From: Fibrobacter succinogenes
Lineage (GTDB): Bacteria > Fibrobacterota > Fibrobacteria > Fibrobacterales > Fibrobacteraceae
Assembly: GCA_902768715.1 (NCBI GenBank)
Contig: CACXMH010000013.1
Coordinates: forward strand, 410 to 64,409
Reading direction: 5' to 3'
DNA: 64,000 bases
Positions 1 through 64,000 of this stretch are shown one piece after another. Every line of letters begins with the position of its first letter. The first letter of the stretch is position 1. The notes under the pieces are model-generated. The model saw only the letters and a program-made list of their open reading frames with translations, searched no databases and was not told where the DNA came from. Made by a program: the position numbers and the translations under genes.

Positions 1-1
1 T

Positions 2-832
2 CAGGCTGGCAAAACAGGGTTGACCCCGGGCCAGGCTCAAATGCCTACAGGAAGTGCTGCAGGGGATCCTCGTATGGGTGTTGCTGCGCAGTCTTTCCCT
101 GGAACCAACAAGGGTACATCTCCGGCAGTGCTTAATCCCTCGGCTTCCATTACCACTAGCATATTGGACAACCATATGCAATTGGCCATTACTAACTTGA
201 TGGGCGATGCTTCTACTGAAGTACTTGCCAGCCCCCAGGTTTCTACTTTGGATAACACCGAAGCACAGGTGTTTATGGGTGATAAGATTTCCATTCGCGT
301 TATTGATGATGACGGCGAGTCTTCCACCCAGTTGGTAGAAACGGGTATTAAGCTGACGGTGACGCCTCATGTTTCTGGCGATAACCGCATTTTGTTGGAC
401 TTGCATCCTGAAAATAACTCCTATGACTATGACTCTAAGGGAGAAGTTGTCATTAGTACCCAGGAAGCAAAGACCAAGGTGGTTGTGGCCGATGGTGAAA
501 CTGTGGTTATTGGTGGTTTGACCCGTAACGAGACTCAAGAGTCTGAAAGCGGTATTCCGTTCCTCAAGGATATCCCGCTGTTTGGCAACTTGTTCAAGTA
601 TTCTCGTAAGGCTTTGATTAAGAAGGATCTGGTGATTTTTGTGACGCCTCGCATTATCCGTAACTACATTGGCAATGTGGATATTTCTGAGCCCGCTTCT
701 GAAAAGTCTGCTGCTCCCGAAGCAAAGAAGGTGGAACAGAAGCCCGCTCCTGCAAAGCAGGCCGATAAGCCCGCCGCTTCTAAGGCTCCGGCCGCCCCCG
801 CTCCTGCAAAGAACGATAGCGACTGGGATTAA
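2..832 (+). CDS. Secretin (GspD/PilQ family), C-terminal part; the 5' end lies outside the window
   Basis: The frame is open from the window edge. Secretin-domain motifs are present (ETVVIGGL, SGIPFLKDIPLFGNLF, DLVIFVTPRII), followed by an Ala/Pro/Lys-rich tail. Confidence 0.85.
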   Translation, partial: QAGKTGLTPGQAQMPTGSAAGDPRMGVAAQSFPGTNKGTSPAVLNPSASITTSILDNHMQLAITNLMGDASTEVLASPQVSTLDNTEAQVFMGDKISIRVIDDDGESSTQLVETGIKLTVTPHVSGDNRILLDLHPENNSYDYDSKGEVVISTQEAKTKVVVADGETVVIGGLTRNETQESESGIPFLKDIPLFGNLFKYSRKALIKKDLVIFVTPRIIRNYIGNVDISEPASEKSAAPEAKKVEQKPAPAKQADKPAASKAPAAPAPAKNDSDWD

Positions 833-854
833 AACCCTATTTGATTTTACTAAA

Positions 855-886
855 GAAAAAAGCTCGGCGTTGTCCGAGCTTTTTTG
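855..886. terminator. Bidirectional intrinsic terminator between convergent genes
   Basis: Hairpin AGCTCGG cgttgt CCGAGCT (861-880), flanked by an A-run upstream and a T-run downstream. Confidence 0.7.
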
Positions 887-895
887 CGTTAGGTT

Positions 896-2959
896 TTATT
901 CTTCGTATTTGACATTAACGGCAATCAGCTTTATTTCGCCAACCGTTGGCGTAAGCGTCACGACTTTGGAGTCAAAACCTTTGCCTTCTAGGTATTCGCC
1001 GATGGCATTGATTTTACCTTCTGGCCCGCTTACTTCTAGCGTAAAGTTATGCTTGCGCATGAGCATGATGGCATCGTTCAGGGCGGTATAGCTCGATGCT
1101 ATAAGGCGGTTGGAGTTTTTGAAGAACTTGATTTCCTTGGCGATAGAGCTTAGGTTCTGCTTGGTATTTCGGGCGCAACCATTTTCGTCAACTTTGACTT
1201 TTGGGAGCGTAGCGGGGCATTTGTCCAGGTGGTCGGGCACTCCGTCAAAATCGGAATCCATGATGCAACCCGAAGAATCCACTACGGCTCCGACAGGAGT
1301 TTTGGAGCATTGGTCTATAGCGTCTGGGACTCCGTCTTTGTCGGTGTCCAACGGACAGCCGTTTTTATCTACGGGATAGTCCTTTGGGGTTTCTGTGCAG
1401 TTGTCGTGCAGGTCGGAAACGCCGTCGCCGTCGGAATCTACAGGGCAACCGTCCTTGTTGACCGTTTCTCCAAGCTCTGTTCCCGGGCAGCTATCTACTT
1501 CGTCGGGAATACCGTCCCGGTCTTCGTCCATGGGGCAGCCGAAGGGGTTGACCTTCCAGCCTTCGGGTGTACCTGGGCAGGCATCGTTTTCGTTTTGCAC
1601 GCCGTCGTGGTCTTCGTCCAGAGGGCAGCCTTTTGCATCTACGGGGTCGTCTTTACGGGTGTTCGGGCATTGGTCTGCGTTGTCGTCGATTCCGTCGGCA
1701 TCAGTGTCCAGTTTGCAGCCGCTTGCATCTACGGCCATACCGGCCGGAGTGTTCTCGCAGGTGTCCTTGTAGTCAGGCACGCCATCCATGTCCTGGTCCA
1801 GGGGGCATCCTGAATAGTCCACTCTAACACCTAGCGGTGTTCCTGGGCAATCATCGACGATGTTCAGCACTCCGTCTTGGTCTTCATCTACGGGGCATCC
1901 GCGGTTGTTTACCACCATGTCACGGGCTGATCCCGGACACATGTCCAGACGGTCGGGCACTCCGTCGCGGTCGGCATCTTTCCAGCTGAAGTCTATGGCC
2001 TTGCTGATGCCAAGCGTCATAGAAATTTTGGGGCTTCCAGAAACATAGTACGATATTTCTTCTCCAGCGTTGTCGCGCTTTACCAGGTGCCCATTGCTTG
2101 TCTTTGCGCCTCTGAAATAATCCAGGCCTATATCTACACCGAACAGGAGATTGAATTCTTGGGGTAGGTGCAGTTTAATTGCTGGCGAAAAGCGGAAGGA
2201 ATCGTTGATCAGGTGGTCGCTGATTTTTGTCTTGGTAATTTTGGTCTCCCCGGAAACTTCAAGAATGACAGAAATTAGTTTGTGTGGAAAAAGATTGAGG
2301 CCCGTTCCCCACATCACGTATTCTGTGCTGAAGTTTCCGATGTAGTTGTTCCATTGTACAATATTGAACAACTCTAGCGTTAAGAAAAGTGTGGTGGCGA
2401 AGGACCATTCGCCGTAGGTGTAGGCGTGGGTCTTGCCGTCCTTAATGTTCCAGATGCGCCTAGGACGGAATCCGGCGTCCTTGGCGCCTGTGGGTGCAAA
2501 CAGCTCCAGCGATACCGCAGGCCTTATCGGAAAATCCGTGGGGAGAGAGGCCTTGCCGTATATTTGCATATCCCCGATTCCGGAGGTCTCGAAATCGGTT
2601 CCTTTTACTTGCCCGTCGTAATAGAGGGGCTGGTAAATGCCAAATTCAAAGAAATCCAGGGGGGCGTATGTGGCCTGAAACGCTCCGCCGACAGACGGTA
2701 TGTTGCTTGGGACATCGTGCATATTCCCAGTTCTGGTATTTTCAAAGCCGCCAATGGCCATGGGGGAGCCGTCGCTCAGGTTCTCGAAATTCCCAGAAAA
2801 GAAGAAAAAGCCCTGACCTAGGGTGGTGGACGAGGGTACTCTGAAACCGTCGCCGTTGCGGATTGCCCCGGTGTGCGAAAATGCGTAAGTCGTTGCCAGA
2901 CAAAGACTTATGAGCAGTTTTCTAGTATTCATCGCAAAAAATTTAATTTTTTTTCGCAA
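896..2959 (-). CDS. Outer-membrane protein with thrombospondin type-3 repeats and a degenerate OmpA-like C-terminal domain
   Basis: Signal peptide and a beta-barrel-like N-terminal half. Nine DxDxDGxxDxxDxCP calcium-binding repeats. The C-terminal alpha/beta segment lacks the usual GHTD-type OmpA motif. Confidence 0.8.
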   Translation of the reverse strand: MRKKIKFFAMNTRKLLISLCLATTYAFSHTGAIRNGDGFRVPSSTTLGQGFFFFSGNFENLSDGSPMAIGGFENTRTGNMHDVPSNIPSVGGAFQATYAPLDFFEFGIYQPLYYDGQVKGTDFETSGIGDMQIYGKASLPTDFPIRPAVSLELFAPTGAKDAGFRPRRIWNIKDGKTHAYTYGEWSFATTLFLTLELFNIVQWNNYIGNFSTEYVMWGTGLNLFPHKLISVILEVSGETKITKTKISDHLINDSFRFSPAIKLHLPQEFNLLFGVDIGLDYFRGAKTSNGHLVKRDNAGEEISYYVSGSPKISMTLGISKAIDFSWKDADRDGVPDRLDMCPGSARDMVVNNRGCPVDEDQDGVLNIVDDCPGTPLGVRVDYSGCPLDQDMDGVPDYKDTCENTPAGMAVDASGCKLDTDADGIDDNADQCPNTRKDDPVDAKGCPLDEDHDGVQNENDACPGTPEGWKVNPFGCPMDEDRDGIPDEVDSCPGTELGETVNKDGCPVDSDGDGVSDLHDNCTETPKDYPVDKNGCPLDTDKDGVPDAIDQCSKTPVGAVVDSSGCIMDSDFDGVPDHLDKCPATLPKVKVDENGCARNTKQNLSSIAKEIKFFKNSNRLIASSYTALNDAIMLMRKHNFTLEVSGPEGKINAIGEYLEGKGFDSKVVTLTPTVGEIKLIAVNVKYEE

Positions 2960-2964
2960 AGGTA

Positions 2965-2992
2965 TTGACTTTTTAAAGTTTATGTATACATT
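2965..2992 (+). promoter_or_regulatory. Sigma70-like promoter candidate (TTGACT, 16 nt, TACATT) in a divergent intergenic region
   Basis: TTGACT at 2965-2970 and TACATT at 2987-2992. Promoter rules for this lineage are not known to me. Confidence 0.25.
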
Positions 2993-3168
2993 TCCACTCG
3001 TGGAACCGAACCGAGAGACTAAATCAGGGCTCCCTCCCTGGCACAGAAAGGCCCAAAAGGCCTATCGAGTCAATAGGATCATCATCGTGCTCCAGATAGT
3101 GGCGTCTTTGGTGATGAGCGGGGTAATCCTGGTTGGAATCAGTCGTGTCCTGCACTGAGGAGAATTCT

Positions 3169-3372
3169 ATGTTGAACTATGCGTACCATTGCGGCCGTAG
3201 GCCGAAGAGTGATTCTTTCGATAATTCACTTCCTTTTCCCAACGAGGAAATCGAAGAGGAAATCGAGGAGGAGGAAGAAGAACTGGACGAAGAAGTCGAT
3301 TTTGACCAGCCGTCCTTCAAGCGTGACCAGATTTGGTCCGACTACGCCGAAGACCTGGATTACGACCAGTGA
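3169..3372 (+). CDS. Small, highly acidic hypothetical protein (67 aa; the ORF track extends it to 3133)
   Basis: GAGGAG is 6 nt upstream of the ATG at 3169. There is an EEIEEEIEEEEEELDEE tract. The stop TGA overlaps a GTG start of the next gene (GTGA). Confidence 0.4.
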   Translation: MLNYAYHCGRRPKSDSFDNSLPFPNEEIEEEIEEEEEELDEEVDFDQPSFKRDQIWSDYAEDLDYDQ

Positions 3373-5561
3373 TATGCCTTTCTAGGCATATCGTAGTACT
3401 AGGAACTTTTCTTTCGGCTATTCTGCTAGCCGCCTGTGCTCCGGCTCAGGCTCCAGTTGCAAATGATGTTCCTTCGGGCGGTCCTGTCGGCAAGCCCGAT
3501 TCTTTGGTGTATTCCGAAGACGGCCAGGAATCCTTTGCCCAGGTGGCCCTCCGGGAAAAGGTCCACGATTCCCTGGCGGTAAGGCCTTCTTGGACTTATT
3601 ACCAGTATGCCCTGGAGGCCATGGATAACCAGGAATGGCTCTTGGCCAGGCATTACCTGGACGAATCCCTGCGGCAGTTCATTGCCGAAAAGCACGACAC
3701 CCTTTACCACAACGTTCCCGAATCCGTTGATTCCATATACCGGGCGCAGATGCCGCTCCGCATTGTGGATGCCCTGGACGAGGTTTACCCCAACATTTCT
3801 GAAATCGGTGTAGATGCAGGGGTGTTCGAGCAGAACGAAGTGTCTATCGAGGGCGTGGACGCCCTGGACGAAAGCGTTGCGGATAGCGCTGCCCTGCAGG
3901 TTATCGAAAACTTCTTGGATACCATAGACGTGGCTCAGTTTACGCTGCCCGTGGTGTTCAACGAAAGGGTGATGCAAGAAATTTTCTACATGAGTGGCGG
4001 GGCCCGGTCCTTTACCGAAGGCTCCCTTAACCGCAAGACCGCCTACGACTCGTTAGTTTATTCTAAACTCGACGAGATGGGCATGCCCCGCGACCTGATT
4101 TACCTCGCCCTGGTGGAATCCGGTTTCAAGCTGAAGGCCTATAGCCGTGCCAAGGCCAGCGGCATGTGGCAGTTCATTCCGGAGACGGGCAAGCGCTACG
4201 GTCTTCAAGTCGATTATTGGGTGGACATGCGCCGCAATCCGGAGATGGCCACCACGGCTGCCCTCAAGTATCTGTCGCGCCTGTACAACGAATTCAACGA
4301 CTGGCTGTTGGCCATGGCCGCCTACAACTGCGGCGAGGGCCGCGTGCGCCGCTTGGTCAAGGAGAAGATGGCCGATTCTACCTGGGACACCACCCAGGTG
4401 GTGACCTACTGGGATCTGGAACTGCCCAAGGAAACCATGCGCTATGTGCCTCGTATTTTGGCCGCCATGGTGATAGGCCATTATCCTGAACAGTACGACA
4501 TGAAAATCAATCGGCAGTACAGGCCCGACTTTGATACGGTGACGGTTTTTGACTCTTTCCCGCTGGAGGAAGTGGCCAAGGTTTTGAAGGTTCCCGAAGA
4601 CACCCTGCGGAGCCTGAACATGGAACTGGTCAAGTGGTGCACGCCGCCCAACAGGGATTCTTACCTGCTTCGCCTGCCGGTGGGCACCCGCAGCGCCTTT
4701 GTTGATGGTTACGACAAGATGGAAAAGAACAACTTTTCTAGCTGGCACCACCACAAGGTCAAGCGGGGTGAAAGCTTGGGCGTGATTTCGCGGCAGTACG
4801 GCATTTCGGTGAAGGAACTCCAGCAGGCCAACGACATGAAGGGCACCCGCATTCGTGCGGGGCAGACCCTGCTGATTCCCATCAAGGTCACGCCCAAGAA
4901 ATCTACGGGCAAGAAACCTGCGAAGGTCAAGACCTATGTGGCCAAGTTGGGCGACAACGTGGCTACGGTGGCTCGGCTCTTTGGCGTATCTCAAGAAAGC
5001 ATCCGGGTGTGGAATTCCATGAAAGAGGACCACGTGGTGAATCCGGGGGATACCTTGTTCGTGTCCAAGCCGGAACTGAAGCCCGTGGTGCCCCAGGCGA
5101 GTTCGGCTCCGAAGCTTGCCAAGGGCGAACGCTACGTAGTGGGCGAGGGAGACACCTACGCCGAAATCGCGAAGAAGTTCGGCGTGCCTGTGGTGATGCT
5201 TCTGGAGGCCAACGGCGGCTACAGCCATCGCCTTTCGGTAGGGGATTCCCTGGTGATTCCGGAGTTTACCCAGACCGTGGTAAAGAACGCCCCGAAATCT
5301 TCTGAAAAGCAGGCCAAGGCGGACAAGTCTTCTAGCGAAAAGCCATCGGCCAAGCCGGCAAAGACCGCCGATAAGCAGGCGGGCTCGGCTAGCGCAAAGT
5401 CGGAAAAGCCTGCCAAGGAGCGGGTCCATGTGGTCAAGAAGGGGGAGGGCCTGTGGGACATTTCCCGCCAGTACGGCGTGACCATTGAGGACATTGTCCG
5501 CTGGAACGACCTCAAGGACACCAAAATCCGGATTGGTGACAAGCTCATCATCCGAAAATAA
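3369..5561 (+). CDS. Membrane-bound lytic murein transglycosylase (MltD-like) with four LysM domains; lipoprotein
   Basis: SLT-domain motifs are present (ESGF, ASGMWQFIPETG, AYNCGEGRV), with four LysM repeats in the C-terminal half. Starting at GTG 3369 gives a lipobox (LLAAC). The track start at 3333 would overlap the upstream ORF. Confidence 0.85.
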   Translation: MICLSRHIVVLGTFLSAILLAACAPAQAPVANDVPSGGPVGKPDSLVYSEDGQESFAQVALREKVHDSLAVRPSWTYYQYALEAMDNQEWLLARHYLDESLRQFIAEKHDTLYHNVPESVDSIYRAQMPLRIVDALDEVYPNISEIGVDAGVFEQNEVSIEGVDALDESVADSAALQVIENFLDTIDVAQFTLPVVFNERVMQEIFYMSGGARSFTEGSLNRKTAYDSLVYSKLDEMGMPRDLIYLALVESGFKLKAYSRAKASGMWQFIPETGKRYGLQVDYWVDMRRNPEMATTAALKYLSRLYNEFNDWLLAMAAYNCGEGRVRRLVKEKMADSTWDTTQVVTYWDLELPKETMRYVPRILAAMVIGHYPEQYDMKINRQYRPDFDTVTVFDSFPLEEVAKVLKVPEDTLRSLNMELVKWCTPPNRDSYLLRLPVGTRSAFVDGYDKMEKNNFSSWHHHKVKRGESLGVISRQYGISVKELQQANDMKGTRIRAGQTLLIPIKVTPKKSTGKKPAKVKTYVAKLGDNVATVARLFGVSQESIRVWNSMKEDHVVNPGDTLFVSKPELKPVVPQASSAPKLAKGERYVVGEGDTYAEIAKKFGVPVVMLLEANGGYSHRLSVGDSLVIPEFTQTVVKNAPKSSEKQAKADKSSSEKPSAKPAKTADKQAGSASAKSEKPAKERVHVVKKGEGLWDISRQYGVTIEDIVRWNDLKDTKIRIGDKLIIRK

Positions 5562-5660
5562 TGCAAAAAATCGCTTTTTTTTGAAAAAAATGTGTATTTT
5601 CCCGAAAAAAAGTGTAATTTTAGTGACAGAAAACGAAAAAACTATTACGGAGCCCCGAAA

Positions 5661-6401
5661 ATGAACAAAAAAATCCTTGGATTGTGCGCTATGGGCCTGC
5701 TTGCTGCCGGCCTTACCGCCTGTAACGATACGATGGACCCTAACGATCCCCAGTCCGTGCGTAAGTACTTGACGAAGCAGAAAATCGCCTTTACGCCGAA
5801 CCAGTTCGTGTCTTATGCGGTGAACAGCGATACCGCCAAGATGACCTTGTTCTTGCAGGCTTCTATGGAAATTGACGCCGCCGCCGACAACGGCAACAAC
5901 GCCGTGGCCATTGCCGCCAACAAGGGCAACGTGATGGTGCTGAACTATTTGTTCGACCACGGTGCAAAGGCTAACGTTCGTAACGGCAACGGTGAACAGG
6001 TGATTGACAACGCCGTGATGATGGGCAACAAGGAAGTGGTGACCCTGCTTCTGGCCCAGCTCAAGAAAGAAGGCGTAGATGTGCAGAACCTGGGCACGGC
6101 CGTGACCATTGCCGCCAAGACCGGCAAGGTGGACATGCTGGAACTGCTGGCCGACGCTGGCGCCCCCCTCGAAGTCAAGAGCCCCGATGGTTATTACCCG
6201 ATTCACCTGACGGTGAAGGGCGGTCACTACGACGCCATGATGTTCCTCATCAAGAAGGGCGTAGATGTGAACGTGAAGTGCGGCCAGGGCTATTCCGTGA
6301 TGGACTGGGCCAAGAACGAAGGCTACACCCGCCTGATCAAGGAACTGAAGAAGGCCGGTGCCAAGAACACCGCCGCCTACACCAAGGAATTCGGAAAGTA
6401 A
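5661..6401 (+). CDS. Ankyrin-repeat lipoprotein
   Basis: MNKKILGLCAMGLLAAGLTAC is a lipoprotein signal. It is followed by about 5 ankyrin-like repeats (e.g. GNNAVAIAANKGNVMVLNYLFDHGAKANV). Confidence 0.75.
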   Translation: MNKKILGLCAMGLLAAGLTACNDTMDPNDPQSVRKYLTKQKIAFTPNQFVSYAVNSDTAKMTLFLQASMEIDAAADNGNNAVAIAANKGNVMVLNYLFDHGAKANVRNGNGEQVIDNAVMMGNKEVVTLLLAQLKKEGVDVQNLGTAVTIAAKTGKVDMLELLADAGAPLEVKSPDGYYPIHLTVKGGHYDAMMFLIKKGVDVNVKCGQGYSVMDWAKNEGYTRLIKELKKAGAKNTAAYTKEFGK

Positions 6402-6422
6402 TTCCTGTCGATGTTTAAAAGG

Positions 6423-6451
6423 AAAAGTCCCGCAGAATGCGGGACTTTTTC
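6423..6451. terminator. Bidirectional intrinsic terminator
   Basis: AGTCCCGC agaat GCGGGACT with a 5' A-run and a 3' T-run, between convergent genes. Confidence 0.7.
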
Positions 6452-6513
6452 GTTGTGGTGTATGGAGATGCCCGCCATGACGATTTAGGGGGTGGCGCGC
6501 CGTTTTCCCTTAA

Positions 6514-6566
6514 GCGGATCCTCGCCTTGGTTCGACGCAGCTCACCACAGGTCGCGAGGATGACGT
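6514..6566. repeat. GGATCCTCGC...GCGAGGATGAC hairpin repeat (long-loop variant)
   Basis: The arms GGATCCTCGC and GCGAGGATGAC are separated by about 27 nt. A near-identical copy lies at 22567-22617. Confidence 0.8.
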
Positions 6567-6586
6567 TACCCGAGCCTCGTGCCCCT

Positions 6587-8473
6587 TTACAGCAGTTCTT
6601 CCAGGGTCTGGTAAAGGGTTTCGGCTTCGATGGGCTTGCTCAGGTGGGCGTTGAGGCCTGCCTGCAGGCTGTTCTGCACGTCTTCGTCGAAGGCGTTTGC
6701 GGTGAGGGCGATGATGGGGATGGTTTTCGCGTCTTCCCGGTCCATGGCCCGTATGGCGGCGGTGGCCTGCAGTCCGTCCATTTCGGGCATGCGAACGTCC
6801 ATAAGGATGGCATCGTAGTAGCCTGGCTTATGGTCCCTGAACATTTCTACCGCAATGCGTCCGTTTTCGGCATGCTCCACGTTGATTTTCCGCATAGAAA
6901 GAATCATGGTGGTGATTTCGGCGTTTACGGCAACGTCTTCGGCAAGCAGGATTTTGCGGCCTTCAAGGTCAACCTTCGGTTTGTCCGTTCCGTCCCCGTT
7001 TGCCGCGCCCTGTCCACGCTGTCCGGATTCTTTGCGGAAACTCTTTTGCAGCGTAACGGTAACGGTGAACTTTGAACCGAGTCCCTTTTCGCTTTCCACA
7101 TCGATGTGTCCGTCCATAAGTTCCACGAGGCTCTTGGTAATGGGCAGTCCCAGGCCCGTGCTCCCGTACTTGCTGCTAAAGGATTCGTCTTCTTGGGCGA
7201 AAGTTTCGAATATACGGGGCAAGAAATCGGCAGCGATTCCGATACCCGTATCTTCAATGATAAAGCGGAGGGTGCATTTCTTGTTGCTGGCGGGCTCGCT
7301 TTCTACGGTCATCTTGATGCCGCCTCCTTCGGGGGTGAACTTGACGGAATTCCCGAGGATGTTAATCAAGATCTGGCGCAGCTTCGTCTCGTCGCCGATG
7401 TAGTTGCCCAAGGCTCCCTCTTTCACCTCGTAATGGTAAAGGATGTCCTTGCTCTCGCATTGCCCCTGGATGATGTAGTTTACCTGTTCCAGGATTTTCG
7501 AAAGGGAAAACTCTTCGTTCTTGAGGGTCATGCTGCCGGAATCGATACGGCTGATGTCCAGGATGTCGTTGATGATGCCCAGCAGGTGCTGCGCCGACGC
7601 GCCGATTTTTTCCAGATGGTCCTTGGTGGACTTGGGAATGTTCTTGTCGGTCAGGGCGATGCTGTTGAGCCCGATGATGGCGTTCATGGGGGTGCGGATC
7701 TCGTGGCTCATCTTGGAGAGGAATATGGTCTTTGCCTTGTTCGCCTTTTCGGCGGTCTCTAGGGCCTCTTTCAGGGCCTCGCGGCTAACTTCAAGCTTGT
7801 GACGGTATTCTTCCTTTTCGTCTTCTAGCACATAGCTGTGCAAGAAACTGATGCCAAGCATGTATCCCATGGCGTAGAAGGGCCACAGCGGAAAGAAAAC
7901 CTGGAATAGGAGGAACACCGCCATGGCAAGGCCGAATAGCCCGATGGTCAGGTGCCGCTGCCGGACAACCCCCTCGGTTTTGGTGGTGGTGTACAGGGTG
8001 TAAATGGATGTCGAAAGGAACATGAGGATTTGCAGGGCCAGCGCCACATGGCGCATGTAACCGGTGTGGTAGCTTCCGTCGCTTTCGAACCAGAAAAACA
8101 CGGGGTAGAAGAAATTGAAGATGATGCCGGCAAGAACCAGCCAGAAAATGATTTGCCCTACATGCAGGAGCCATCGCTCAAAGAAGTTCTTGCGGTCGAG
8201 ATAGGAAACCACGTAGTGGGTCCACAGCATGACTGTGGCAATCATGGCCACAAAATAAACGGTAGTGTCTGCAAACAGGAGCTTGATAAGGTGGTACTCG
8301 TCCAGGATACCCCACAGCATGTCGGTCACGTAATACACAAGTACGCCAAAAAGGAATCGCCGGTAATACTTTTTGGTAGGGGCGTTTTCCGCTCCGTCCT
8401 GCGGGCGCAACACGTCGCGGTTACCGATAAGCAGCAGGATTGTTGCCAGAATGCCTATGATGGAGTATGTCAT
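6587..8473 (-). CDS. Hybrid sensor histidine kinase with a polytopic (about 7TM) membrane sensor domain and a C-terminal receiver
   Basis: The first ~230 aa are a hydrophobic multi-helix region. H-box [13 protein letters not shown]; N/G boxes NILGNSVKFT, DTGIGI, GSTGLGL; receiver ILLAEDVAVN...ILMDVRMPEMDG...LSKP. Confidence 0.9.
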   Translation of the reverse strand: MTYSIIGILATILLLIGNRDVLRPQDGAENAPTKKYYRRFLFGVLVYYVTDMLWGILDEYHLIKLLFADTTVYFVAMIATVMLWTHYVVSYLDRKNFFERWLLHVGQIIFWLVLAGIIFNFFYPVFFWFESDGSYHTGYMRHVALALQILMFLSTSIYTLYTTTKTEGVVRQRHLTIGLFGLAMAVFLLFQVFFPLWPFYAMGYMLGISFLHSYVLEDEKEEYRHKLEVSREALKEALETAEKANKAKTIFLSKMSHEIRTPMNAIIGLNSIALTDKNIPKSTKDHLEKIGASAQHLLGIINDILDISRIDSGSMTLKNEEFSLSKILEQVNYIIQGQCESKDILYHYEVKEGALGNYIGDETKLRQILINILGNSVKFTPEGGGIKMTVESEPASNKKCTLRFIIEDTGIGIAADFLPRIFETFAQEDESFSSKYGSTGLGLPITKSLVELMDGHIDVESEKGLGSKFTVTVTLQKSFRKESGQRGQGAANGDGTDKPKVDLEGRKILLAEDVAVNAEITTMILSMRKINVEHAENGRIAVEMFRDHKPGYYDAILMDVRMPEMDGLQATAAIRAMDREDAKTIPIIALTANAFDEDVQNSLQAGLNAHLSKPIEAETLYQTLEELL

Positions 8474-11286
8474 GCTTTTCTCCCGTCCAGTACCCGTGCA
8501 AGCGTTTTGATCATCAGCTTCACATCTACGGGTTTTGCGATGTGGGCCTGCATGCCTGCGTCTTCGGCGGCCTTTACGTCTTCGGCAAAGGCGTTTGCGG
8601 TCATGGCCACGATGGGGATTTGTGCCAGGGCCTTGTTTTCAAGGAGCCGGATGTTCTTGGTGGCGGTATAGCCGTCCATGACGGGCATCTGGATGTCCAT
8701 GAGAATCAGGTCGTAGTAGCCGGGAGCGGACTTTTCCACCATCTCCACGGCGGTCTTTCCGTTTTCGGCGGTTTCTACGGCAAAGCCTGTCTGCAAAAGG
8801 ATCATCTTTGCGATTTCCAGGTTCACCAGGTTGTCTTCTACCAGAAGCGCGCGCTTGCCTGCAAAGGAAACTTCGCTGGATGCGCCTTCGTCGGATTCTT
8901 CGGGCTTGTCGCCGCCGAACTTGAGCAGGTCTTCTTCGGTGGCGAGCTTGAACTTGACCCGGATAATGATTTCGGTACCGTTCCCGAGGGAGGTGAGCAC
9001 CTCGATGGTACCGCCCATCATATCGACGATGCTCTTGGTGATGGCAAGGCCGAGCCCGGTTCCTTCGGTACGGCTGTTGGTGGAACTCCTTTCACGTTCG
9101 AAGGCGGTGAAAATCTTGCCTACAAAGTCCTTGGACATGCCGATGCCCGTGTCCTGGATTCGGATTTCGTAGAAGCCGTAGCCTTCTTCGCCTGCTCCAA
9201 CTTCCCATAGGGACACGTTGACGCTCCCCCTTTCGGGAGTAAACTTGAAGGCGTTGGAAAGCACGTTCAACAGCACCCGGTTCAGGTTTTTCTTGTCGCA
9301 CCAGACCAGGTTGTTCTTGACCTGCGATAGATGCAGCTTGAAATCGATTTTTTTCTGCTTCATTTGTTCGGCGAACAGGTCCCGGATGCTCTCGAAAATC
9401 TTGCACAGGTCTTCGGGTGAAAATTCCAGCTCTACCTTGCCGCTTTCGATACGGCTCATTTCCAGAATGTCGTTGATGAGGGTCAGCAGGTGCTGGCTTG
9501 ACATGTCAATCTTTTTCAGGTAGCTGTGCAGGTTTTCGGAGGCAGGCTCCTTCATGGCCAGGTTGGTATATCCGATAATGGCGTTCATGGGCGTGCGGAT
9601 ATCGTGGCTCATGTTGAACAGGAACTGGCTCTTGGCAAGGCTCCCTTCTACGGCGCGGATTTTTTCTCGTTCCACCAGTTCGTTCTTTTTGCGGACCTGG
9701 TTTTGCACATACAGCATAACGATTAGACCGATAAAGACAATGGCAAGGAGCACTATGCCGGTAAATACCAGCGTGTCACGGGAAGCATCGTCGGTTGCCC
9801 TTGCATACAGGAACTTTGCCACCCACATGATGGCGGAATACAGGAGCAGGGCAAACAGCACCACGCCCGAGATGGACATGCCGCTGTATTCGGCGAGGGA
9901 ACTCCGGCGAATGGTGCTCCAGTAAAAGACAAAGCCCAGCAGGCACCACAGCGACAGGAGCAAGAAGGCTGCAGAACTCATGGCTTCCATGGCGGCAAGC
10001 CTGGGCACAAGCTGCACCACCACGAGGATAATGGATATGATAGTGCCGATACCGCCGGCCACACGAACTTTGGAGTTGTTTTCGGTCTTTGCGATTTTCC
10101 AGGCCGCAGCCGATACATAGCCGAACCCTACAATGGCGCCGAAGGATGTCAGATCTACAAACCAGTTCAGCGTGTTTCGGCCCAAAAGCGCAAGCACAAT
10201 GGAAATGACCATGATGAACAGGATGCTGTTGGTGGTCTTCGAGAATCCGTCAGAAAGGATACGGTCTTCGGCCATGGTAGAAAGGATGCGCACGATGGCG
10301 CGGTAACCGCCTATAAGCCCGGTCAAGATGGCGGCAACGGCAGTGATTCCCAGGACCACAAGGCCAAAGGGTCCCATAATCTCTTTTACCCCGTAGAAAA
10401 CGGGCACGGAAACGACCCCTTGTAGCGTGCCGATTTTGGAGACATAGTCACTCCAGGAGCTGAATCCTTCTGGAACAACGGCCACTCCTACCAGTGCAAT
10501 CGATATGTACGAAATGGCGGCCAGGATAATGGCGATGGCGATAATCCACTTGGACTTTGAGGGCGCAAACTTGAAGCGGTAGGTCTCGAAGCAGGCTACG
10601 TCAAAGCCCACAAAGGCCCACGGGGCAAGAATTACCAGGCTGAAAATGCCGTAAAACGGGTTCAGCCCGGCCGTACCGAAAATGGGGCCGCTCGTGAGGG
10701 CGCCTGTAGCGATGGCCTTGGGCAGGCAGATAATCCCGATAATGACAATTCCTATGAACAGGATCAGTGCGAAGAGGGTTTGCAACTTGTGCAAGATTCC
10801 CTTCAGGAGCAAGAATAGGGTTCCGACCACGGCGAGGCTCGCCACAGATACCATGGCCTCGGTAAGGAAAACCTGGTGCCCCGCTACCGTATAGCTGTAG
10901 CCGACTTGCAGGGTGTCGCCCAACAGGAGTCTCGCCACGATAAAAAGCGCGGTCGCGTTCAGGAAAACGACGGTCAGGTAAGAAAGGCACAGGAACCAGG
11001 AACAGAGAAAGGCGTGGTCACGGCCGAAGGCTTCCTTGGCGTAGGCGTACACACCGCCGGGCTGGCCGTTTCGACCCATCAGGTAAGAAAAATTGTAGCC
11101 TATCACCAGCATGATAGCCATACCCACCAGCATGGCGATGAGGGTTCCCAACGGGCCTGCCACCGGAAGGAACGTGGTCCCCGGCATCACGAATATTCCC
11201 CATCCGACCATGACACCGAAAGCCATGCCCCAGACGTCTAGGCGCGAAATGTATTTTGAAATTGCTGAATCCTTGTCTTGCAGCAT
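8470..11286 (-). CDS. Amino-acid/polyamine (APC-family) permease-like domain fused to a hybrid histidine kinase with receiver
   Basis: The N-terminal ~470 aa look like a 12-TM APC permease (GMAFGVMVGWGIFVMPG...GGVYAYAKEAFG). Extra TM helices follow, then H-box [14 protein letters not shown], an HATPase domain (DTGIGM, GTGLGLAI) and receiver LLVEDNLVN...[12 protein letters not shown]...IAKP. Confidence 0.8.
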   Translation of the reverse strand: MLQDKDSAISKYISRLDVWGMAFGVMVGWGIFVMPGTTFLPVAGPLGTLIAMLVGMAIMLVIGYNFSYLMGRNGQPGGVYAYAKEAFGRDHAFLCSWFLCLSYLTVVFLNATALFIVARLLLGDTLQVGYSYTVAGHQVFLTEAMVSVASLAVVGTLFLLLKGILHKLQTLFALILFIGIVIIGIICLPKAIATGALTSGPIFGTAGLNPFYGIFSLVILAPWAFVGFDVACFETYRFKFAPSKSKWIIAIAIILAAISYISIALVGVAVVPEGFSSWSDYVSKIGTLQGVVSVPVFYGVKEIMGPFGLVVLGITAVAAILTGLIGGYRAIVRILSTMAEDRILSDGFSKTTNSILFIMVISIVLALLGRNTLNWFVDLTSFGAIVGFGYVSAAAWKIAKTENNSKVRVAGGIGTIISIILVVVQLVPRLAAMEAMSSAAFLLLSLWCLLGFVFYWSTIRRSSLAEYSGMSISGVVLFALLLYSAIMWVAKFLYARATDDASRDTLVFTGIVLLAIVFIGLIVMLYVQNQVRKKNELVEREKIRAVEGSLAKSQFLFNMSHDIRTPMNAIIGYTNLAMKEPASENLHSYLKKIDMSSQHLLTLINDILEMSRIESGKVELEFSPEDLCKIFESIRDLFAEQMKQKKIDFKLHLSQVKNNLVWCDKKNLNRVLLNVLSNAFKFTPERGSVNVSLWEVGAGEEGYGFYEIRIQDTGIGMSKDFVGKIFTAFERERSSTNSRTEGTGLGLAITKSIVDMMGGTIEVLTSLGNGTEIIIRVKFKLATEEDLLKFGGDKPEESDEGASSEVSFAGKRALLVEDNLVNLEIAKMILLQTGFAVETAENGKTAVEMVEKSAPGYYDLILMDIQMPVMDGYTATKNIRLLENKALAQIPIVAMTANAFAEDVKAAEDAGMQAHIAKPVDVKLMIKTLARVLDGRKA

Positions 11287-11288
11287 AC

Positions 11289-13754
11289 CTATTTCCTATT
11301 CTCCGCTGACCAGATGAGCTCTTCGAGAGTCTGGTACAGGTGTTCCGGTTCCACCGGTTTCGAAAGGTGCGCGTTCATGCCTACCTGCAGGGAACGCTGC
11401 ACGTCTTCGTCGAAGGCGTTTGCGGTCATGGCCACGATGGGCACCGTCCGGGCATCGCTCCGGTCCAGGGCGCGTATGGCCCGGGTCGCTTCCAGACCGT
11501 CCATTTCGGGCATGCGGATGTCCATCAAGATGGCATCGTAGTAATTTTCGTTGCTCTTGGCGAACATGTCCAGTGCAATCTGGCCGTTTCCGGCGTGATC
11601 GACAATGGCGTCTTTTACCGTCAACAGTTCCTTCATGATTTCGGCATTGATGAGGATGTCTTCGGCCAGCAGGATATGCCGCCCGGCGAGGCTTGCACGG
11701 CATTTTTTCTTGAAAAGGTTCATGTTGTTTCGACGGGCGATACGTTCGAACTCGTCGATGACGTTGCTTGCAAAGAGCGGTTTCGCAAGGAAACTGTCCA
11801 CCCCGATATGCAGCGCCTCGTCCATGATTTCGTCCCAGTTGTAGGCGGTAAGGATAATCACCGTAGTCTCGTTGTCGTAACGTTCACGGATCTTTGTCGC
11901 CACTTCCAGACCGTCCATGTTGGGCATTTTCCAGTCCAGGAGCACCAGGTTGTAGGGTTCGTGCTTGGCGTGCTTTACCTCCAGCATCTGCAGGGCTTCT
12001 TCGCCGCTGGTGCTGGTGTCCGCCTTGATGCCCGCCTCATCCAGCACGAACCGCGCGTGTTCGCAGGCGATGGGGTCGTCATCGACGACCAGCACGCTGA
12101 TGTCGCGCAGGTTCACGTGGCCTATCGACACTACCTCGTGGTCGCAGTTCTTGAGGGTCACCACCACCGTGAATACGGAACCTTCGCCTTTCTTTGACCT
12201 TACCGAGATAGAACCGTTCATCATTTCCACGATGTTCTTGGTAATCGCCATGCCAAGCCCTGTGGAGCCGAACTTGTTCTTGCGGCTGGAATCTTCCTGG
12301 GTAAAGGAATCGAACACCTTCGGGATAAAGGATTCGTCCATGCCGATACCCGTGTCTTTCACCTCGAATTTCAGGGTGCTCTGGTCTTCGAACTGGGCCA
12401 CCTTGGAAATGGTAAGGGTGATGCTCCCGGGGGCTTCGGTAAACTTGATGGCGTTGCTCAAGATGTTGATGAACACCTGCTTGAGCTTCATGTCGTCGCC
12501 GATAAAGTAGTCGTCAACATGGCCCTCGATATGGCATTCGAATTTGAGGCCCTTGTCCGAGCACTGGGACATGACCATGGTGTTGATCTGCTCTAGCATT
12601 CCGGCAAAGGAGAACTCCTCCTTGCGCATCACCAGCCTGCCGGATTCGATTCGGCTCATGTCCAGAATGTCGTTGATGAGCCCCAGCAGGTGCCGTGCAC
12701 TCCCGCCAATCTTTTCCAGGTATTCCCGGGTCCGCTCCGAAATGGCCGGGTCTCTCAGGGCGAGGCTGTTGAGGCCGATGATGGCGTTCATGGGCGTGCG
12801 GATTTCGTGGCTCATGTTCGAAAGGAAGGCGGTCTTTGCCTTGCTGGCCTCTTCCGCCGCATCCAGCGCTTCGCCCAGGGCCTGGTTCTTGGCCATGGAA
12901 TCCCGCATTTCGGCATCGATGATGGTAAGCCCCATGCCTACCGCATGCACCATGTGGTCCTTGCGGTCTTCGGGGTGATGCACCCCTGCCATGCGGATCA
13001 TTTCGTAGTATTCCTTGCCGTCCCGGCGGGCCAGGTAGCGGTAGGCGATCAGTTGTTCGTTCTGGAGCGCCTCGCGGATGTTCGCGGGCTCGATGAACTT
13101 CAAGAATCCTTCGCGGTATTTTTCCGTAACGCAGTTGTTGCCGTAGTCCCGGAACCGTTCCAGGTAAGGGAAATGCACTCCTTCGGCGTGCTGGTGGTGG
13201 TCTTCGGGGTCGCCGCGGTAACAGACGGCGTCGTCCTTGTCGAGGTCCACGTGATAGACGCTTCGGTAGTCCGAGGCCATGGCGGTAATCATGCTGTCCA
13301 GCTGCGCCCGCTGTTTTTGGCCTTCCAACAGCTTCTGTTCAATCTGTTCGTGCTTTTCGGTAATGTCCGAAATAAACACGTAGTAGAGCCCGCCGTAGTT
13401 TTCGCTGTCGGCGTAGTGTCCGTAATCATCTACCCAACGGAGCTTTCCGTCTTTGCGCTTGATGCGGTACTCGACATAGTCCAGTTTTTCGCTTGATTTT
13501 ACGATTTGCTTGTTGATAGAGGACTGAATTTTTTCGTAATCCTCGGTGTAAACCATGCCCTTGAAGGTGAAACCGGTCAGTGACTTGAATTCGTCCAGGT
13601 CACGGCACCCGAAAATATCGAACACCGTGTGGTTTGCGTAGAGCAGTTCTCCATCACCTTGTGCCTTGTAGATGAAGAATCCACCGGGCATGTAGCGCCC
13701 GATGTCTTCTACGATGGACATGTTCTTGTCGTTCAGCTTGAAATGGTTGAACAT
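11289..13754 (-). CDS. Cytoplasmic PAS-domain hybrid histidine kinase with two receiver domains
   Basis: No TM segments. The N-terminus is PAS-like. H-box [14 protein letters not shown] and an HATPase domain are present. REC1 is VLVVDDDP...[12 protein letters not shown] and REC2 is [10 protein letters not shown]...[12 protein letters not shown]. Confidence 0.9.
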
Positions 13755-13777
13755 GGTTGCACCTTTCGGTTAAGTGT

Positions 13778-14119
13778 TTATGCGCACAGTTCCGACAGTT
13801 TGTCCCTGAGGTTAAGCAGTTCCGACACCATGCCGCTGTAATCCATTGCGGTACGGTTACGCAGGGGTTCAGTAATCTTTACCGCCATGTCGAACATGGG
13901 CGTGAGGGCTAGGTTCCCAAGGACCCCTTTCAGGGCATGGACCGCGTCGAAGGCCTCGTCCAGGTTGTTGCTCTCGATAGACGTCTTGAGCTTGTCAAAG
14001 TTCTTTTCGGCGGGGATTGTGGCTACCAGCCGTAAGTACAGCGCCTCGTTTCCCATGCAGCGGCCAAGACCTTCTTCGGTATTGGCGCCGAAGGCTTTTA
14101 GTTTTTCGATAGTAATCAT
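13778..14119 (-). CDS. Histidine phosphotransfer (Hpt) protein
   Basis: 113-aa helical protein with the canonical Hpt motif AVHALKGVLGNLAL. Confidence 0.85.
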   Translation of the reverse strand: MITIEKLKAFGANTEEGLGRCMGNEALYLRLVATIPAEKNFDKLKTSIESNNLDEAFDAVHALKGVLGNLALTPMFDMAVKITEPLRNRTAMDYSGMVSELLNLRDKLSELCA

Positions 14120-15819
14120 GGGGCGTTTCTCCTATATTCAAGTTCTTTCTCTATAAACTTTTTGAATTCCTCGGGCGGGACCGGCTTCGAGAAGTAATAT
14201 CCCTGAATGATACCGCAACCCATTTGCTTCAGGGTTTTCAGCTGGGAGTCGGTCTCTACGCCTTCGGCCACCGTGGGCACGTTCAGGAACTTGGCGATGT
14301 CGATGACCAGTTCCACCAGCTTCATGTTCCGTTCGTCTTTTTCCATGTTGCGGATGAACGACATGTCGATTTTCAAAATATCGATGGGGAGGCTCGTAAT
14401 CATGTTGAGGGAGGAGTACCCGGAACCGAAATCGTCCATCTCGATACGGAATCCTTTCTTGCGCAGGTTCTCTACAACCTCGATGAGCCTTCTTGCATTT
14501 TCGGAGTAGGCGCTTTCGGTAATTTCCAGCATGTATTCGCTGGGAGAAAGGCCGTTTCCCTTGAGGATGTTGTCCAGCTTGGATTCGAGACTCGGGTCCA
14601 GAATGTCGATGCGGGAAACGTTCACCGAGACGGGGACGGTGATTCCGAACTGTTCCTTCCACTTGCGGATCTGGGCGGCGGCTTCGCTCCACACGAAGTT
14701 ATCCACCTTCTGGATAAGCCCGTTGGATTCGAAAAGTGGGACAAAGTCACTCGGGCTCACGAACCCGAGTTTCGGGTGGTTCCAGCGGATAAGCGCTTCG
14801 GCGCTGGTAAGTCTCGGCGTGTCGCCCTCTATGTTGTACTTGGGCTGGAAATAGACCACCAGGTCCTTGTTGGCGATGGCTTCGGGCAGGTCGCGGATGA
14901 GGGTTTCTTCAAAAACATGCCTTGCGTGAATTTCATTGTCGTAGCGGGCGAGGGTATGGGTGTAGTCGCCCCGAATCTGGTCGCAGGCGATTTTTGCCCG
15001 GTCAAACCAGGCCTCTACTTCTACGTCTTTGGACACGTTTTCCCAAAGGCCGCAACGCACGCGGATGTTGTTCATCTTGAAATCGTTCAGCACGTTCAAG
15101 ATGGCCACGTGCAGGTCTTCGTAGTCGTCCTGATGGGCGGCATAGACATAGAAGGTATCTGCGTTTGCTCGGCAGGCCATGGCGTTCATGGCCGGCAGCT
15201 CCCTTTCCAGGGTTTCCGCTATTTTCGAAAGTAGCAGGTCGCCAAAGGGCCTTCCGCAGAACTCGTTCACCAGGTGGAATCGCTCGATGTCAATGACCAG
15301 CACGTCGCGGCTGGTGTCTGCATCCCAGCGCTCGATCTGGCGGATGTATTCAAAGAAATAGTCGTGGGTGTAGAGCCCCGTGACGGAGTCCCTTTCGGTC
15401 TGCTTGATGAGGCTCTGGCCTTCGAACAGCTCGATAATGCGTTCGCAGCGGGCAAGCACCACCTCGGGCATGTCAAAGGGTTTCTTGATAAAGTCTTCTG
15501 CACCCAGTTTCAGGCTCCTGACTTCGGATTCTTTTTCCGAGGTCATCACGATGACGGGAATCCGCTTAAGGGATTCGTCTTCGCTCCGCTTCTGCAAGAA
15601 CTGGAAACCGTCCATGACAGGCATGAGCAGGTCCAGCAGCACCAGGGAATAGCTGGAATCCTGCCTTGCAAGTTTTTCCAGGGCGTCTTTCGCGTTGTCG
15701 GCATAGCTGACCGTATATTCCTGCGAAAGGATATTCCCGAGTATCTCGCGGTTGATCAGTTCGTCATCTACGATGAGGACGTTCCTCTTGATGGTCCTGT
15801 TCTGTCGAAACTTTTTCAT
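14116..15819 (-). CDS. Response regulator: REC, degenerate GGDEF, and EAL (predicted c-di-GMP phosphodiesterase)
   Basis: REC: LIVDDE, LLDLLMPVMDG, IKKP. In the GGDEF domain the GG(D/E)EF site reads NADTF. The EAL motifs are intact (EALIRW, EITES, DDFGSGYSSL, KIDMSF, AEGVET, QGYYFSKP). Confidence 0.9.
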   Translation of the reverse strand: MKKFRQNRTIKRNVLIVDDELINREILGNILSQEYTVSYADNAKDALEKLARQDSSYSLVLLDLLMPVMDGFQFLQKRSEDESLKRIPVIVMTSEKESEVRSLKLGAEDFIKKPFDMPEVVLARCERIIELFEGQSLIKQTERDSVTGLYTHDYFFEYIRQIERWDADTSRDVLVIDIERFHLVNEFCGRPFGDLLLSKIAETLERELPAMNAMACRANADTFYVYAAHQDDYEDLHVAILNVLNDFKMNNIRVRCGLWENVSKDVEVEAWFDRAKIACDQIRGDYTHTLARYDNEIHARHVFEETLIRDLPEAIANKDLVVYFQPKYNIEGDTPRLTSAEALIRWNHPKLGFVSPSDFVPLFESNGLIQKVDNFVWSEAAAQIRKWKEQFGITVPVSVNVSRIDILDPSLESKLDNILKGNGLSPSEYMLEITESAYSENARRLIEVVENLRKKGFRIEMDDFGSGYSSLNMITSLPIDILKIDMSFIRNMEKDERNMKLVELVIDIAKFLNVPTVAEGVETDSQLKTLKQMGCGIIQGYYFSKPVPPEEFKKFIEKELEYRRNAP

Positions 15820-15831
15820 CGGGAATCTCCG

Positions 15832-18441
15832 TTATGGAATCATCGTTTCCAGGGTTTCAAAGAGGGTTTCGGGCTGCACGGGCTTTGAAAGGTGGGCGTT
15901 GAGGCCCGCCTGCAGGCTCCGCTGCACGTCTTCGTCGAAGGCGTTGGCCGTAAGGGCGATAATCGGGATTTTCTTGGCGTCGGCCCGGTCCATCTTTCGG
16001 ATGGCCATGGTGGCCTGCAAGCCGTCCATTTCCGGCATGCGCATGTCCATGAGAATGGCGTCGTAATAGCCTTCGGGCTGCTTGCTGAACATCTCCACGG
16101 CAATCTTGCCGTTTACGGCGATGTCCGTTTTCATGCCGCGCATTTCCAGAACGTTTTCCATAATCTGGGCGTTGACTTCTACGTCTTCGGCAAGGAGTAT
16201 GTGCCTGCCCTTCAGTTCCGCCTTTTTGCGGGAAGACTGTTCTGCGCTCCGTTTTTTCTTGAGCACGGTCTTGAATTCGTCCAGCAGCGCTCCCGTAAAG
16301 ATTGGCTTTGCGATAAAGCTATCTACGCCGGCCTGGATGGCCTCGTCCAGGATGTCGTCCCAGTTGTAGGCGGTTAGGATAATGATTGCCGACTCGTCGC
16401 CGGTGGTGGCGCGTATCTGCCTTGCGGTCTCTACGCCGTCCATCTCGGGCATCTGCCAGTCCACGATAATCAGGTTGAAAGGCTCCCTGCGGGCGTGGCG
16501 CAGCTTGACCATCTCCACGGCCTCCTTTCCGGAATTGGCCGTTTCGGTGGCGATTCCCGCCAGCTCCAGCACCAGCTTTGCATGCTCCAGGGCCACCGGG
16601 TCGTCATCGACTACAAGCACGCTCAGTTCGTTCAGGTTGATGTCGATGTCTCCGTTGTCCTTCTCGTGCTTTTTCGTAGAATCTTGCAGGGTGACGGTAA
16701 TGGTAAAGGTGGTGCCCTTGCCCTTTTCGCTTTCTACCTCGATGTTGCCGTTCATCAGTTCCACGATACTCTTGGAAATGGCAAGGCCCAGGCCAGAACC
16801 GCCATACTTGCTGGAACTGCTGGTGTTTTCTTGGGTAAAGGTCTCGAACAGCTTGGGCAAGAATTCCTTGCTCATGCCGATACCCGTGTCCTTGATGGTA
16901 AACCGGAGGGTGGACTTGCTGTTGAACGAGGCTGTCTTCTGGACGCTGAAATCGATGCTCCCGCCCTTGTTGGTGAACTTGACGGCGTTTCCGAGGATGT
17001 TGATGAGCACCTGTCGGAGCTTCATGTCGTCGCCTACGAAGTATTCGTCTATGTTTCCGACAAAGTGGCAGTTGTACTGGATTCCCTTTTCTTGACACTG
17101 CACGCTGAACATGGTGTTCACCTGCTCCATAAGCTTGGAGAAGGGGAATTCTTCGTTTTTCAGGGCGAACTTGCCCGATTCGATGCGGGACATGTCCAGG
17201 ATTTCGTTGATGAGGTTCAGCAGGTGTTCGGCGGAGCCTCCGATTTTTTGCAGGTAGTCCTTGACCTTGTCCGAAAGTCCCGGTTCATGGAGGGCGAGGC
17301 TGTCCAGCCCGATGATGGCGTTCATTGGGGTGCGAATCTCGTGGCTCATGTTGGAGAGGAATATGGTCTTTGCCCTGTTGGATTCTTCTGCCACCTTCAG
17401 GGCCTCGGACAGGGCCTCCCGCTTGATACGGTCCTCGGCTTCCTGGATTTCGTGCTGGAGCGAAACCCTTGTGGTGCGCCGGACATGCAAGATGATAAAG
17501 ACGAACATGGCGACGAGCACAAAGGCCGTTACCGCCGAAAGGAACTGGCTCCGGACGATGATTCCCGAAGAGATGCTGCCAATCTGGTTGCTGATGACAC
17601 TTTCCCGGATGAGGTAGGTGAGCATCCAGTCCGTGTTGTGGATGGGCACGTAGTACAGGGTCTCGCGAATGTTGTTGTAGGTGAACGAGACTTCGCCTTC
17701 GATGTGTCCGTTGAAATCGTCCTTTACCTTTTCAAAGGAATAGCCCATGTCGTAATCGGCGTGACTGAGGGCATTCAGCAGGTTGTCTTCGCTGGCAAGG
17801 CCTCCCAGCACCATGTTGGTGAGGGCTTTCCCGTCTTTGGTGTAGATGTTACAGAAGGTGGAGTTGTTGTTGCCTCCCTGCAAGGAGAGCCCTTCTAGCA
17901 GGTTCGGGATACTCAATTCCATGAAGCACACCACCAGGACCCGGTCTTCTAGGGGTAGCCGGTCAACGGGGATGGCGATGATGATGGTCTTGTTTTCGGC
18001 GCTTACGTTCTTGATGGAAATTTCGGGTTTCTGGAGGTTGTTGTAGTCGATGTTGTACAGTTGGATGTCGGTGCGGGTTCCACGGGAGGTGTAGATAAGT
18101 CCCGTAGTGTCCACGAAGGCAAACTTTTCGAGCCCGTAGAGCTGTTTCATACGGGCCTGGTAGGCCTGGAGTTTTTCGATGCTCTTGAGGTCGTCTTTTT
18201 CGATAAGGCCTATGGCGATGTCCATGTCGCTGATAAAGTCCGCAAGCCTTGCGGAAACCACCTGCTCGCGACGTTCGGCCAGTTCGTTCAGGTAAAGGAG
18301 GCTCACGCTCCTGACAGCCTTTTCGGTGTCTGCGCCGGCGCTTTTGCCGTTCCAGAAAGAGCCTACAATCAGAATGGCCGCTACAACGATTGCCGCCGTG
18401 ATGGCGGCCCGCATAATGCTGGCCTGTTTTTTTGATTCCAT
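15832..18441 (-). CDS. Hybrid histidine kinase with a periplasmic Cache-like sensor domain and two receiver domains
   Basis: Two TM helices bracket a ~270-aa extracytoplasmic domain. H-box [14 protein letters not shown] and an HATPase domain are present. REC1 is VLVVDDDP...IIVDWQMPEMDG and REC2 is ILLAEDVEVN...ILMDMRMPEMDG. Confidence 0.9.
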   Translation of the reverse strand: MESKKQASIMRAAITAAIVVAAILIVGSFWNGKSAGADTEKAVRSVSLLYLNELAERREQVVSARLADFISDMDIAIGLIEKDDLKSIEKLQAYQARMKQLYGLEKFAFVDTTGLIYTSRGTRTDIQLYNIDYNNLQKPEISIKNVSAENKTIIIAIPVDRLPLEDRVLVVCFMELSIPNLLEGLSLQGGNNNSTFCNIYTKDGKALTNMVLGGLASEDNLLNALSHADYDMGYSFEKVKDDFNGHIEGEVSFTYNNIRETLYYVPIHNTDWMLTYLIRESVISNQIGSISSGIIVRSQFLSAVTAFVLVAMFVFIILHVRRTTRVSLQHEIQEAEDRIKREALSEALKVAEESNRAKTIFLSNMSHEIRTPMNAIIGLDSLALHEPGLSDKVKDYLQKIGGSAEHLLNLINEILDMSRIESGKFALKNEEFPFSKLMEQVNTMFSVQCQEKGIQYNCHFVGNIDEYFVGDDMKLRQVLINILGNAVKFTNKGGSIDFSVQKTASFNSKSTLRFTIKDTGIGMSKEFLPKLFETFTQENTSSSSKYGGSGLGLAISKSIVELMNGNIEVESEKGKGTTFTITVTLQDSTKKHEKDNGDIDINLNELSVLVVDDDPVALEHAKLVLELAGIATETANSGKEAVEMVKLRHARREPFNLIIVDWQMPEMDGVETARQIRATTGDESAIIILTAYNWDDILDEAIQAGVDSFIAKPIFTGALLDEFKTVLKKKRSAEQSSRKKAELKGRHILLAEDVEVNAQIMENVLEMRGMKTDIAVNGKIAVEMFSKQPEGYYDAILMDMRMPEMDGLQATMAIRKMDRADAKKIPIIALTANAFDEDVQRSLQAGLNAHLSKPVQPETLFETLETMIP

Positions 18442-18477
18442 ATGGATACCCCCGATAGAGATTTCCTATGGAAATTA

Positions 18478-18511
18478 TAATAAAAGGAAATGCCCGCTCG
18501 GTGGCGGGCAT
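18478..18511 (-). terminator. Hairpin ATGCCCGC...GCGGGCAT followed by a T-rich tract on the minus strand, downstream of ilvD
   Basis: The minus strand reads ATGCCCGCcaccgaGCGGGCATttcctttt. The same hairpin type occurs at 39324-39343. Confidence 0.5.
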
Positions 18512-18560
18512 GACAATCCTATGTGTGACATTGCCGTTTTTACCCGACGTTGTCCAGCGT

Positions 18561-18639
18561 TGTCATCCCCGCGCAGGCGGGCGGACAGCACTTAGCACTT
18601 TAGTGCTTAGTGCGCATGGCCACCAAGGTGGGGATCTCC
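18561..18639. repeat. Composite repeat: GTCATCCCC...GGGGATCTCC module with an internal near-perfect hairpin
   Basis: TGTCATCCCCGCGCAGGCGGGCGG ... GCACTTAGCACT tt AGTGCTTAGTGC (18587-18612) ... GGGGATCTCC. It ends directly against the ilvD stop codon. Confidence 0.75.
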
Positions 18640-20391
18640 TTACTTCACACCAATCAGAGACAGGTCCCGCACGGCACCCTTGTCAGCGCTGGAGGCCATC
18701 GCAGCATAAGCCTGCAGAGCCTTGGACACCACGCGGTCGCGGTTTTCCGGCTGCCATGCCTTGGCGCCACGGGCTTCCATTTCCTTGCGGCGTTCAGCCA
18801 GTTCGTCGTCGGTGAGCTGCACGTTGATGCTGCGGTTCGGGATGTCGATTTCGATGACGTCGCCCGTGTGCACGAGGCCGATGTTACCCTTGTTGGCGGC
18901 TTCCGGAGAAGCGTGGCCGATGGAGAGGCCGCTCGTACCGCCGGAGAAACGTCCGTCGGTGAGGAGGGCGCAGGACTTGCCGAGGTGACGGCTCTTGAGG
19001 TAAGAGGTCGGGTAGAGCATTTCCTGCATGCCGGGGCCACCCTTCGGGCCTTCGTAGCGGATAACGACCACGTCGCCAGCCTTCACCACGTTCGGGTCGA
19101 GAATGCCCTTCACGGCATCTTCCTGGCTTTCGAACACCACGGCAGGGCCGGTGAACTTGAAGATGGATTCATCGACGCCGGCGGTCTTCACGATGCAGCC
19201 ATCCACGGCGAGGTTACCGTAAAGAACAGCGAGGCCGCCGTCCTTGGTGTAGGCGTGTTCGCCGTCGCGGATAGCGCCTGTAGCGCGGTCGAGGTCGTGG
19301 TCGGGGTACATGAAATTCTGCGAGAAGGCGACCAGGTTGTACTTGCGGCCCGGGCCAGCGAGGTAGCGCTGCTTGGCTTCGGCGGTCGGGTTACGCTTGA
19401 GGTCGTTCACTTCGAGGGCTTCGCCCATCGTAGCGGCGTGAACGGTCTTTGCATTCTTGTGGATGAGGCCCATGCGGTCGAGTTCGCCCATGATACCCAT
19501 GATGCCACCGGCGCGGTTCACGTTTTCGACGTGGATGTTGTGGACCGTCGGGGCTACCTTGCAGATGCACGGCGTGTTGCGGGAGAGGCGGTCGATGTCC
19601 TTCATGGTGAAATCGACACCCGCTTCCTGGGCGACGGCGAGCAAGTGGAGCACGGTGTTGGAGGAACCGCCCATGGCGATGTCGAGGCGCATGGCGTTTT
19701 CAAAGGCGTCCTTCGTGGCGATGCTGCGCGGGAGGATGCTGTCGTCGTTCAAGTCGTAATACTGGTGGCAGAGTTCCACGATACGCTTACCGGCGGCTTC
19801 GAAGAGCTTCTTACGTTCGGCGTGGGTGGCAACAATCGTGCCGTTGCCCGGGAGGCTAAGGCCCAGGGCTTCGGTCAGGGAGTTCATGGAGTTTGCGGTG
19901 AACATGCCGGAGCAGGAGCCGCAAGTGGGGCAGGAGTTGGCTTCGATGGCGGCCACTTCTTCGTCGCTTACAGAGCTGTCGGCGGAATCGATCATGGCGT
20001 CAATCAGGTCGAGGGCGCGGTCCTTGCCGTCCTTCGTGGTCACGTGGCCAGCTTCCATCGGGCCACCAGAGACGAAGATTGCCGGAATGTTGAGGCGCAT
20101 GGCGGCCATGAGCATGCCCGGAGTCACCTTGTCGCAGTTGGAGATGCACACGAGGGCGTCGGCGCGGTGCATTTCCTTCGCGACACCGCCGGCGGCTTCG
20201 ATCGCGCGGGCGACAACCTGGCCCAAGTCCTTCAGGTGAACGTGGCCCGGAACAAACTGGGTATAGCTGTTCACCACGCAAATCACCGGCTTGCCAAAGT
20301 CTTCCACCTTGGTTCCTGTTGCGTGCCAAAGGGCGCGTGCACCGGCCATTTCACGGCCTTCCATAGTCTTGAGCGAACGAAGTTTCGGCAT
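18640..20391 (-). CDS. ilvD: Dihydroxy-acid dehydratase, E. coli-like, but missing the conserved [14 protein letters not shown]...segment
   Basis: Near-colinear with E. coli IlvD as I remember it (MPK.RS...[63 protein letters not shown]). About 36 residues are absent after GGVAKE. Confidence 0.85.
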
Positions 20392-20412
20392 AATAGTTCC
20401 TTGTGTTTAAAA

Positions 20413-20485
20413 GATGTCATCCTCGTGAGAGAATGTCATCCCCGCCCGTTCGGCTTGCTCAGGGCAGGCTCCGGCGGGGATCTCC
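20413..20485. repeat. GTCATCC-family repeats (two heads) with an ATCCCCGCC...GGCGGGGAT long hairpin and a GGGGATCTCC tail
   Basis: gatGTCATCCtcg... aatGTCATCCCCGCC cgttcggcttgctcagggcaggctcc GGCGGGGATCTCC. The loop shares gctcagggcaggct with 50966-51013. Confidence 0.75.
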
Positions 20486-20536
20486 TATACGTTGCGCAAT
20501 AATGTAGCAAAAAAGGGGAGGAACGCTCGAATACAA

Positions 20537-20566
20537 GAAAAAAACACCCGCCTTGCGGCAGGTGCT
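20537..20566 (-). terminator. Intrinsic terminator downstream of the GH45 gene
   Basis: The minus strand reads CACCTGCC gcaa GGCGGGTG followed by TTTTTTT. Confidence 0.7.
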
Positions 20567-20589
20567 TTATGGAGGTTAATGAAAAAGGA

Positions 20590-22320
20590 TTAGTACTTGG
20601 CAGTGAGTACCGATGGGCACTCGACTTCCCTATAGGTGTGGTTGGGATTACCGGCCGCTTCCATGAAGTTGGCCAAGAACAGGCAACCTTGCTTGGCTTG
20701 AGAGTCGCTGCCGAAGGACGTGTTGCACTTGTTGACCAAGCACTCCTTGCGCCTGGTATAAATTTCCTCTTCGGATCCGTTATATCCGGCTTCGTTTTCG
20801 CAGACGCTTAAAAGTCCGCCATAACGCTCGCCCATATTGCCACTCCAACCCATCAGGGAACTACAGCCGTCAAATGCACCATATCCACCGCCCGGAATCA
20901 TAATGTCGAATTGCTGGTGGCTCACATCGTAGCCAATGTTGGAGGCCATGACGATAAGTTTTTTGCCCTTGAGTTTCTTGTGATTCAGCGTGGTTTCGTA
21001 TTTGCCCTCGCCAGTAAAGGTAAGCTCAAAGCACCTACCGCAGGCGGCGTTTGTCGGAACGGCCGCGAAAGCAAAGCCGATATTTGAACAACCGTCAATG
21101 GTAAACGGAATCTGGCTAATGCAAGTTGCCATGGGACCGCCATCACAGACACTGGCAGCACCCCAGTCTGAAGACTTCGTTGTGCCCTTGTTCGAGCATT
21201 GGCTTGCGAGGTTTTGGGTGTTTGCTGCCCAGGAACAGCTGGGCTTGCAGCAGTCCCAATAACGGCTAGCAAAACCACTTCCCGAGTCACCACCCTTGGC
21301 AACGATGTTCGGGCAGCTTCCTGTCTGCTGGCTTGTAGAACTGGGAGTCTGCTGCTGGGAGTTGGAACTGGGAGTCTGCTGGGAGTTGGAACTCGGAGTC
21401 GGGTTAGGATTGGGATTCGGGTTCGGGTTAGGATTGGGATTCGGGTTCGAGACTGTGCCCACATCTGCGCAGTTATTTCCCGTTGGATCGTACCAGCATT
21501 GTAAAACGCAGGATGCATCATAAGAGTACTGTTCCTCATGGGCTCCTCTCAGACCATGCGCATAATGATCGACACATTGACTCGAAACACTGTCGTAGCA
21601 TTTGTTATCGCCGCAGTTATCCCCCGATGAAGCAGAGTTTTGCGTCTGGTTGCTTGCAGAGCTGGTCGTATTGTTGTTCTGGTTGTTGCTTCCGTTGCTT
21701 GCAGAGCTGGTCGTATTGTTGTTCTGGTTATTATTGCCACCGTTGCTTGCAGAACTGGTTGTGTTGTTGTTCTGGTTGTTGTTGCCGCCGTTGCTTGCAG
21801 AACTGGTCACCGTCTGCTGGTTGGCGTTGCTTGTGGGGTTGGAGGCTTCTGCAGAGGATTCTGTAGTCTTGTTCGGATTTTCGGCGATGATGTCGCCATT
21901 GTTGTCCACAATGTCGCCATTGTCATCTACTTTACCTACATCGTTACCTTCGGTATCCGTAACTTTGCCGTCGCCGTCAACCACCAGCTTCTGCCCGTCA
22001 TCAGTCGTGACGACTTTTACATCAGACAGATTTTCATCATCGATGTTTTCTACGATGGGGTTGCCGTCGTCATCAGTGATTTTGCGGTCGGCATAATGCC
22101 CAACGGCATTCCATTGTTCATCGAAGACACTTCCATCTTCTGTGATGTAGTATTTCTGTCCGTCTTGATCAAGAACCTGGACATTTTCGGCCATATTCGG
22201 AATGAGATTGGCCGGGTTTACGGTGGTGTTGTCGGTGCAGTTCCAGGCGAGCATGAGCGCACCCGCAACCAACATTGATTTGAAGAACGGAAATTTCATG
22301 GTACCTCTCTTTATACCCAT
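20590..22320 (-). CDS. Secreted endo-beta-1,4-glucanase, glycoside hydrolase family 45, with long low-complexity linkers
   Basis: The C-terminal domain carries GH45 signatures (SRYWDCCKPSCSWA, CGRCFELTFTG, KKLIVMASNIG, FDIMIPGGGYGAFDGC). A signal peptide, a D/G/N-rich region, N/S-rich tandem repeats and a (PN)n linker lie upstream. Confidence 0.85.
   Translation of the reverse strand: MGIKRGTMKFPFFKSMLVAGALMLAWNCTDNTTVNPANLIPNMAENVQVLDQDGQKYYITEDGSVFDEQWNAVGHYADRKITDDDGNPIVENIDDENLSDVKVVTTDDGQKLVVDGDGKVTDTEGNDVGKVDDNGDIVDNNGDIIAENPNKTTESSAEASNPTSNANQQTVTSSASNGGNNNQNNNTTSSASNGGNNNQNNNTTSSASNGSNNQNNNTTSSASNQTQNSASSGDNCGDNKCYDSVSSQCVDHYAHGLRGAHEEQYSYDASCVLQCWYDPTGNNCADVGTVSNPNPNPNPNPNPNPNPTPSSNSQQTPSSNSQQQTPSSTSQQTGSCPNIVAKGGDSGSGFASRYWDCCKPSCSWAANTQNLASQCSNKGTTKSSDWGAASVCDGGPMATCISQIPFTIDGCSNIGFAFAAVPTNAACGRCFELTFTGEGKYETTLNHKKLKGKKLIVMASNIGYDVSHQQFDIMIPGGGYGAFDGCSSLMGWSGNMGERYGGLLSVCENEAGYNGSEEEIYTRRKECLVNKCNTSFGSDSQAKQGCLFLANFMEAAGNPNHTYREVECPSVLTAKY
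21401..21448. repeat. Coding microsatellite-like (GGGTTN)n tract encoding a (PN)n linker
   Basis: gggttaggattgggattcgggttcgggttaggattgggattcgggttc; it translates on the minus strand to PNPNPNPNPNPNPNP. Confidence 0.9.
21650..21805. repeat. Coding tandem repeat, about 3.3 copies of 45-48 nt (SSASNGGNNNQNNNTT units)
   Basis: Repeated ttgcttgcaga(g/a)ctggt(c/t)gt(a/g)ttgttgttctggtt... units inside the GH45 gene. Confidence 0.9.
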
Positions 22321-22546
22321 TACCCGTTTAAAAAATATAATAAAGTGCTAAAATTGGCTTGTAAAAAAGAGTTTAGAGTGACGAAGGTCAATAAAATGGA
22401 CCGTTTTTTGGCCTGTTTTCGCTTACATTTTTGTGTTTTTAGGTAAAAGTAAGCGTTTTTTTACTAAAAGGCCTGGTTTCGGGGTGATTCCTTCGCCTGC
22501 GGCTCGGAACAGGTGTGGCTCGGAATGACGCCTCTTGCTACCGGCG

Positions 22547-22652
22547 ACCCTAATACCTACATCTAGCGGATCCTCGCCTTGGTTCGACTTCGCTTACCAC
22601 AGGTCGCGAGGATGACAATCCTAGCCCCTAGATCCTAGATCCTAACCCCTGG
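22547..22652. repeat. Composite repeat: 3 heptads, GGATCCTCGC...GCGAGGATGAC hairpin, then 5 CTAG-type heptads
   Basis: accctaa tacctac atctag, then the hairpin at 22567-22617, then atcctag cccctag atcctag atcctaa cccctgg. The last heptads contain the stop codon of the 22642-23646 gene. Confidence 0.8.
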
Positions 22653-23646
22653 CAACCAAACTGTCCAGGAACAGACGCTGGGCCTTGGAGTCGTACATGA
22701 CCACGTCGTAGAGCTCGCCCAACTTGCCGGTGCGGGATTCTACCATAAGCCCTGCCAGGGAGCCTTTTTCGGTGGGGAGGAACGCGCCCTTGCCGTCGGG
22801 AGATTCCTTGAATTCCAGGTAGCCTTCGGACACGAACCAATCGCGGATTACTTTGTAGTAAATGCGTTCCGTGTTGGGGCCAATCAGGGCATTGAGACGC
22901 CGTGCAATCTCGCTTACCGGTATGGGAGTTTCGTCGGCGGGGTAGTTGCTCAGTTCTTCTGCAGAAACATGAAATTTTTCACGAGTCTTGCGAAGTGAGT
23001 TCCCTTCTTCGGCACCGTCTTCGTCGGCATGGTTGGAACCGCGGTTTGCAAAGCGTTCGTTGGCGATGTCGATACACTTCTGGAGGTTGTCCAACACGTA
23101 CTGTTGGGCCTTTTCCCAGCATTGGGTATAGATGTTGTGGTGGCCCCGCAGGTCCGATTCGCCCTTCTCGAACCCGTAAGATTCTCCGAGTTCTGTGGGC
23201 AGGTTCGCTTCGGTTCCGTTTTCGGTCATCTGACGGGCGAGGATGCCCTGCTGAACCAAGAAGTTGGCCACGTCAGCGTAGAGCAGGTGGTTCATGTTCA
23301 CGCCAGCGGGGATAAGTTCGTTGATATTGCGGACCACCCGGGAAATGGAGACGGGGTAGTCGAAGAAACGGTATTTACTAACAGCTTCGGGGGCAATAGA
23401 AAGGGGCTGCTTGGGGGTCTTGGGCGCTTTAGGTGCGGGCTTGCGGGGAGCGCTCACCGGGGCCAACTGTTCGTGGTTCAGCTGTTGTTGCAACAGGGAA
23501 GCCACATAGGCGAGGCACTTGCTGATTCGTTCCTGTTTGCAGGAGTCCCCTTCGGGGAGGATTTCGTCGGTAAGAGGGTTGATGCCGCAAGACAATTTGC
23601 GCAGGTACATTTCGGCACGTTCGATAATTGCATTTTCAGAAGCCAT
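22642..23646 (-). CDS. Hypothetical protein with an internal duplication
   Basis: Long ORF with no overlapping alternative. Two similar ~70-aa segments (PVSISRVVRNINELIP...LPTELGESYG and PVSEIARRLNALIG...LPTEKGSLAG). I recognise no family. Confidence 0.5.
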   Translation of the reverse strand: MASENAIIERAEMYLRKLSCGINPLTDEILPEGDSCKQERISKCLAYVASLLQQQLNHEQLAPVSAPRKPAPKAPKTPKQPLSIAPEAVSKYRFFDYPVSISRVVRNINELIPAGVNMNHLLYADVANFLVQQGILARQMTENGTEANLPTELGESYGFEKGESDLRGHHNIYTQCWEKAQQYVLDNLQKCIDIANERFANRGSNHADEDGAEEGNSLRKTREKFHVSAEELSNYPADETPIPVSEIARRLNALIGPNTERIYYKVIRDWFVSEGYLEFKESPDGKGAFLPTEKGSLAGLMVESRTGKLGELYDVVMYDSKAQRLFLDSLVARG

Positions 23647-23789
23647 ATTTTACTCCTATTATCTCATTTTATTTAGGCGCGGCAAATATAAAAAAATATA
23701 GGAGTGGAGGTGTCGGCAAAAGCCTGTGTATATGAAAAAGACCGCATAGCACCATGTGCTGCGGTCAGGGGAAAAATGTCTAGAGTAGG

Positions 23790-24341
23790 CTACTTCTGGT
23801 TGGCCTTGTACTGGTCAAGGGCGGCTGCGGCGTTGTCCAGGTCAGCGTAACCCTTCATGGCGCGGGCGCGATCTACGTTGGCCTTTTGGGCGGCAAGGGC
23901 TGCTTCGAAGGCCTTCTTGAAGGCTTCGGTGTTCATGGCGGCAATGGCATAGACCTTGAACTTGCCTTCTTCGGTGACTTCCATGTCCATCTTGACCACG
24001 CTGACGCCGTTCTGCATGTCGGAAATGACGTTTTTCTTGACCGCTTCCTTGTGCTGGGTGAGTTCGTCACCTACTTCTTCTTGGTAGTTGCGGATAAGAG
24101 CTTCGACCTTGGATTCCAAGGAACGTGCCACGTCGGTGCGGGCATTCAGGTCGGCCTCGTCGTAGGCCAGCTGTTCGGACTTGGATTCGCCGATGCCGAT
24201 ACCGGCCACGACGCCCTTGTCGAGCAGTTCGTTCTTTTCTCTCTGCATCTTCATCATCTTGCTTGCGGACTGTTCCTGGGGGGTGCCTGCGCAACCGACA
24301 ATGAACAGGGCGAATGCCAGAAGGGCGATAATCTTTTTCAT
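23790..24341 (-). CDS. Lipoprotein, possibly LPP20-like
   Basis: Lipobox in MKKIIALLAFALFIVGCAG; helical, Ala/Glu/Lys-rich mature part. Confidence 0.5.
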   Translation of the reverse strand: MKKIIALLAFALFIVGCAGTPQEQSASKMMKMQREKNELLDKGVVAGIGIGESKSEQLAYDEADLNARTDVARSLESKVEALIRNYQEEVGDELTQHKEAVKKNVISDMQNGVSVVKMDMEVTEEGKFKVYAIAAMNTEAFKKAFEAALAAQKANVDRARAMKGYADLDNAAAALDQYKANQK

Positions 24342-24443
24342 GTTGTTTCTCCTGATTTTAGTTTACCCGTTCAATATAAGTTATTTTGGGGTGTTGTGTG
24401 CGAAAGTGGGCGAAAACAGGTCGAAAATGTTATATTTATCACT

Positions 24444-25184
24444 ATGAAGAATTTATCCAAGTGTCTTTGTGTGGCGGCTATCACATTTGCCGCGGCCTCT
24501 TCTGTCGCCTTTGCCGACGACAACATCCGTTTTGTTCCCGAACCTTACCCCATTGGCCAGGCTGACCAGGGGGAGGTGAAGCATGTGGTGCTCAAGGGCG
24601 CCAATGTCTCCGGAAAAGAAATCAACCTGGAAAGCGTCATGGGCCAGGGGGTTGGCATGTCCAACTTCAAGTTTCCCAAGAAGATTGCCAAAGGTGCTGC
24701 GGTTGCTATCGAGTTCGACATGGATTTTGCGGGCATGGACGGCCAGATCAACCCGGTGGTGGTAATGGTGGGCACCGACGGCACGCCTTACACGGCAACC
24801 CTGGACGGTTTTGTGAAGGCCCCCATCTTCTTTGGCGAAAAGCTCTTTGATACGGGTTTCTACGCCAAGGGCGAAAAGCGGTCATGGACGTTCTATGTGT
24901 GGGAGACCGACAAGAAGGAAAGGCCCGACCTGGCTCTGGACTCCGCCGCCCTGCGGGAGTTTTCCATGACGTCCAAGCCGGTGATGCTGAACGTGGACAA
25001 GCTGGACCAGATCAGGGAAGGGGGCAAGGTCCCGGGTCTCAAGGTGACTCTTACCACAAAGGGACTTTTGCGTGAAGGTCTGGAGCTAAAGCAGAGGAGC
25101 ATCCGCAAGATTGTGGGCTTCAAGAGTAAAAAGCACCCCAAGGCCACCCCTGAGGTGCTGATTGTGGGCTACTGGAAGGAGTAG
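24444..25184 (+). CDS. Secreted hypothetical protein
   Basis: Internal ATG at 24444 gives a signal peptide (MKNLSKCLCVAAITFAAASSVAFA). The upstream part of the track ORF overlaps the divergent lipoprotein gene. Confidence 0.55.
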   Translation: MKNLSKCLCVAAITFAAASSVAFADDNIRFVPEPYPIGQADQGEVKHVVLKGANVSGKEINLESVMGQGVGMSNFKFPKKIAKGAAVAIEFDMDFAGMDGQINPVVVMVGTDGTPYTATLDGFVKAPIFFGEKLFDTGFYAKGEKRSWTFYVWETDKKERPDLALDSAALREFSMTSKPVMLNVDKLDQIREGGKVPGLKVTLTTKGLLREGLELKQRSIRKIVGFKSKKHPKATPEVLIVGYWKE

Positions 25185-25279
25185 TCCGGTCTAAAAAGCG
25201 CGAAAAATTCTGTTTTTTCGCAATTTTGCCTTGAAAAAAGGGGAGACTTTAACTAACTTTGGTGCACTCGTAAGAGTCT

Positions 25280-25353
25280 CGGGATGTAGCTCAGCCTGGT
25301 AGAGCGCTTGAATGGGGTTCAAGAGGTCGCTGATTCGAATTCAGTCATCCCGA
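25280..25353 (+). tRNA. tRNA-Pro (anticodon GGG)
   Basis: Manual cloverleaf: acceptor CGGGATG/CATCCCG, D-arm GCTC-AGCCTGGTA-GAGC, anticodon arm CTTGA-ATGGGGT-TCAAG, T-arm GCTGA-TTCGAAT-TCAGT, discriminator A. Confidence 0.9.
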
Positions 25354-25355
25354 TA

Positions 25356-25386
25356 AAAAGGCCCGCTTTTGTAGCGGGTCTTTTCT
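25356..25386 (+). terminator. Intrinsic terminator after tRNA-Pro
   Basis: GCCCGC ttttgta GCGGGT followed by CTTTTCTATTTT. Confidence 0.6.
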
Positions 25387-25457
25387 ATTTTGTTGAAAAG
25401 GCGTTTCTTTGGTACGGAGCGCCGCGGAATATTTAAGGAGCAAGTTTAAGGAGTAGG

Positions 25458-27533
25458 GTGGCAAAACGCATACCAAAGACCGAGGCCCCTCTGGAGGTTG
25501 GCCGGAAGCGAAAGTCCCAGGAGCTGGAACTTTTTTGCGAGGTCTATATCCCGCTGGCCCCGTCGGTCTATACCTACGGCGTTCCCGAAGGCGCAAAAGT
25601 TGAACGGGGAAGCGTGGTCTGGGTGCAGTTCGCCACCCGCAAGAACCCCCTGCTGGCCCTGGTTTCCCGTGTAAGCCGGGAACGGCCCGCCTTTGACGTG
25701 CGGTGCGCCTACCCCCATGCTTCGGGCTATGTCTTTAACGAGCGGTACATGGACGCCCTGGAATGGGTGGCACGCTACTATATAAGTACTCCCATGAAGG
25801 CCCTGGACGTGTTCTGGCCCTCGGATTTCGGGAAGTATCTGGACGCTGTCGCTGCCGATGCTGGCACGGAAGTTGCGCCGGTTGGTACGGGTGAAACTTT
25901 GGCTGGTTCGGACGGTGTTGCATCGGGCATAAAAAGTGTCGCGCCCCTGACTGACGAGCAGCAGGTGGCGTTAAACGCCCTGGTGGCCCGCCTAAAAGGA
26001 AACGGTTTCCGTGGGGCGCTTTTGCACGGGGTCACCGGCAGCGGCAAGACCCGTGTCTATCAGGAACTGGCCCGCGTGGCTCTCAGCCGGGGGCTCAAGG
26101 TCTTGATTCTCGTGCCCGAAATAGGCCTCACGCCCCAGACGGCGGGGCGGTTCGAGAGTTTTCTGGGCGTGCCCGTGCAGGTGTTGCATTCTGCCCTTTC
26201 GGCCCCCAAGAAGCGTTCTGCCTACGTGTCCGTGCTGAAGGGGGAGGCCCGTGTGGTTCTCGGGACCCGGAGCGCCATCCTTGCGCCTTTCGACTTTGAC
26301 GTGGTGGTTCTGGACGAGGAGCACGACAGTTCCTTCAAGCAGCAGGACCCGGCCCCCCGCTACCACACGCGGGAACTGGCCTTTCACTTGGCCCACAAGT
26401 ACGGGGCCCTGGTGGTGCTTGGGTCTGCCACGCCGGCCCTGGAAACATTTTACAACGCGAACCAGGGCCACCTGGAACTGCTTTCCCTGAAAAAGCGGGC
26501 CACGGCGGCGCCCCTGCCCGATGTAAAGATTGTTGACATGGGGGAGGTTCGGCAGCAGAAGGGAATCCTTATGTCGCCGGAGTTGCGGGAGGCCTTGACG
26601 GAATGCGTTTCGGCGGGGGAACAGGCTATTGTGCTTATGAACCGTCGTGGTTATTCCAAGATTCGGGTGTGCAGCAGCTGCGGTGAGACGCTCTACTGCA
26701 AGCATTGCCACGTGCCCCTGGTTTACCACCGGCAGTACCGCGGGCTTCTGTGCCACTACTGCAACAGCATCTATCCGGAAAACACCTGCTGTCATTCCTG
26801 CGGGGCGGAGACCTACGAATACGTGGGTGGCGCCATCGAAAAGCTGGAAGAAGAAATTGTACAGTGGATTCCGGGGGCGAACGTGGTCCGTATGGACAGG
26901 GACACCACCCAAAACGTAGGTTCTGTGGAAAAAATTCTGGAGGCTTTCAGGAAACGGGAACACAACATTCTGCTGGGCACCCAGATGGTGGCCAAGGGCC
27001 ACGACTTTCCGGGAGTGCGTCTTGTTGGGATCGTCGGGGCCGACAGCGGGCTTGGCATTCCCGACTTTCGCGGGACGGAGCGGCTGTTCCAGCTGTTGAG
27101 CCAGACGGCAGGCCGTGCAGGCCGCGCCCAGGGCGGCGGCCGCGTCTTGATTCAGACCATGAATCCTGCGGAACCCATAATGCAGTTCGCCCTGAACCAC
27201 GACTATGCGGGTTTTGCCCGGAGTGAACTTTCGAACCGGAAAGCGGCGCTCTATCCGCCCTTCTGCAAGCTGGTGACTGTGTCGGTCGGGAGTCGTGACG
27301 AATCGGCCCTGAATGGGGCGCTGTCAAAGCTTGAGGCTTTGTGCAAAAAGGAAAAGTCCCTGATGGTGCTTGGGCCTGTGGAGGCCTTTGTGCCTGTGGT
27401 GCAGAACGTGCACTGGAGCAGGCTCTACCTGAAAACCCAGGAACTGAACGCCGTCCGCAGCGTGCTCGGGCCTGTGGTGAACAACCCCAAAGCCTTTGCC
27501 CCCGGGGTAGATGTGAAGGTGGAAATAGAGTAG
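25458..27533 (+). CDS. priA: Primosomal protein N' (replication restart helicase PriA)
   Basis: Walker A GVTGSGKTRVY, DEEHD box, and a Cys-rich zinc region (CSSCGE...CKHCHV...CHYCN...CHSCGA). GTG start preceded by AAGGAG. Confidence 0.9.
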   Translation: MAKRIPKTEAPLEVGRKRKSQELELFCEVYIPLAPSVYTYGVPEGAKVERGSVVWVQFATRKNPLLALVSRVSRERPAFDVRCAYPHASGYVFNERYMDALEWVARYYISTPMKALDVFWPSDFGKYLDAVAADAGTEVAPVGTGETLAGSDGVASGIKSVAPLTDEQQVALNALVARLKGNGFRGALLHGVTGSGKTRVYQELARVALSRGLKVLILVPEIGLTPQTAGRFESFLGVPVQVLHSALSAPKKRSAYVSVLKGEARVVLGTRSAILAPFDFDVVVLDEEHDSSFKQQDPAPRYHTRELAFHLAHKYGALVVLGSATPALETFYNANQGHLELLSLKKRATAAPLPDVKIVDMGEVRQQKGILMSPELREALTECVSAGEQAIVLMNRRGYSKIRVCSSCGETLYCKHCHVPLVYHRQYRGLLCHYCNSIYPENTCCHSCGAETYEYVGGAIEKLEEEIVQWIPGANVVRMDRDTTQNVGSVEKILEAFRKREHNILLGTQMVAKGHDFPGVRLVGIVGADSGLGIPDFRGTERLFQLLSQTAGRAGRAQGGGRVLIQTMNPAEPIMQFALNHDYAGFARSELSNRKAALYPPFCKLVTVSVGSRDESALNGALSKLEALCKKEKSLMVLGPVEAFVPVVQNVHWSRLYLKTQELNAVRSVLGPVVNNPKAFAPGVDVKVEIE

Positions 27534-28547
27534 CTACTCTTCTACAACCAGGTCCATGGCCCGTTGGAGCATTCCGGCGGCGTCTTTTGTTTTGGGGGCT
27601 TCTTGGCTCAAGACCTGACGGAATTTTCGGGCGCCGGGGAGTCCAGTGAACAGCCCGTAGAGGTGGCGTGTGAGGATGGTAGCTGGAGTCCCTTTGGAAA
27701 ATTCCTTTTCCACATAGGGCAGATAGGCTTCGAGAACCGCTTTGCGGGACGCGGGCTTCCCTTCTTTTGTCATTCCCGGCTTGGCCGGGAATCTCCCATC
27801 ACAGAATATTCTCTCGTCGGCATCCCGCAGGAACCAAGGATTCTCGTAGGCTTCGCGACCCACCATCACGCCGTCCAGGTCTTTCAGCTGTTCTTCTACC
27901 TGGTCCATGGTTTTGATGCCGCCGTTGATGGAAATGTTCAGCTGGGGCATCTCGGCCTTTAAATTGTGGACAAATTCATATTTCAACGGCGGAACTTCCC
28001 GGTTCTCCTTGGGACTGAGCCCCTTGAGCCAGGCCTTTCGGGCGTGTATAATGAAAATTCGGCAGCCTGCGTCGGCGATAGTCCCGACAAAGTTCCGGAA
28101 AAATTCCCAGCTGTCGAATTCATCTACGCCGATGCGGCACTTGATGGAAACGGGAATGGAGACGGCGTCTTGCATGGCCTTGAAACAGTCCGCCACCAGG
28201 TTCTTGTCCTTCATGAGGCAGGCACCGAAGTTTCCGTTCTGTACCCGGTCCGAAGGGCATCCGCAGTTCAGGTTCACTTCGCCAAAGCCTGCGCATTCCA
28301 CCATCTTGCTTGCCGCCGCAAGTTCTGCAGGGTCGCTTCCGCCCAGTTGCAGCACCGCGGGCATTTCGCAGTCTTCGTGGCCCAGGAACAGTTCCGGGTC
28401 CTTGCAGTGCAAAAGTCCTGTAGATACCACCATCTCGCTGTAGAGCAAGATGTTCTTGGAAATCAACCGCAAAAAATACCGCTCGTGACGGTCGGTGCAG
28501 TCCAGCATGGGGGCGATAGAAAGCCGTCGGTTGAAATCCAGGTCCAT
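27534..28547 (-). CDS. dusA: tRNA-dihydrouridine synthase A
   Basis: N-terminal RLSIAPMLDCTDRHERYFLRL and a TIM-barrel Dus pattern (NLNCGCPS, IKCRIG, IIHARKA). Confidence 0.85.
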   Translation of the reverse strand: MDLDFNRRLSIAPMLDCTDRHERYFLRLISKNILLYSEMVVSTGLLHCKDPELFLGHEDCEMPAVLQLGGSDPAELAAASKMVECAGFGEVNLNCGCPSDRVQNGNFGACLMKDKNLVADCFKAMQDAVSIPVSIKCRIGVDEFDSWEFFRNFVGTIADAGCRIFIIHARKAWLKGLSPKENREVPPLKYEFVHNLKAEMPQLNISINGGIKTMDQVEEQLKDLDGVMVGREAYENPWFLRDADERIFCDGRFPAKPGMTKEGKPASRKAVLEAYLPYVEKEFSKGTPATILTRHLYGLFTGLPGARKFRQVLSQEAPKTKDAAGMLQRAMDLVVEE

Positions 28548-28562
28548 GGGGGGAAAGATAGT

Positions 28563-28711
28563 AATTAGGGGTTAGGTATTAGGTAATAGGTTGTAGGTAT
28601 TAGGGGTGCAGGTTTCAAGAAGCGTCATCCTGAGGAGTGTAGCGACGAAGGATCCAGTCTGTAGGAATAGGTAAACTGTGGTTTTGGGTCGCTTCGCTTT
28701 GAGGAGTGAGG
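28563..28711 (-). repeat. ~150-nt composite intergenic element (heptad array, GTCATCC...GGATCC hairpin, conserved flank); inverted copy of 41989-42137
   Basis: The reverse complement aligns by eye almost base-for-base with 41989-42137 (ctcaaagc.aa.cgacc.aaaccacagtttacctattcctac.gactggatccttcgtcgct.cactcctcaggatgac.cttcttg.aacctgcaccccta...). Confidence 0.85.
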
Positions 28712-28734
28712 TTCGAGGCGCGAGGTTTGGGAAA

Positions 28735-28763
28735 TGTCATCCTCGCGAAGGCGAGGATCCGCC
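28735..28763. repeat. GTCATCCTCGC gaag GCGAGGATCC hairpin repeat (short-loop variant)
   Basis: Perfect ATCCTCGC/GCGAGGAT stem. The same unit occurs at 53013-53040. Confidence 0.85.
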
Positions 28764-28785
28764 AAACACTAGCCATTTTTCTATA

Positions 28786-29706
28786 ATGCTTACCATGAGC
28801 CTGATTAAAAACATTGTCGTAGCGGGCGGGACCCATGGAAACGAGCGGACAGGTGTCCGCCTGGTGGAAAAGTGGATGGAATACCCCGAATGCTACAGCT
28901 CCTGTTGCCCAAGCGCCAAGGTGGAACTGGTGCTTTCGAACCCGGAGGCGGTCCGGCAGAACAGGCGGTACCGCGACCACGACCTGAACAGGGCTTTTTC
29001 ACAGGTGTGCCTGGACATGAGCGCAGAACCCCAGGAATACGAGTTCCGCCGTGCACGGGAACTGAACCGCATCTACGGCCCCAAGGGAACCGGCACAAAG
29101 ACAGACCTGTTGCTGGACGTGCACAATACGGGAGCCAACATGGGGCTGTGCCTGATCCTTTCGGCGCGGGACCCTTTCACTATGAAAGCCTCCGCCGTGC
29201 TGACCCAGGAATTCAAGGACGCCTGGATTTATTACCAACCCGAAGAGCGGAGCATGTCGCCTTACTTTGGCACGGTGGCCAAGGCGGACGTGTGCATCGA
29301 GATTGGCCCCCAGCAGCACGGCACCCTGGATGCACGCCTGTTCGAGGAATCGGAAAGTCTTGTGAAGCGTTACCTGGAACTTGCGGAGGAATGGAACCGT
29401 GGGGAACTCCAGAAGCGTGCCCCTATTCAGGTGGAAGTGTTTACGCAACTTCGGGACTTGGGTTACCCCAAGGCCTGGACGGGAGCGCCCATCGAGGCCA
29501 TGATTCATCCCGATTTGTTGGGCCGTGACTTTGGCGAACTGAAAAAGGGCGACAAGTTGTTCCGCACCTTCGACGGCAAGGACATTCTGTACCAGGGCGA
29601 GGCTGACGGACGCGAGAGCGTGTGGCCCATCTTTATCAACGAACCCGCCTACTACGAGAAGGACATCGCCATGAGCCTTACGGTAAGGACCGTGGAGGAG
29701 TGGTGA
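28786..29706 (+). CDS. Aspartoacylase / succinylglutamate desuccinylase family zinc hydrolase
   Basis: N-terminal IVVAGGTHGNERTG motif and DLNRAF. The start is placed at the ATG at 28786 (or 28795), because the upstream part of the track ORF lies in repeats. Confidence 0.75.
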   Translation: MLTMSLIKNIVVAGGTHGNERTGVRLVEKWMEYPECYSSCCPSAKVELVLSNPEAVRQNRRYRDHDLNRAFSQVCLDMSAEPQEYEFRRARELNRIYGPKGTGTKTDLLLDVHNTGANMGLCLILSARDPFTMKASAVLTQEFKDAWIYYQPEERSMSPYFGTVAKADVCIEIGPQQHGTLDARLFEESESLVKRYLELAEEWNRGELQKRAPIQVEVFTQLRDLGYPKAWTGAPIEAMIHPDLLGRDFGELKKGDKLFRTFDGKDILYQGEADGRESVWPIFINEPAYYEKDIAMSLTVRTVEEW

Positions 29707-29725
29707 TTACAGACGAGAGATTTAT

Positions 29726-30388
29726 ATGGCTGAATTTGATGAAAAAAGCGTGCCCAGTGCAGAACTTTCCATGGTTCCGGGGGAAGAACGTCTGAAAAAT
29801 TTCATGGAACTGGTCCAGGCCGAAAAGACCAAGCCCTGGGAGTCCCGCCTTCAGGACATTCTGGATTCTTTCGAGGATTTTTTGACCCTGCGTCCGGAAC
29901 CGCCCCAGTCCTGGCTGGACAACTACGCCGCCAGCGGTAAAAAGTTCGACTACCATCAGGTGGTGCTGCCCCAGGATTTCCAGGACCCCTACGAAGACGA
30001 CCTGGGGAACATCCGCAGGCTCCGCGGTGAATTCGAACGTGTGCCCAGCACCATGGCCCTGGAGCACGAACTGATTAGCCGCAATTACTTTATCTACGAG
30101 AACGGACACGCCGACCCCATCGCAGCCCCGCGCCCTATGCTCATGCTAGAAAGCAAGGACCGGGACGACGACCAGGAGGAGGAAGAAGGAGACATCACCT
30201 GGGACTGCTGTATCTCCATTTTCCCCGACGGAAGCTACACTTCTTACAACCTGGACCACGATGACGAAGAGGTTTTGGGGGAGGATTTCAAGGCCGTTTT
30301 CGAAAAACACATCGAAACTCTGTCCAAAATGCAGCTGGTGATTCCCGTAGAGGGCAGGGATTATGGTATATTGAGGAGTGATGCGTAG
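29726..30388 (+). CDS. Acidic hypothetical protein
   Basis: 220-aa ORF with good coding appearance and no recognised domain. It overlaps the next gene by 11 nt. Confidence 0.5.
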   Translation: MAEFDEKSVPSAELSMVPGEERLKNFMELVQAEKTKPWESRLQDILDSFEDFLTLRPEPPQSWLDNYAASGKKFDYHQVVLPQDFQDPYEDDLGNIRRLRGEFERVPSTMALEHELISRNYFIYENGHADPIAAPRPMLMLESKDRDDDQEEEEGDITWDCCISIFPDGSYTSYNLDHDDEEVLGEDFKAVFEKHIETLSKMQLVIPVEGRDYGILRSDA

Positions 30389-31664
30389 GCTCTTGACAAA
30401 GGTAATGCTCGGAATGTCCCTGCTTTGCAGCGGGGCTTTTGCGGCCTTTATCCAGAGCCCCATACCGCCCAGCACTCAGCAGAACTTTGTGCGAGATACC
30501 GACGGCGATGGCCGCATGGACCAGATGGAAATCCGTTTCCTGGGGAACCTGACCAAGGAATACGTGTCCTCCATGCTGGACAGCCTCACTTTTGAATGGA
30601 TTGATTCTTCGGGAGCGGCCAAGCATTACGGCGTGGCTGCAGGCAAGTTCCAGCTGAACCCGGCCAACAAGCGCAGCCTCGTAGTTGACCTGAAAGGGAT
30701 GCAGAAAAGTTTCCGCCTGCTGACGGCCCTTTCTACCATGGAGTTTTCTGCCGCCATCTACGGTTCGGCGCTTTTGTACCTGCGGGACGGTTCCATGTAT
30801 CCCGTGGCCCTGAAAGACGCCATGGCGCCAGCCATCATGTCGGCCTACCTGAGAAACATGCGGGGCAAGTCCAAAGACTCCCTGACGGTGCTGTTTTCGG
30901 AAACTGTCCGAACGGTTCCCGGCTGCCCGGCGCTGCTGGAATACAAGAGCGCAAAAGACGGCAAGGTCCGCAAACTCAAGACAGACGAAATCCGCTGGAA
31001 TTTCTGGATGAATTCCGCCGTGTTCGTTCTGGACAAGAAGGCCTCTGCCGATGCGCTGAATTTCCGGGATTCCTTGCGGTTGGTGAACGGCTGCGTCGAA
31101 GATACCAGCGGGAATGCGGTGTCGAAGGTCTCCCAGTTCTCGTCGCTGACAGGATATTCTCCTTTCGAGGTGGTAGTGCCCTCCATGGCGGTGGACAGCG
31201 TCTCTAGGCATGGCGCAGGTGCCGAAGGTGCGGGCCTTCCGATTTTCCAACTGAATTTCCAGCCTCTGCCTGTAGAATCCGCACGGGATACGGCCTGGGG
31301 CGTCTATATGGACGTGCTGGGTGAAGAATTCGAAAACGCCCTCCGTGAAATTTTGAAGATGGACGAAAAGACTCCTGTTAGTTTGTCAAAACTGAAGGTC
31401 CGCTTCGACATCCGCATCTACACGAACCTGGGCGCCTATGTGGTGGGAACCCGCGCCGATATCGCCGGAAGCGACGAACGCCTGGGCGGCAAGCCCACGC
31501 AGCTTTCTCTCCGCTGGAACTTTATGGACAGTCACGGTCGCCGTGTTTCTACGGGCGTCTATATCGCAAACGTGACCGCCGTGGTGGAATACGACGGCAA
31601 GGCCGTGTTCCGGAACGGAACGGACGCCACGGCATCCTACGTGTTCGGGGTGGTCCGCCGCTAG
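30378..31664 (+). CDS. Secreted hypothetical protein
   Basis: Signal peptide (LGMSLLCSGAFAAF), a DTDGDGRMD calcium-binding-like motif, and a beta-rich C-terminus. No family recognised. Confidence 0.55.
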   Translation: MMRRLLTKVMLGMSLLCSGAFAAFIQSPIPPSTQQNFVRDTDGDGRMDQMEIRFLGNLTKEYVSSMLDSLTFEWIDSSGAAKHYGVAAGKFQLNPANKRSLVVDLKGMQKSFRLLTALSTMEFSAAIYGSALLYLRDGSMYPVALKDAMAPAIMSAYLRNMRGKSKDSLTVLFSETVRTVPGCPALLEYKSAKDGKVRKLKTDEIRWNFWMNSAVFVLDKKASADALNFRDSLRLVNGCVEDTSGNAVSKVSQFSSLTGYSPFEVVVPSMAVDSVSRHGAGAEGAGLPIFQLNFQPLPVESARDTAWGVYMDVLGEEFENALREILKMDEKTPVSLSKLKVRFDIRIYTNLGAYVVGTRADIAGSDERLGGKPTQLSLRWNFMDSHGRRVSTGVYIANVTAVVEYDGKAVFRNGTDATASYVFGVVRR

Positions 31665-31678
31665 GGCCTGCTTTTCCC

Positions 31679-32641
31679 ATGGACTTGGAAGAGACGAAAA
31701 TCTATAAAGGGTACCAATCCTTTATAGAGCTTTCCTTGCCTGAATCGAAGTTAGGGGCAGAACCTTGTCAAGTTACTTTGTCTGAAATCCTGGACGGCTA
31801 TGACGCCTTCTGTTTCGATGGTTACGGGACGCTATACAACCGCGGGGATTTTGTTTACCCCGGAGCCATGGAGTGGTACCGCACTTTGCGGGCGGCGGGC
31901 AAGCACTTGCGACTGGTGACCAATGCGGCCTCCAACACCGACGAGTTCCTTGCGGCAGACGCCGGGGCCCGGGGCTTTGATTTTACGGCAGAAGAGACTA
32001 TTTCCTCGGGCGGATTGCTTGCGGACCTGTCTCGGGGTGAGCCCGTGGGTGTTTTTGATTTTGTGGGGTTTTCTGGGCAGAAACGCGGGCCGGTTGAGGG
32101 ACTGAAAATCGGGGAACCTCTGGAAAGAAACGTCCGTGAAGTTTATTACATCGGTCGGGACACCGGCGTGAACGTGCTTGCCCAGGCGGGAATGGCTGTT
32201 GCCGAAAATCCGGTGGACCCGGTGGTGGCGGTATCGTCTTACACGGCAACCTCCGAGATGTTCGAGCGGGCGGTAGAGATATTGCGGCGCCCCGACGGCT
32301 TGCTGCTGGTGCTGAATCCCGACGCCTGGGCGCCCAAGATAGACGGCAGCCGGAGCGCCGTGTCCGGCACGCTGGCGGAACGCTTGCGGGTAGCCTCCGG
32401 CTGCAAGACGTGTTATTTGGGTAAACCGTTTCCTGCCATCTGGGAAAAGGTCCGTCGTTCGCTCCCTGCGGGTGCGCGGGTGCTGATGATAGGCGATACC
32501 ATCGGGACGGATGTTTACGGTGCAAAGATTGCAGGCTTTGATGCCGCCCTGGTGGTAGGTCGCAACGTTCCTGCAGAAAGCCTTGCTGCAGACGAAGCCG
32601 CCTTAGGCGTGCGGCCCGACTACTACTTGGTGCCGGGCTGA
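31679..32641 (+). CDS. HAD-superfamily hydrolase, subfamily IIA-like
   Basis: Motif I FCFDGYGTLY, motif II VTNAAS, motif III GKP, motif IV GDTIGTDVYGA. Confidence 0.75.
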   Translation: MDLEETKIYKGYQSFIELSLPESKLGAEPCQVTLSEILDGYDAFCFDGYGTLYNRGDFVYPGAMEWYRTLRAAGKHLRLVTNAASNTDEFLAADAGARGFDFTAEETISSGGLLADLSRGEPVGVFDFVGFSGQKRGPVEGLKIGEPLERNVREVYYIGRDTGVNVLAQAGMAVAENPVDPVVAVSSYTATSEMFERAVEILRRPDGLLLVLNPDAWAPKIDGSRSAVSGTLAERLRVASGCKTCYLGKPFPAIWEKVRRSLPAGARVLMIGDTIGTDVYGAKIAGFDAALVVGRNVPAESLAADEAALGVRPDYYLVPG

Positions 32642-33198
32642 ACGCTGGCGGAGTCCGGCGCTGTGGGCGCGGAAGGTACAGCCGTCGAATCCTGAACTTT
32701 CGCGCTGGTCGCGGAATCTACGGCTGGTGTGACAAGTGCCGAGCCATCTGCTTTCTTGTCGGCCACAATCACATAGAGGGTGTCGTGAACGACGTCGTGG
32801 ACGACTACAGTATCCCGCACAAAGACGGTATCGGTCTTGCAGGTTGGAACAGCACCCTGTGGTGCCGCCGCTGAACTGGACGGTTGTGGCGGGTTCTTCC
32901 GGATTTGTTCTTCCAGGGCGGCCCGTTCGGTTTTGAGGGCATCCAGTTCTTTCTTGATGTTGGCTTTGTTGTTCGGCCTGCGTTCCCGGGAGTATTTGCC
33001 TTCTAGGGTGTTGATTCTCTTGTCCAGCTCCCGGAGCTTGTCGTATTCCGGGCCTTCGCCCTCGACGGTGGGCATGGGGGAGAAAAAGTCCTTGAACTTT
33101 TGCCACAGGGATTTTTCTTCGGCATGGGAAAGGGAGGCAAGCCCGAGGGCGAGCAGGGTTGCGGGCAGAATGGCTCGTGTAAAGCGGGAAATAACCAT
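32623..33198 (-). CDS. Secreted coiled-coil hypothetical protein
   Basis: Signal peptide (AILPATLLALGLASLSHA), a charged coiled-coil segment and a Ser/Ala/Pro-rich tail. Preferred over the 32603-33586 ORF, which runs through tRNA-Gly. Confidence 0.55.
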   Translation of the reverse strand: MVISRFTRAILPATLLALGLASLSHAEEKSLWQKFKDFFSPMPTVEGEGPEYDKLRELDKRINTLEGKYSRERRPNNKANIKKELDALKTERAALEEQIRKNPPQPSSSAAAPQGAVPTCKTDTVFVRDTVVVHDVVHDTLYVIVADKKADGSALVTPAVDSATSAKVQDSTAVPSAPTAPDSASVQPGTK

Positions 33199-33279
33199 GC
33201 CCCAATGATAGAAAAAATATCTTTGGCGGGGCGAATCCCTTTACAGGGTGCGTTTTTTTATTAAATTTGGAAAACTCTC

Positions 33280-33352
33280 GCGGGAGTAGCTCAGTTGGTA
33301 GAGCGCGACCTTCCCAAGGTCGATGTCGAGGGTTCGAACCCCTTTTCCCGCT
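33280..33352 (+). tRNA. tRNA-Gly (anticodon CCC)
   Basis: Manual cloverleaf: acceptor GCGGGAG/TTCCCGC, D-arm GCTC-AGTTGGTA-GAGC, anticodon arm CGACC-TTCCCAA-GGTCG, T-arm GAGGG-TTCGAAC-CCCTT, discriminator T. Confidence 0.9.
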
Positions 33353-33356
33353 CGAA

Positions 33357-33390
33357 AAACAAAAAGACGCCACCAGGCGTCTTTTTGTTT
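33357..33390 (+). terminator. Intrinsic terminator after tRNA-Gly
   Basis: AAAAAGACGCC acca GGCGTCTTTTT followed by GTTTTT. Confidence 0.75.
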
Positions 33391-33550
33391 TTATGGCGGG
33401 TGTTAGAAGGGATGAGAACCCTCGAAGAGGGTTTGACACAAAATTGCCGTGGGCACAAAGTTGCCCATGAAATAGGCAATTTTTGAGCTTAACGCGAGTG
33501 TACGAGCGTTGAGCCCGTAAGGGTTGGCAATCAGCCGCGAAGCGGTGTCT

Positions 33551-33639
33551 GATTGTCAACAACCCCTTTTCCCGCTCGAAAAACAAGACGAGCCCTTTTG
33601 GGCTCGCCTTGTTTTTTGTAGAGGGAAGTTAGAAGGGGT
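33551..33639 (+). repeat. Duplicated tRNA-Gly 3' end (26 nt), second terminator hairpin, and GTTAGAAGGGRTGAGAACCCT box
   Basis: aaccccttttcccgctcgaaaaacaa at 33551-33576 is identical to 33337-33362. CGAGCCC tttt GGGCTCG plus a T-run follows. The box at 33618-33639 matches 33392-33413. Confidence 0.85.
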
Positions 33640-33654
33640 GAGAACCCTTCTCCT

Positions 33655-33737
33655 GTCATCCTGGAGCGCGTAGCGCGATAGGATCCACCCCAATTTGTCA
33701 TGCCCCGTCATCCTGGAGCGAAGCGACGGGATCCAGT
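33655..33737. repeat. Two GTCATCCTGGAGCG...GGATCC hairpin repeats
   Basis: gtcatcctggagcgcgtagcgcgataggatcc and gtcatcctggagcgaagcgacgggatccagtc. The second resembles 28623-28658 and 42047-42078. Confidence 0.8.
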
Positions 33738-33974
33738 CTTTTTATAACAAATCTTTCCCTCGATGTGTGTTCCCTCGCTCGCAGATTCATTTCATTCGAC
33801 TGTTCTCTCGGGAAGCACACATCTCGGTCAAAAAACAAGCGTTGGTTTTGGCATACAAGTGCTTTTTCGGGCAAGAACATTTACTACAGGTGAGAAACAT
33901 TACCGCAGGAGGAAACTCTTGTGACTGTTAGTCCCTGCGAGTTTCCTCCGAGATGTCTTCCCCGCATCCTTCCT

Positions 33975-34004
33975 TGTCATCCCCGACTTGGTCGGGGATC
34001 TCCC
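33975..34004. repeat. TGTCATCCCCGAC ttg GTCGGGGATCTCC hairpin repeat
   Basis: Perfect ATCCCCGAC/GTCGGGGAT stem with the GGGGATCTCC tail also seen at 18630-18639 and 20476-20485. Confidence 0.8.
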
Positions 34005-34015
34005 TTCCTTTCCCC

Positions 34016-34690
34016 TTACTTCACGCTCCAGTCGATAGGCTCGATTCCCTTGCTTACAAGGAATGCATTTGCCTTGCTGAAATGCCTGCAGCCGAAAAAT
34101 CCCCGGTAGGCCGACAGTGGGCTGGGGTGTGGGGCGGTGAGAATCAGGTGTCCGCGGTTTGGCGCCACCAGGGCCTGTTTCTTGATGGCGAAACTGCCCC
34201 ACAGCAGAAACACCAGGTTTTCCCGTACCTGCGAGAGCCTCTGGATAATGGTGTCGGTAAAGGTCTGCCAGCCGATTCCTGCGTGGCTTGCGGCCATGTG
34301 GGCCCGCACCGTCAGGGAGGCGTTCAGGAGCAAGATCCCCTGCTTGGCCCAGCATTCCAGGTTCCCGTGGGGCGGGGGCGTAATGCCCAGGTCGTCGTGG
34401 AGTTCCTGGAAGATGTTGATGAGGGAAGGCGGCGGGTCGATTCCGTTGGGCACCGAGAAGCAGAGCCCGTGGGCCTGTCCCGGATTGTGATAAGGGTCTT
34501 GCCCGATGATGACCGCCTTTACCTTGCCCACAGGGCAAAAGTCCAGGGCCGCAAAGATTTTCGGTCCCGGCGGATACACCACATGGTGTTCCGCCTTCTC
34601 CTTCAGGAGAGTTTCCTTTATTTTCTGGAAATAGGGCTGCTCGAACTGGTCGCCCAGGAGTTTTAGCCAGGATTCTTCCAACTTGACCAT
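34016..34690 (-). CDS. ung: Uracil-DNA glycosylase (family 1)
   Basis: GQDPYHNPGQAHGLCFSV catalytic motif, and HPSPLSA near the C-terminus. Confidence 0.92.
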   Translation of the reverse strand: MVKLEESWLKLLGDQFEQPYFQKIKETLLKEKAEHHVVYPPGPKIFAALDFCPVGKVKAVIIGQDPYHNPGQAHGLCFSVPNGIDPPPSLINIFQELHDDLGITPPPHGNLECWAKQGILLLNASLTVRAHMAASHAGIGWQTFTDTIIQRLSQVRENLVFLLWGSFAIKKQALVAPNRGHLILTAPHPSPLSAYRGFFGCRHFSKANAFLVSKGIEPIDWSVK

Positions 34691-34818
34691 AGTGCCCCGA
34701 AATTAGCAATTTTTATCTCTCAAAAAGGGAAATCGGCCATTTGTCTTGAAAAAAATTGCCACCCTTTTGTTTTTTTTTCCTATCATTAAGAATACATGGT
34801 TTACGAAAGGAGAGTCCT

Positions 34819-36963
34819 ATGAAAACAAGAATCTCACTCCGTTTTTTGATGGCAGCGTTTGTTGCCGTTGTCTTTAGTGCATGTGGCAGTTCTTCCAGCG
34901 GCCCTTCGGAAAATGCGGAAGAACAAGAAAGCAGCGCTTCCAAGGAAACGGGAACCCTTGAAGATTTAGGGAAATGCAGGGCTTCCAACGAAGGAAAGGT
35001 GAGGTTCGTTGAAGAAGAGGGCATGGAATTTATCTGTGAGGATGGGGAATGGGTTCCTGTTGAAGACGACCCTCCGCAATCAGGAGATTCGAAGAAATCG
35101 TCCTCTTCTGGAAAAAAGACCGATTCCTCTGCTTCTGAGAACCCGTCGGGTAACTCATCGGGTAGCTCGTCAGGTAGTTCATCCGATTCGGGAACGTCAT
35201 CGCCAGCATCCAGTGCTGTGGAAATTTCCAGTTCCAGCACTCCCGGAACTAACGATTCTATTCCTACGAAGCCCATATCCAAGGCGTTTTCCGGGGTCGC
35301 AGAAAAAGGTCCTTTCGTAAGCGGTTCTACCATGAAAATATGGGAAATGGATGATGAATTGAGTTTGACGGGTACAAAGTTTGAATGGGAAGTCTCCACT
35401 TCTCTGGGAGAGTATTCTTCGCCCAAGGTGAATCTGACCACCCAGTACGCTCTCTTGCAGGCTACGGGGGCGTTTTACAACGAAGTGTCAGGGACTTCGG
35501 CAACGGGTGATTTTACCTTGAAGGGCTTGGTGAATCTGGACGGTCGCGACAAGGTGAACCTGAATATCCTGTCCCATCTGTCATACAACAGGGCAATGGC
35601 CTTGTACGCCAGCGGAGACTATAAAAATGTTCCCGCTGCTAAGGCGAAGGCGGAACAAGAAGTGATGTCTGCTTTTTACATGAATTCGTCCGATTCTCCA
35701 TTGCGCCATTCTTTCGAAGATTTGAGCATTTTCGGATCGTCCGATGACGATGCGAAACTTCTGGCCATCTCCATCTTGCTTACCCGGACCCTCAATGTAA
35801 CCGGACTCACCTCCACCTTGGCTGAACTTTCGGCAGATTTCAAGGATGACGGTAAGTGGAATGGGAGTGTCTCTTCTACATCGCAGGTGACAATTGCGGA
35901 CTGGGCGTTTAACATCAGGGCCAATTTCTCCAAATATCGCACAAATCTGCAGGCGTTGAAAACCCCTGTTCCTGATTTCGAAAAGTGGATTTATCGGTTT
36001 ATTGAATCGGTTTACTCGATTCCATGTAACGAAAAACTTGATGGAAACATGGAGCAGGTAGCTGTAGTCGGAAGCCAGTTCAATGGAAAAACCCTGGTGT
36101 GCGACGGTGGAAAGCTTCGCGTCATGTCAACCCTGGATAGTCTTATCGGGTATGCGTGCACGGCAACAAGGGATGGCGCTATTAAGAGCTATACATCCTA
36201 TTCGACAGAATACACGAAGATATGCGATTCCGGTTCTTGGAGAGATATTGGCATTTATGACTATTCCAAGGAGGATTTCTTCAGCGAGACTGCCAATTAT
36301 GGCACGCTCAAGGATAGCCGCGATAACAAGACATACAAAACCATAAAAATCGGTGCCCAGACCTGGATGGCGGAAAACTTGAACTATTCCGATAGTGTGA
36401 AGACGCCGCTGTTGGCTGGTAATTCCTGGTGTTTCAATAACCGGGCAAAGAATTGCGAGATGGCTGGACGCCTCTACACCTGGACTGCAGCCATGAATCT
36501 GGCGGAATTCTACCTAGAAGAAAGTGCGGCAGATGTGATTGCTGAAAATCATCAGGGAATTTGCCCCAGTGGCTGGCACATTCCTACATCGTCGGAGTGG
36601 AACGATCTCATGGAATATGTGGAAGTTCTGGGTCTAAAAGGATATGCCGGGAGAGACTTGAAGTCGCAAACGGGATGGTCTTATTACAGTGCGGCAATAC
36701 CTACTGACGAATATGGATTTTCGGCAATTCCCACGGGAGCTTATTACGGGATGTATGCGGAAACGGGCAATACCTACAGCGCCTACACCTTTGATGACGA
36801 AGGATACTTTACCAACTTCTGGTCGGCATCGGAAGCTGCGGGAACCTACTCTGCCACAAGGGCGATTTATTGGTTCTTAGATTATCGTTATGATTATTTC
36901 AAGGAGAGCACCGACTATAACCAGAAGGGCCGCGGTTTTGCCGTGCGATGCTTGAAAAACTAG
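34819..36963 (+). CDS. Lipoprotein with a C-terminal Fibrobacter succinogenes major paralogous (FISUMP, TIGR02145-like) domain
   Basis: The ATG at 34819 is preceded by AAAGGAGAG, and the lipobox is VVFSACGSS. The C-terminus has KIGAQTWMAENLNY, GRLYTWTAA, CPSGWHIPTSSEWNDL, FWSASE, GFAVRCLKN. Confidence 0.8.
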   Translation: MKTRISLRFLMAAFVAVVFSACGSSSSGPSENAEEQESSASKETGTLEDLGKCRASNEGKVRFVEEEGMEFICEDGEWVPVEDDPPQSGDSKKSSSSGKKTDSSASENPSGNSSGSSSGSSSDSGTSSPASSAVEISSSSTPGTNDSIPTKPISKAFSGVAEKGPFVSGSTMKIWEMDDELSLTGTKFEWEVSTSLGEYSSPKVNLTTQYALLQATGAFYNEVSGTSATGDFTLKGLVNLDGRDKVNLNILSHLSYNRAMALYASGDYKNVPAAKAKAEQEVMSAFYMNSSDSPLRHSFEDLSIFGSSDDDAKLLAISILLTRTLNVTGLTSTLAELSADFKDDGKWNGSVSSTSQVTIADWAFNIRANFSKYRTNLQALKTPVPDFEKWIYRFIESVYSIPCNEKLDGNMEQVAVVGSQFNGKTLVCDGGKLRVMSTLDSLIGYACTATRDGAIKSYTSYSTEYTKICDSGSWRDIGIYDYSKEDFFSETANYGTLKDSRDNKTYKTIKIGAQTWMAENLNYSDSVKTPLLAGNSWCFNNRAKNCEMAGRLYTWTAAMNLAEFYLEESAADVIAENHQGICPSGWHIPTSSEWNDLMEYVEVLGLKGYAGRDLKSQTGWSYYSAAIPTDEYGFSAIPTGAYYGMYAETGNTYSAYTFDDEGYFTNFWSASEAAGTYSATRAIYWFLDYRYDYFKESTDYNQKGRGFAVRCLKN

Positions 36964-36985
36964 TTTGAAAAGCCGGCAATAGACC

Positions 36986-38479
36986 ATGACGGAACTGTCG
37001 TCAGCGTTGATTTATTTGGGAAGCGCCTTGATGCTTCTCAACATTGTCCGCTACATTCTGCTGGAACGGGTTGTTCTCAGGTCAAACTACTGGGACAAGG
37101 GCCGCGGTCCTCTCCACATTCCTTTGGCGCTGTTGGTCCTGTTCCTTCTGGGTTACCTTGCAGTGGGGTACGTGGGAACTCACGACAACGTGGTCCCATC
37201 CATCCTCTTTGGCGGGAGCCTTTTTGTGTTCCTGATTCTCTCCCTGATGAAGATTGTCCTTAAAAAAGTGGAAGAGGGGGAGGAACGTATCGGGGCGGTC
37301 CACAAGGACCTGAATGCGGAAAAGAAGGAACACGAGGCCAAGTCCGCATTCCTTTCTAACATCGGTCACGATATCCGCACCCCCATGAACGCGATTATGG
37401 GCTGTGTCGCCCTTTGCAAAAGGGAAGACGCCACCTTGCCCGAAATCAGGGAGAATGCGGCCAAGATAGAGCGCTCCTGCCAGCATCTGCTGTCGCTGGT
37501 GAACGACGTGCTGGAAATGAGCCGCCTGGAAAGCGGAAAAATCGAGGCGGAAGAATCCGCCCTGGACTTAAGGGAAATGGTGTCCGGCTGGCAAGAAACC
37601 TTTGCTCCCCGGATGCAGGAGAAGAACATCGACTTCACGGTGGATTGCGCCAGCATAAAAGATTCCCAGGTCATTTGTTCCCGCCAGGGCTTCAACCGGG
37701 TCGTCATGAACCTCTTGAGTAACGCCTGCAAGTTTACGCCCGATGGTGGAAAGGTTTCCTTGAAACTTTCCGAAAAGCCGTCGGAAAGGGAAGGCTTCGG
37801 CCTGTATGAATTGCGGGTGAAGGACAACGGAATCGGCATGACCGAAAGCCTTGTGAGCCGCCTGTTCGACGCCTTTGAAATGGAACGTTCCTCTTCGTTG
37901 AGCGGTGTCCAGGGCGTGGGTCTTGGAATGGCCATCACCAAGCGTATCGTGGACCAGATGGACGGAAAAATCCAGGTGCAGAGCCAGTCCGGAAAGGGGA
38001 CGGAGTTCGTGGTGACACTCCCCATGCGCCTGCAGTCGGCCATGCAAGCCCAGTGGGGTTCCGATTTGCCGAACTGTCCGGTGAATTTTGCGGGCAAGAG
38101 AATCCTTCTGGTGGAGGACATGGTTGTCAATCGGGAGGTGACCGGATTGATTCTGAAAAACATGGGCTTCGAAGTGGAATTTGCGGCGAATGGGGAAGAG
38201 GCGGTCTACAAGCTGTCCAGTGCCCATCCCGGCTACTACGACATGGTCCTGATGGATATCCAGATGCCCGTCATGGATGGTTACGAGGCCACCCGCCGGA
38301 TCCGCCGTCTCGGCAATGTGGAGCAGGCCTATGTCCCCATCGTGGCCATGACGGCCAATGCCTTTAGCGCAGATATGGAAAAGGCCATGGAGGCGGGAAT
38401 GAACGCCTACGTGGCCAAGCCTATCGATGTAGCTGTTCTTGAAAAGACCCTGGCAGGAATTTTCGGGAAGAAAACTTAG
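36986..38479 (+). CDS. Hybrid sensor histidine kinase (2 TM, HisKA, HATPase, receiver), orphan
   Basis: H-box [13 protein letters not shown]; [24 protein letters not shown]; receiver [10 protein letters not shown]...[12 protein letters not shown]...VAKP. Confidence 0.9.
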
Positions 38480-39258
38480 TCTCGCAGGAATCCCGTTAGC
38501 GGGTCGGAGGCGGAAGCCCCGCGCGTGAGCACGCGCCCAAGGCCTGCCAGGTAGGCCTTGCGACCCGCCTCTATCGCAAGCTTGAAACTTTCCGCCATGA
38601 GCGTCAGGTCGCCTGCCGTCGCGAGGGCGGTATTCGCCATGATGGCCGCCGCCCCCATCTCCATGGCGGCACAGGCTTCGGAAGGTTTCCCGATTCCCGC
38701 GTCCACGATGATGGGCAAGTCGATTTCGTCAATCAGAATCTGGATGAATTCCCGAGTGGAAAGCCCCTTGTTGGACCCGATGGGGGCGGCAAGTGGCATC
38801 ACTGCGGCGGCTCCAGCGTTCACCAGGTCCCGTGCCACGTTCAGGTCCGGGTACATGTAGGGCATCACCACGAAACCTTCCTTTGCCAAGGTCTCCGTGG
38901 CCTTTACCGTTTCGTAGTTGTCGGGCAGCAAGTACTTGGTGTCCCGCATGATTTCGATCTTCACGAAGTCGCCACAGCCCAGTTCTCTGGAAAGTCGTGC
39001 GATACGCACCGCCTCGTCGGCATTCCGCGCACCCGAGGTGTTTGGGAGCAGCGTCACACCCTTGGGAATGTAGTCCAGAATGTTCTCGTGGTCCTTGGTG
39101 TTGGCACGGCGCACAGCAAGCGTTACGATCTGTGCTCCGGCGTCACGTACCGCCGCCTCGATGAGTTTCAGCGAGTACTTGCCGGAACCAAGAATAAAAC
39201 GGGAACTGAATTCGTGTCCGCCGATAACGAGAGAATCTTTAACCTGAGAGTCTGCCAT
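38476..39258 (-). CDS. thiG: Thiazole synthase
   Basis: [19 protein letters not shown] at the N-terminus, LLPNTSG, and [13 protein letters not shown]. The start is placed at MADSQ (39258), because the upstream part of the track ORF lies in repeats. Confidence 0.9.
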
Positions 39259-39323
39259 AAAGCCTTCTTGTTGTGGCGGAATATAGAAAAATCCGCCCGA
39301 AATATGGACGAGGTGAAAAGGAG

Positions 39324-39343
39324 ATGCCCGCCTTCGCGGGCAT
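39324..39343. repeat. ATGCCCGC cttc GCGGGCAT hairpin repeat
   Basis: Perfect 8-bp stem. A related copy is at 18490-18511 and a half-copy at 6468-6480. Confidence 0.75.
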
Positions 39344-39368
39344 GACAAATCGAAGAAAGGACGGTCGT

Positions 39369-39461
39369 CCGTGAGCAACAAAGCCCCTGGTATTAACCAG
39401 GGGCGGTTGCGAGAGTGAGCGCAGTCCGGAGAATTTGCTCCTGACTTTGGCGCGAACGGTC
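39369..39461 (-). repeat. Conserved ~95-nt two-hairpin element immediately 3' of ilvN (copy A)
   Basis: The minus strand reads TAAgc GACCGTTCGCGCCAAAGTCAGGAGCAAATTCTCCGGACTGCGCTCACTCTCGCAACC GCCCCTGG ttaata CCAGGGGC TTTGTTGCTCAC. It matches 55852-56041. Confidence 0.85.
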
Positions 39462-39463
39462 GC

Positions 39464-39964
39464 TTAAGTTTTGTCTTCGCCGCGGAGCATGATGACCTTG
39501 CCCGTGCGGATGTATTCCACGATTTCGAATTTCTGGAGCAGACTCTTCAGGTTGTCCACCTTGTCGCTGCTTCCGGTAATCTGGATAATCATGGACTTTT
39601 CGGTCATATCTACGGTATGGGCCTTGAAGTGGTCGCAGAGCTGCAGCACTTCGGTTCTCTGGTCCGGAGTGCAGCGCACCTTGATGAGGGCCAGTTCCTT
39701 TTCCACTGCGTTGGTATCGGTGTGGTCCTTGGCCTGCACCACGTCCACCAGCTTTTCCAGCTGCTTGATAATCTGCATCAGGATTTCGGGATTGCCGTGG
39801 GCGATGATATTCATGCGGCTGAAATTCGGGTCCAAGGTGGGGGAGACCACCAGGGAATCGATGTTGTAGCCACGACGGGAGAACACTAGCGCGATACGCA
39901 CCAGCACGCCGGGGCGGTTCGCAACCAACAAACTAATAGAATGTGCCTTATCAATCATCTTCAA
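39464..39964 (-). CDS. ilvN: Acetolactate synthase small (regulatory) subunit
   Basis: 166 aa with an ACT-domain start ([31 protein letters not shown]), immediately downstream of ilvB. Confidence 0.9.
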
Positions 39965-39973
39965 ATCCTCCTA

Positions 39974-41692
39974 TTAGGTCGATCCCGTGGGCTTTTCAAG
40001 CTGGGCCTTGGGCTGTTCAACAATCATGCTGGTAATGGGGGCACCGGCAGGAATCATGGGGAACACGTTGTCTTCCTTCTCGCATTCACAATGGATAAGG
40101 ATGGGGCCGTCCTTGTAGTCCAGGGCCTTCTGGATCACGCGTTCGGCATCGGCGGCGCGCTTGATACGCAGTCCTGGAATGCCGTAGGCCTCGGCGAGTT
40201 TTACGAAGTCGGGGTTGCCCTGCATGTCCACGCTAGAGTAGCGGTGCTCGTAGAAGAGTTCCTGCCACTGGCGCACCATGCCCAGGTACTTGTTGTCCAT
40301 CACGAAAATCTTGATGGGCAGCTTGTGGATAGCGGCTGTGGCCAGTTCCGCTTCGGTCATCTGGAATCCACCGTCGCCGCTGAAGCTGAGCACCGGCCAG
40401 CCGGTCTCGTTGCCGAAGGAGGCGCCGATGGCGGCGGGGAACCCAAAGCCCATAGTGCCGGCGCCGCCGCTGGAGTGCAGCTGGCGGGGGTAGTTGATGT
40501 CGAAGAACTGCGCGACCCACATCTGATGCTGGCCCACGTCGGTAGTGACGATGGCCTTGCCCTGGGTGAGCTTGCTTGCTGTGGCAATCACGTGCTGCAT
40601 GCGGAGCCCGCCCTGCTTGGGGTAGGTGAGGGGGAACTTCTTTTTCCAGCTCTGGCAAGTTTTAACCCAGTCGGCGGTGTCCAGCTTGTTTACCATGGGC
40701 AAAAGCTGTTCCAGCACGAGCTTGGCGTCGCCGCAGAGGAACACGTCGGGCTGCAGCACCTTGCCCTCTTCGGCGGGGTCGATGTCCAGGTGCATCTTGA
40801 CGGCGTCCTTGCAGAACACGTCCAGCTTGCCGGTGATACGGTCGTCCCAGCGGCTACCGATGGAGAAAATCAAATCGCAGTCCAGCACCGCCTTGTTGGC
40901 GTAAACCGTACCGTGCATGCCCAGCATGCCCAGAGAAAGCTCGTGGTCGGTGGGGAAGGCGCCGAGGCCCAGCATGGTGCAGCACACAGGGGCGTTCAGC
41001 TTTTCGGCCAGTTCGCGCACCTGGCGGCTAGCTCCAGAAATCATGGCGCCGTGGCCTACCAGCAAGAGGGGCTTCTTGGACTTTTTCAGGAATTCTGCTG
41101 CCTTCTCAACTGCCTGGATGGGGGCGTGGGTGGGAATCTTGTAACCCGGCAGGTCCATCTTGTCGGTGAAGGGGGCGGTGCAGGGGCCGGCGGTCACGTC
41201 TTTGGGCAGGTCAATCAGCACGGGGCCCGGTCGGCCGCTGCGCGCGATGTGGAAGGCTTCTTTCATAATGCGGGGAAGGTCGTTGGAATCCTTCACCAGG
41301 TAGGAATGCTTGACAGCAGCGAAAGTCATACCGCTGGTGTCGCATTCCTGGAAGGCGTCCTTGCCCAGGTTCGGCGTGGTGGTCTGGGCGGCCAGCACCA
41401 CGATGGGGCTAGAATCCATAAGGGCGGTATAAATACCCGTAAAGGTGTTGGTGGCGCCCGGACCGCTGGTCACCAGGGCAACGCCCACCTTTCCGGTCTG
41501 GCGGGCGTATCCGTCGGCCATGTGGGTGGCCCCCTGCTCGTGGCGGGTCAGCACTACCTTAATATTAGAATCGAGAATCGCGTCGAACATGGGGATTGCA
41601 GATCCGCCAGGGTACCCGAAAATGGTATCGACGCCCTCTCTTTTGAGGCACTCGATAATCACTTCGGCTCCACTTAATGTCTTGTTTGCCAT
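39974..41692 (-). CDS. ilvB: Acetolactate synthase large (catalytic) subunit, ThDP/FAD-dependent
   Basis: [23 protein letters not shown], the HEQGA motif, and the ThDP motif GDGGFQM...N. Confidence 0.92.
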
Positions 41693-41988
41693 AAAATACC
41701 TGAGTTAGAGTTTGAAATTTTATAAAAAGTTGACGAAAAATTAGCAGATTTTATTGGGAACGGCAAGATGTAGTTCCTGAATTTGTTGAAAATTTTTGAA
41801 TTTTTTAATAAAAAATGAATTTTTTTGAGCTTTCAATTGCTAAAAATTGTGAAAAAATGACAAAGTTGCGGAAAATTTTGGTTTTGTTGATTTGAAAAAA
41901 GCTGATTTGTTGTAAAAGTTTGATAAATGAACTATATTTTGATAGAAAAATTTTAAACTTTTGACTGAAAGATGTGAATTTTGTACTG
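41693..41988 (-). promoter_or_regulatory. Strongly AT-rich ~300-bp region upstream of ilvB with repeated TTTTTGA/TTGAAAA words
   Basis: Visibly AT-rich compared with its surroundings. It contains many copies of ttgaaa / tttttga / aaaattt. No ORF or leader peptide was recognised. Confidence 0.4.
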
Positions 41989-42137
41989 CCTCACACTTCA
42001 AAGCAAAACGACCTCAAACCACAGTTTACCTATTCCTACGGACTGGATCCTTCGTCGCTGCACTCCTCAGGATGACACTTCTTGTAACCTGCACCCCTAC
42101 AACCTACAACCTACAACCTAACCACTAGCCCCTAACC
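41989..42137 (+). repeat. ~150-nt composite intergenic element, inverted copy of 28563-28711, ending at the rnhB ATG
   Basis: The modules are a conserved flank, the hairpin GGATCCTTCGTCGCTGCACTCCTCAGGATGAC, then the heptads cctgcac ccctaca acctaca acctaca acctaac cactagc ccctaac. Confidence 0.85.
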
Positions 42138-42857
42138 ATGAAATACAAGAATCCCGACTTTATGTCAGCCGTCACCACTCCTATTGAGGGTGAAATTGCC
42201 TTCCGCAACTACGCCGAATCTACTTTTGGCCCTAATTATATTATAGTAGGTATCGACGAAGTTGGCCGCGGCCCGTTGGCGGGCCCTGTGGTGGCTTGTG
42301 CCGCCGTGCTCAAATCTGCCGATATTTTGTCCGTATTGAACGATTCGAAAAAGTTCACTCGACCCAAGCGAGAAGCTATTTACGACAAAGTAAAAGATGC
42401 CTGTGAATGCTATGCCATCGCCAGCGCCAGCGTTGAGGAAATTGACCGCCTGAACATCTTGGAAGCCGATTTCTTGGCCATGCGGCGGGCATTGCAGGCG
42501 TTGGGTATGACGGAAATCACGGAAAAACAGCCCGAACTACCCGTGGAGGTCCGGGGACATTTTAAGCCGGGTGCGACCGTTCTAGTAGCGGTGGATGGAA
42601 ATTTGAAAATTCGCGGTTTGGACCAGGAGTGCCAGTTCCCCGTGATAAAAGGGGACGGTTTGGTGGCCTCTATTTCTGCGGCATCAATCCTTGCTAAGGT
42701 CTTCCGTGATCGCTATATGGACCGCCTGGCTCAGGAATATCCGGGTTACGGCTTTGAAAAACATGCTGGCTACGGCACTAAGGCACACCTGGCCGCCATT
42801 CGCAAGCAGGGCTTTTCGCCGGTGCACCGCAAGACGTTCCATCCGAAAGGACTGTAG
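42138..42857 (+). CDS. rnhB: Ribonuclease HII
   Basis: IVGIDEVGRGPLAGPVV catalytic motif, DSKK, and a C-terminal HR.TF motif. Confidence 0.9.
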   Translation: MKYKNPDFMSAVTTPIEGEIAFRNYAESTFGPNYIIVGIDEVGRGPLAGPVVACAAVLKSADILSVLNDSKKFTRPKREAIYDKVKDACECYAIASASVEEIDRLNILEADFLAMRRALQALGMTEITEKQPELPVEVRGHFKPGATVLVAVDGNLKIRGLDQECQFPVIKGDGLVASISAASILAKVFRDRYMDRLAQEYPGYGFEKHAGYGTKAHLAAIRKQGFSPVHRKTFHPKGL

Positions 42858-42860
42858 AAA

Positions 42861-42936
42861 ATGAGTAATGAGTTGCGAGTTGTGAGTCGTGAGTAGTGGG
42901 AAATTACACCCCTCACACCCCACACTTCACATCTAG
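42861..42936. repeat. Dyad-symmetric heptad array (11 units)
   Basis: atgagta atgagtt gcgagtt gtgagtc gtgagta gtgggaa attacac ccctcac accccac acttcac atctag. The left-arm GTGAG units face right-arm CTCAC units. Confidence 0.85.
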
Positions 42937-43062
42937 AAAACGCTCTGGGAACAGAAAAATGCCCATTTTGGGGCGTTTCTTAGAAAAAACTTGCACGAAT
43001 GGGTTATTCTTTATATATTTCCCCGTGATTTTAATGCAAACTCTTTTATGAATGGAGAATCT

Positions 43063-44115
43063 ATGAAGAAACTTGCAATGGTTGTTTTCCTTGCCTCTAT
43101 GGTGGGCGGGGCTTATGCTCAGGCTCCTGCTGCACCCGCTCCCGCACCGGCTCCTGCGGCCGCACCGGCTCCTGCCGCTGCTCCTGCACCAGCCCCCGCT
43201 GCACAGCCTGCCCCTGCCGCACAACCGGTAGCCGCAGCCCCTGCTGCTGAAGCGGCTCCTGCTGCACCTGTAGCCGAAGCCCCTGCCGCAGATCCCTGCG
43301 CTGTCGATTCCCTGGGTCAGCCGATTAACGCTGACGCTTGCGCCGCCGAACAGGCTCGCCAGCAGGCGGTAGCCGATTCTATCGCTGCCGCCGAAGAAGC
43401 TGCCCGTCAGCAGGCAATTGCGGACTCCATCGCCGCCGAACAGGCTCGCCAGCAGGCTATAGCTGATTCTATCGCCGCTGCCGAAGAAGCCCGCAAGCAG
43501 GCCGAGGCCGATTCTATTGCCGCCGCTGAAGCTGCCCAGAAGGCCGAAGCCGACAAGGCTGCCGCAGCAGGTCGCCTTGCTCTTGGTATTACCGGGTCGG
43601 CGGGCTTCGGTATGTTTAATGTCAAGTACGACGACAACCACTTTAAGGACTTCCCCTTTACTTTTGGGGTGAGCGGACTTTTCACTAAGGGTATGTTCGG
43701 CGCTCGCTTGGCCGGAACCATGCAGTACAATCGCCTCTATGTGGGTGAATCCCGCAACCGTACCGTAAACGAAGGTTACTGGCGCGCTGGTGCCGGCCTC
43801 TACGGACGTTTTATGCCCAACCAGAAAGAGGACGGACTTATTGTTGAACTGGGCGTTTCCGGTGCATGGGTCACTTCCAATGACATCGTTCTGTACCCCA
43901 ATGCTTCCAAGCACGCCTCTGTGGTTTACAAGCCCCAAGCCCAATATGATGTTGAACTGGGATTCGGTTACGGGATCAATTTTGCCGGTATGGCCGGTGA
44001 ACTGGGTGCTTATGCCGCCTATGACATCCTTGAGACTATGGAATTCACCAGCGACACAGATGGCCGTGCTTGGCATGTCGGTGCTCGTGCCACATTCTGG
44101 CTTCTTAATCTTTAA
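43063..44115 (+). CDS. Secreted/outer-membrane protein with (AP)n and AEQARQQAIADSIAA repeats and a beta-barrel-like C-terminal half
   Basis: Signal peptide MKKLAMVVFLASMVGGAYAQ, an Ala/Pro-rich tract, about 4 copies of the A(E/Q)ARQQA(I/V)ADSIAA repeat, and alternating aromatic beta-strand patterns. Confidence 0.6.
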   Translation: MKKLAMVVFLASMVGGAYAQAPAAPAPAPAPAAAPAPAAAPAPAPAAQPAPAAQPVAAAPAAEAAPAAPVAEAPAADPCAVDSLGQPINADACAAEQARQQAVADSIAAAEEAARQQAIADSIAAEQARQQAIADSIAAAEEARKQAEADSIAAAEAAQKAEADKAAAAGRLALGITGSAGFGMFNVKYDDNHFKDFPFTFGVSGLFTKGMFGARLAGTMQYNRLYVGESRNRTVNEGYWRAGAGLYGRFMPNQKEDGLIVELGVSGAWVTSNDIVLYPNASKHASVVYKPQAQYDVELGFGYGINFAGMAGELGAYAAYDILETMEFTSDTDGRAWHVGARATFWLLNL

Positions 44116-44166
44116 CAGACAAGTTTATTTACAAAAAAACATAAAATACAATCACAAGGAGAATGT

Positions 44167-46068
44167 ATGAAACATAAACTCTTGACCCTCGCCTCGGCTG
44201 CGGCTCTGCTCGCTGCTTGTAGCGACTCCTCGGTTTCCGATGCCAATGACGAAATCAAGGACAAGGCCACCGTGACCTTTATGGTCGTGGACAACAATAC
44301 CAACCTCCCGTTGGAAAATGTTGAGGTCTATTTCCGTCCGACCGATAAGACCAAGTACACTGACTCTGCAGGTACCAGCGTCTGGAAAGATGTGGAATAC
44401 GGTGAAGATATTTACTGGGATTTCAAGCTTGATGGCTATGCTATGAAGCGTTTCAAGTACACCTTTACGGATGATATCGCCAATGACGTGGCCCGTGTAA
44501 AGGATAAGCACCCCAGGATTGACATGTACAAGACGGGTGTGACTGTCAAGGGTAAGTTCTATTACACCGACGTGGAAACGGGTAACTACCTTCCTGCCGC
44601 CAAGGTGAAGGTCTATGCCAAGTACACCGGTGATGCCGAAATCTATCCTAACGAAGTTTATACCACCACCGCGGAAGACGGTTCTTATGAATTCAAGAAC
44701 ATGGCTGCCGACGTGCAAATCACTGTAAGTGGTGAACGCTTCATCCTGGAAGGCACCAACATCGTCTATGACGAGACTGTCATTGACTCCTTTGCTCAGC
44801 GCAAGGGCGAAGCCAAGGAAGTGGTCAAGGAACTTGACCCCAAGGCCGCTCCGGTGCTTGGCCTTACTCCGGTGCTCCTCTCCAGCAACCTGAAGAAGAT
44901 TGACTCCACCACTGCCCTGCAGCTGGAGTTCTCTGAAGACCTGGAAAAGGATTCCGTGAAGACGGAACATGTCTATGTCCAAAACGCTGCAGGTAAGAGA
45001 GTTGCCGTGGTGGTGTCTTACAATGCCGACAACAAGACCGTGACCGTGAAGCCCGCTTCTGGCAAGTGGGTCGATGGCAACGACTACAAGGTCAATTTCG
45101 GTGTTTGGACCAAGACCGCTATCAAGGATCAGGATGCTGATGGTGGCGTTCGTGACTTCTCCGTGGGTACCGTGAAGATTCCGGGTAAGGCCGAAAATGT
45201 GAAGCTTGACACAGCCAAGAACAAGGACGTGGTGATTAGCTTCTACGGTGAACGCACCTATGCCACCCGTAACGACTCAATTGGTTACAATGCCATCATC
45301 AGCCTGATTTGGAAGGAAGTGTCCAAGGGTGTCAAGGGCTACAATGTCTATGTGAAGGGCGACAATGCTGAAAATGCTGACTTTGTCAAGGTTCAGGAAT
45401 TGGGCGCCAGTGCCCATGCAACTTCCATTGACGTTGCTTCGTTCTTGAACGACGACAACAATATGAAATATCCTGTTAGCGCCAAGGAAGTGAAGACCGT
45501 CCAGGTTATCGTGCTGCCCTTCAGCTCTGCTGGTGAATCCGACGCTTCTAAGGCCGATGTGATTACGGTCAAGGTGGCTGATAAGGCCAAGGCCAAGATG
45601 GACACTTATGAAAAAGCCTCTGTTAAGAGCGTGGAAACCCTTAAGGCTTCTGCGGGTTACGCTTGCACGGGTGAAAATGTGACTACTTGCCCAGTCTCGG
45701 CATCTACCGAAGCCGAAGTTCTTGCTGCTGATTATTTCGCTCTTGACTACGTTATCGACTTTACCCCTGTTGAAAAGGATGGTGCTGCCGGTTACCTCGT
45801 GTACTTCAAGAATGGTAACACTTGGGTAGAAGTGGCTTCTACGACTGCGGCTGCTACCAAGATTACCGTAACGCACAACTCCGTTGAGAATGGTCCCTTC
45901 TGGGAGAAGGCGCTGCAGAACAAGTCTTCTGTCACCAATAATGATGCGGAATTTGCCGTGGTGCCGTACTTCCTTTCTGCAACTAGTGAGAAGATTGCTT
46001 CTACCTCGCTCGGCAAGACCGGAACGCAGTCTCGTAAGATTGCCTCGATTATTGACGACCTTGAGTAA
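44167..46068 (+). CDS. Large lipoprotein with carboxypeptidase-regulatory-like and Ig-like (SbsA-type) domains
   Basis: Lipobox LLAACSDS. There are beta-sandwich-like repeats and a segment TALQLEFSEDLEKDSV...VTVKPAS that is typical of Big_5-type domains. Confidence 0.55.
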   Translation: MKHKLLTLASAAALLAACSDSSVSDANDEIKDKATVTFMVVDNNTNLPLENVEVYFRPTDKTKYTDSAGTSVWKDVEYGEDIYWDFKLDGYAMKRFKYTFTDDIANDVARVKDKHPRIDMYKTGVTVKGKFYYTDVETGNYLPAAKVKVYAKYTGDAEIYPNEVYTTTAEDGSYEFKNMAADVQITVSGERFILEGTNIVYDETVIDSFAQRKGEAKEVVKELDPKAAPVLGLTPVLLSSNLKKIDSTTALQLEFSEDLEKDSVKTEHVYVQNAAGKRVAVVVSYNADNKTVTVKPASGKWVDGNDYKVNFGVWTKTAIKDQDADGGVRDFSVGTVKIPGKAENVKLDTAKNKDVVISFYGERTYATRNDSIGYNAIISLIWKEVSKGVKGYNVYVKGDNAENADFVKVQELGASAHATSIDVASFLNDDNNMKYPVSAKEVKTVQVIVLPFSSAGESDASKADVITVKVADKAKAKMDTYEKASVKSVETLKASAGYACTGENVTTCPVSASTEAEVLAADYFALDYVIDFTPVEKDGAAGYLVYFKNGNTWVEVASTTAAATKITVTHNSVENGPFWEKALQNKSSVTNNDAEFAVVPYFLSATSEKIASTSLGKTGTQSRKIASIIDDLE

Positions 46069-46093
46069 TCGACAATCTTAATCGATGTCTTTC

Positions 46094-46127
46094 AAAAGAC
46101 CGTGTCCTTCGGGGCATGGTCTTTTTT
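46094..46127 (+). terminator. Imperfect hairpin plus T-run
   Basis: AAAAGACCGTGTCC ttcg GGGCATGGTC TTTTTT. Confidence 0.55.
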
Positions 46128-46163
46128 CTATATTGTCTCTAGCGATTTTAACCGGAGGTTCTT

Positions 46164-46856
46164 TTGAACAATTCCATTCCTTTGGTGCAAATGGTGTTGC
46201 AGTCCGATATTGCAACCATCGTTGTCCTTTGCATATTGGCGATTATGTCTCTGGGATCCTGGGGCATCATCATTGTCAAGTACATTACCTACCTCAAGAA
46301 CAAGCACGCCAATGCCGAATTTTTCCGCAAGTTCAATACGGTGACCCAGTTCGTGGAACTTCAGGAATTGTGCGAAAAGGCCGAAGACAGTGCGCTTCGC
46401 CGCCTTACCGCCGAAGTTTTGAAAGAGGCTTCCAAGTTCAGTAACTTCGTAAGTTACGACTCTATCCAGCACAGAGCCTCCCTTCTGGAAGATACCATCC
46501 AGCGCTCTATCGAGGGCCTTCGCCTTACCGAAGACAAGTACCTGAGCTTTTTGGCCACCAGTTCCAATCTGGCTCCCTTCTTTGGACTTTTGGGAACTGT
46601 TTGGGGAATCATGATTGCCTTTTTCCAGATTGGCCAGCACGGTTCTGCCGACCTTTCTGTGGTAGCTCCTGGTATCGCCATGGCCTTGATTACTACGGTA
46701 GGCGGCCTGGTGGTGGCAATTCCTGCCTCTGCGGGCTACAACTACTTTACCAGCTGTAACGGCCAGAACGAGATTTCTTATTTCAACTTTGGTTCCCAGG
46801 TGCTGAGCTTGTTCAAACGCGGTGACCTGCTGGCTCTCGAAGAAGTGGCGGGCTAG
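46164..46856 (+). CDS. tolQ: MotA/TolQ/ExbB proton-channel protein (TolQ by context)
   Basis: Three TM helices and the LGLLGTVWGIMIAF motif. It is the first gene of a tol-pal-like cluster. Confidence 0.85.
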   Translation: MNNSIPLVQMVLQSDIATIVVLCILAIMSLGSWGIIIVKYITYLKNKHANAEFFRKFNTVTQFVELQELCEKAEDSALRRLTAEVLKEASKFSNFVSYDSIQHRASLLEDTIQRSIEGLRLTEDKYLSFLATSSNLAPFFGLLGTVWGIMIAFFQIGQHGSADLSVVAPGIAMALITTVGGLVVAIPASAGYNYFTSCNGQNEISYFNFGSQVLSLFKRGDLLALEEVAG

Positions 46857-46865
46857 GAGGCCTAG

Positions 46866-47273
46866 GTGAAGCGTAGCCGCGGAAAAGAACTGAAGCAGGA
46901 GATGAACCTCACGAACATGATTGATATCGTGTTCTCGATTCTGATTGTGTTCATCATTTCTGCCCCCCTTATGAGCCAGGGCGTCAAGGTGGACTTGCCC
47001 AAGGCCGAAGCTCCTACCATGGAGCAGGAAAAACTTTTGAAGGTGTCTATCACCAAGGACGATGAAATCTACATCGCCGATATGATGGTGGATTTCGACA
47101 GCTTCAATAGCGTGTTTCAGTCCCTCTGGAATGGTGAGATGGCGGTGGTCATCAACTCCGACGAATCTGTTCGTTATGGTCTGGTAATGCAGGTGGTGAC
47201 CCAGGTGCAAAAGCTGGGTGTGACCAAGCTTGGATTCTTGACCATGAACCCCAAAGAAACTCCGGGTAAATGA
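46866..47273 (+). CDS. tolR: ExbD/TolR protein
   Basis: 135 aa with an N-terminal TM (NLTNMIDIVFSILIVFII) and a periplasmic ExbD fold pattern. Confidence 0.85.
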   Translation: MKRSRGKELKQEMNLTNMIDIVFSILIVFIISAPLMSQGVKVDLPKAEAPTMEQEKLLKVSITKDDEIYIADMMVDFDSFNSVFQSLWNGEMAVVINSDESVRYGLVMQVVTQVQKLGVTKLGFLTMNPKETPGK

Positions 47274-47983
47274 AGAAGTTTCAAGACAGGATACAGTATT
47301 TCGCTTCCGATGTAGATTCTACATTGGTAAAGATTATCGTGTGCGCCGTGGTGTTCCACCTGGCCATTGTCGGAATCTGTATCGCTTTCCACTACGTGAA
47401 CGTGAAGCCTGAACCGGAGCCCATTCCCGTGTTCGAGATGGTGCAGGTATCACAACCGAAACCGCCTGCTCCGCCCAGGACGCAGCCGCCTCCGCCCAAG
47501 CCCAAGCCCAAACCGAAGGTCAACAAGAGGTTGCCGCCGGATATCAAGCCCGAACCAGAGGAAAAGCCGGAGGTGGTAGATGAAGATCCGAAACCGCCCG
47601 AGCCTGAGCCGGAACCGGTGGATGATTTCCCCATGGACGATATGGACTTGCCCGTTGCCATGGAAGCACCGAGTCTAGACCCGGTGGGTTCTGTGGATAT
47701 GGACCCTCTGATGCAGGTGTACCTGGAACAGCTCAAGAAGATTATCATGAGTAATTTCAGACCGCCCAAAGATCTTAAGGTTGGTAGGGATGCCAAGACT
47801 ACGGTGCAGTTTACCGTGGACCGATTCGGGAAAATTACGGCTGTCATACTCAAGAAGTCTTCGGGTAACAAGGCCTGGGATCACCTTTCGGTGCGTGCTA
47901 TCCAGATTTCCAAGGTGCCAGAATTGCCTTTCAATTACCGTGCCCCGAATCTGGTGCTGAATTTCAACTTTACGCCTAACTGA
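47270..47983 (+). CDS. TonB-C-domain protein occupying the TolA position
   Basis: N-terminal TM, a Pro/Lys/Glu-rich spacer (PPPPKPKPKPK, EPEPEP) and a C-terminal TonB_C-like domain. Confidence 0.7.
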   Translation: MKKFQDRIQYFASDVDSTLVKIIVCAVVFHLAIVGICIAFHYVNVKPEPEPIPVFEMVQVSQPKPPAPPRTQPPPPKPKPKPKVNKRLPPDIKPEPEEKPEVVDEDPKPPEPEPEPVDDFPMDDMDLPVAMEAPSLDPVGSVDMDPLMQVYLEQLKKIIMSNFRPPKDLKVGRDAKTTVQFTVDRFGKITAVILKKSSGNKAWDHLSVRAIQISKVPELPFNYRAPNLVLNFNFTPN

Positions 47984-48015
47984 TTTTGTATAATTGTAAG
48001 AGAGTATTTTTAAGA

Positions 48016-49323
48016 ATGAGAGAAAATTTGAAAAGGTTTGTTTGGGGACTTGTCCTTGCCTTGGCCTGTGTTTTCCCGCAGGGAGTGTTTGCCTCTATCG
48101 ATACCATTGCCGTAGATGTGGGTATTTCTGTTTTCAAGACTACGCCCATAGGCATTGTCCCCTTTGAAGAAAAACCGGGTATTGACTGGATCGAGGAAAA
48201 ACCCCATCAGATTTTGACTCGCGATGCGAACCTTTCGGGACGCTTTGATGTGGTGGCTTCTGAAAAGTTTAACTTGGCCCTGTTCAGCCGCTCCAAGGCG
48301 AAGCATTACATGACGGGGAAGGTTGAACCTACAAGCGATGGCCGCCTTGCCGTAGATTGTTACTTGTATGTGTCCCAGTCCAAGGACTTGCTCCTTGGTG
48401 AACGCTATACGGTGCCTCAGAAGGAACTCCGCCGTGCCATGCACGCCTTCTTTGACAAGGTGATTTACCAGCTGTGGGGTGAGCGCGGCGTGGCCAGCAC
48501 CCGCATTGCATACGTTTCGAAGATTGACGGTGTGAAGCAGGTGGTGGTGTCCGATTATGATGGTTTCCACCGCTCCCAGATTACCAGGGATTCCACTATA
48601 AGCATGATGCCGGTGTGGACCCGAAACAACAAGGGTCTTGTGTATGTGAACTTCAAGACCAACCGCCCGAGACTCTACACCAAGAACTTTGGCAGGCCCG
48701 AAAAGCCCTTGTTCGAACAGTTCGACCAGACCTACAGCCCTGCGGTGAATCCCGTGAATGGGGAACTTTTATTCTCCTCTTCTAAGGACGGCAAGACGGA
48801 CTTGTATATCGGAAACATGGAGACGGGCAAGGCCCGCAAGTTTGCCTACCTGAAGAGCAACCAGACCAGCCCCGCTTGGAGCCCGTATGCTACCGAAGTC
48901 TTGTTTACCAGCGACCGTGGTGGTGGCCCGCAGATTTTTGTGATGGGCAAGGACGGAAGCGACCTGCGTCGAGTGACCTTTATGGGCCGTTACAATGAAC
49001 GCGCCAGCTGGTCACCCGAAGGAGACCGCATTGCCTACACCTCCATGGACAACGGCAAGATGAACATTTACACCTGCGCCCTGGACGGTAGCGACATTGT
49101 GCAGCTCACCAACAACGCAGGTAATAATGAACACCCCACCTGGTCGCCGGATGGCAAGCTTATTGCTTTTTCTAGCAACCGGAGCGGCACCTACCAGATT
49201 TACATTATGCGGAAAGACGGAAGCAACGTGACCCGCATTACCCAGGCCGGCGAAAATACTGCGCCTACATGGTCCTGGTTCTACGAAGAAAATAAACCAC
49301 AACCTAAAGAAGGATCCAAATGA
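48016..49323 (+). CDS. tolB: Tol-Pal system beta-propeller protein TolB
   Basis: Signal peptide after the ATG at 48016. Repeated WD40-like PD40 motifs (P.WSPDG..IAF.S.R.G). The track start at 47986 is a TTG. Confidence 0.85.
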   Translation: MRENLKRFVWGLVLALACVFPQGVFASIDTIAVDVGISVFKTTPIGIVPFEEKPGIDWIEEKPHQILTRDANLSGRFDVVASEKFNLALFSRSKAKHYMTGKVEPTSDGRLAVDCYLYVSQSKDLLLGERYTVPQKELRRAMHAFFDKVIYQLWGERGVASTRIAYVSKIDGVKQVVVSDYDGFHRSQITRDSTISMMPVWTRNNKGLVYVNFKTNRPRLYTKNFGRPEKPLFEQFDQTYSPAVNPVNGELLFSSSKDGKTDLYIGNMETGKARKFAYLKSNQTSPAWSPYATEVLFTSDRGGGPQIFVMGKDGSDLRRVTFMGRYNERASWSPEGDRIAYTSMDNGKMNIYTCALDGSDIVQLTNNAGNNEHPTWSPDGKLIAFSSNRSGTYQIYIMRKDGSNVTRITQAGENTAPTWSWFYEENKPQPKEGSK

Positions 49324-49904
49324 AAAACATCGTCAAGATTGCATTGATTTCTAGCGCTGCCTGCCTTGCATTGGTGGCGTGTGCCAAGAAGCAGCAACCC
49401 CAGACTGACCCTGCTGCCGAAGCTACTCCTGCCGCTGCCGCAGGCCAGGAAGCAGCTCCTGCCATGACTCAGGCCCAGGCTGATTCCCTGGCTGCCGAAC
49501 AGGCCCGCCTAGAGGCGGAACGCCTGGAAGCAGAACGCGCCCGTCTGGAAGCGCTTATTAACCAGATTATGTCTGAAGACGTTTACTTTGACTTTGACCG
49601 TTCGGAACTCACAGAAAAGGCCAAGGAACTGCTGGCCCAAGTGGGCGAACTGTTGCTCAAGGAACAGCGCTTCACCATCACCATCGAAGGCCACACCGAT
49701 GCCCGCGGTACAGAAGACTATAACTTTACTTTGGGTGCAAAGCGCGCCATGAAGGTGAAGGAATTCCTGGCCGCCTATGGTATCGAGAACAGCCGTATGG
49801 AATCGGTGAGTTACGGTAAGGAAGCCCCGAAGGCCGCTGGTGAAACGGAAGAAGCCTATTCCCAGAACCGCCGTGCCAACTTCCGCGTGAATATCAAGCA
49901 GTAA
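49320..49904 (+). CDS. pal: Peptidoglycan-associated lipoprotein (OmpA family)
   Basis: Lipobox LALVACAK. The OmpA_C domain has VYFDFDRSELT, IEGHTDARGTEDYNFTLGAKRA and NRRANF. Confidence 0.88.
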   Translation: MKNIVKIALISSAACLALVACAKKQQPQTDPAAEATPAAAAGQEAAPAMTQAQADSLAAEQARLEAERLEAERARLEALINQIMSEDVYFDFDRSELTEKAKELLAQVGELLLKEQRFTITIEGHTDARGTEDYNFTLGAKRAMKVKEFLAAYGIENSRMESVSYGKEAPKAAGETEEAYSQNRRANFRVNIKQ

Positions 49905-49988
49905 TTATAGGTTTTAGGTTATAGGTATTAGGTTTTAGGTAGTAGGTATTAGGTCCGAGGCCCTAGCCCCTAGATCCTAGCCCCTAAA
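49905..49988. repeat. Dyad-symmetric heptad array (12 units) between pal and ybgF
   Basis: ttatagg ttttagg ttatagg tattagg ttttagg tagtagg tattagg tccgagg ccctagc ccctaga tcctagc ccctaaa. Confidence 0.9.
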
Positions 49989-50024
49989 TTCCAACAATCT
50001 ATTCATTCTTCAACAATTACGAAT

Positions 50025-50960
50025 ATGAAACGTTTATCGATTTGTATTGCTGCAACGCTTATAGCCCTTACGGGCTGTTCCAAGATTACCATGCTCCGTA
50101 CCGAGGAGATGAAGGCTGTGGGTAGCGATGTGCAGACGGGTATGCAGCAGGGTCTGGATTCTGCCGTGCTGAAACTTTCTGCAGAGAACGATTCCCTGCG
50201 TGCGGAGATGGATAGTCTGAAGGCTCAACTGGAGGCTTCTGCCCTGGTGCAAAAACGCATGATGGCCGAAGTCACCATGCTGTCGCGCCGTATGGGTGAT
50301 GAATCGGAAAGGAACGATTCCAGGCAAGAAGAAATCATCTACCGCTTGGATATGCTGCTGGGCAAGAGCGACAAGATTCTGGCCAAGAAGGTTGTGGTCA
50401 GCGGTGCTCCTGCGGCTCCCATTTCTATGGACAGCCTGGAGCGTGAAGCCGAAAAGCTGGTGGAAGCCGAAGCCATGTTCAATACGGCCCGTTCCGACTA
50501 CCATCGCGGTGAATACAAGCTTGCCTACGCCGGTTTCAAGCAGGTCTATGAACAGATGAAGACCGGTGAACTTGGGGAGAATTCCCTTTATTGGATGGCG
50601 CTGTGCCTGATTGACGCCAACCAGGTGGAAAAGGCGAAGAAGGTGTTTGTGAGCCTCGCGGACGCTTTCCCCGAAGGCCAGAAGGTCTGCACTACCATGT
50701 TCAAGCTGGCGGCTATCTACAGCACCGAAGGCAACATCGATATGCAGAAGCAGTACCTGCAGAAAATTCTGAATAGCAAGACTTGCTCTACTTCGGGAGA
50801 ATTCGAACAGGCGGCAGAAATCTTGCAAGAGATTCTGGAACAGGAAACTCAGACGGGTCCCAAGACTGCCGAACCATCGAATGGTCCTGAGGCCGCCGCA
50901 CCTGCGACGGATGCCCCTGCGACAGAAGCTCAGCCTGCCGCACCAGCGCCTGCTCCGTGA
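50025..50960 (+). CDS. Tol-Pal system protein YbgF/CpoB-like (coiled coil plus TPR)
   Basis: Lipoprotein-like signal (LIALTGCS), an N-terminal coiled coil, C-terminal TPR-like repeats, and its position after pal. Confidence 0.7.
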   Translation: MKRLSICIAATLIALTGCSKITMLRTEEMKAVGSDVQTGMQQGLDSAVLKLSAENDSLRAEMDSLKAQLEASALVQKRMMAEVTMLSRRMGDESERNDSRQEEIIYRLDMLLGKSDKILAKKVVVSGAPAAPISMDSLEREAEKLVEAEAMFNTARSDYHRGEYKLAYAGFKQVYEQMKTGELGENSLYWMALCLIDANQVEKAKKVFVSLADAFPEGQKVCTTMFKLAAIYSTEGNIDMQKQYLQKILNSKTCSTSGEFEQAAEILQEILEQETQTGPKTAEPSNGPEAAAPATDAPATEAQPAAPAPAP

Positions 50961-50965
50961 TTCTA

Positions 50966-51013
50966 GATGGCGGCTCCCCTCGACTGCGCTCAGGGCAGGC
51001 TGACCGCCATGAC
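50966..51013. repeat. ATGGCGG...CCGCCATGAC hairpin repeat with a gctcagggcaggct loop
   Basis: gATGGCGGctcccctcgactgcgctcagggcaggctgaCCGCCATgac. The loop is shared with 20447-20470. Confidence 0.7.
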
Positions 51014-51018
51014 GAAAT

Positions 51019-51054
51019 AAAAAAGGCGAGTCAGATGACTCGCCCTTTCTTTAT
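51019..51054. terminator. Bidirectional intrinsic terminator
   Basis: AAAAAA GGCGAGTC agat GACTCGCC CTTTCTTT between convergent genes. Confidence 0.75.
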
Positions 51055-51061
51055 ACTTTGA

Positions 51062-52156
51062 TTACTTGATGGTACTGGTCAGGCGGAAGGCGAGACCGAC
51101 GTCGCTGACTTCGTTTTCGCTATAGACGCTGAACTGCAGCTTGGACTTGCCGATGTTACGGACCAGGGCCACCGTCCATGCCCAGTCATCCATTTCGGCC
51201 TTGCTGCCTGCCATAATCTGCCTGTCGTTGATGTATTCCCCTTCTACCATAAGGTTGGAAAGGAGCACGTTCAGTCCAGGAACCAGGCTGACGGGAAGTT
51301 CCAGGCCGACATATGTGGGCTGGTAGTAAATTCCCGGCTGGAAATATTTGGATTCCGGAGCGATATAGTTGGAAGCTTCGGTATCGAGGTCATCATCCTG
51401 TGTGTAGATGCAGGCGTATTCACCATAGAGACGCAGGTTCGGGATAATGGAGTAGCTTGCGTAGGCGGCTACACGGTGGGTGAGGTAGGCGGTGTTCTGT
51501 ACCACGTCGATGAGGTTTCCGCGGTAGGCCACTTTCACATCCAGCGGGAAGGTAAATTTCATGTCGTCTTCTACACGGAGGTAGCCCTGGTTGGCATTGC
51601 CGTCTTTGGTGGCGAGCATGGCGTTCAGTTGGTTGTTCTGGTGCTTCCAGCCCAGTTCAATGGCGTTGTGGCTGTAGTCGCGCATCCAGAGACCGCGCTT
51701 GGTCAGGTCCTTGTCGATATAGGTACCGTAGTGAGTCGATTGGGACCAGTCCGTTTTCCAGCGGCCGATTTTCAGGTTCACCTGGTCAAGGTCTGTAACC
51801 TTCCACTTGTAGTTTGCCCAGTAGAGGTCAGCGAGAATCTTGTCTTGTGCGGACTTGGTGGCCTTGGCGTTGCCATTTTCATCGGTGGCTACATCCGTTA
51901 CGTTCTTGTTGCCGAATTCCGGAGCGAAAATGCGGAGCATGATGGTTCCGTCCAGGTTGTCGCTTTTGTACTGACCGCCCACGTTGGCGCGAATCCATCC
52001 GCTGCTGAAATTATGGTCATCGTCATTGATGGACTTGGTGACCTGGGTTTGCACATTTCCCTTGAGGGTCATATTGTCGGTAACGCTGGCTGCGTCTGCG
52101 GCATAGGCGGCAATGCCTGTGGCGAGAATAGCTGCACCGAAGATTCCGTAATTCAT
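51062..52156 (-). CDS. Outer-membrane beta-barrel (porin-like) hypothetical protein
   Basis: Signal peptide (ILATGIAAYAADA). Alternating hydrophobic/aromatic beta-strand pattern throughout. Confidence 0.6.
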   Translation of the reverse strand: MNYGIFGAAILATGIAAYAADAASVTDNMTLKGNVQTQVTKSINDDDHNFSSGWIRANVGGQYKSDNLDGTIMLRIFAPEFGNKNVTDVATDENGNAKATKSAQDKILADLYWANYKWKVTDLDQVNLKIGRWKTDWSQSTHYGTYIDKDLTKRGLWMRDYSHNAIELGWKHQNNQLNAMLATKDGNANQGYLRVEDDMKFTFPLDVKVAYRGNLIDVVQNTAYLTHRVAAYASYSIIPNLRLYGEYACIYTQDDDLDTEASNYIAPESKYFQPGIYYQPTYVGLELPVSLVPGLNVLLSNLMVEGEYINDRQIMAGSKAEMDDWAWTVALVRNIGKSKLQFSVYSENEVSDVGLAFRLTSTIK

Positions 52157-52241
52157 AGGGTGAAACTCCTGTTACATTTGTACGGGACAAATTTAGTTTT
52201 TTTAATGTTATTTTGTTAAATTGAGGTAAAAAGAGGTTGTT

Positions 52242-52787
52242 ATGCAAATACTTTTTTTGATGGCCGACGGTTTCGAGGAAACCGAATTCGTCACACCTTT
52301 CGACTACCTGCAGCGGGCGGGTTTTGAGGTTGCTCTCGCAAGCGTTTCCGGTAAGGCCGAAGTGGTAGGATCCCATGGCCTTAAAATCCAGACGGATTTT
52401 GCACTTTCGGGAGCCGATACCGCAAAGTTCGGCGCCGTCCTTTTGCCGGGTGGTGGGACGGGCGTCAGGAACCTGAAGGCCTCCGCCGATGTAGAGAAGG
52501 TCATCTGCGATTTCAACGATCAGGACAAGTGGATTCTTGCCATCTGCGCCGCTCCTTTGGTACTGAGCAAGGCGGGAATCCTGGTGGATAGAACCGTTAC
52601 TTGTTTCCCGGGCTGCGAAGCGGAGCTGGTCTGCAACAAGTTTCTGGAAGATCGTGTAGTGGTGGACGGCAACATTGTCACCAGTCGCGGCGCGGGCACC
52701 GCCGAAGAATTTGCCTTCGAGTGCATCGCTCAGCTGGGCAGCCGCGACCTTGCGGAAAAAATCCGCAAGCAGGTGGTAGCGCGGTAG
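52242..52787 (+). CDS. DJ-1/PfpI/ThiJ-family protein
   Basis: LLPGG, the nucleophile elbow AICAAP, and VTSRGAGTA. Confidence 0.85.
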   Translation: MQILFLMADGFEETEFVTPFDYLQRAGFEVALASVSGKAEVVGSHGLKIQTDFALSGADTAKFGAVLLPGGGTGVRNLKASADVEKVICDFNDQDKWILAICAAPLVLSKAGILVDRTVTCFPGCEAELVCNKFLEDRVVVDGNIVTSRGAGTAEEFAFECIAQLGSRDLAEKIRKQVVAR

Positions 52788-52962
52788 ATGTGAGGTCGGG
52801 GCTTCGCCCCTTTGAGGTATGGGGTATGAGGTGTGGTCCTTCAGGTCAAGCAATGTGGAATGTGTAGTGAATCATGAGTTGTGAGTTGTGAGGTGTGGGT
52901 CGTGAGTAGTGTGTAATGTGTAGTGTGGAGTGTGGAGTGTGGGATGAATAATGAACGATGAT
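52788..52962 (+). repeat. Heptad array, about 25 consecutive 7-nt units of type NNNTGNG
   Basis: In register from 52788: ...caatgtg gaatgtg tagtgaa tcatgag ttgtgag ttgtgag gtgtggg tcgtgag tagtgtg taatgtg tagtgtg gagtgtg gagtgtg ggatgaa taatgaa cgatgat. Confidence 0.9.
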
Positions 52963-52970
52963 TCCATCTT

Positions 52971-53099
52971 CGTCATGTTCGCGAAGGCGAACATCTGCTA
53001 GCTGTTATCAAGCGGATCCTCGCCTTCGCGAGGATGACGTTCCTCAAAGCGAAGCGACCTCAAACCCCTAGCCCCTAGATCCTAGCCCCTAGCCCCTAA
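52971..53099. repeat. Two hairpin repeats, the conserved flank module, and 5 CCCCTAG-type heptads
   Basis: GTTCGC gaag GCGAAC; GGATCCTCGC cttc GCGAGGATGAC; cctcaaagcgaagcgacctcaaacc (the same flank as in 28563-28711 and 41989-42137); cccctag cccctag atcctag cccctag cccctaa. Confidence 0.85.
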
Positions 53100-53106
53100 T
53101 CTCTAT

Positions 53107-54204
53107 CTATTTCTCGATAATTGCCGAGGCCACGATGCCGTCGCCGGCGTAGAGCACCATGATTTGCCCGGGGGTGGCGGCGAATTGCGGCGTGTCGAAC
53201 CGGATAGAAATTCGGTTGTCTGTAAGTTCGGTAATGCTTGCTTCGGCGAAGGTGTGACCCAGCCGGATTTTTGCCTGGAGTTTCTGCTGCAGCAGGGGAG
53301 AATCCTTGGAAACCATCAGGTTCAGCTGGCTCCCGCTGACTTCGCTGCATTGCAACAGACTGCGAGGGCCGAGCACCACTTGATTCTTCTTGACGTCGAT
53401 GGCAATCACGAAAAGGGGCTCCGGCTGTCCGCCGATGTTCAGCCCTTTCCTTTGCCCGATGGTGTAATGGATGAACCCTTTGTGCTGCCCTAGGACTTTG
53501 CCGTTTACATCTACGAAGTCCCCGGGAACGTTGTCGCTTTCGTCAAAGAGCACGGAGTAGTCGCCGCATTCCAGAAAATCCTGGCTTTCTTTTTTGGAGG
53601 CAAAATCTTCCCAGCCGATTTTACGGGCCAGTTCCTTGACCTCTTCCTTGTGCATCTCGCCCAGCGGGAACAGCACCGACGAAAGCTGGTCTTCGGTTAG
53701 CCTGGAAAGGAAATAGGACTGGTCCTTGAAAGAGTCCCGGGCTTTCCACAGGAATGGTTCTTCGGGGCTTCTGAAATCCAGGCGGGCGTAGTGCCCCGTG
53801 GCAAAGTAGTCAAAATCTACGCCCATCTTGCGGACGGCGTGGAGCATGGCTCCGAACTTGATGGACTGGTTACAGCGTACACATGGGTTAGGCGTGCGGC
53901 CCGCCCGGTATTCGGCGCGGAAATAGTCCAGCACGTTTTTCTTGTATTCCTCTACCACGGAAACCACATGGAAGGGAATAGACAGGCGCTTGGCCACATT
54001 CTCGGCGGCTTCGATGCTTTCCCCTTCGTTGGGGCCGAAACATCCGGAGCGGCCCTCCACGATGGGCATGTCGATGGAACCGTCCCAGAGGGCCATGGTG
54101 ATGCCTATGACGTTGTAGCCCTTCTGCTGCAAGGTCCAGGCGGTAAGGGCGGAATCTACGCCTCCCGAAAGACCGACTGCTACTGTTTTGTTGCCTAGTT
54201 CCAT
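53107..54204 (-). CDS. mnmA: tRNA-specific 2-thiouridylase
   Basis: PP-loop VAVGLSGGVDSA, the CN..IKF motif, ATGHYA, and overall length. Confidence 0.92.
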   Translation of the reverse strand: MELGNKTVAVGLSGGVDSALTAWTLQQKGYNVIGITMALWDGSIDMPIVEGRSGCFGPNEGESIEAAENVAKRLSIPFHVVSVVEEYKKNVLDYFRAEYRAGRTPNPCVRCNQSIKFGAMLHAVRKMGVDFDYFATGHYARLDFRSPEEPFLWKARDSFKDQSYFLSRLTEDQLSSVLFPLGEMHKEEVKELARKIGWEDFASKKESQDFLECGDYSVLFDESDNVPGDFVDVNGKVLGQHKGFIHYTIGQRKGLNIGGQPEPLFVIAIDVKKNQVVLGPRSLLQCSEVSGSQLNLMVSKDSPLLQQKLQAKIRLGHTFAEASITELTDNRISIRFDTPQFAATPGQIMVLYAGDGIVASAIIEK

Positions 54205-54251
54205 AATACTAGTGAAAATATAGGAAAATGGAGTCTTGAGACCACTAGCCC

Positions 54252-55226
54252 CTAAACCGGAGTCTTGCTTTTTTCGCCAGCGATTTCCCGGACGAGTTTC
54301 GGTACTAAGTAGCCTGGCAACTTGGTGCGGATTTCTGCAATCAATTCACGCGCCCGCTCGTCGGGAACTTCAAAGTGGGCGACCCCGTTGGCGTGATCCA
54401 GCTGGTGCAGATAGTAGGGGAGAACACCCTGTTCAAAAAGCTTGCGACAGAGAGCTGTTAATTTGTCTGGACTATCGTTTATACCTTTCAAAAGGACGCT
54501 CTGGTTGAGCAGGGTCCAGCCGCAAATTTTGAAGTGGGCAAACAGGGTGGCCGATTCATTGTCCAGTTCGTCGGCATGGTTCACGTGTGACACAAGAACG
54601 CAGTGGAATCGGGTGGGCAGTTCCCGCAGCAGTTCAAAGTGCTGCATTACAAGGTCCGGACGCATTACGGGGAGTCTTGTGTGGATGCGAAGCGTAGTGA
54701 CTGACGGGTGGACTGCGATGGATTCCACCAGGTCGCGGAAGGCTCCGGGCGAAAGCGTGAGTGGGTCGCCGCCGGAGAGAATGACCTCCCATACGTCGCT
54801 GTGGGTGTCGATCCAGTTGCTGACTTCGCGGGCCACGTCGGGTATATTCTGGAAGGGATAGTTCTTGCGGAAGCAGAAGCGGCAACGGACACCGCAGGTG
54901 GCGGTCGAGACAATTAGGGCGCGTCCGTCGTATTTCTGGATAACGCAGTCGGATTTGCTTGCAGGCAGGTCTCCTACGGGGTCGTCAACGAATCCGGGAA
55001 CGTTTTCGCGCTCGGCAACATGCGGCAGGATTTCGCTTAATAGGGCGGTGGGGTCGCTAGATTTCTTGATCAGGTCGGCGAAGTGCCTGGAACATAGGAA
55101 TGGAAACTTGGGTGTAGGGTTCAGGTTCGCAAGGGCCTCTGATTTAGCGAAGTTGGTCGCAAAATCACTTCCCAAATAGTCTAAAAAGTCTGAAATTTGT
55201 GTAAAAACAGTCCCTGGATTTTCCAT
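54252..55226 (-). CDS. epmB: EF-P beta-lysylation protein EpmB (lysine 2,3-aminomutase family radical SAM)
   Basis: CGVRCRFCFR radical-SAM cluster motif and SGGDPL. It is divergent from efp. Confidence 0.8.
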   Translation of the reverse strand: MENPGTVFTQISDFLDYLGSDFATNFAKSEALANLNPTPKFPFLCSRHFADLIKKSSDPTALLSEILPHVAERENVPGFVDDPVGDLPASKSDCVIQKYDGRALIVSTATCGVRCRFCFRKNYPFQNIPDVAREVSNWIDTHSDVWEVILSGGDPLTLSPGAFRDLVESIAVHPSVTTLRIHTRLPVMRPDLVMQHFELLRELPTRFHCVLVSHVNHADELDNESATLFAHFKICGWTLLNQSVLLKGINDSPDKLTALCRKLFEQGVLPYYLHQLDHANGVAHFEVPDERARELIAEIRTKLPGYLVPKLVREIAGEKSKTPV

Positions 55227-55266
55227 TATATACTAAATTTAGCTTCAAAATCAACAAGAGGATAAT

Positions 55267-55851
55267 ATGGGTACTGTAAGCACCAACGAATTCCGCAAGA
55301 AACTTAAAATCATGGTTGATGATCAGCCGTACGAAATCATCGAAAACCAGTTCGTGAAGCCGGGTAAGGGCCAGGCCTTCAACCGTGTTCGTATCAAGAA
55401 CCTGGTGACCGGCCGCACTCTGGAACGCACCTGGAAGAGTGGCGATACGGTGGAAGAAGCCGATGTGACCTTCACCGAAATGACCTACCTCTACAATGAC
55501 GGTTCTACTTGGTATTTCTTGAACAACGAATCCCAGGAAACCGAAGAAATTTCCAAGGAAGCTCTGAACGGCTGCGAAGTCTGGCTCCTGGACGGTGCTA
55601 CCGTAGAAGTGACCTGGTGGAAGGACCCGAAGTCCGGCGCTACGCTTCCTATCGAAGTGATTCCGCCTACCTTCGTTGACCTGATGATCGTAGATGCACC
55701 TCCGGCAGTGCAGGGCAACACCAGCGGCAACGTGATGCGTGAAGCCATTCTCGAAACCGGTGCCAAGGTGATGATCCCGCTGTTCATCGAGAACAACACC
55801 AAGATCCGCGTGGACACCCGCGACGGTTCTTACCTCGAAAGAGCGAAATAA
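55267..55851 (+). CDS. efp: Translation elongation factor P
   Basis: KPGKGQAF loop with the modifiable Lys. Colinear with E. coli EF-P apart from one short insertion. Confidence 0.92.
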   Translation: MGTVSTNEFRKKLKIMVDDQPYEIIENQFVKPGKGQAFNRVRIKNLVTGRTLERTWKSGDTVEEADVTFTEMTYLYNDGSTWYFLNNESQETEEISKEALNGCEVWLLDGATVEVTWWKDPKSGATLPIEVIPPTFVDLMIVDAPPAVQGNTSGNVMREAILETGAKVMIPLFIENNTKIRVDTRDGSYLERAK

Positions 55852-55946
55852 GACCGTTCGTGCTAAAAGCCGGAGCAAATTCTCCGGCCGGCACTCACTC
55901 TCACAACCACGCTCGGTTAATACCGAGCGTTTGTTGTTCACAATAA
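55852..55946 (+). repeat. Conserved 95-nt two-hairpin element, copy B (directly after the efp TAA)
   Basis: GACCGTTCGTGCTAAAAG CCGGAG caaatt CTCCGG CCGGCACTCACTCTCACAACC ACGCTCGG ttaata CCGAGCGT TTGTTGTTCACAATAA. Confidence 0.9.
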
Positions 55947-56041
55947 GACCGTTCGTGCTAAAAGCCGGAGCAAATTCTCCGGACTGCACTCACTCTCGCA
56001 ACCGCCCCAGTTTAATAACTGGGGCTTTGTTGCTCACGTAG
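55947..56041 (+). repeat. Conserved 95-nt two-hairpin element, copy C (tandem to copy B)
   Basis: The same element, with the second stem changed to GCCCCAG tttaataa CTGGGGC. Confidence 0.9.
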
Positions 56042-56087
56042 AAATTTTTAGTGGCTCCAATCGTTTTTTCATATTAGGGGCACAAGA

Positions 56088-56825
56088 TCAGTGTGATAAC
56101 CTAAAGGTTAAGCCGAAGGTGTGGCTTTTATGGGATATTCTGTCTGCGCTTTTTCTTACCTTGGTGTAACTGTAGTGCTCGTTTTTATCGCGGAGCCAAC
56201 TGATAGTATAATTTAAAGCGAAACCGTAATTCCAGAGTCTGTTCATCCTCCATTCTTTACCAATTTCGAATTTACAAAATAGGTTTATGAATCCAGTCAC
56301 CATCGATGAGTCCCTGTATACTTGGTTAAAGTCATATGCGGTTACTTTAAAGTAGTCGAGTTCAAAACCTGCATTGACACCAATGAAAGTTCCGTACATC
56401 AGGCCAGTTATGTCTTGAACTGGGTAGATTTCTAAGCCTCCGCCCGAAGATACCCTGAAAGTGCCGTCATCATCATCCTTGATAGTTACTTTATTGATCT
56501 CATTTCCATTCTCTTTGGTTATGTATTCTCCTTTGAATGAGCCTTCTCCCATACCTAAACCAAGTACCGCGTAAAGTGAAGCCATATTGGAAAAAAATCT
56601 GCCAATTCGGAATTCGACTAAGTGTAAAAAGCCAGAAAATTTTTCTGATTCGATTTCACTTACGTCATATGAGACTTTTCTGCGTTCTGTCGTATAGGCG
56701 AATCCTGGATTGGCTGAAAAATATATCCCCTTATGCTCTTGAATCGGAGGAGAGATGCTCCTTGTTTCGTATTGTGCGAATGCACAGGATGTAATCAATA
56801 GGAGTGGAACGATGAATAATTTCAT
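56088..56825 (-). CDS. Small outer-membrane beta-barrel hypothetical protein in a low-GC islet
   Basis: Signal peptide MKLFIVPLLLITSCAFAQ and an alternating beta-strand pattern. The gene and its flanks are visibly more AT-rich than their neighbours. Confidence 0.55.
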   Translation of the reverse strand: MKLFIVPLLLITSCAFAQYETRSISPPIQEHKGIYFSANPGFAYTTERRKVSYDVSEIESEKFSGFLHLVEFRIGRFFSNMASLYAVLGLGMGEGSFKGEYITKENGNEINKVTIKDDDDGTFRVSSGGGLEIYPVQDITGLMYGTFIGVNAGFELDYFKVTAYDFNQVYRDSSMVTGFINLFCKFEIGKEWRMNRLWNYGFALNYTISWLRDKNEHYSYTKVRKSADRISHKSHTFGLTFRLSH

Positions 56826-56886
56826 TAATTATATCGAAATGACAAAAGGAGTATATTGCCAATAGAAAAAAGAAATAATATGTGTT

Positions 56887-57861
56887 TTATTTCAATGATT
56901 TTCTAAAGACCCGGGCGACTTCGTCCGGGTCGTCGCTTTTTAGCCAGCTGAGGGTCTCGGTACCGCGGTAGCTCCAGGCGAAAATATTGTCGATGCCAGC
57001 CTTGCGGCTTTCGGCTACGGCAATGGCCAGGTCGTTTTCGCGGCCCGCTTCGATCTGGTAGGCCTTAATCCACATTTGCACGGCCTTGCCGTATTTGGCG
57101 GCCACGGTCACGAGTTTGTGGGCGGTCTCGGCGTACTTTTCGCGAACCCATTCTTCGGTGGCGCCCCGTTCCCAGTAAGGATCGCTGGCGATTTCATCTA
57201 CGCTATCCATGGATGCCACGCGGCCCCAGTCGTTGAGGCCTGCCGGAAACCAGGGCGGCAACATGCACACGCAGTTACGCTTGCCACGGGCGTGAACATC
57301 TTCCGTCATTTCCTTCAAAAAGTCGATAAGCGAATCTTCGCGGAACTTCAACACGTCTTCGGTGAGTTCGGCGGGCATCTCGTAACCGAATTGCGCGCAG
57401 AACTTTTCGCGACATTTCTCACAACGGCAGCTCCAGTTCTGGAGTCCGCCCTTCTCAAAGTAAAAATGAGGTTCATCCCAGAAGATGGTGCTTACTTTGG
57501 TCGCACAGACGGATTCAATCCAGCGGTGCATGTAGGCCCGGAATTCCGGATGGTTGGGGCAGGCGGCCACCTTAGGCTTGCCGTCCAGTGCCACCTGGCA
57601 CAGGTCGTGGTTACGGGCGGTAAGTTCGGAATAGGCTTCTCCGCCGAATACGCGGCCCACTCCCCAGGGGTTCACATAGACTGTTAGACCTAGCTCGGCG
57701 GTCCGGTCCACGATTTCAGCCATGGTGTCGTAGTAATACTGCTGGTCTTCTTCGCTCCAAGTGTGGAGCACGGCGTTGAAACCTGCCGCCTTGATGTCTT
57801 GCATGTCGGTTAACGCATGCTTTGGCGTGCGTACGCCGAAATAACTGACGCCTTTAATCAT
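56887..57861 (-). CDS. Hypothetical TIM-barrel, glycoside-hydrolase-like protein
   Basis: Alternating beta/alpha pattern (GVSYFGV, GFNAVLHTW, GLTVYVNPWG, IFWDEPHF) plus a CRCEKCREKFC cluster. The family assignment is uncertain. Confidence 0.35.
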   Translation of the reverse strand: MIKGVSYFGVRTPKHALTDMQDIKAAGFNAVLHTWSEEDQQYYYDTMAEIVDRTAELGLTVYVNPWGVGRVFGGEAYSELTARNHDLCQVALDGKPKVAACPNHPEFRAYMHRWIESVCATKVSTIFWDEPHFYFEKGGLQNWSCRCEKCREKFCAQFGYEMPAELTEDVLKFREDSLIDFLKEMTEDVHARGKRNCVCMLPPWFPAGLNDWGRVASMDSVDEIASDPYWERGATEEWVREKYAETAHKLVTVAAKYGKAVQMWIKAYQIEAGRENDLAIAVAESRKAGIDNIFAWSYRGTETLSWLKSDDPDEVARVFRKSLK

Positions 57862-57883
57862 ACAGGCTCAATATAGAACTTAG

Positions 57884-57967
57884 GAGTAATGTGTAGTGTG
57901 TAATGTGTAATGAGAGGTGTACAATGTATAATCAGTCATTTCACATTATACATTCCACATCTCACAC
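57884..57967. repeat. Dyad-symmetric heptad array (12 units) containing a perfect 10-bp inverted repeat
   Basis: gagtaat gtgtagt gtgtaat gtgtaat gagaggt gtacaat gtataat cagtcat ttcacat tatacat tccacat ctcacac. AATGTATAAT (57923-57932) pairs with ATTATACATT (57945-57954). Confidence 0.9.
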
Positions 57968-57980
57968 CGCCGTGTAGCGG

Positions 57981-58400
57981 CTAGTTTTCTGCCCACTGTG
58001 GCGTAGGGGTTTTCCGCAGTACCTGGTCCAGGGTCTCCCGCCACTCGTCTTCGGTAAGTGGCCTGCGAATCCAGTACAGGCCCTCATCTTCTTTTTCGAT
58101 GGGCATGGTGTCCGGGACGATTTCTATGATCCAGGATTCGGGAATGCTGTTGCGGAGCCTCTTGCTGAAGGCGATGTTCATATCGGTGGGCCTGTCGGCG
58201 TGGTCAAAGATGATAAGCGCCGGGGAATCTCCCGTAATGAGCGCCGTCTCCAGGATGTTCGCCGCCTCTTCGATGGTATTGCAGGTGTACATGGTGGAAT
58301 CTTCGGCCATGTCGTTTTCTAGAAGCCAGCGGAGAGTCCACTGGCTCAGGCGGTCCAAGCTGCCCGGCGAAGAAGGGGCTATGAAGAATATGTGTCCCAC
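57981..58400 (-). CDS. Hypothetical protein, possibly a receiver-like (pseudo-receiver) fold
   Basis: 139 aa with a beta/alpha pattern that loosely resembles CheY (IFFIAPS, LIIFDHAD). The acidic pocket is not canonical. Confidence 0.3.
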   Translation of the reverse strand: MGHIFFIAPSSPGSLDRLSQWTLRWLLENDMAEDSTMYTCNTIEEAANILETALITGDSPALIIFDHADRPTDMNIAFSKRLRNSIPESWIIEIVPDTMPIEKEDEGLYWIRRPLTEDEWRETLDQVLRKTPTPQWAEN

Positions 58401-58521
58401 GGGCTAAAGTATAGAAAGATTGAAAGCCCTTTTTTAGGGGAAAAAAGGGCAATTTTGGAGCGAAATCTATTATTTTTGAGATAGGAAAAGTCTATCAAAC
58501 ATTAATCAACAATTAACGCAC

Positions 58522-59499
58522 ATGTTTCCCGACCTAGGCGAATTCAGACTGATAAACGGCATCCTGGAAAAGTCGTTGCCCCTAAAAAAAGGTGCCCCCG
58601 AATTTCGGGACTGGCTTCCCGTAGGCGACGATGCCGCCGAGTTTGACGGTTGGCTAGCCACCAAGGATTTGTCTGTAGAAGGAACCCACTTCCGCCTGGA
58701 CTGGTCCACGCCGGAACAGGCGGTAGAAAAGCACATTGTTTCCAACGTCTCGGACATTTCCGCCATGGGAGGGAGGCCTCGGCTGGCCCTGTTCGGCCTG
58801 TGCGTCGGTAAAAGCTGGAGCGAAGACACGGTGCGTCGGGTGTCCGCTGCGGTGGCGGAAGGCTTTGCCAAAAGGAACATCGCCCTTATCGGGGGCGATA
58901 CCGTCTCCGGTGAAGTGGGAATGTTTTCTACGACCCTCATAGGCGAACAGGTGTCCAAGACCCGCCTGCTCCGGAGTGGCGCTAGGGCGGGCGACAGGCT
59001 GTTCGTCTCGGGAACACTCGGGCGCTCTGCCGCAGGGCTCTGGCTGTTGCAGAACCGCCCCGCCGGTTTCGAGGACTTTCAGGACTTGATTCAGTACCAC
59101 CTGTGTCCGGAAATTCGGGAGAATATGGGGTCGGATTTGGCCTCTACGGGTGCATGCCGTTGCGCGTTGGACATCAGCGATGGCCTTTCTTCGGAGCTTA
59201 ACCATTTGGCCTTGTCGTCGGGAGTTTCCCTGGAGGTGAATGCCGATAGGATTCCTATAGACCCCAAGGTTTCAGAAATGTGTGGCCGATATGGCCTAAA
59301 TCCTATGGATTTTGCGATGGATGGCGGTGAAGAATACGTGCTTTTGTTTACCGCTTTTGCCAAAAATGATATATTTTCAAGTGATAGGACTCTTTGGAAT
59401 GTACACGAGATTGGCTCCGTCGGGGAAGGCTCCGGCGTTTACATGGTCAAAGAGGGGAAAAGAAGGATTGTTAAAGCACAGGCTTGGTCACATTTATGA
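58522..59499 (+). CDS. thiL: Thiamine-monophosphate kinase
   Basis: AIR-synthase-like N-terminus (VGDDAAEF, EGTHF), GGDT, and the DISDGL motif. Confidence 0.88.
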   Translation: MFPDLGEFRLINGILEKSLPLKKGAPEFRDWLPVGDDAAEFDGWLATKDLSVEGTHFRLDWSTPEQAVEKHIVSNVSDISAMGGRPRLALFGLCVGKSWSEDTVRRVSAAVAEGFAKRNIALIGGDTVSGEVGMFSTTLIGEQVSKTRLLRSGARAGDRLFVSGTLGRSAAGLWLLQNRPAGFEDFQDLIQYHLCPEIRENMGSDLASTGACRCALDISDGLSSELNHLALSSGVSLEVNADRIPIDPKVSEMCGRYGLNPMDFAMDGGEEYVLLFTAFAKNDIFSSDRTLWNVHEIGSVGEGSGVYMVKEGKRRIVKAQAWSHL

Positions 59500-61433
59500 T
59501 TAGTAACGTGAAAATGAACTTGGGCCAACTGTTGATTCGTCAGGGCGTCCTGGACGAAGACCAGCTGGCTCACGCTACCTCGGAACACAAGCGTACTGGA
59601 ATCCCTCTGGCGAAGATTCTCATTCGTCTGGGAATGGTCAGCGAAGATACCCTCACGAGCATCTTGGGTGTGCAGATGCAATCTACCACCAAGATGCGTA
59701 TCGGTGAGATGTTGCTCGCCCAGAAGTACATTACCCAGGAACAGCTGGACCAGGCTCTAGAAGAACAGAAGAAGACCGGTAAGCGTCTGGGCCGTACTTT
59801 GGTGGACCTGAAGTTCATGCCCGAAGAACGCCTGGTCGAAATTCTCTCCAAGCAGTTCGAAGTTCCTTACGTAAAACTTGAAAATTTTGCCATTGACCCC
59901 GAAGCCTATACTTACCTGCCCGAAGACTTGTGCAGGACTTACAAGGTGGTGCCCCTGTTTGTTTCCAAGGGCGAAGATGACCGCCGTGTCCAGCGTGAAG
60001 CCCTGACCATCGCGATGACCGACCCCACCAACATGCGTGTGATCAACATCGTGAAGTTCAAGGTAAAGATGGAAGTGGACATCGTCATGGCCTCCGACGC
60101 AGATGTGGTCAAGACTATCGACCGCGTGTTCGCGGGGCGTAGCACTTCCGAAGAATCCTTGGCGGAGCTGATTGGTGAGACCAAGGAAGGCGAAGAACTG
60201 GAGACCGTGGAACGGGGTCAGGGCGGTAACGACGAACCGGAACTGACCGACGAAGAAGGCCGCCAGGTGGTGCGAATCGTGACCACGCTGATTCACGAAG
60301 CCATTGCCCGTCACGCATCCGATATTCACCTGGAACCGCAAGAAACTTTCCTCAAACTCCGTTACCGTATCGATGGTGACCTGCAGGTCATGTCCCCGAT
60401 TCCGGCCCGTCTGATGCCGCAGATTCTTTCTCGTATCAAACTGCTTTCCAAGATGGACATCGCCGAAAAGCGTAAGCCCTTGGATGGTCGTTTTACGGTG
60501 CGTTACAAGGGAAGCGAAGTGGACCTTCGTGTGAGCTCCTTCCCGATTTCGCTCCGTAAGCGTGGCGTCTGCGAAAAGATCGTTATGCGTATTTTGGACC
60601 CGAACTCGGGTCAGTTCCCACTTCGCGAAATGGGTTTTGATGCACGAGTGCTCAAACAGTTTCTGGATGCCATCAACCTACCTAACGGAATTATCCTGGT
60701 TACCGGTCCTACGGGTTCTGGTAAATCTACCACGCTTTACGCTTCTATTCGAGAAATTCTGGATTCCACAATCAACATCTCTACGATGGAAGACCCTGTG
60801 GAACTTAATATTGACGGTGTGAACCAAGGTCAAATCAACAACGCGGCGGGCTTTACCTTCGCCGCGGGCATTCGCGCCCTGCTCCGTCAGGACCCGGATG
60901 TGATTATGATCGGTGAAATGCGTGACCAGGAGACGTCGTCCATGGCTATTGAAGCCGCTCTGACGGGTCACTTGGTCTTCAGTACGCTCCATACCAACGA
61001 TGCTGCTGGCGCATTCCCTCGTCTATTGGAAATGGGCCTGGAACCCTTCCTTGTGTCAACTGCCATCAAGGGCGTGCTTGCCCAGCGTTTGGTACGCCGT
61101 ATTTGTAAGTACTGTAAGGAACCTGTAGAAATTTCGGCATCCCTGCGCGAAGAACTCCACCTGTCTCCCGACATGCAGTTCTACCACGGTAAGGGTTGCG
61201 AAAAGTGTGACGGCTCGGGCTACAAGGGTCGTTGCGGTATCTACGAGTTCTTGGTGCCCAACGAAACCGTGCGTAACTTGATCATCAAGCGTTCTTCCGG
61301 TGATGTAATCAAACGCGCCGCCATGCAGGAATGCGACATGATTACGCTCCGTATGGATGGTATCCAGAAGGCCTTGGACGGTCATACCACGCTGGAACAG
61401 GCTATCAGCGCCTCCGCTGCTGACGACGTCTAA
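59484..61433 (+). CDS. Type II secretion / type IV pilus assembly ATPase (GspE/PilB family) with two N-terminal MshEN-like modules
   Basis: Walker A GPTGSGKSTTLYA, Asp box, Walker B MIGEMRD, His box, and tetracysteine CKYC...CEKC. The N-terminus carries four 24-aa xLGxxLLxxGxxxxxxLxxxLxxQ-type motifs in two pairs with 5-aa spacers. Confidence 0.9.
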   Translation: MVTFMISNVKMNLGQLLIRQGVLDEDQLAHATSEHKRTGIPLAKILIRLGMVSEDTLTSILGVQMQSTTKMRIGEMLLAQKYITQEQLDQALEEQKKTGKRLGRTLVDLKFMPEERLVEILSKQFEVPYVKLENFAIDPEAYTYLPEDLCRTYKVVPLFVSKGEDDRRVQREALTIAMTDPTNMRVINIVKFKVKMEVDIVMASDADVVKTIDRVFAGRSTSEESLAELIGETKEGEELETVERGQGGNDEPELTDEEGRQVVRIVTTLIHEAIARHASDIHLEPQETFLKLRYRIDGDLQVMSPIPARLMPQILSRIKLLSKMDIAEKRKPLDGRFTVRYKGSEVDLRVSSFPISLRKRGVCEKIVMRILDPNSGQFPLREMGFDARVLKQFLDAINLPNGIILVTGPTGSGKSTTLYASIREILDSTINISTMEDPVELNIDGVNQGQINNAAGFTFAAGIRALLRQDPDVIMIGEMRDQETSSMAIEAALTGHLVFSTLHTNDAAGAFPRLLEMGLEPFLVSTAIKGVLAQRLVRRICKYCKEPVEISASLREELHLSPDMQFYHGKGCEKCDGSGYKGRCGIYEFLVPNETVRNLIIKRSSGDVIKRAAMQECDMITLRMDGIQKALDGHTTLEQAISASAADDV

Positions 61434-61461
61434 TTTGTCGTAAAGGTTATTTCTGAAATCT

Positions 61462-62751
61462 CTAGAGCCTTTCGCCTATAAGGGCGAAGGGCTCTGTTTT
61501 TGTAATGCGCACTTGTAGAGCTTTGCCTGCCGGGATGTTCCCCTGCAGGGCCACGGGGCGGTAGGCGCAGTTACGTGCGATGGTGGTGCCTGCCCGGTGG
61601 CCTTGTTTTTCGGTCACGACCGTGCAGGTCTTGCCAACCCAGCGCTGGTTGTTTTCTTGGGCGATTTGCTGGAAGGCGTCGAACAGCTTTGCGGAGCGTT
61701 CGTGCTTTACGCTGTCGGGAACGGCAGGCGTGTCGTCGGCGTTTGCTTTTTCTATGCGGGCGGCAACGGTCCCTTTGCGGGCCACGAACCGCGTAATGTT
61801 ACAGACGGTGGGGCGGGTCTCCTTCAGCAGGTCAATGGTCTCTTGAAAGTCGGCATCTGTTTCTCCAGGGAAACCCACAATCAGGTCTGTACTGAGGGTG
61901 AACAGCGGGAACTTTTCTTGCAACTCCAGCGCAAAGTTACGGAAATTCTCCACGGAGTGCTTGCGGTTCATGAGCTGCAGAACGCGTTCGCTCCCGCTCT
62001 GGACAGGAACGTGCAAGAACTGGTAGAGCCGTTCGTCTTGGAAACATTCCAGCAGGGCGTCTTTATAGCCGAGGATGTGCCTCGGGTTTCCCATGCCCAG
62101 CCGGATCTTGTAGTTTCCGGGAACTTGGACGAGAATTTTTTGCGTGAGGTTTGCAAGGTTCGTGCCGGTGTCAAAACCGTAGCAGGCGCAGTCCTGCCCG
62201 CTGAGCTGAATCTCCAGGCATCCGTCTTCTACTAGGCGACGGACCTGTTCTACGATGGCGTCTTCGGGTTCGCTCCGGAGCTTGCCTTTGACCAGCTTTG
62301 TGGAGCAGAAGGCACAGGCGTCCAGGCAGCCTTCCTCGATGTTAACGATGCCTACGAAGGGGGACTGCCGGAGGATTCGCATGTCATTCTGGAGCCCCTC
62401 CGGGGCGATAGAATCCAAGGACTCTATCGCTTTCAAACTCGTGAACGATACCTTGTCCGAAATCTTGCGGGCTTCTTCCTGGAAATCCTTGGGAGCGCAT
62501 CCTGTTATAAAGATAGGTGCCTGCGGAAAAGCCGATACCGCCTGCTGCAAAAGTTTCAGGGCGGATCCGTTTCCTTTGACGGTGCACACGTTCAGGTAAA
62601 AGGCAAAAGGCTGCTCTGTCGGGAATTCAAAAGAGATGGAACAGTCCGGATGTTGTGCGGACAGCGCCCGGGCGATTTTTTCCCCGTCGCCGAAGTTGGC
62701 GGCACAGCCCTGGCTGAGAACTGCAATGACAGGCGAGGTGGCGGAACTCAT
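61462..62751 (-). CDS. Radical-SAM methylthiotransferase (MiaB/MtaB family) with a TRAM domain
   Basis: The N-terminal UPF0004 Cys pattern (QGCAAN, NVCTV, ITGC), the radical-SAM site EEGCLDACAFCS, and a C-terminal TRAM-like domain. ATG 62751 overlaps the upstream stop (ATGA). Confidence 0.8.
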   Translation of the reverse strand: MSSATSPVIAVLSQGCAANFGDGEKIARALSAQHPDCSISFEFPTEQPFAFYLNVCTVKGNGSALKLLQQAVSAFPQAPIFITGCAPKDFQEEARKISDKVSFTSLKAIESLDSIAPEGLQNDMRILRQSPFVGIVNIEEGCLDACAFCSTKLVKGKLRSEPEDAIVEQVRRLVEDGCLEIQLSGQDCACYGFDTGTNLANLTQKILVQVPGNYKIRLGMGNPRHILGYKDALLECFQDERLYQFLHVPVQSGSERVLQLMNRKHSVENFRNFALELQEKFPLFTLSTDLIVGFPGETDADFQETIDLLKETRPTVCNITRFVARKGTVAARIEKANADDTPAVPDSVKHERSAKLFDAFQQIAQENNQRWVGKTCTVVTEKQGHRAGTTIARNCAYRPVALQGNIPAGKALQVRITKTEPFALIGERL

Positions 62752-63998
62752 CTTTCGAACCGCTCCAGGGTGATTCCCGGATAGTAATGGCTCAGGATTT
62801 CGATGTAGCTCTGACCCGCCTGGGCCCGGGCTCGCACGCCCATCTGGCACATGCCTACGCCGTGGCCGAATCCCTTACCTTCGAGAATCCACTTGCTGCC
62901 CTCTTTCTTGACGGTAAAGAAACTGGAGGGGAGGATTGTACCGCCTTTGCGGAAAAGCCAACGGACCTTGTCGCCGCGGACTTCGAAGGTTCCCGCGTCC
63001 GTAGTGACCGCAAGTGTCAAGATGCGTCCGCTTTTGAGCGTATCCTTGACGGTAATGTCCTTGACTTTCTTGAAGGGGGCGACTTTCGCCTTGGAATCTT
63101 TGGCGTTCTGGACAAAGAGTTTCACCAGTTCGTCGCTCTCGAAGGTCCGCTCCCACTTGCTGTAGCTGGACTCCTTGCACCAGGGCGTTCCATCGCTTCG
63201 CAGGTCCGGCTTGCTCTTGAGGTAGGGAAGGTTCGGCTTTTCCCAGGTGTCCAGCGTCTCGGACATGCCTCCGCAGGTGGAGTGGTAGTAGGCGGTAATG
63301 AACTCGCCATTATACATCATGACCTCGCCCTTGGTCTCCTTGACGGCGCGGTCTGTCAGGGCCGTAGCGCTCTGGAGGCCCTTATACACCTGGTCCTTAG
63401 TGTCGGCGAACACGTCAAATCCCAAGGACTCCCGGCTCCCGAAATGCTTGTAGGCGTAGGTGCGGGCGGCTACCGCCTGGGCCTTCAGCGCCTCGAATCG
63501 GCTGCTGTCCAGCTGTCCGATTTCGTAAGGGATCACGCCCCGCAGGTAGTCTTCCATGTCCACCGTATTGACGGCGTTGATTTTCCCGTTGTTGTAGGAG
63601 ATGGTGAAAAATCCCGGATAGCAGGAACTAGCAAGTTGTTTTTGGGTCGGTGCGATAGAGACGCACTTGCCGTCATCAATGTCCTTTTTAACGGCGGTAA
63701 AGGAATTTTCCTTCCCCTGGAATTTCAACTCCTTGCCCTTGACGGTAACATGGATGACCTCTCCGCCTTTTGAAAGGTACAGTTCCTTGACGTCGGTATA
63801 GACCCCTACACGAAGAGGCCTATTCAAGTTCGTCGGTATCTTTTCCGCTTGAACTCGGGCCAAAGTATCTCCGGATACCGTCTTGATTTGCGTGGACGCA
63901 GGGGCTTCCCTCGGGCCTTTCGCCTGGACGTCGGAAACGTTCGTCGCTTCGATGGGCCTGAAATCTACAATCTCGGGCTCTTCGACGCTGGAGTCTTT
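62748..63998 (-). CDS. SpoIID/LytB-domain protein; the frame stays open to the window edge, so the 5' end may lie outside
   Basis: AVAARTYA and YHSTCGGMSE motifs. There is no stop in frame between 63864 and 63998, and the track start at 63863 is only a TTG. Confidence 0.75.
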   Translation of the reverse strand, partial: KDSSVEEPEIVDFRPIEATNVSDVQAKGPREAPASTQIKTVSGDTLARVQAEKIPTNLNRPLRVGVYTDVKELYLSKGGEVIHVTVKGKELKFQGKENSFTAVKKDIDDGKCVSIAPTQKQLASSCYPGFFTISYNNGKINAVNTVDMEDYLRGVIPYEIGQLDSSRFEALKAQAVAARTYAYKHFGSRESLGFDVFADTKDQVYKGLQSATALTDRAVKETKGEVMMYNGEFITAYYHSTCGGMSETLDTWEKPNLPYLKSKPDLRSDGTPWCKESSYSKWERTFESDELVKLFVQNAKDSKAKVAPFKKVKDITVKDTLKSGRILTLAVTTDAGTFEVRGDKVRWLFRKGGTILPSSFFTVKKEGSKWILEGKGFGHGVGMCQMGVRARAQAGQSYIEILSHYYPGITLERFER

Positions 63999-64000
63999 TT

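Follow-up and report, generated by a model that had tools for sequence, protein, structure and literature searches.

The 84 nt at positions 57884-57967 of the 64-kb stretch of Fibrobacter DNA analysed here (the window) are a pair of inverted 7-base tandem-repeat arrays, able to form an imperfect hairpin with several pairing registers. They are one allele, specific to this locus, of a class of intergenic heptanucleotide arrays that change fast and occur throughout Fibrobacter. We consider it probable that the feature is a dispensable, slippage-born hairpin cassette of this class, made of inverted heptad arrays and placed between two cistrons. The initial annotation of this DNA had recognised the heptads and an inverted repeat at their centre; our analysis partly confirms its observations and partly supports its interpretation. 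We regard the significance of the feature as moderate.

An inverted pair of heptad arrays between two genes

The feature lies between two genes of the minus strand, the upstream one encoding 139 aa (57981-58400) and the downstream one 324 aa (56887-57861). The initial annotation had placed it between the stop of the former and the start of the latter, and this is correct: the array lies 14 nt past the stop codon of the 139-aa ORF and 22 nt ahead of the start codon of the 324-aa ORF. Searches of Pfam and NCBIfam assigned neither protein to a family. Sequence matches of the flanking proteins in the PDB were weak ones to antibody light chains (best E-value 3e-4), which we regard as spurious. With the 324-aa protein as the anchor, we found 80 orthologous loci in Fibrobacter MAGs and F. 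intestinalis (best match 97% identity), and both ORFs are conserved across these 80 Fibrobacter loci. The exact 139-aa protein was found in 102 blocks of a metagenome collection. Among the strains that encode this identical protein, the presence of a 245-aa ORF (56088-56825), which weakly matches a family of outer-membrane beta-barrels, is variable, and in strains without it EF-P directly follows the 324-aa gene. Scans for sigma-70 promoters and for terminators returned nothing above chance in the intergenic region.

Re-reading the sequence returned exactly the twelve heptads originally reported. On the plus strand, seven of them (GAGTAAT, GTGTAGT, GTGTAAT, GTGTAAT, GAGAGGT, GTACAAT and GTATAAT) form a G-type, C-poor arm at 57884-57932, and four (TTCACAT, TATACAT, TCCACAT and CTCACAC) form a C-type, G-poor arm at 57940-57967. 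Read on the sense (minus) strand, 57884-57932 is the C-type, G-poor arm that adjoins the start of the downstream gene, and 57940-57967 is the G-type arm, 3' of the stop of the upstream gene. There is no GGG tract within 57884-57967. The reported 10-bp inverted repeat, AATGTATAAT at 57923-57932 and ATTATACATT at 57945-57954, consists of exact reverse complements separated by a 12-nt spacer. In this register the dyad centre, or loop, is 57933-57944 (CAGTCATTTCAC), where lag-7 identity drops to 3/7.

The exact 10-bp repeat is the core of two longer, imperfect pairings of the arms, one between 57889-57913 and 57936-57960 (25 nt, 84%) and the other between 57911-57932 and 57945-57966 (22 nt, 82%), whose registers are 14 nt apart. 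Pairing in several registers is expected, since both arms are 7-periodic. Structure prediction, which had been proposed along with the initial annotation, gave a stable fold on both strands, with RNA folding energies of -33.2 kcal/mol for the sense strand (z -3.06) and -39.4 kcal/mol for the antisense strand (z -3.77). A separate, small GC hairpin (GCCGCTACACGGCGG in the sense direction) occupies 57968-57981 on the minus strand, directly 3' of the stop codon. It holds the only polymorphic intergenic positions besides one change within the array. Two other alleles at this site (L004 and L014; L-numbers are labels of the related loci or contigs that we compared) carry an unrelated small GC hairpin at the equivalent position. 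The minus strand also contains a 19-codon ORF (MTDYTLYTSHYTLHTTHYS) running from 57939 to 57880, which begins in the loop and crosses the stop-free C-type arm. This ORF is probably not a gene, since it is missing from one of the two main alleles at the site, the GAGTTAT allele described below.

Lag-7 identity over the 84 nt is 0.64, a value reached by none of 20000 shuffles, and the feature thus consists of head-to-tail 7-nt units beyond chance, as is characteristic of bacterial intergenic heptanucleotide SSR arrays. The left arm alone has an identity of 0.69 (0/20000 shuffles) and the right arm alone 0.61 (8/20000 shuffles). Since each arm is periodic by itself, the period is not a by-product of the dyad symmetry. 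The initial annotation had reached the same conclusion, which holds because the arms are singly periodic and because period 7 is specific to the class; the argument that it offered, an unbroken heptad register through the symmetry centre, does not. TRF splits the feature into two arrays, 57886-57912 and 57937-57966, of 3.9 and 4.3 copies, and lag-7 identity falls to 2-3/7 at GAGAGGT and across the succession GTATAAT, CAGTCAT, TTCACAT. Direct identity between the arms at the seven phase offsets from 0 to 6 is 0.29, 0.32, 0.13, 0.18, 0.15, 0.24 and 0.25, so that offset 0 is exceeded by offset 1.

Other dyads of the class give a similar picture. The best phase offset is 0 in three of the 14 unique G/C array pairs, and in the remainder it is 1 (four pairs), 3 (three), 4 (two), 5 (one) or 6 (one); for other alleles at the target site it is 1 and 3. 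Because 84 nt can always be divided into twelve heptads, and because one phase will always pair heptad with heptad, the claim of a maintained register carries no information. By simple arithmetic on the arm coordinates, the offset that pairs heptad with heptad in the frame of the initial annotation is in fact 5, not 0. We also attempted a rigorous definition of a register kept through the centre, and abandoned it when the algebra showed that such a definition is unfalsifiable without an intrinsic phase marker.

A Fibrobacter-wide class of heptad arrays

We surveyed arrays of this type in the window together with the orthologous loci of the 324-aa protein, in total 1.39 Mb of DNA of which 92.4% lies in ORFs. 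Of 122 arrays detected at lag 7, 105 are intergenic although the DNA outside ORFs amounts to 7.6%; the loci are partly orthologous, and thus these and the following array counts are not fully independent. Period 7 is enriched over neighbouring periods in non-coding DNA: lags 4, 5, 8, 10, 11 and 13 gave 0-8 arrays each, and those at lags 6, 9 and 12 were coding repeats. By TRF, period 7 accounts for 79 arrays, period 14 for 35 and period 21 for 9. There are 54 consensus units among 94 arrays. The G-type strand has a composition of A29 C6 G35 T31 %, its complement being G-poor, and the median distance from an array to the nearest ORF end is 9 nt. In the 46 arrays with at least four mismatches, variation among units is concentrated in three adjacent columns (0.76 versus 0.68 expected, Wilcoxon p=2e-4), which suggests a unit built of a conserved 4-nt core and a variable 3-nt spacer. 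Six of the 105 intergenic arrays are capable of forming a G-quadruplex (G4; at least four tracts of three or more G), and the target is not one of them.

Apart from the target, the window contains arrays at 22620-22644, 28565-28604, 42096-42120, 42860-42935, 49905-49986, 52852-52942 and 53057-53098, with the units CCTAG, TAGGT, CCTACAA, GAGTTGT/CACACCC, TAGGTAT/CCCTAGC and GTGAGTT/GTGTAGT/GTGTGGA. REP-like hairpins, whose ends are conserved (GTCATCCT...AGGATC(C)) and whose interiors vary, occur in 26 copies in the 1.39 Mb, nine of them no more than 80 nt from a heptad array; those in the window are at 6517-6564, 22569-22616, 28624-28654, 28736-28759, 33655-33685, 42046-42076 and 53015-53038. 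Read in reverse complement, 42036-42135 agrees with the segment 28564-28664 at 88 of 100 positions, and each copy combines a TAGG-type heptad array with a 55-nt unique core that includes a REP-like hairpin. The array ends of the two copies abut the start codons of different genes (27534-28547 on the minus strand and 42138-42857 on the plus strand), and by its sequence the pair looks like a dispersed composite element.

Tandem repeats in coding DNA of the window are of another kind, with periods of 24/48/93 and 45/90 (21338-21449, 21649-21822 and 43341-43530). The long ORFs 20590-22320 and 42913-44076 contain them and would yield repetitive proteins. An array of some 27 heptads in F. intestinalis ATCC 43854 (188 nt; L069, 10998-11185) lies directly 3' of the stop of the gene orthologous to the 324-aa one, its unit changing gradually along the array from AGTTCTC to AACTGAT. 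Units of TAACTGA, or its complement TCAGTTA, occur at L002 1688-1728, L005 9880-9913 and L069 11150-11185, 15964-16009 and 16637-16690, and TCAGTTA is also found in the GAGTTAT allele at the target site.

The arrays follow a rule of polarity, both towards each other and towards genes. An inverted partner lies downstream of all 10 G-type arrays and upstream of 15 of the 16 C-type arrays, and all 14 unique adjacent pairs are ordered 5'-G-type then C-type-3'. On the coding strand of the nearest gene, G-type arrays outnumber C-type arrays 40 to 11 at 3' ends, and C-type arrays outnumber G-type arrays 27 to 12 at 5' ends. The polarity is seen in unpaired, non-redundant arrays too (29:8 versus 8:14, p=0.002). 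From a hand tabulation of array coordinates, all 11 arms in the window appear to obey, with G-type after the stop and C-type before the start. The two strands differ in translation signals: start codons number 0.6 per 100 nt on the C-type strand versus 10.1 on the other, SD-like motifs occur on the C-type strand of 1 of 94 arrays versus 42 of 94, and the G-type strand has stops in all three frames in 68 of 94 arrays. SD-like motifs accompany about 28% of genes at the compared loci, and the SD is thus used, but weakly. We infer a filter on orientation that keeps false initiation signals out of the leader beside a start codon. Avoidance of translation signals need not be the cause, as a mutational or mechanistic bias could also produce the polarity.

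The cyanobacterial STRR heptanucleotide repeats are likewise of period 7, intergenic, and present as several unit families in a genome. The Fibrobacter arrays differ from these and from other long SSRs in phylum and in units. In many prokaryotes, heptanucleotides have been described as more abundant than any other class of long SSR, and the ~7-nt footprint of the polymerase has been proposed to favour 7-nt slippage (Mrazek et al., 2007, as cited in PMC4679880 and PMC4692102). The Fibrobacter arrays resemble the long heptanucleotide SSRs, as summarised in those two papers, in their period, their intergenic location, the several unit families per genome and the proposed slippage by 7 nt; strict G-then-C dyads and an allele series at a single site are absent from the same summaries of STRRs and long SSRs (PMC4679880, PMC4692102).

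Closer parallels are known. In Xanthomonas and Nostoc, arrays of the heptamers GGGAATC and GGGGA(C/T)T, respectively, are 89-93% intergenic and near ORFs, form 70-75 convergent inverted pairs per genome, and, relative to the coding strand, keep their G-rich strand on the downstream side of genes (Rehm et al., 2015; PMC4692102). They are scarce in divergent gaps, their length and sequence differ between close relatives, and a function was not identified (PMC4692102). The intergenic bias, the proximity to ORF ends, the convergent inverted pairs, the scarcity in divergent gaps and the gene-relative polarity, with the G-rich strand downstream of genes, are all found in Fibrobacter. On the other hand, Xanthomonas and Nostoc each have a single G-tract unit family with demonstrated G4 potential, whereas the Fibrobacter arrays comprise the 54 units counted above and are G4-capable in only six cases. 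In marine Beggiatoaceae, cyanobacteria and some Bacteroidetes, TAACTGA direct repeats abut start codons (MacGregor, 2015; PMC4679880). As in those, heptamers in Fibrobacter are located a few nucleotides from starts that lack canonical ribosome-binding sites, and they carry stops in all frames. The TAACTGA system has one dominant unit, in forward orientation upstream of genes, and hardly any inverted pairs, with one indirect repeat in 170 sets (PMC4679880), whereas the target is made of GTGTAAT-type units.

Given these matches to the Xanthomonas/Nostoc and TAACTGA arrays, the Fibrobacter arrays belong to a known kind of bacterial heptamer array. Our literature search found no paper on heptanucleotide repeats in Fibrobacter. 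They extend the known kind to a new phylum, with an extreme diversity of units, no dependence on G4 potential and, at one inter-cistronic site, a series of alleles. Heptanucleotides outnumber every other class of long SSR in many bacteria, although neither a function nor a cause for the number 7 is established. In Fibrobacter, dozens of unrelated units, almost none of them G4-capable, keep the period, the arrangement in inverted pairs and the polarity towards genes, and this case separates the polarity rule from its earlier explanation by G4 formation. The rule (G-type after stops, C-type before starts, pairs G then C) now holds in three phyla, in Fibrobacter without G4 potential.

Alternative alleles at a single inter-cistronic site

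Eight lineages lack any spacer at the target site, and their two genes overlap as ATGA. This overlap argues for a single transcription unit, and the element is dispensable, since sister lineages with the overlap do without it. The window belongs to a shallow clade in which the same site is filled by dyads of at least seven unrelated units. These are the GTGTAAT allele of the window, L002 and L084; the GAGTTAT/ACTCACN allele, arranged around a GC-rich core (L001, L003, L005, L009, L010, L081-L083, L085 and L092); and the alleles AGTTACT (L004), AATGTGA (L012, L018), AGAACTT (L014, L022), CAGATTT/GGAATTC (L020, L021) and GATAATG (L031, L035). The arms of an allele fit their own partners and not those of other alleles, the energy of the duplex between arms being -22.3 kcal/mol within an allele versus -12.7 kcal/mol across alleles.

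Length differences between copies occur in whole units. In the GAGTTAT allele the left arm varies through indels of 7, 14 or 28 nt and retains 2, 3, 4 or 6 full units (3 in L009 only), beside a right arm that is constant, and the right arm of L035 is two units longer than that of L031. Slippage by 7 or 14 nt at a time is therefore real, and the lengths of the two arms are not kept equal. The window-type allele has a constant length in 11 other sources, namely L002, L084 and nine of ten metagenome contigs. These ten contigs were returned with the exact 139-aa protein, and the nine carry the window-type array with 0 changes in 84 nt. L092 encodes the identical 139-aa protein and carries the GAGTTAT allele.

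The two main alleles have only the stop-codon side and a 30-nt leader in common. This leader (57862-57891, minus strand; ...ATTACTCCTAAGTTCTATATTGAGCCTGT and then ATG in the sense direction) marks the downstream boundary of the exchangeable cassette. We considered homology between the two main cassettes and rejected it: their global alignment score of 0 exceeds that of shuffles no more than marginally (16/1000) and is within the range of unrelated alleles, and it is therefore not evidence of descent. After the PQW codons, the spacers of three unrelated alleles (window, L005 and L004) are 131, 132 and 132 nt long, a near-equality that may be a coincidence or a length constraint.

Seven window-type haplotypes segregate at 190 of 1392 coding sites (140/464 third positions and 50/928 first and second positions) and at 1 of 84 array positions. 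In the GAGTTAT allele, substitution diversity is 7/106 versus 245/1398 in coding sequence. The flanks of the two allele classes have 97 shared polymorphisms and a single fixed difference in 1392 sites, and they contain 1014 four-gamete-incompatible site pairs. Thus, the flanks recombine freely, and the cassettes, being non-homologous, cannot recombine with each other. The two alleles segregate within one recombining population. Our first reading of the near-invariance of the array was purifying selection, which we no longer prefer to a young allele because, with flanks that recombine freely, the latter explains the low diversity within alleles equally well. Such near-invariance is unlike a hypervariable neutral SSR and could reflect selection at the sequence level, which lies outside the model that we favour. 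The signals conflict, as the degenerate units suggest age and the nil diversity suggests youth or constraint. A single inter-cistronic site that is either empty or filled by one of several unrelated hairpin cassettes, all within a single recombining rumen population, provides a clean test bed.

Origin and possible roles of the cassette

In the explanation that we favour, arrays arise and change by slippage of 7 or 14 nt at a time, and strains exchange whole cassettes via homologous recombination in the flanking genes. The hairpin would lie inside a two-gene transcript and, if active at all, would act as inter-cistronic punctuation that uncouples two formerly overlapping cistrons; it may protect the 3' end of the upstream cistron or damp read-through. 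Orientation would be constrained, such that the arm beside the downstream start is G-free and hence without false start codons or Shine-Dalgarno-like sites, and such that the stop-rich G-type arm is placed after the upstream stop. The REP and BIME elements of enterobacteria are dispensable extragenic palindromes in operons that can stabilise upstream mRNA and are present or absent among relatives, and REPs are multi-copy elements of conserved sequence mobilised by RAYT transposases. The target may be likened to REP/BIME, but unlike REPs it is built of tandem heptads and is single-copy in the DNA searched (1.45 Mb).

The initial annotation had suggested that the feature acts as a terminator, an attenuator or a protein-binding palindrome. 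The protein-binding palindrome is not supported and a conserved operator can be rejected, as the sequence is unconserved across relatives, close ones having at least seven unrelated unit types or nothing at the orthologous site. It is also unlikely that the feature is a transcription terminator or attenuator that halts or modulates RNA polymerase between the two genes. As in a Rho-independent terminator, there is a stem-loop just after a stop codon, the hairpin beginning 14 nt past it and being significantly stable on both strands; dyads of the class are found in 17.8% of convergent gaps versus 6.9% of divergent gaps, and two other alleles (L004 and L036) end with a run of T5-6. However, the stem is AT-rich and mismatched, no U-tract follows it on the sense strand, and of 20 dyads of the class a single one has at least six T among the eight downstream nucleotides. 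The ATGA overlap of the genes in relatives without the array, which points to one transcription unit, argues against termination between them. The 22 nt that precede the next start would have to hold a promoter, and the scan found none; moreover, unpaired single arms follow the same placement rules. Somewhat less doubtful is a functional element of RNA or DNA under sequence constraint, such as a 5'-UTR or 3'-UTR module recognised by a protein or an RNA, of which each allele would be a selected version. The array is less diverse than first and second codon positions, the GAGTTAT allele is less diverse than coding sequence, and unit variation is concentrated in three contiguous columns, all of which speak for such an element. 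Yet a young allele suffices given the free recombination of the flanks, the alleles have no sequence in common, sister lineages lack the element, and the period of 7 differs from the helical repeat of DNA. Nor does the element belong to an Rfam family: the covariance search of Rfam 15 returned sub-threshold microRNA-like hairpins only, the best at 23 bits versus a gathering score of 106.

About as improbable as such a constrained element is a small mobile or site-specifically exchanged cassette (MITE/REPIN-like), with incidental heptad arms and near-identity among strains due to recent spread. It would account for the presence or absence of the array and the discrete, unrelated alleles among very close strains, as well as for an array that is almost invariant in diverged backgrounds, and the class does include the dispersed array with a REP-like core (28564-28664 and 42036-42135) and the nine arrays with a REP-like hairpin close by. 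Against it, the target has only orthologous copies in 1.45 Mb, of which 64 kb are from the same genome, and a comparison of filled with empty sites by eye showed no target-site duplication. The limits of the alleles fall where homology ends, as in ordinary homologous exchange, and no transposase or RAYT was noticed near the locus. A contingency (phase-variable) locus, at which slippage in heptad number tunes expression of the downstream gene, is very improbable. The copy-number polymorphism of the sister GAGTTAT allele in steps of 7 and 14 nt and the short median distance of arrays from ORF ends speak for it, but the window-type allele has no length variation in its 11 other sources, the units are imperfect, so that slippage should be slow, and arrays are found next to genes of every kind, as they are in Xanthomonas, for which this role was considered unlikely (PMC4692102).

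There is also an outside chance that heptad dyads are a sequence-agnostic gene-boundary module, defined by period and polarity alone, with a machinery of ~7-nt step that both generates and reads the arrays, the near-invariant alleles being selected versions. Should that be true, candidates for the shared machinery would be polymerase slippage footprints, or single-strand binders of the cold-shock/S1 type that occupy ~7 nt.

Heptad arrays account for many odd short intergenic regions encountered in annotation, and they are probably awkward for the short-read assembly of Fibrobacter MAGs. Six of the compared contigs (L071, L073 and L077-L080) carry a Fibrobacter-type gene pair at 64-67% identity together with heptad arrays, under the labels Eggerthellaceae, Oscillospiraceae, Sodaliphilus, Senegalimassilia, Methanomethylophilaceae and Alistipes. 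These are probably mis-binned Fibrobacter-like contigs from one study.
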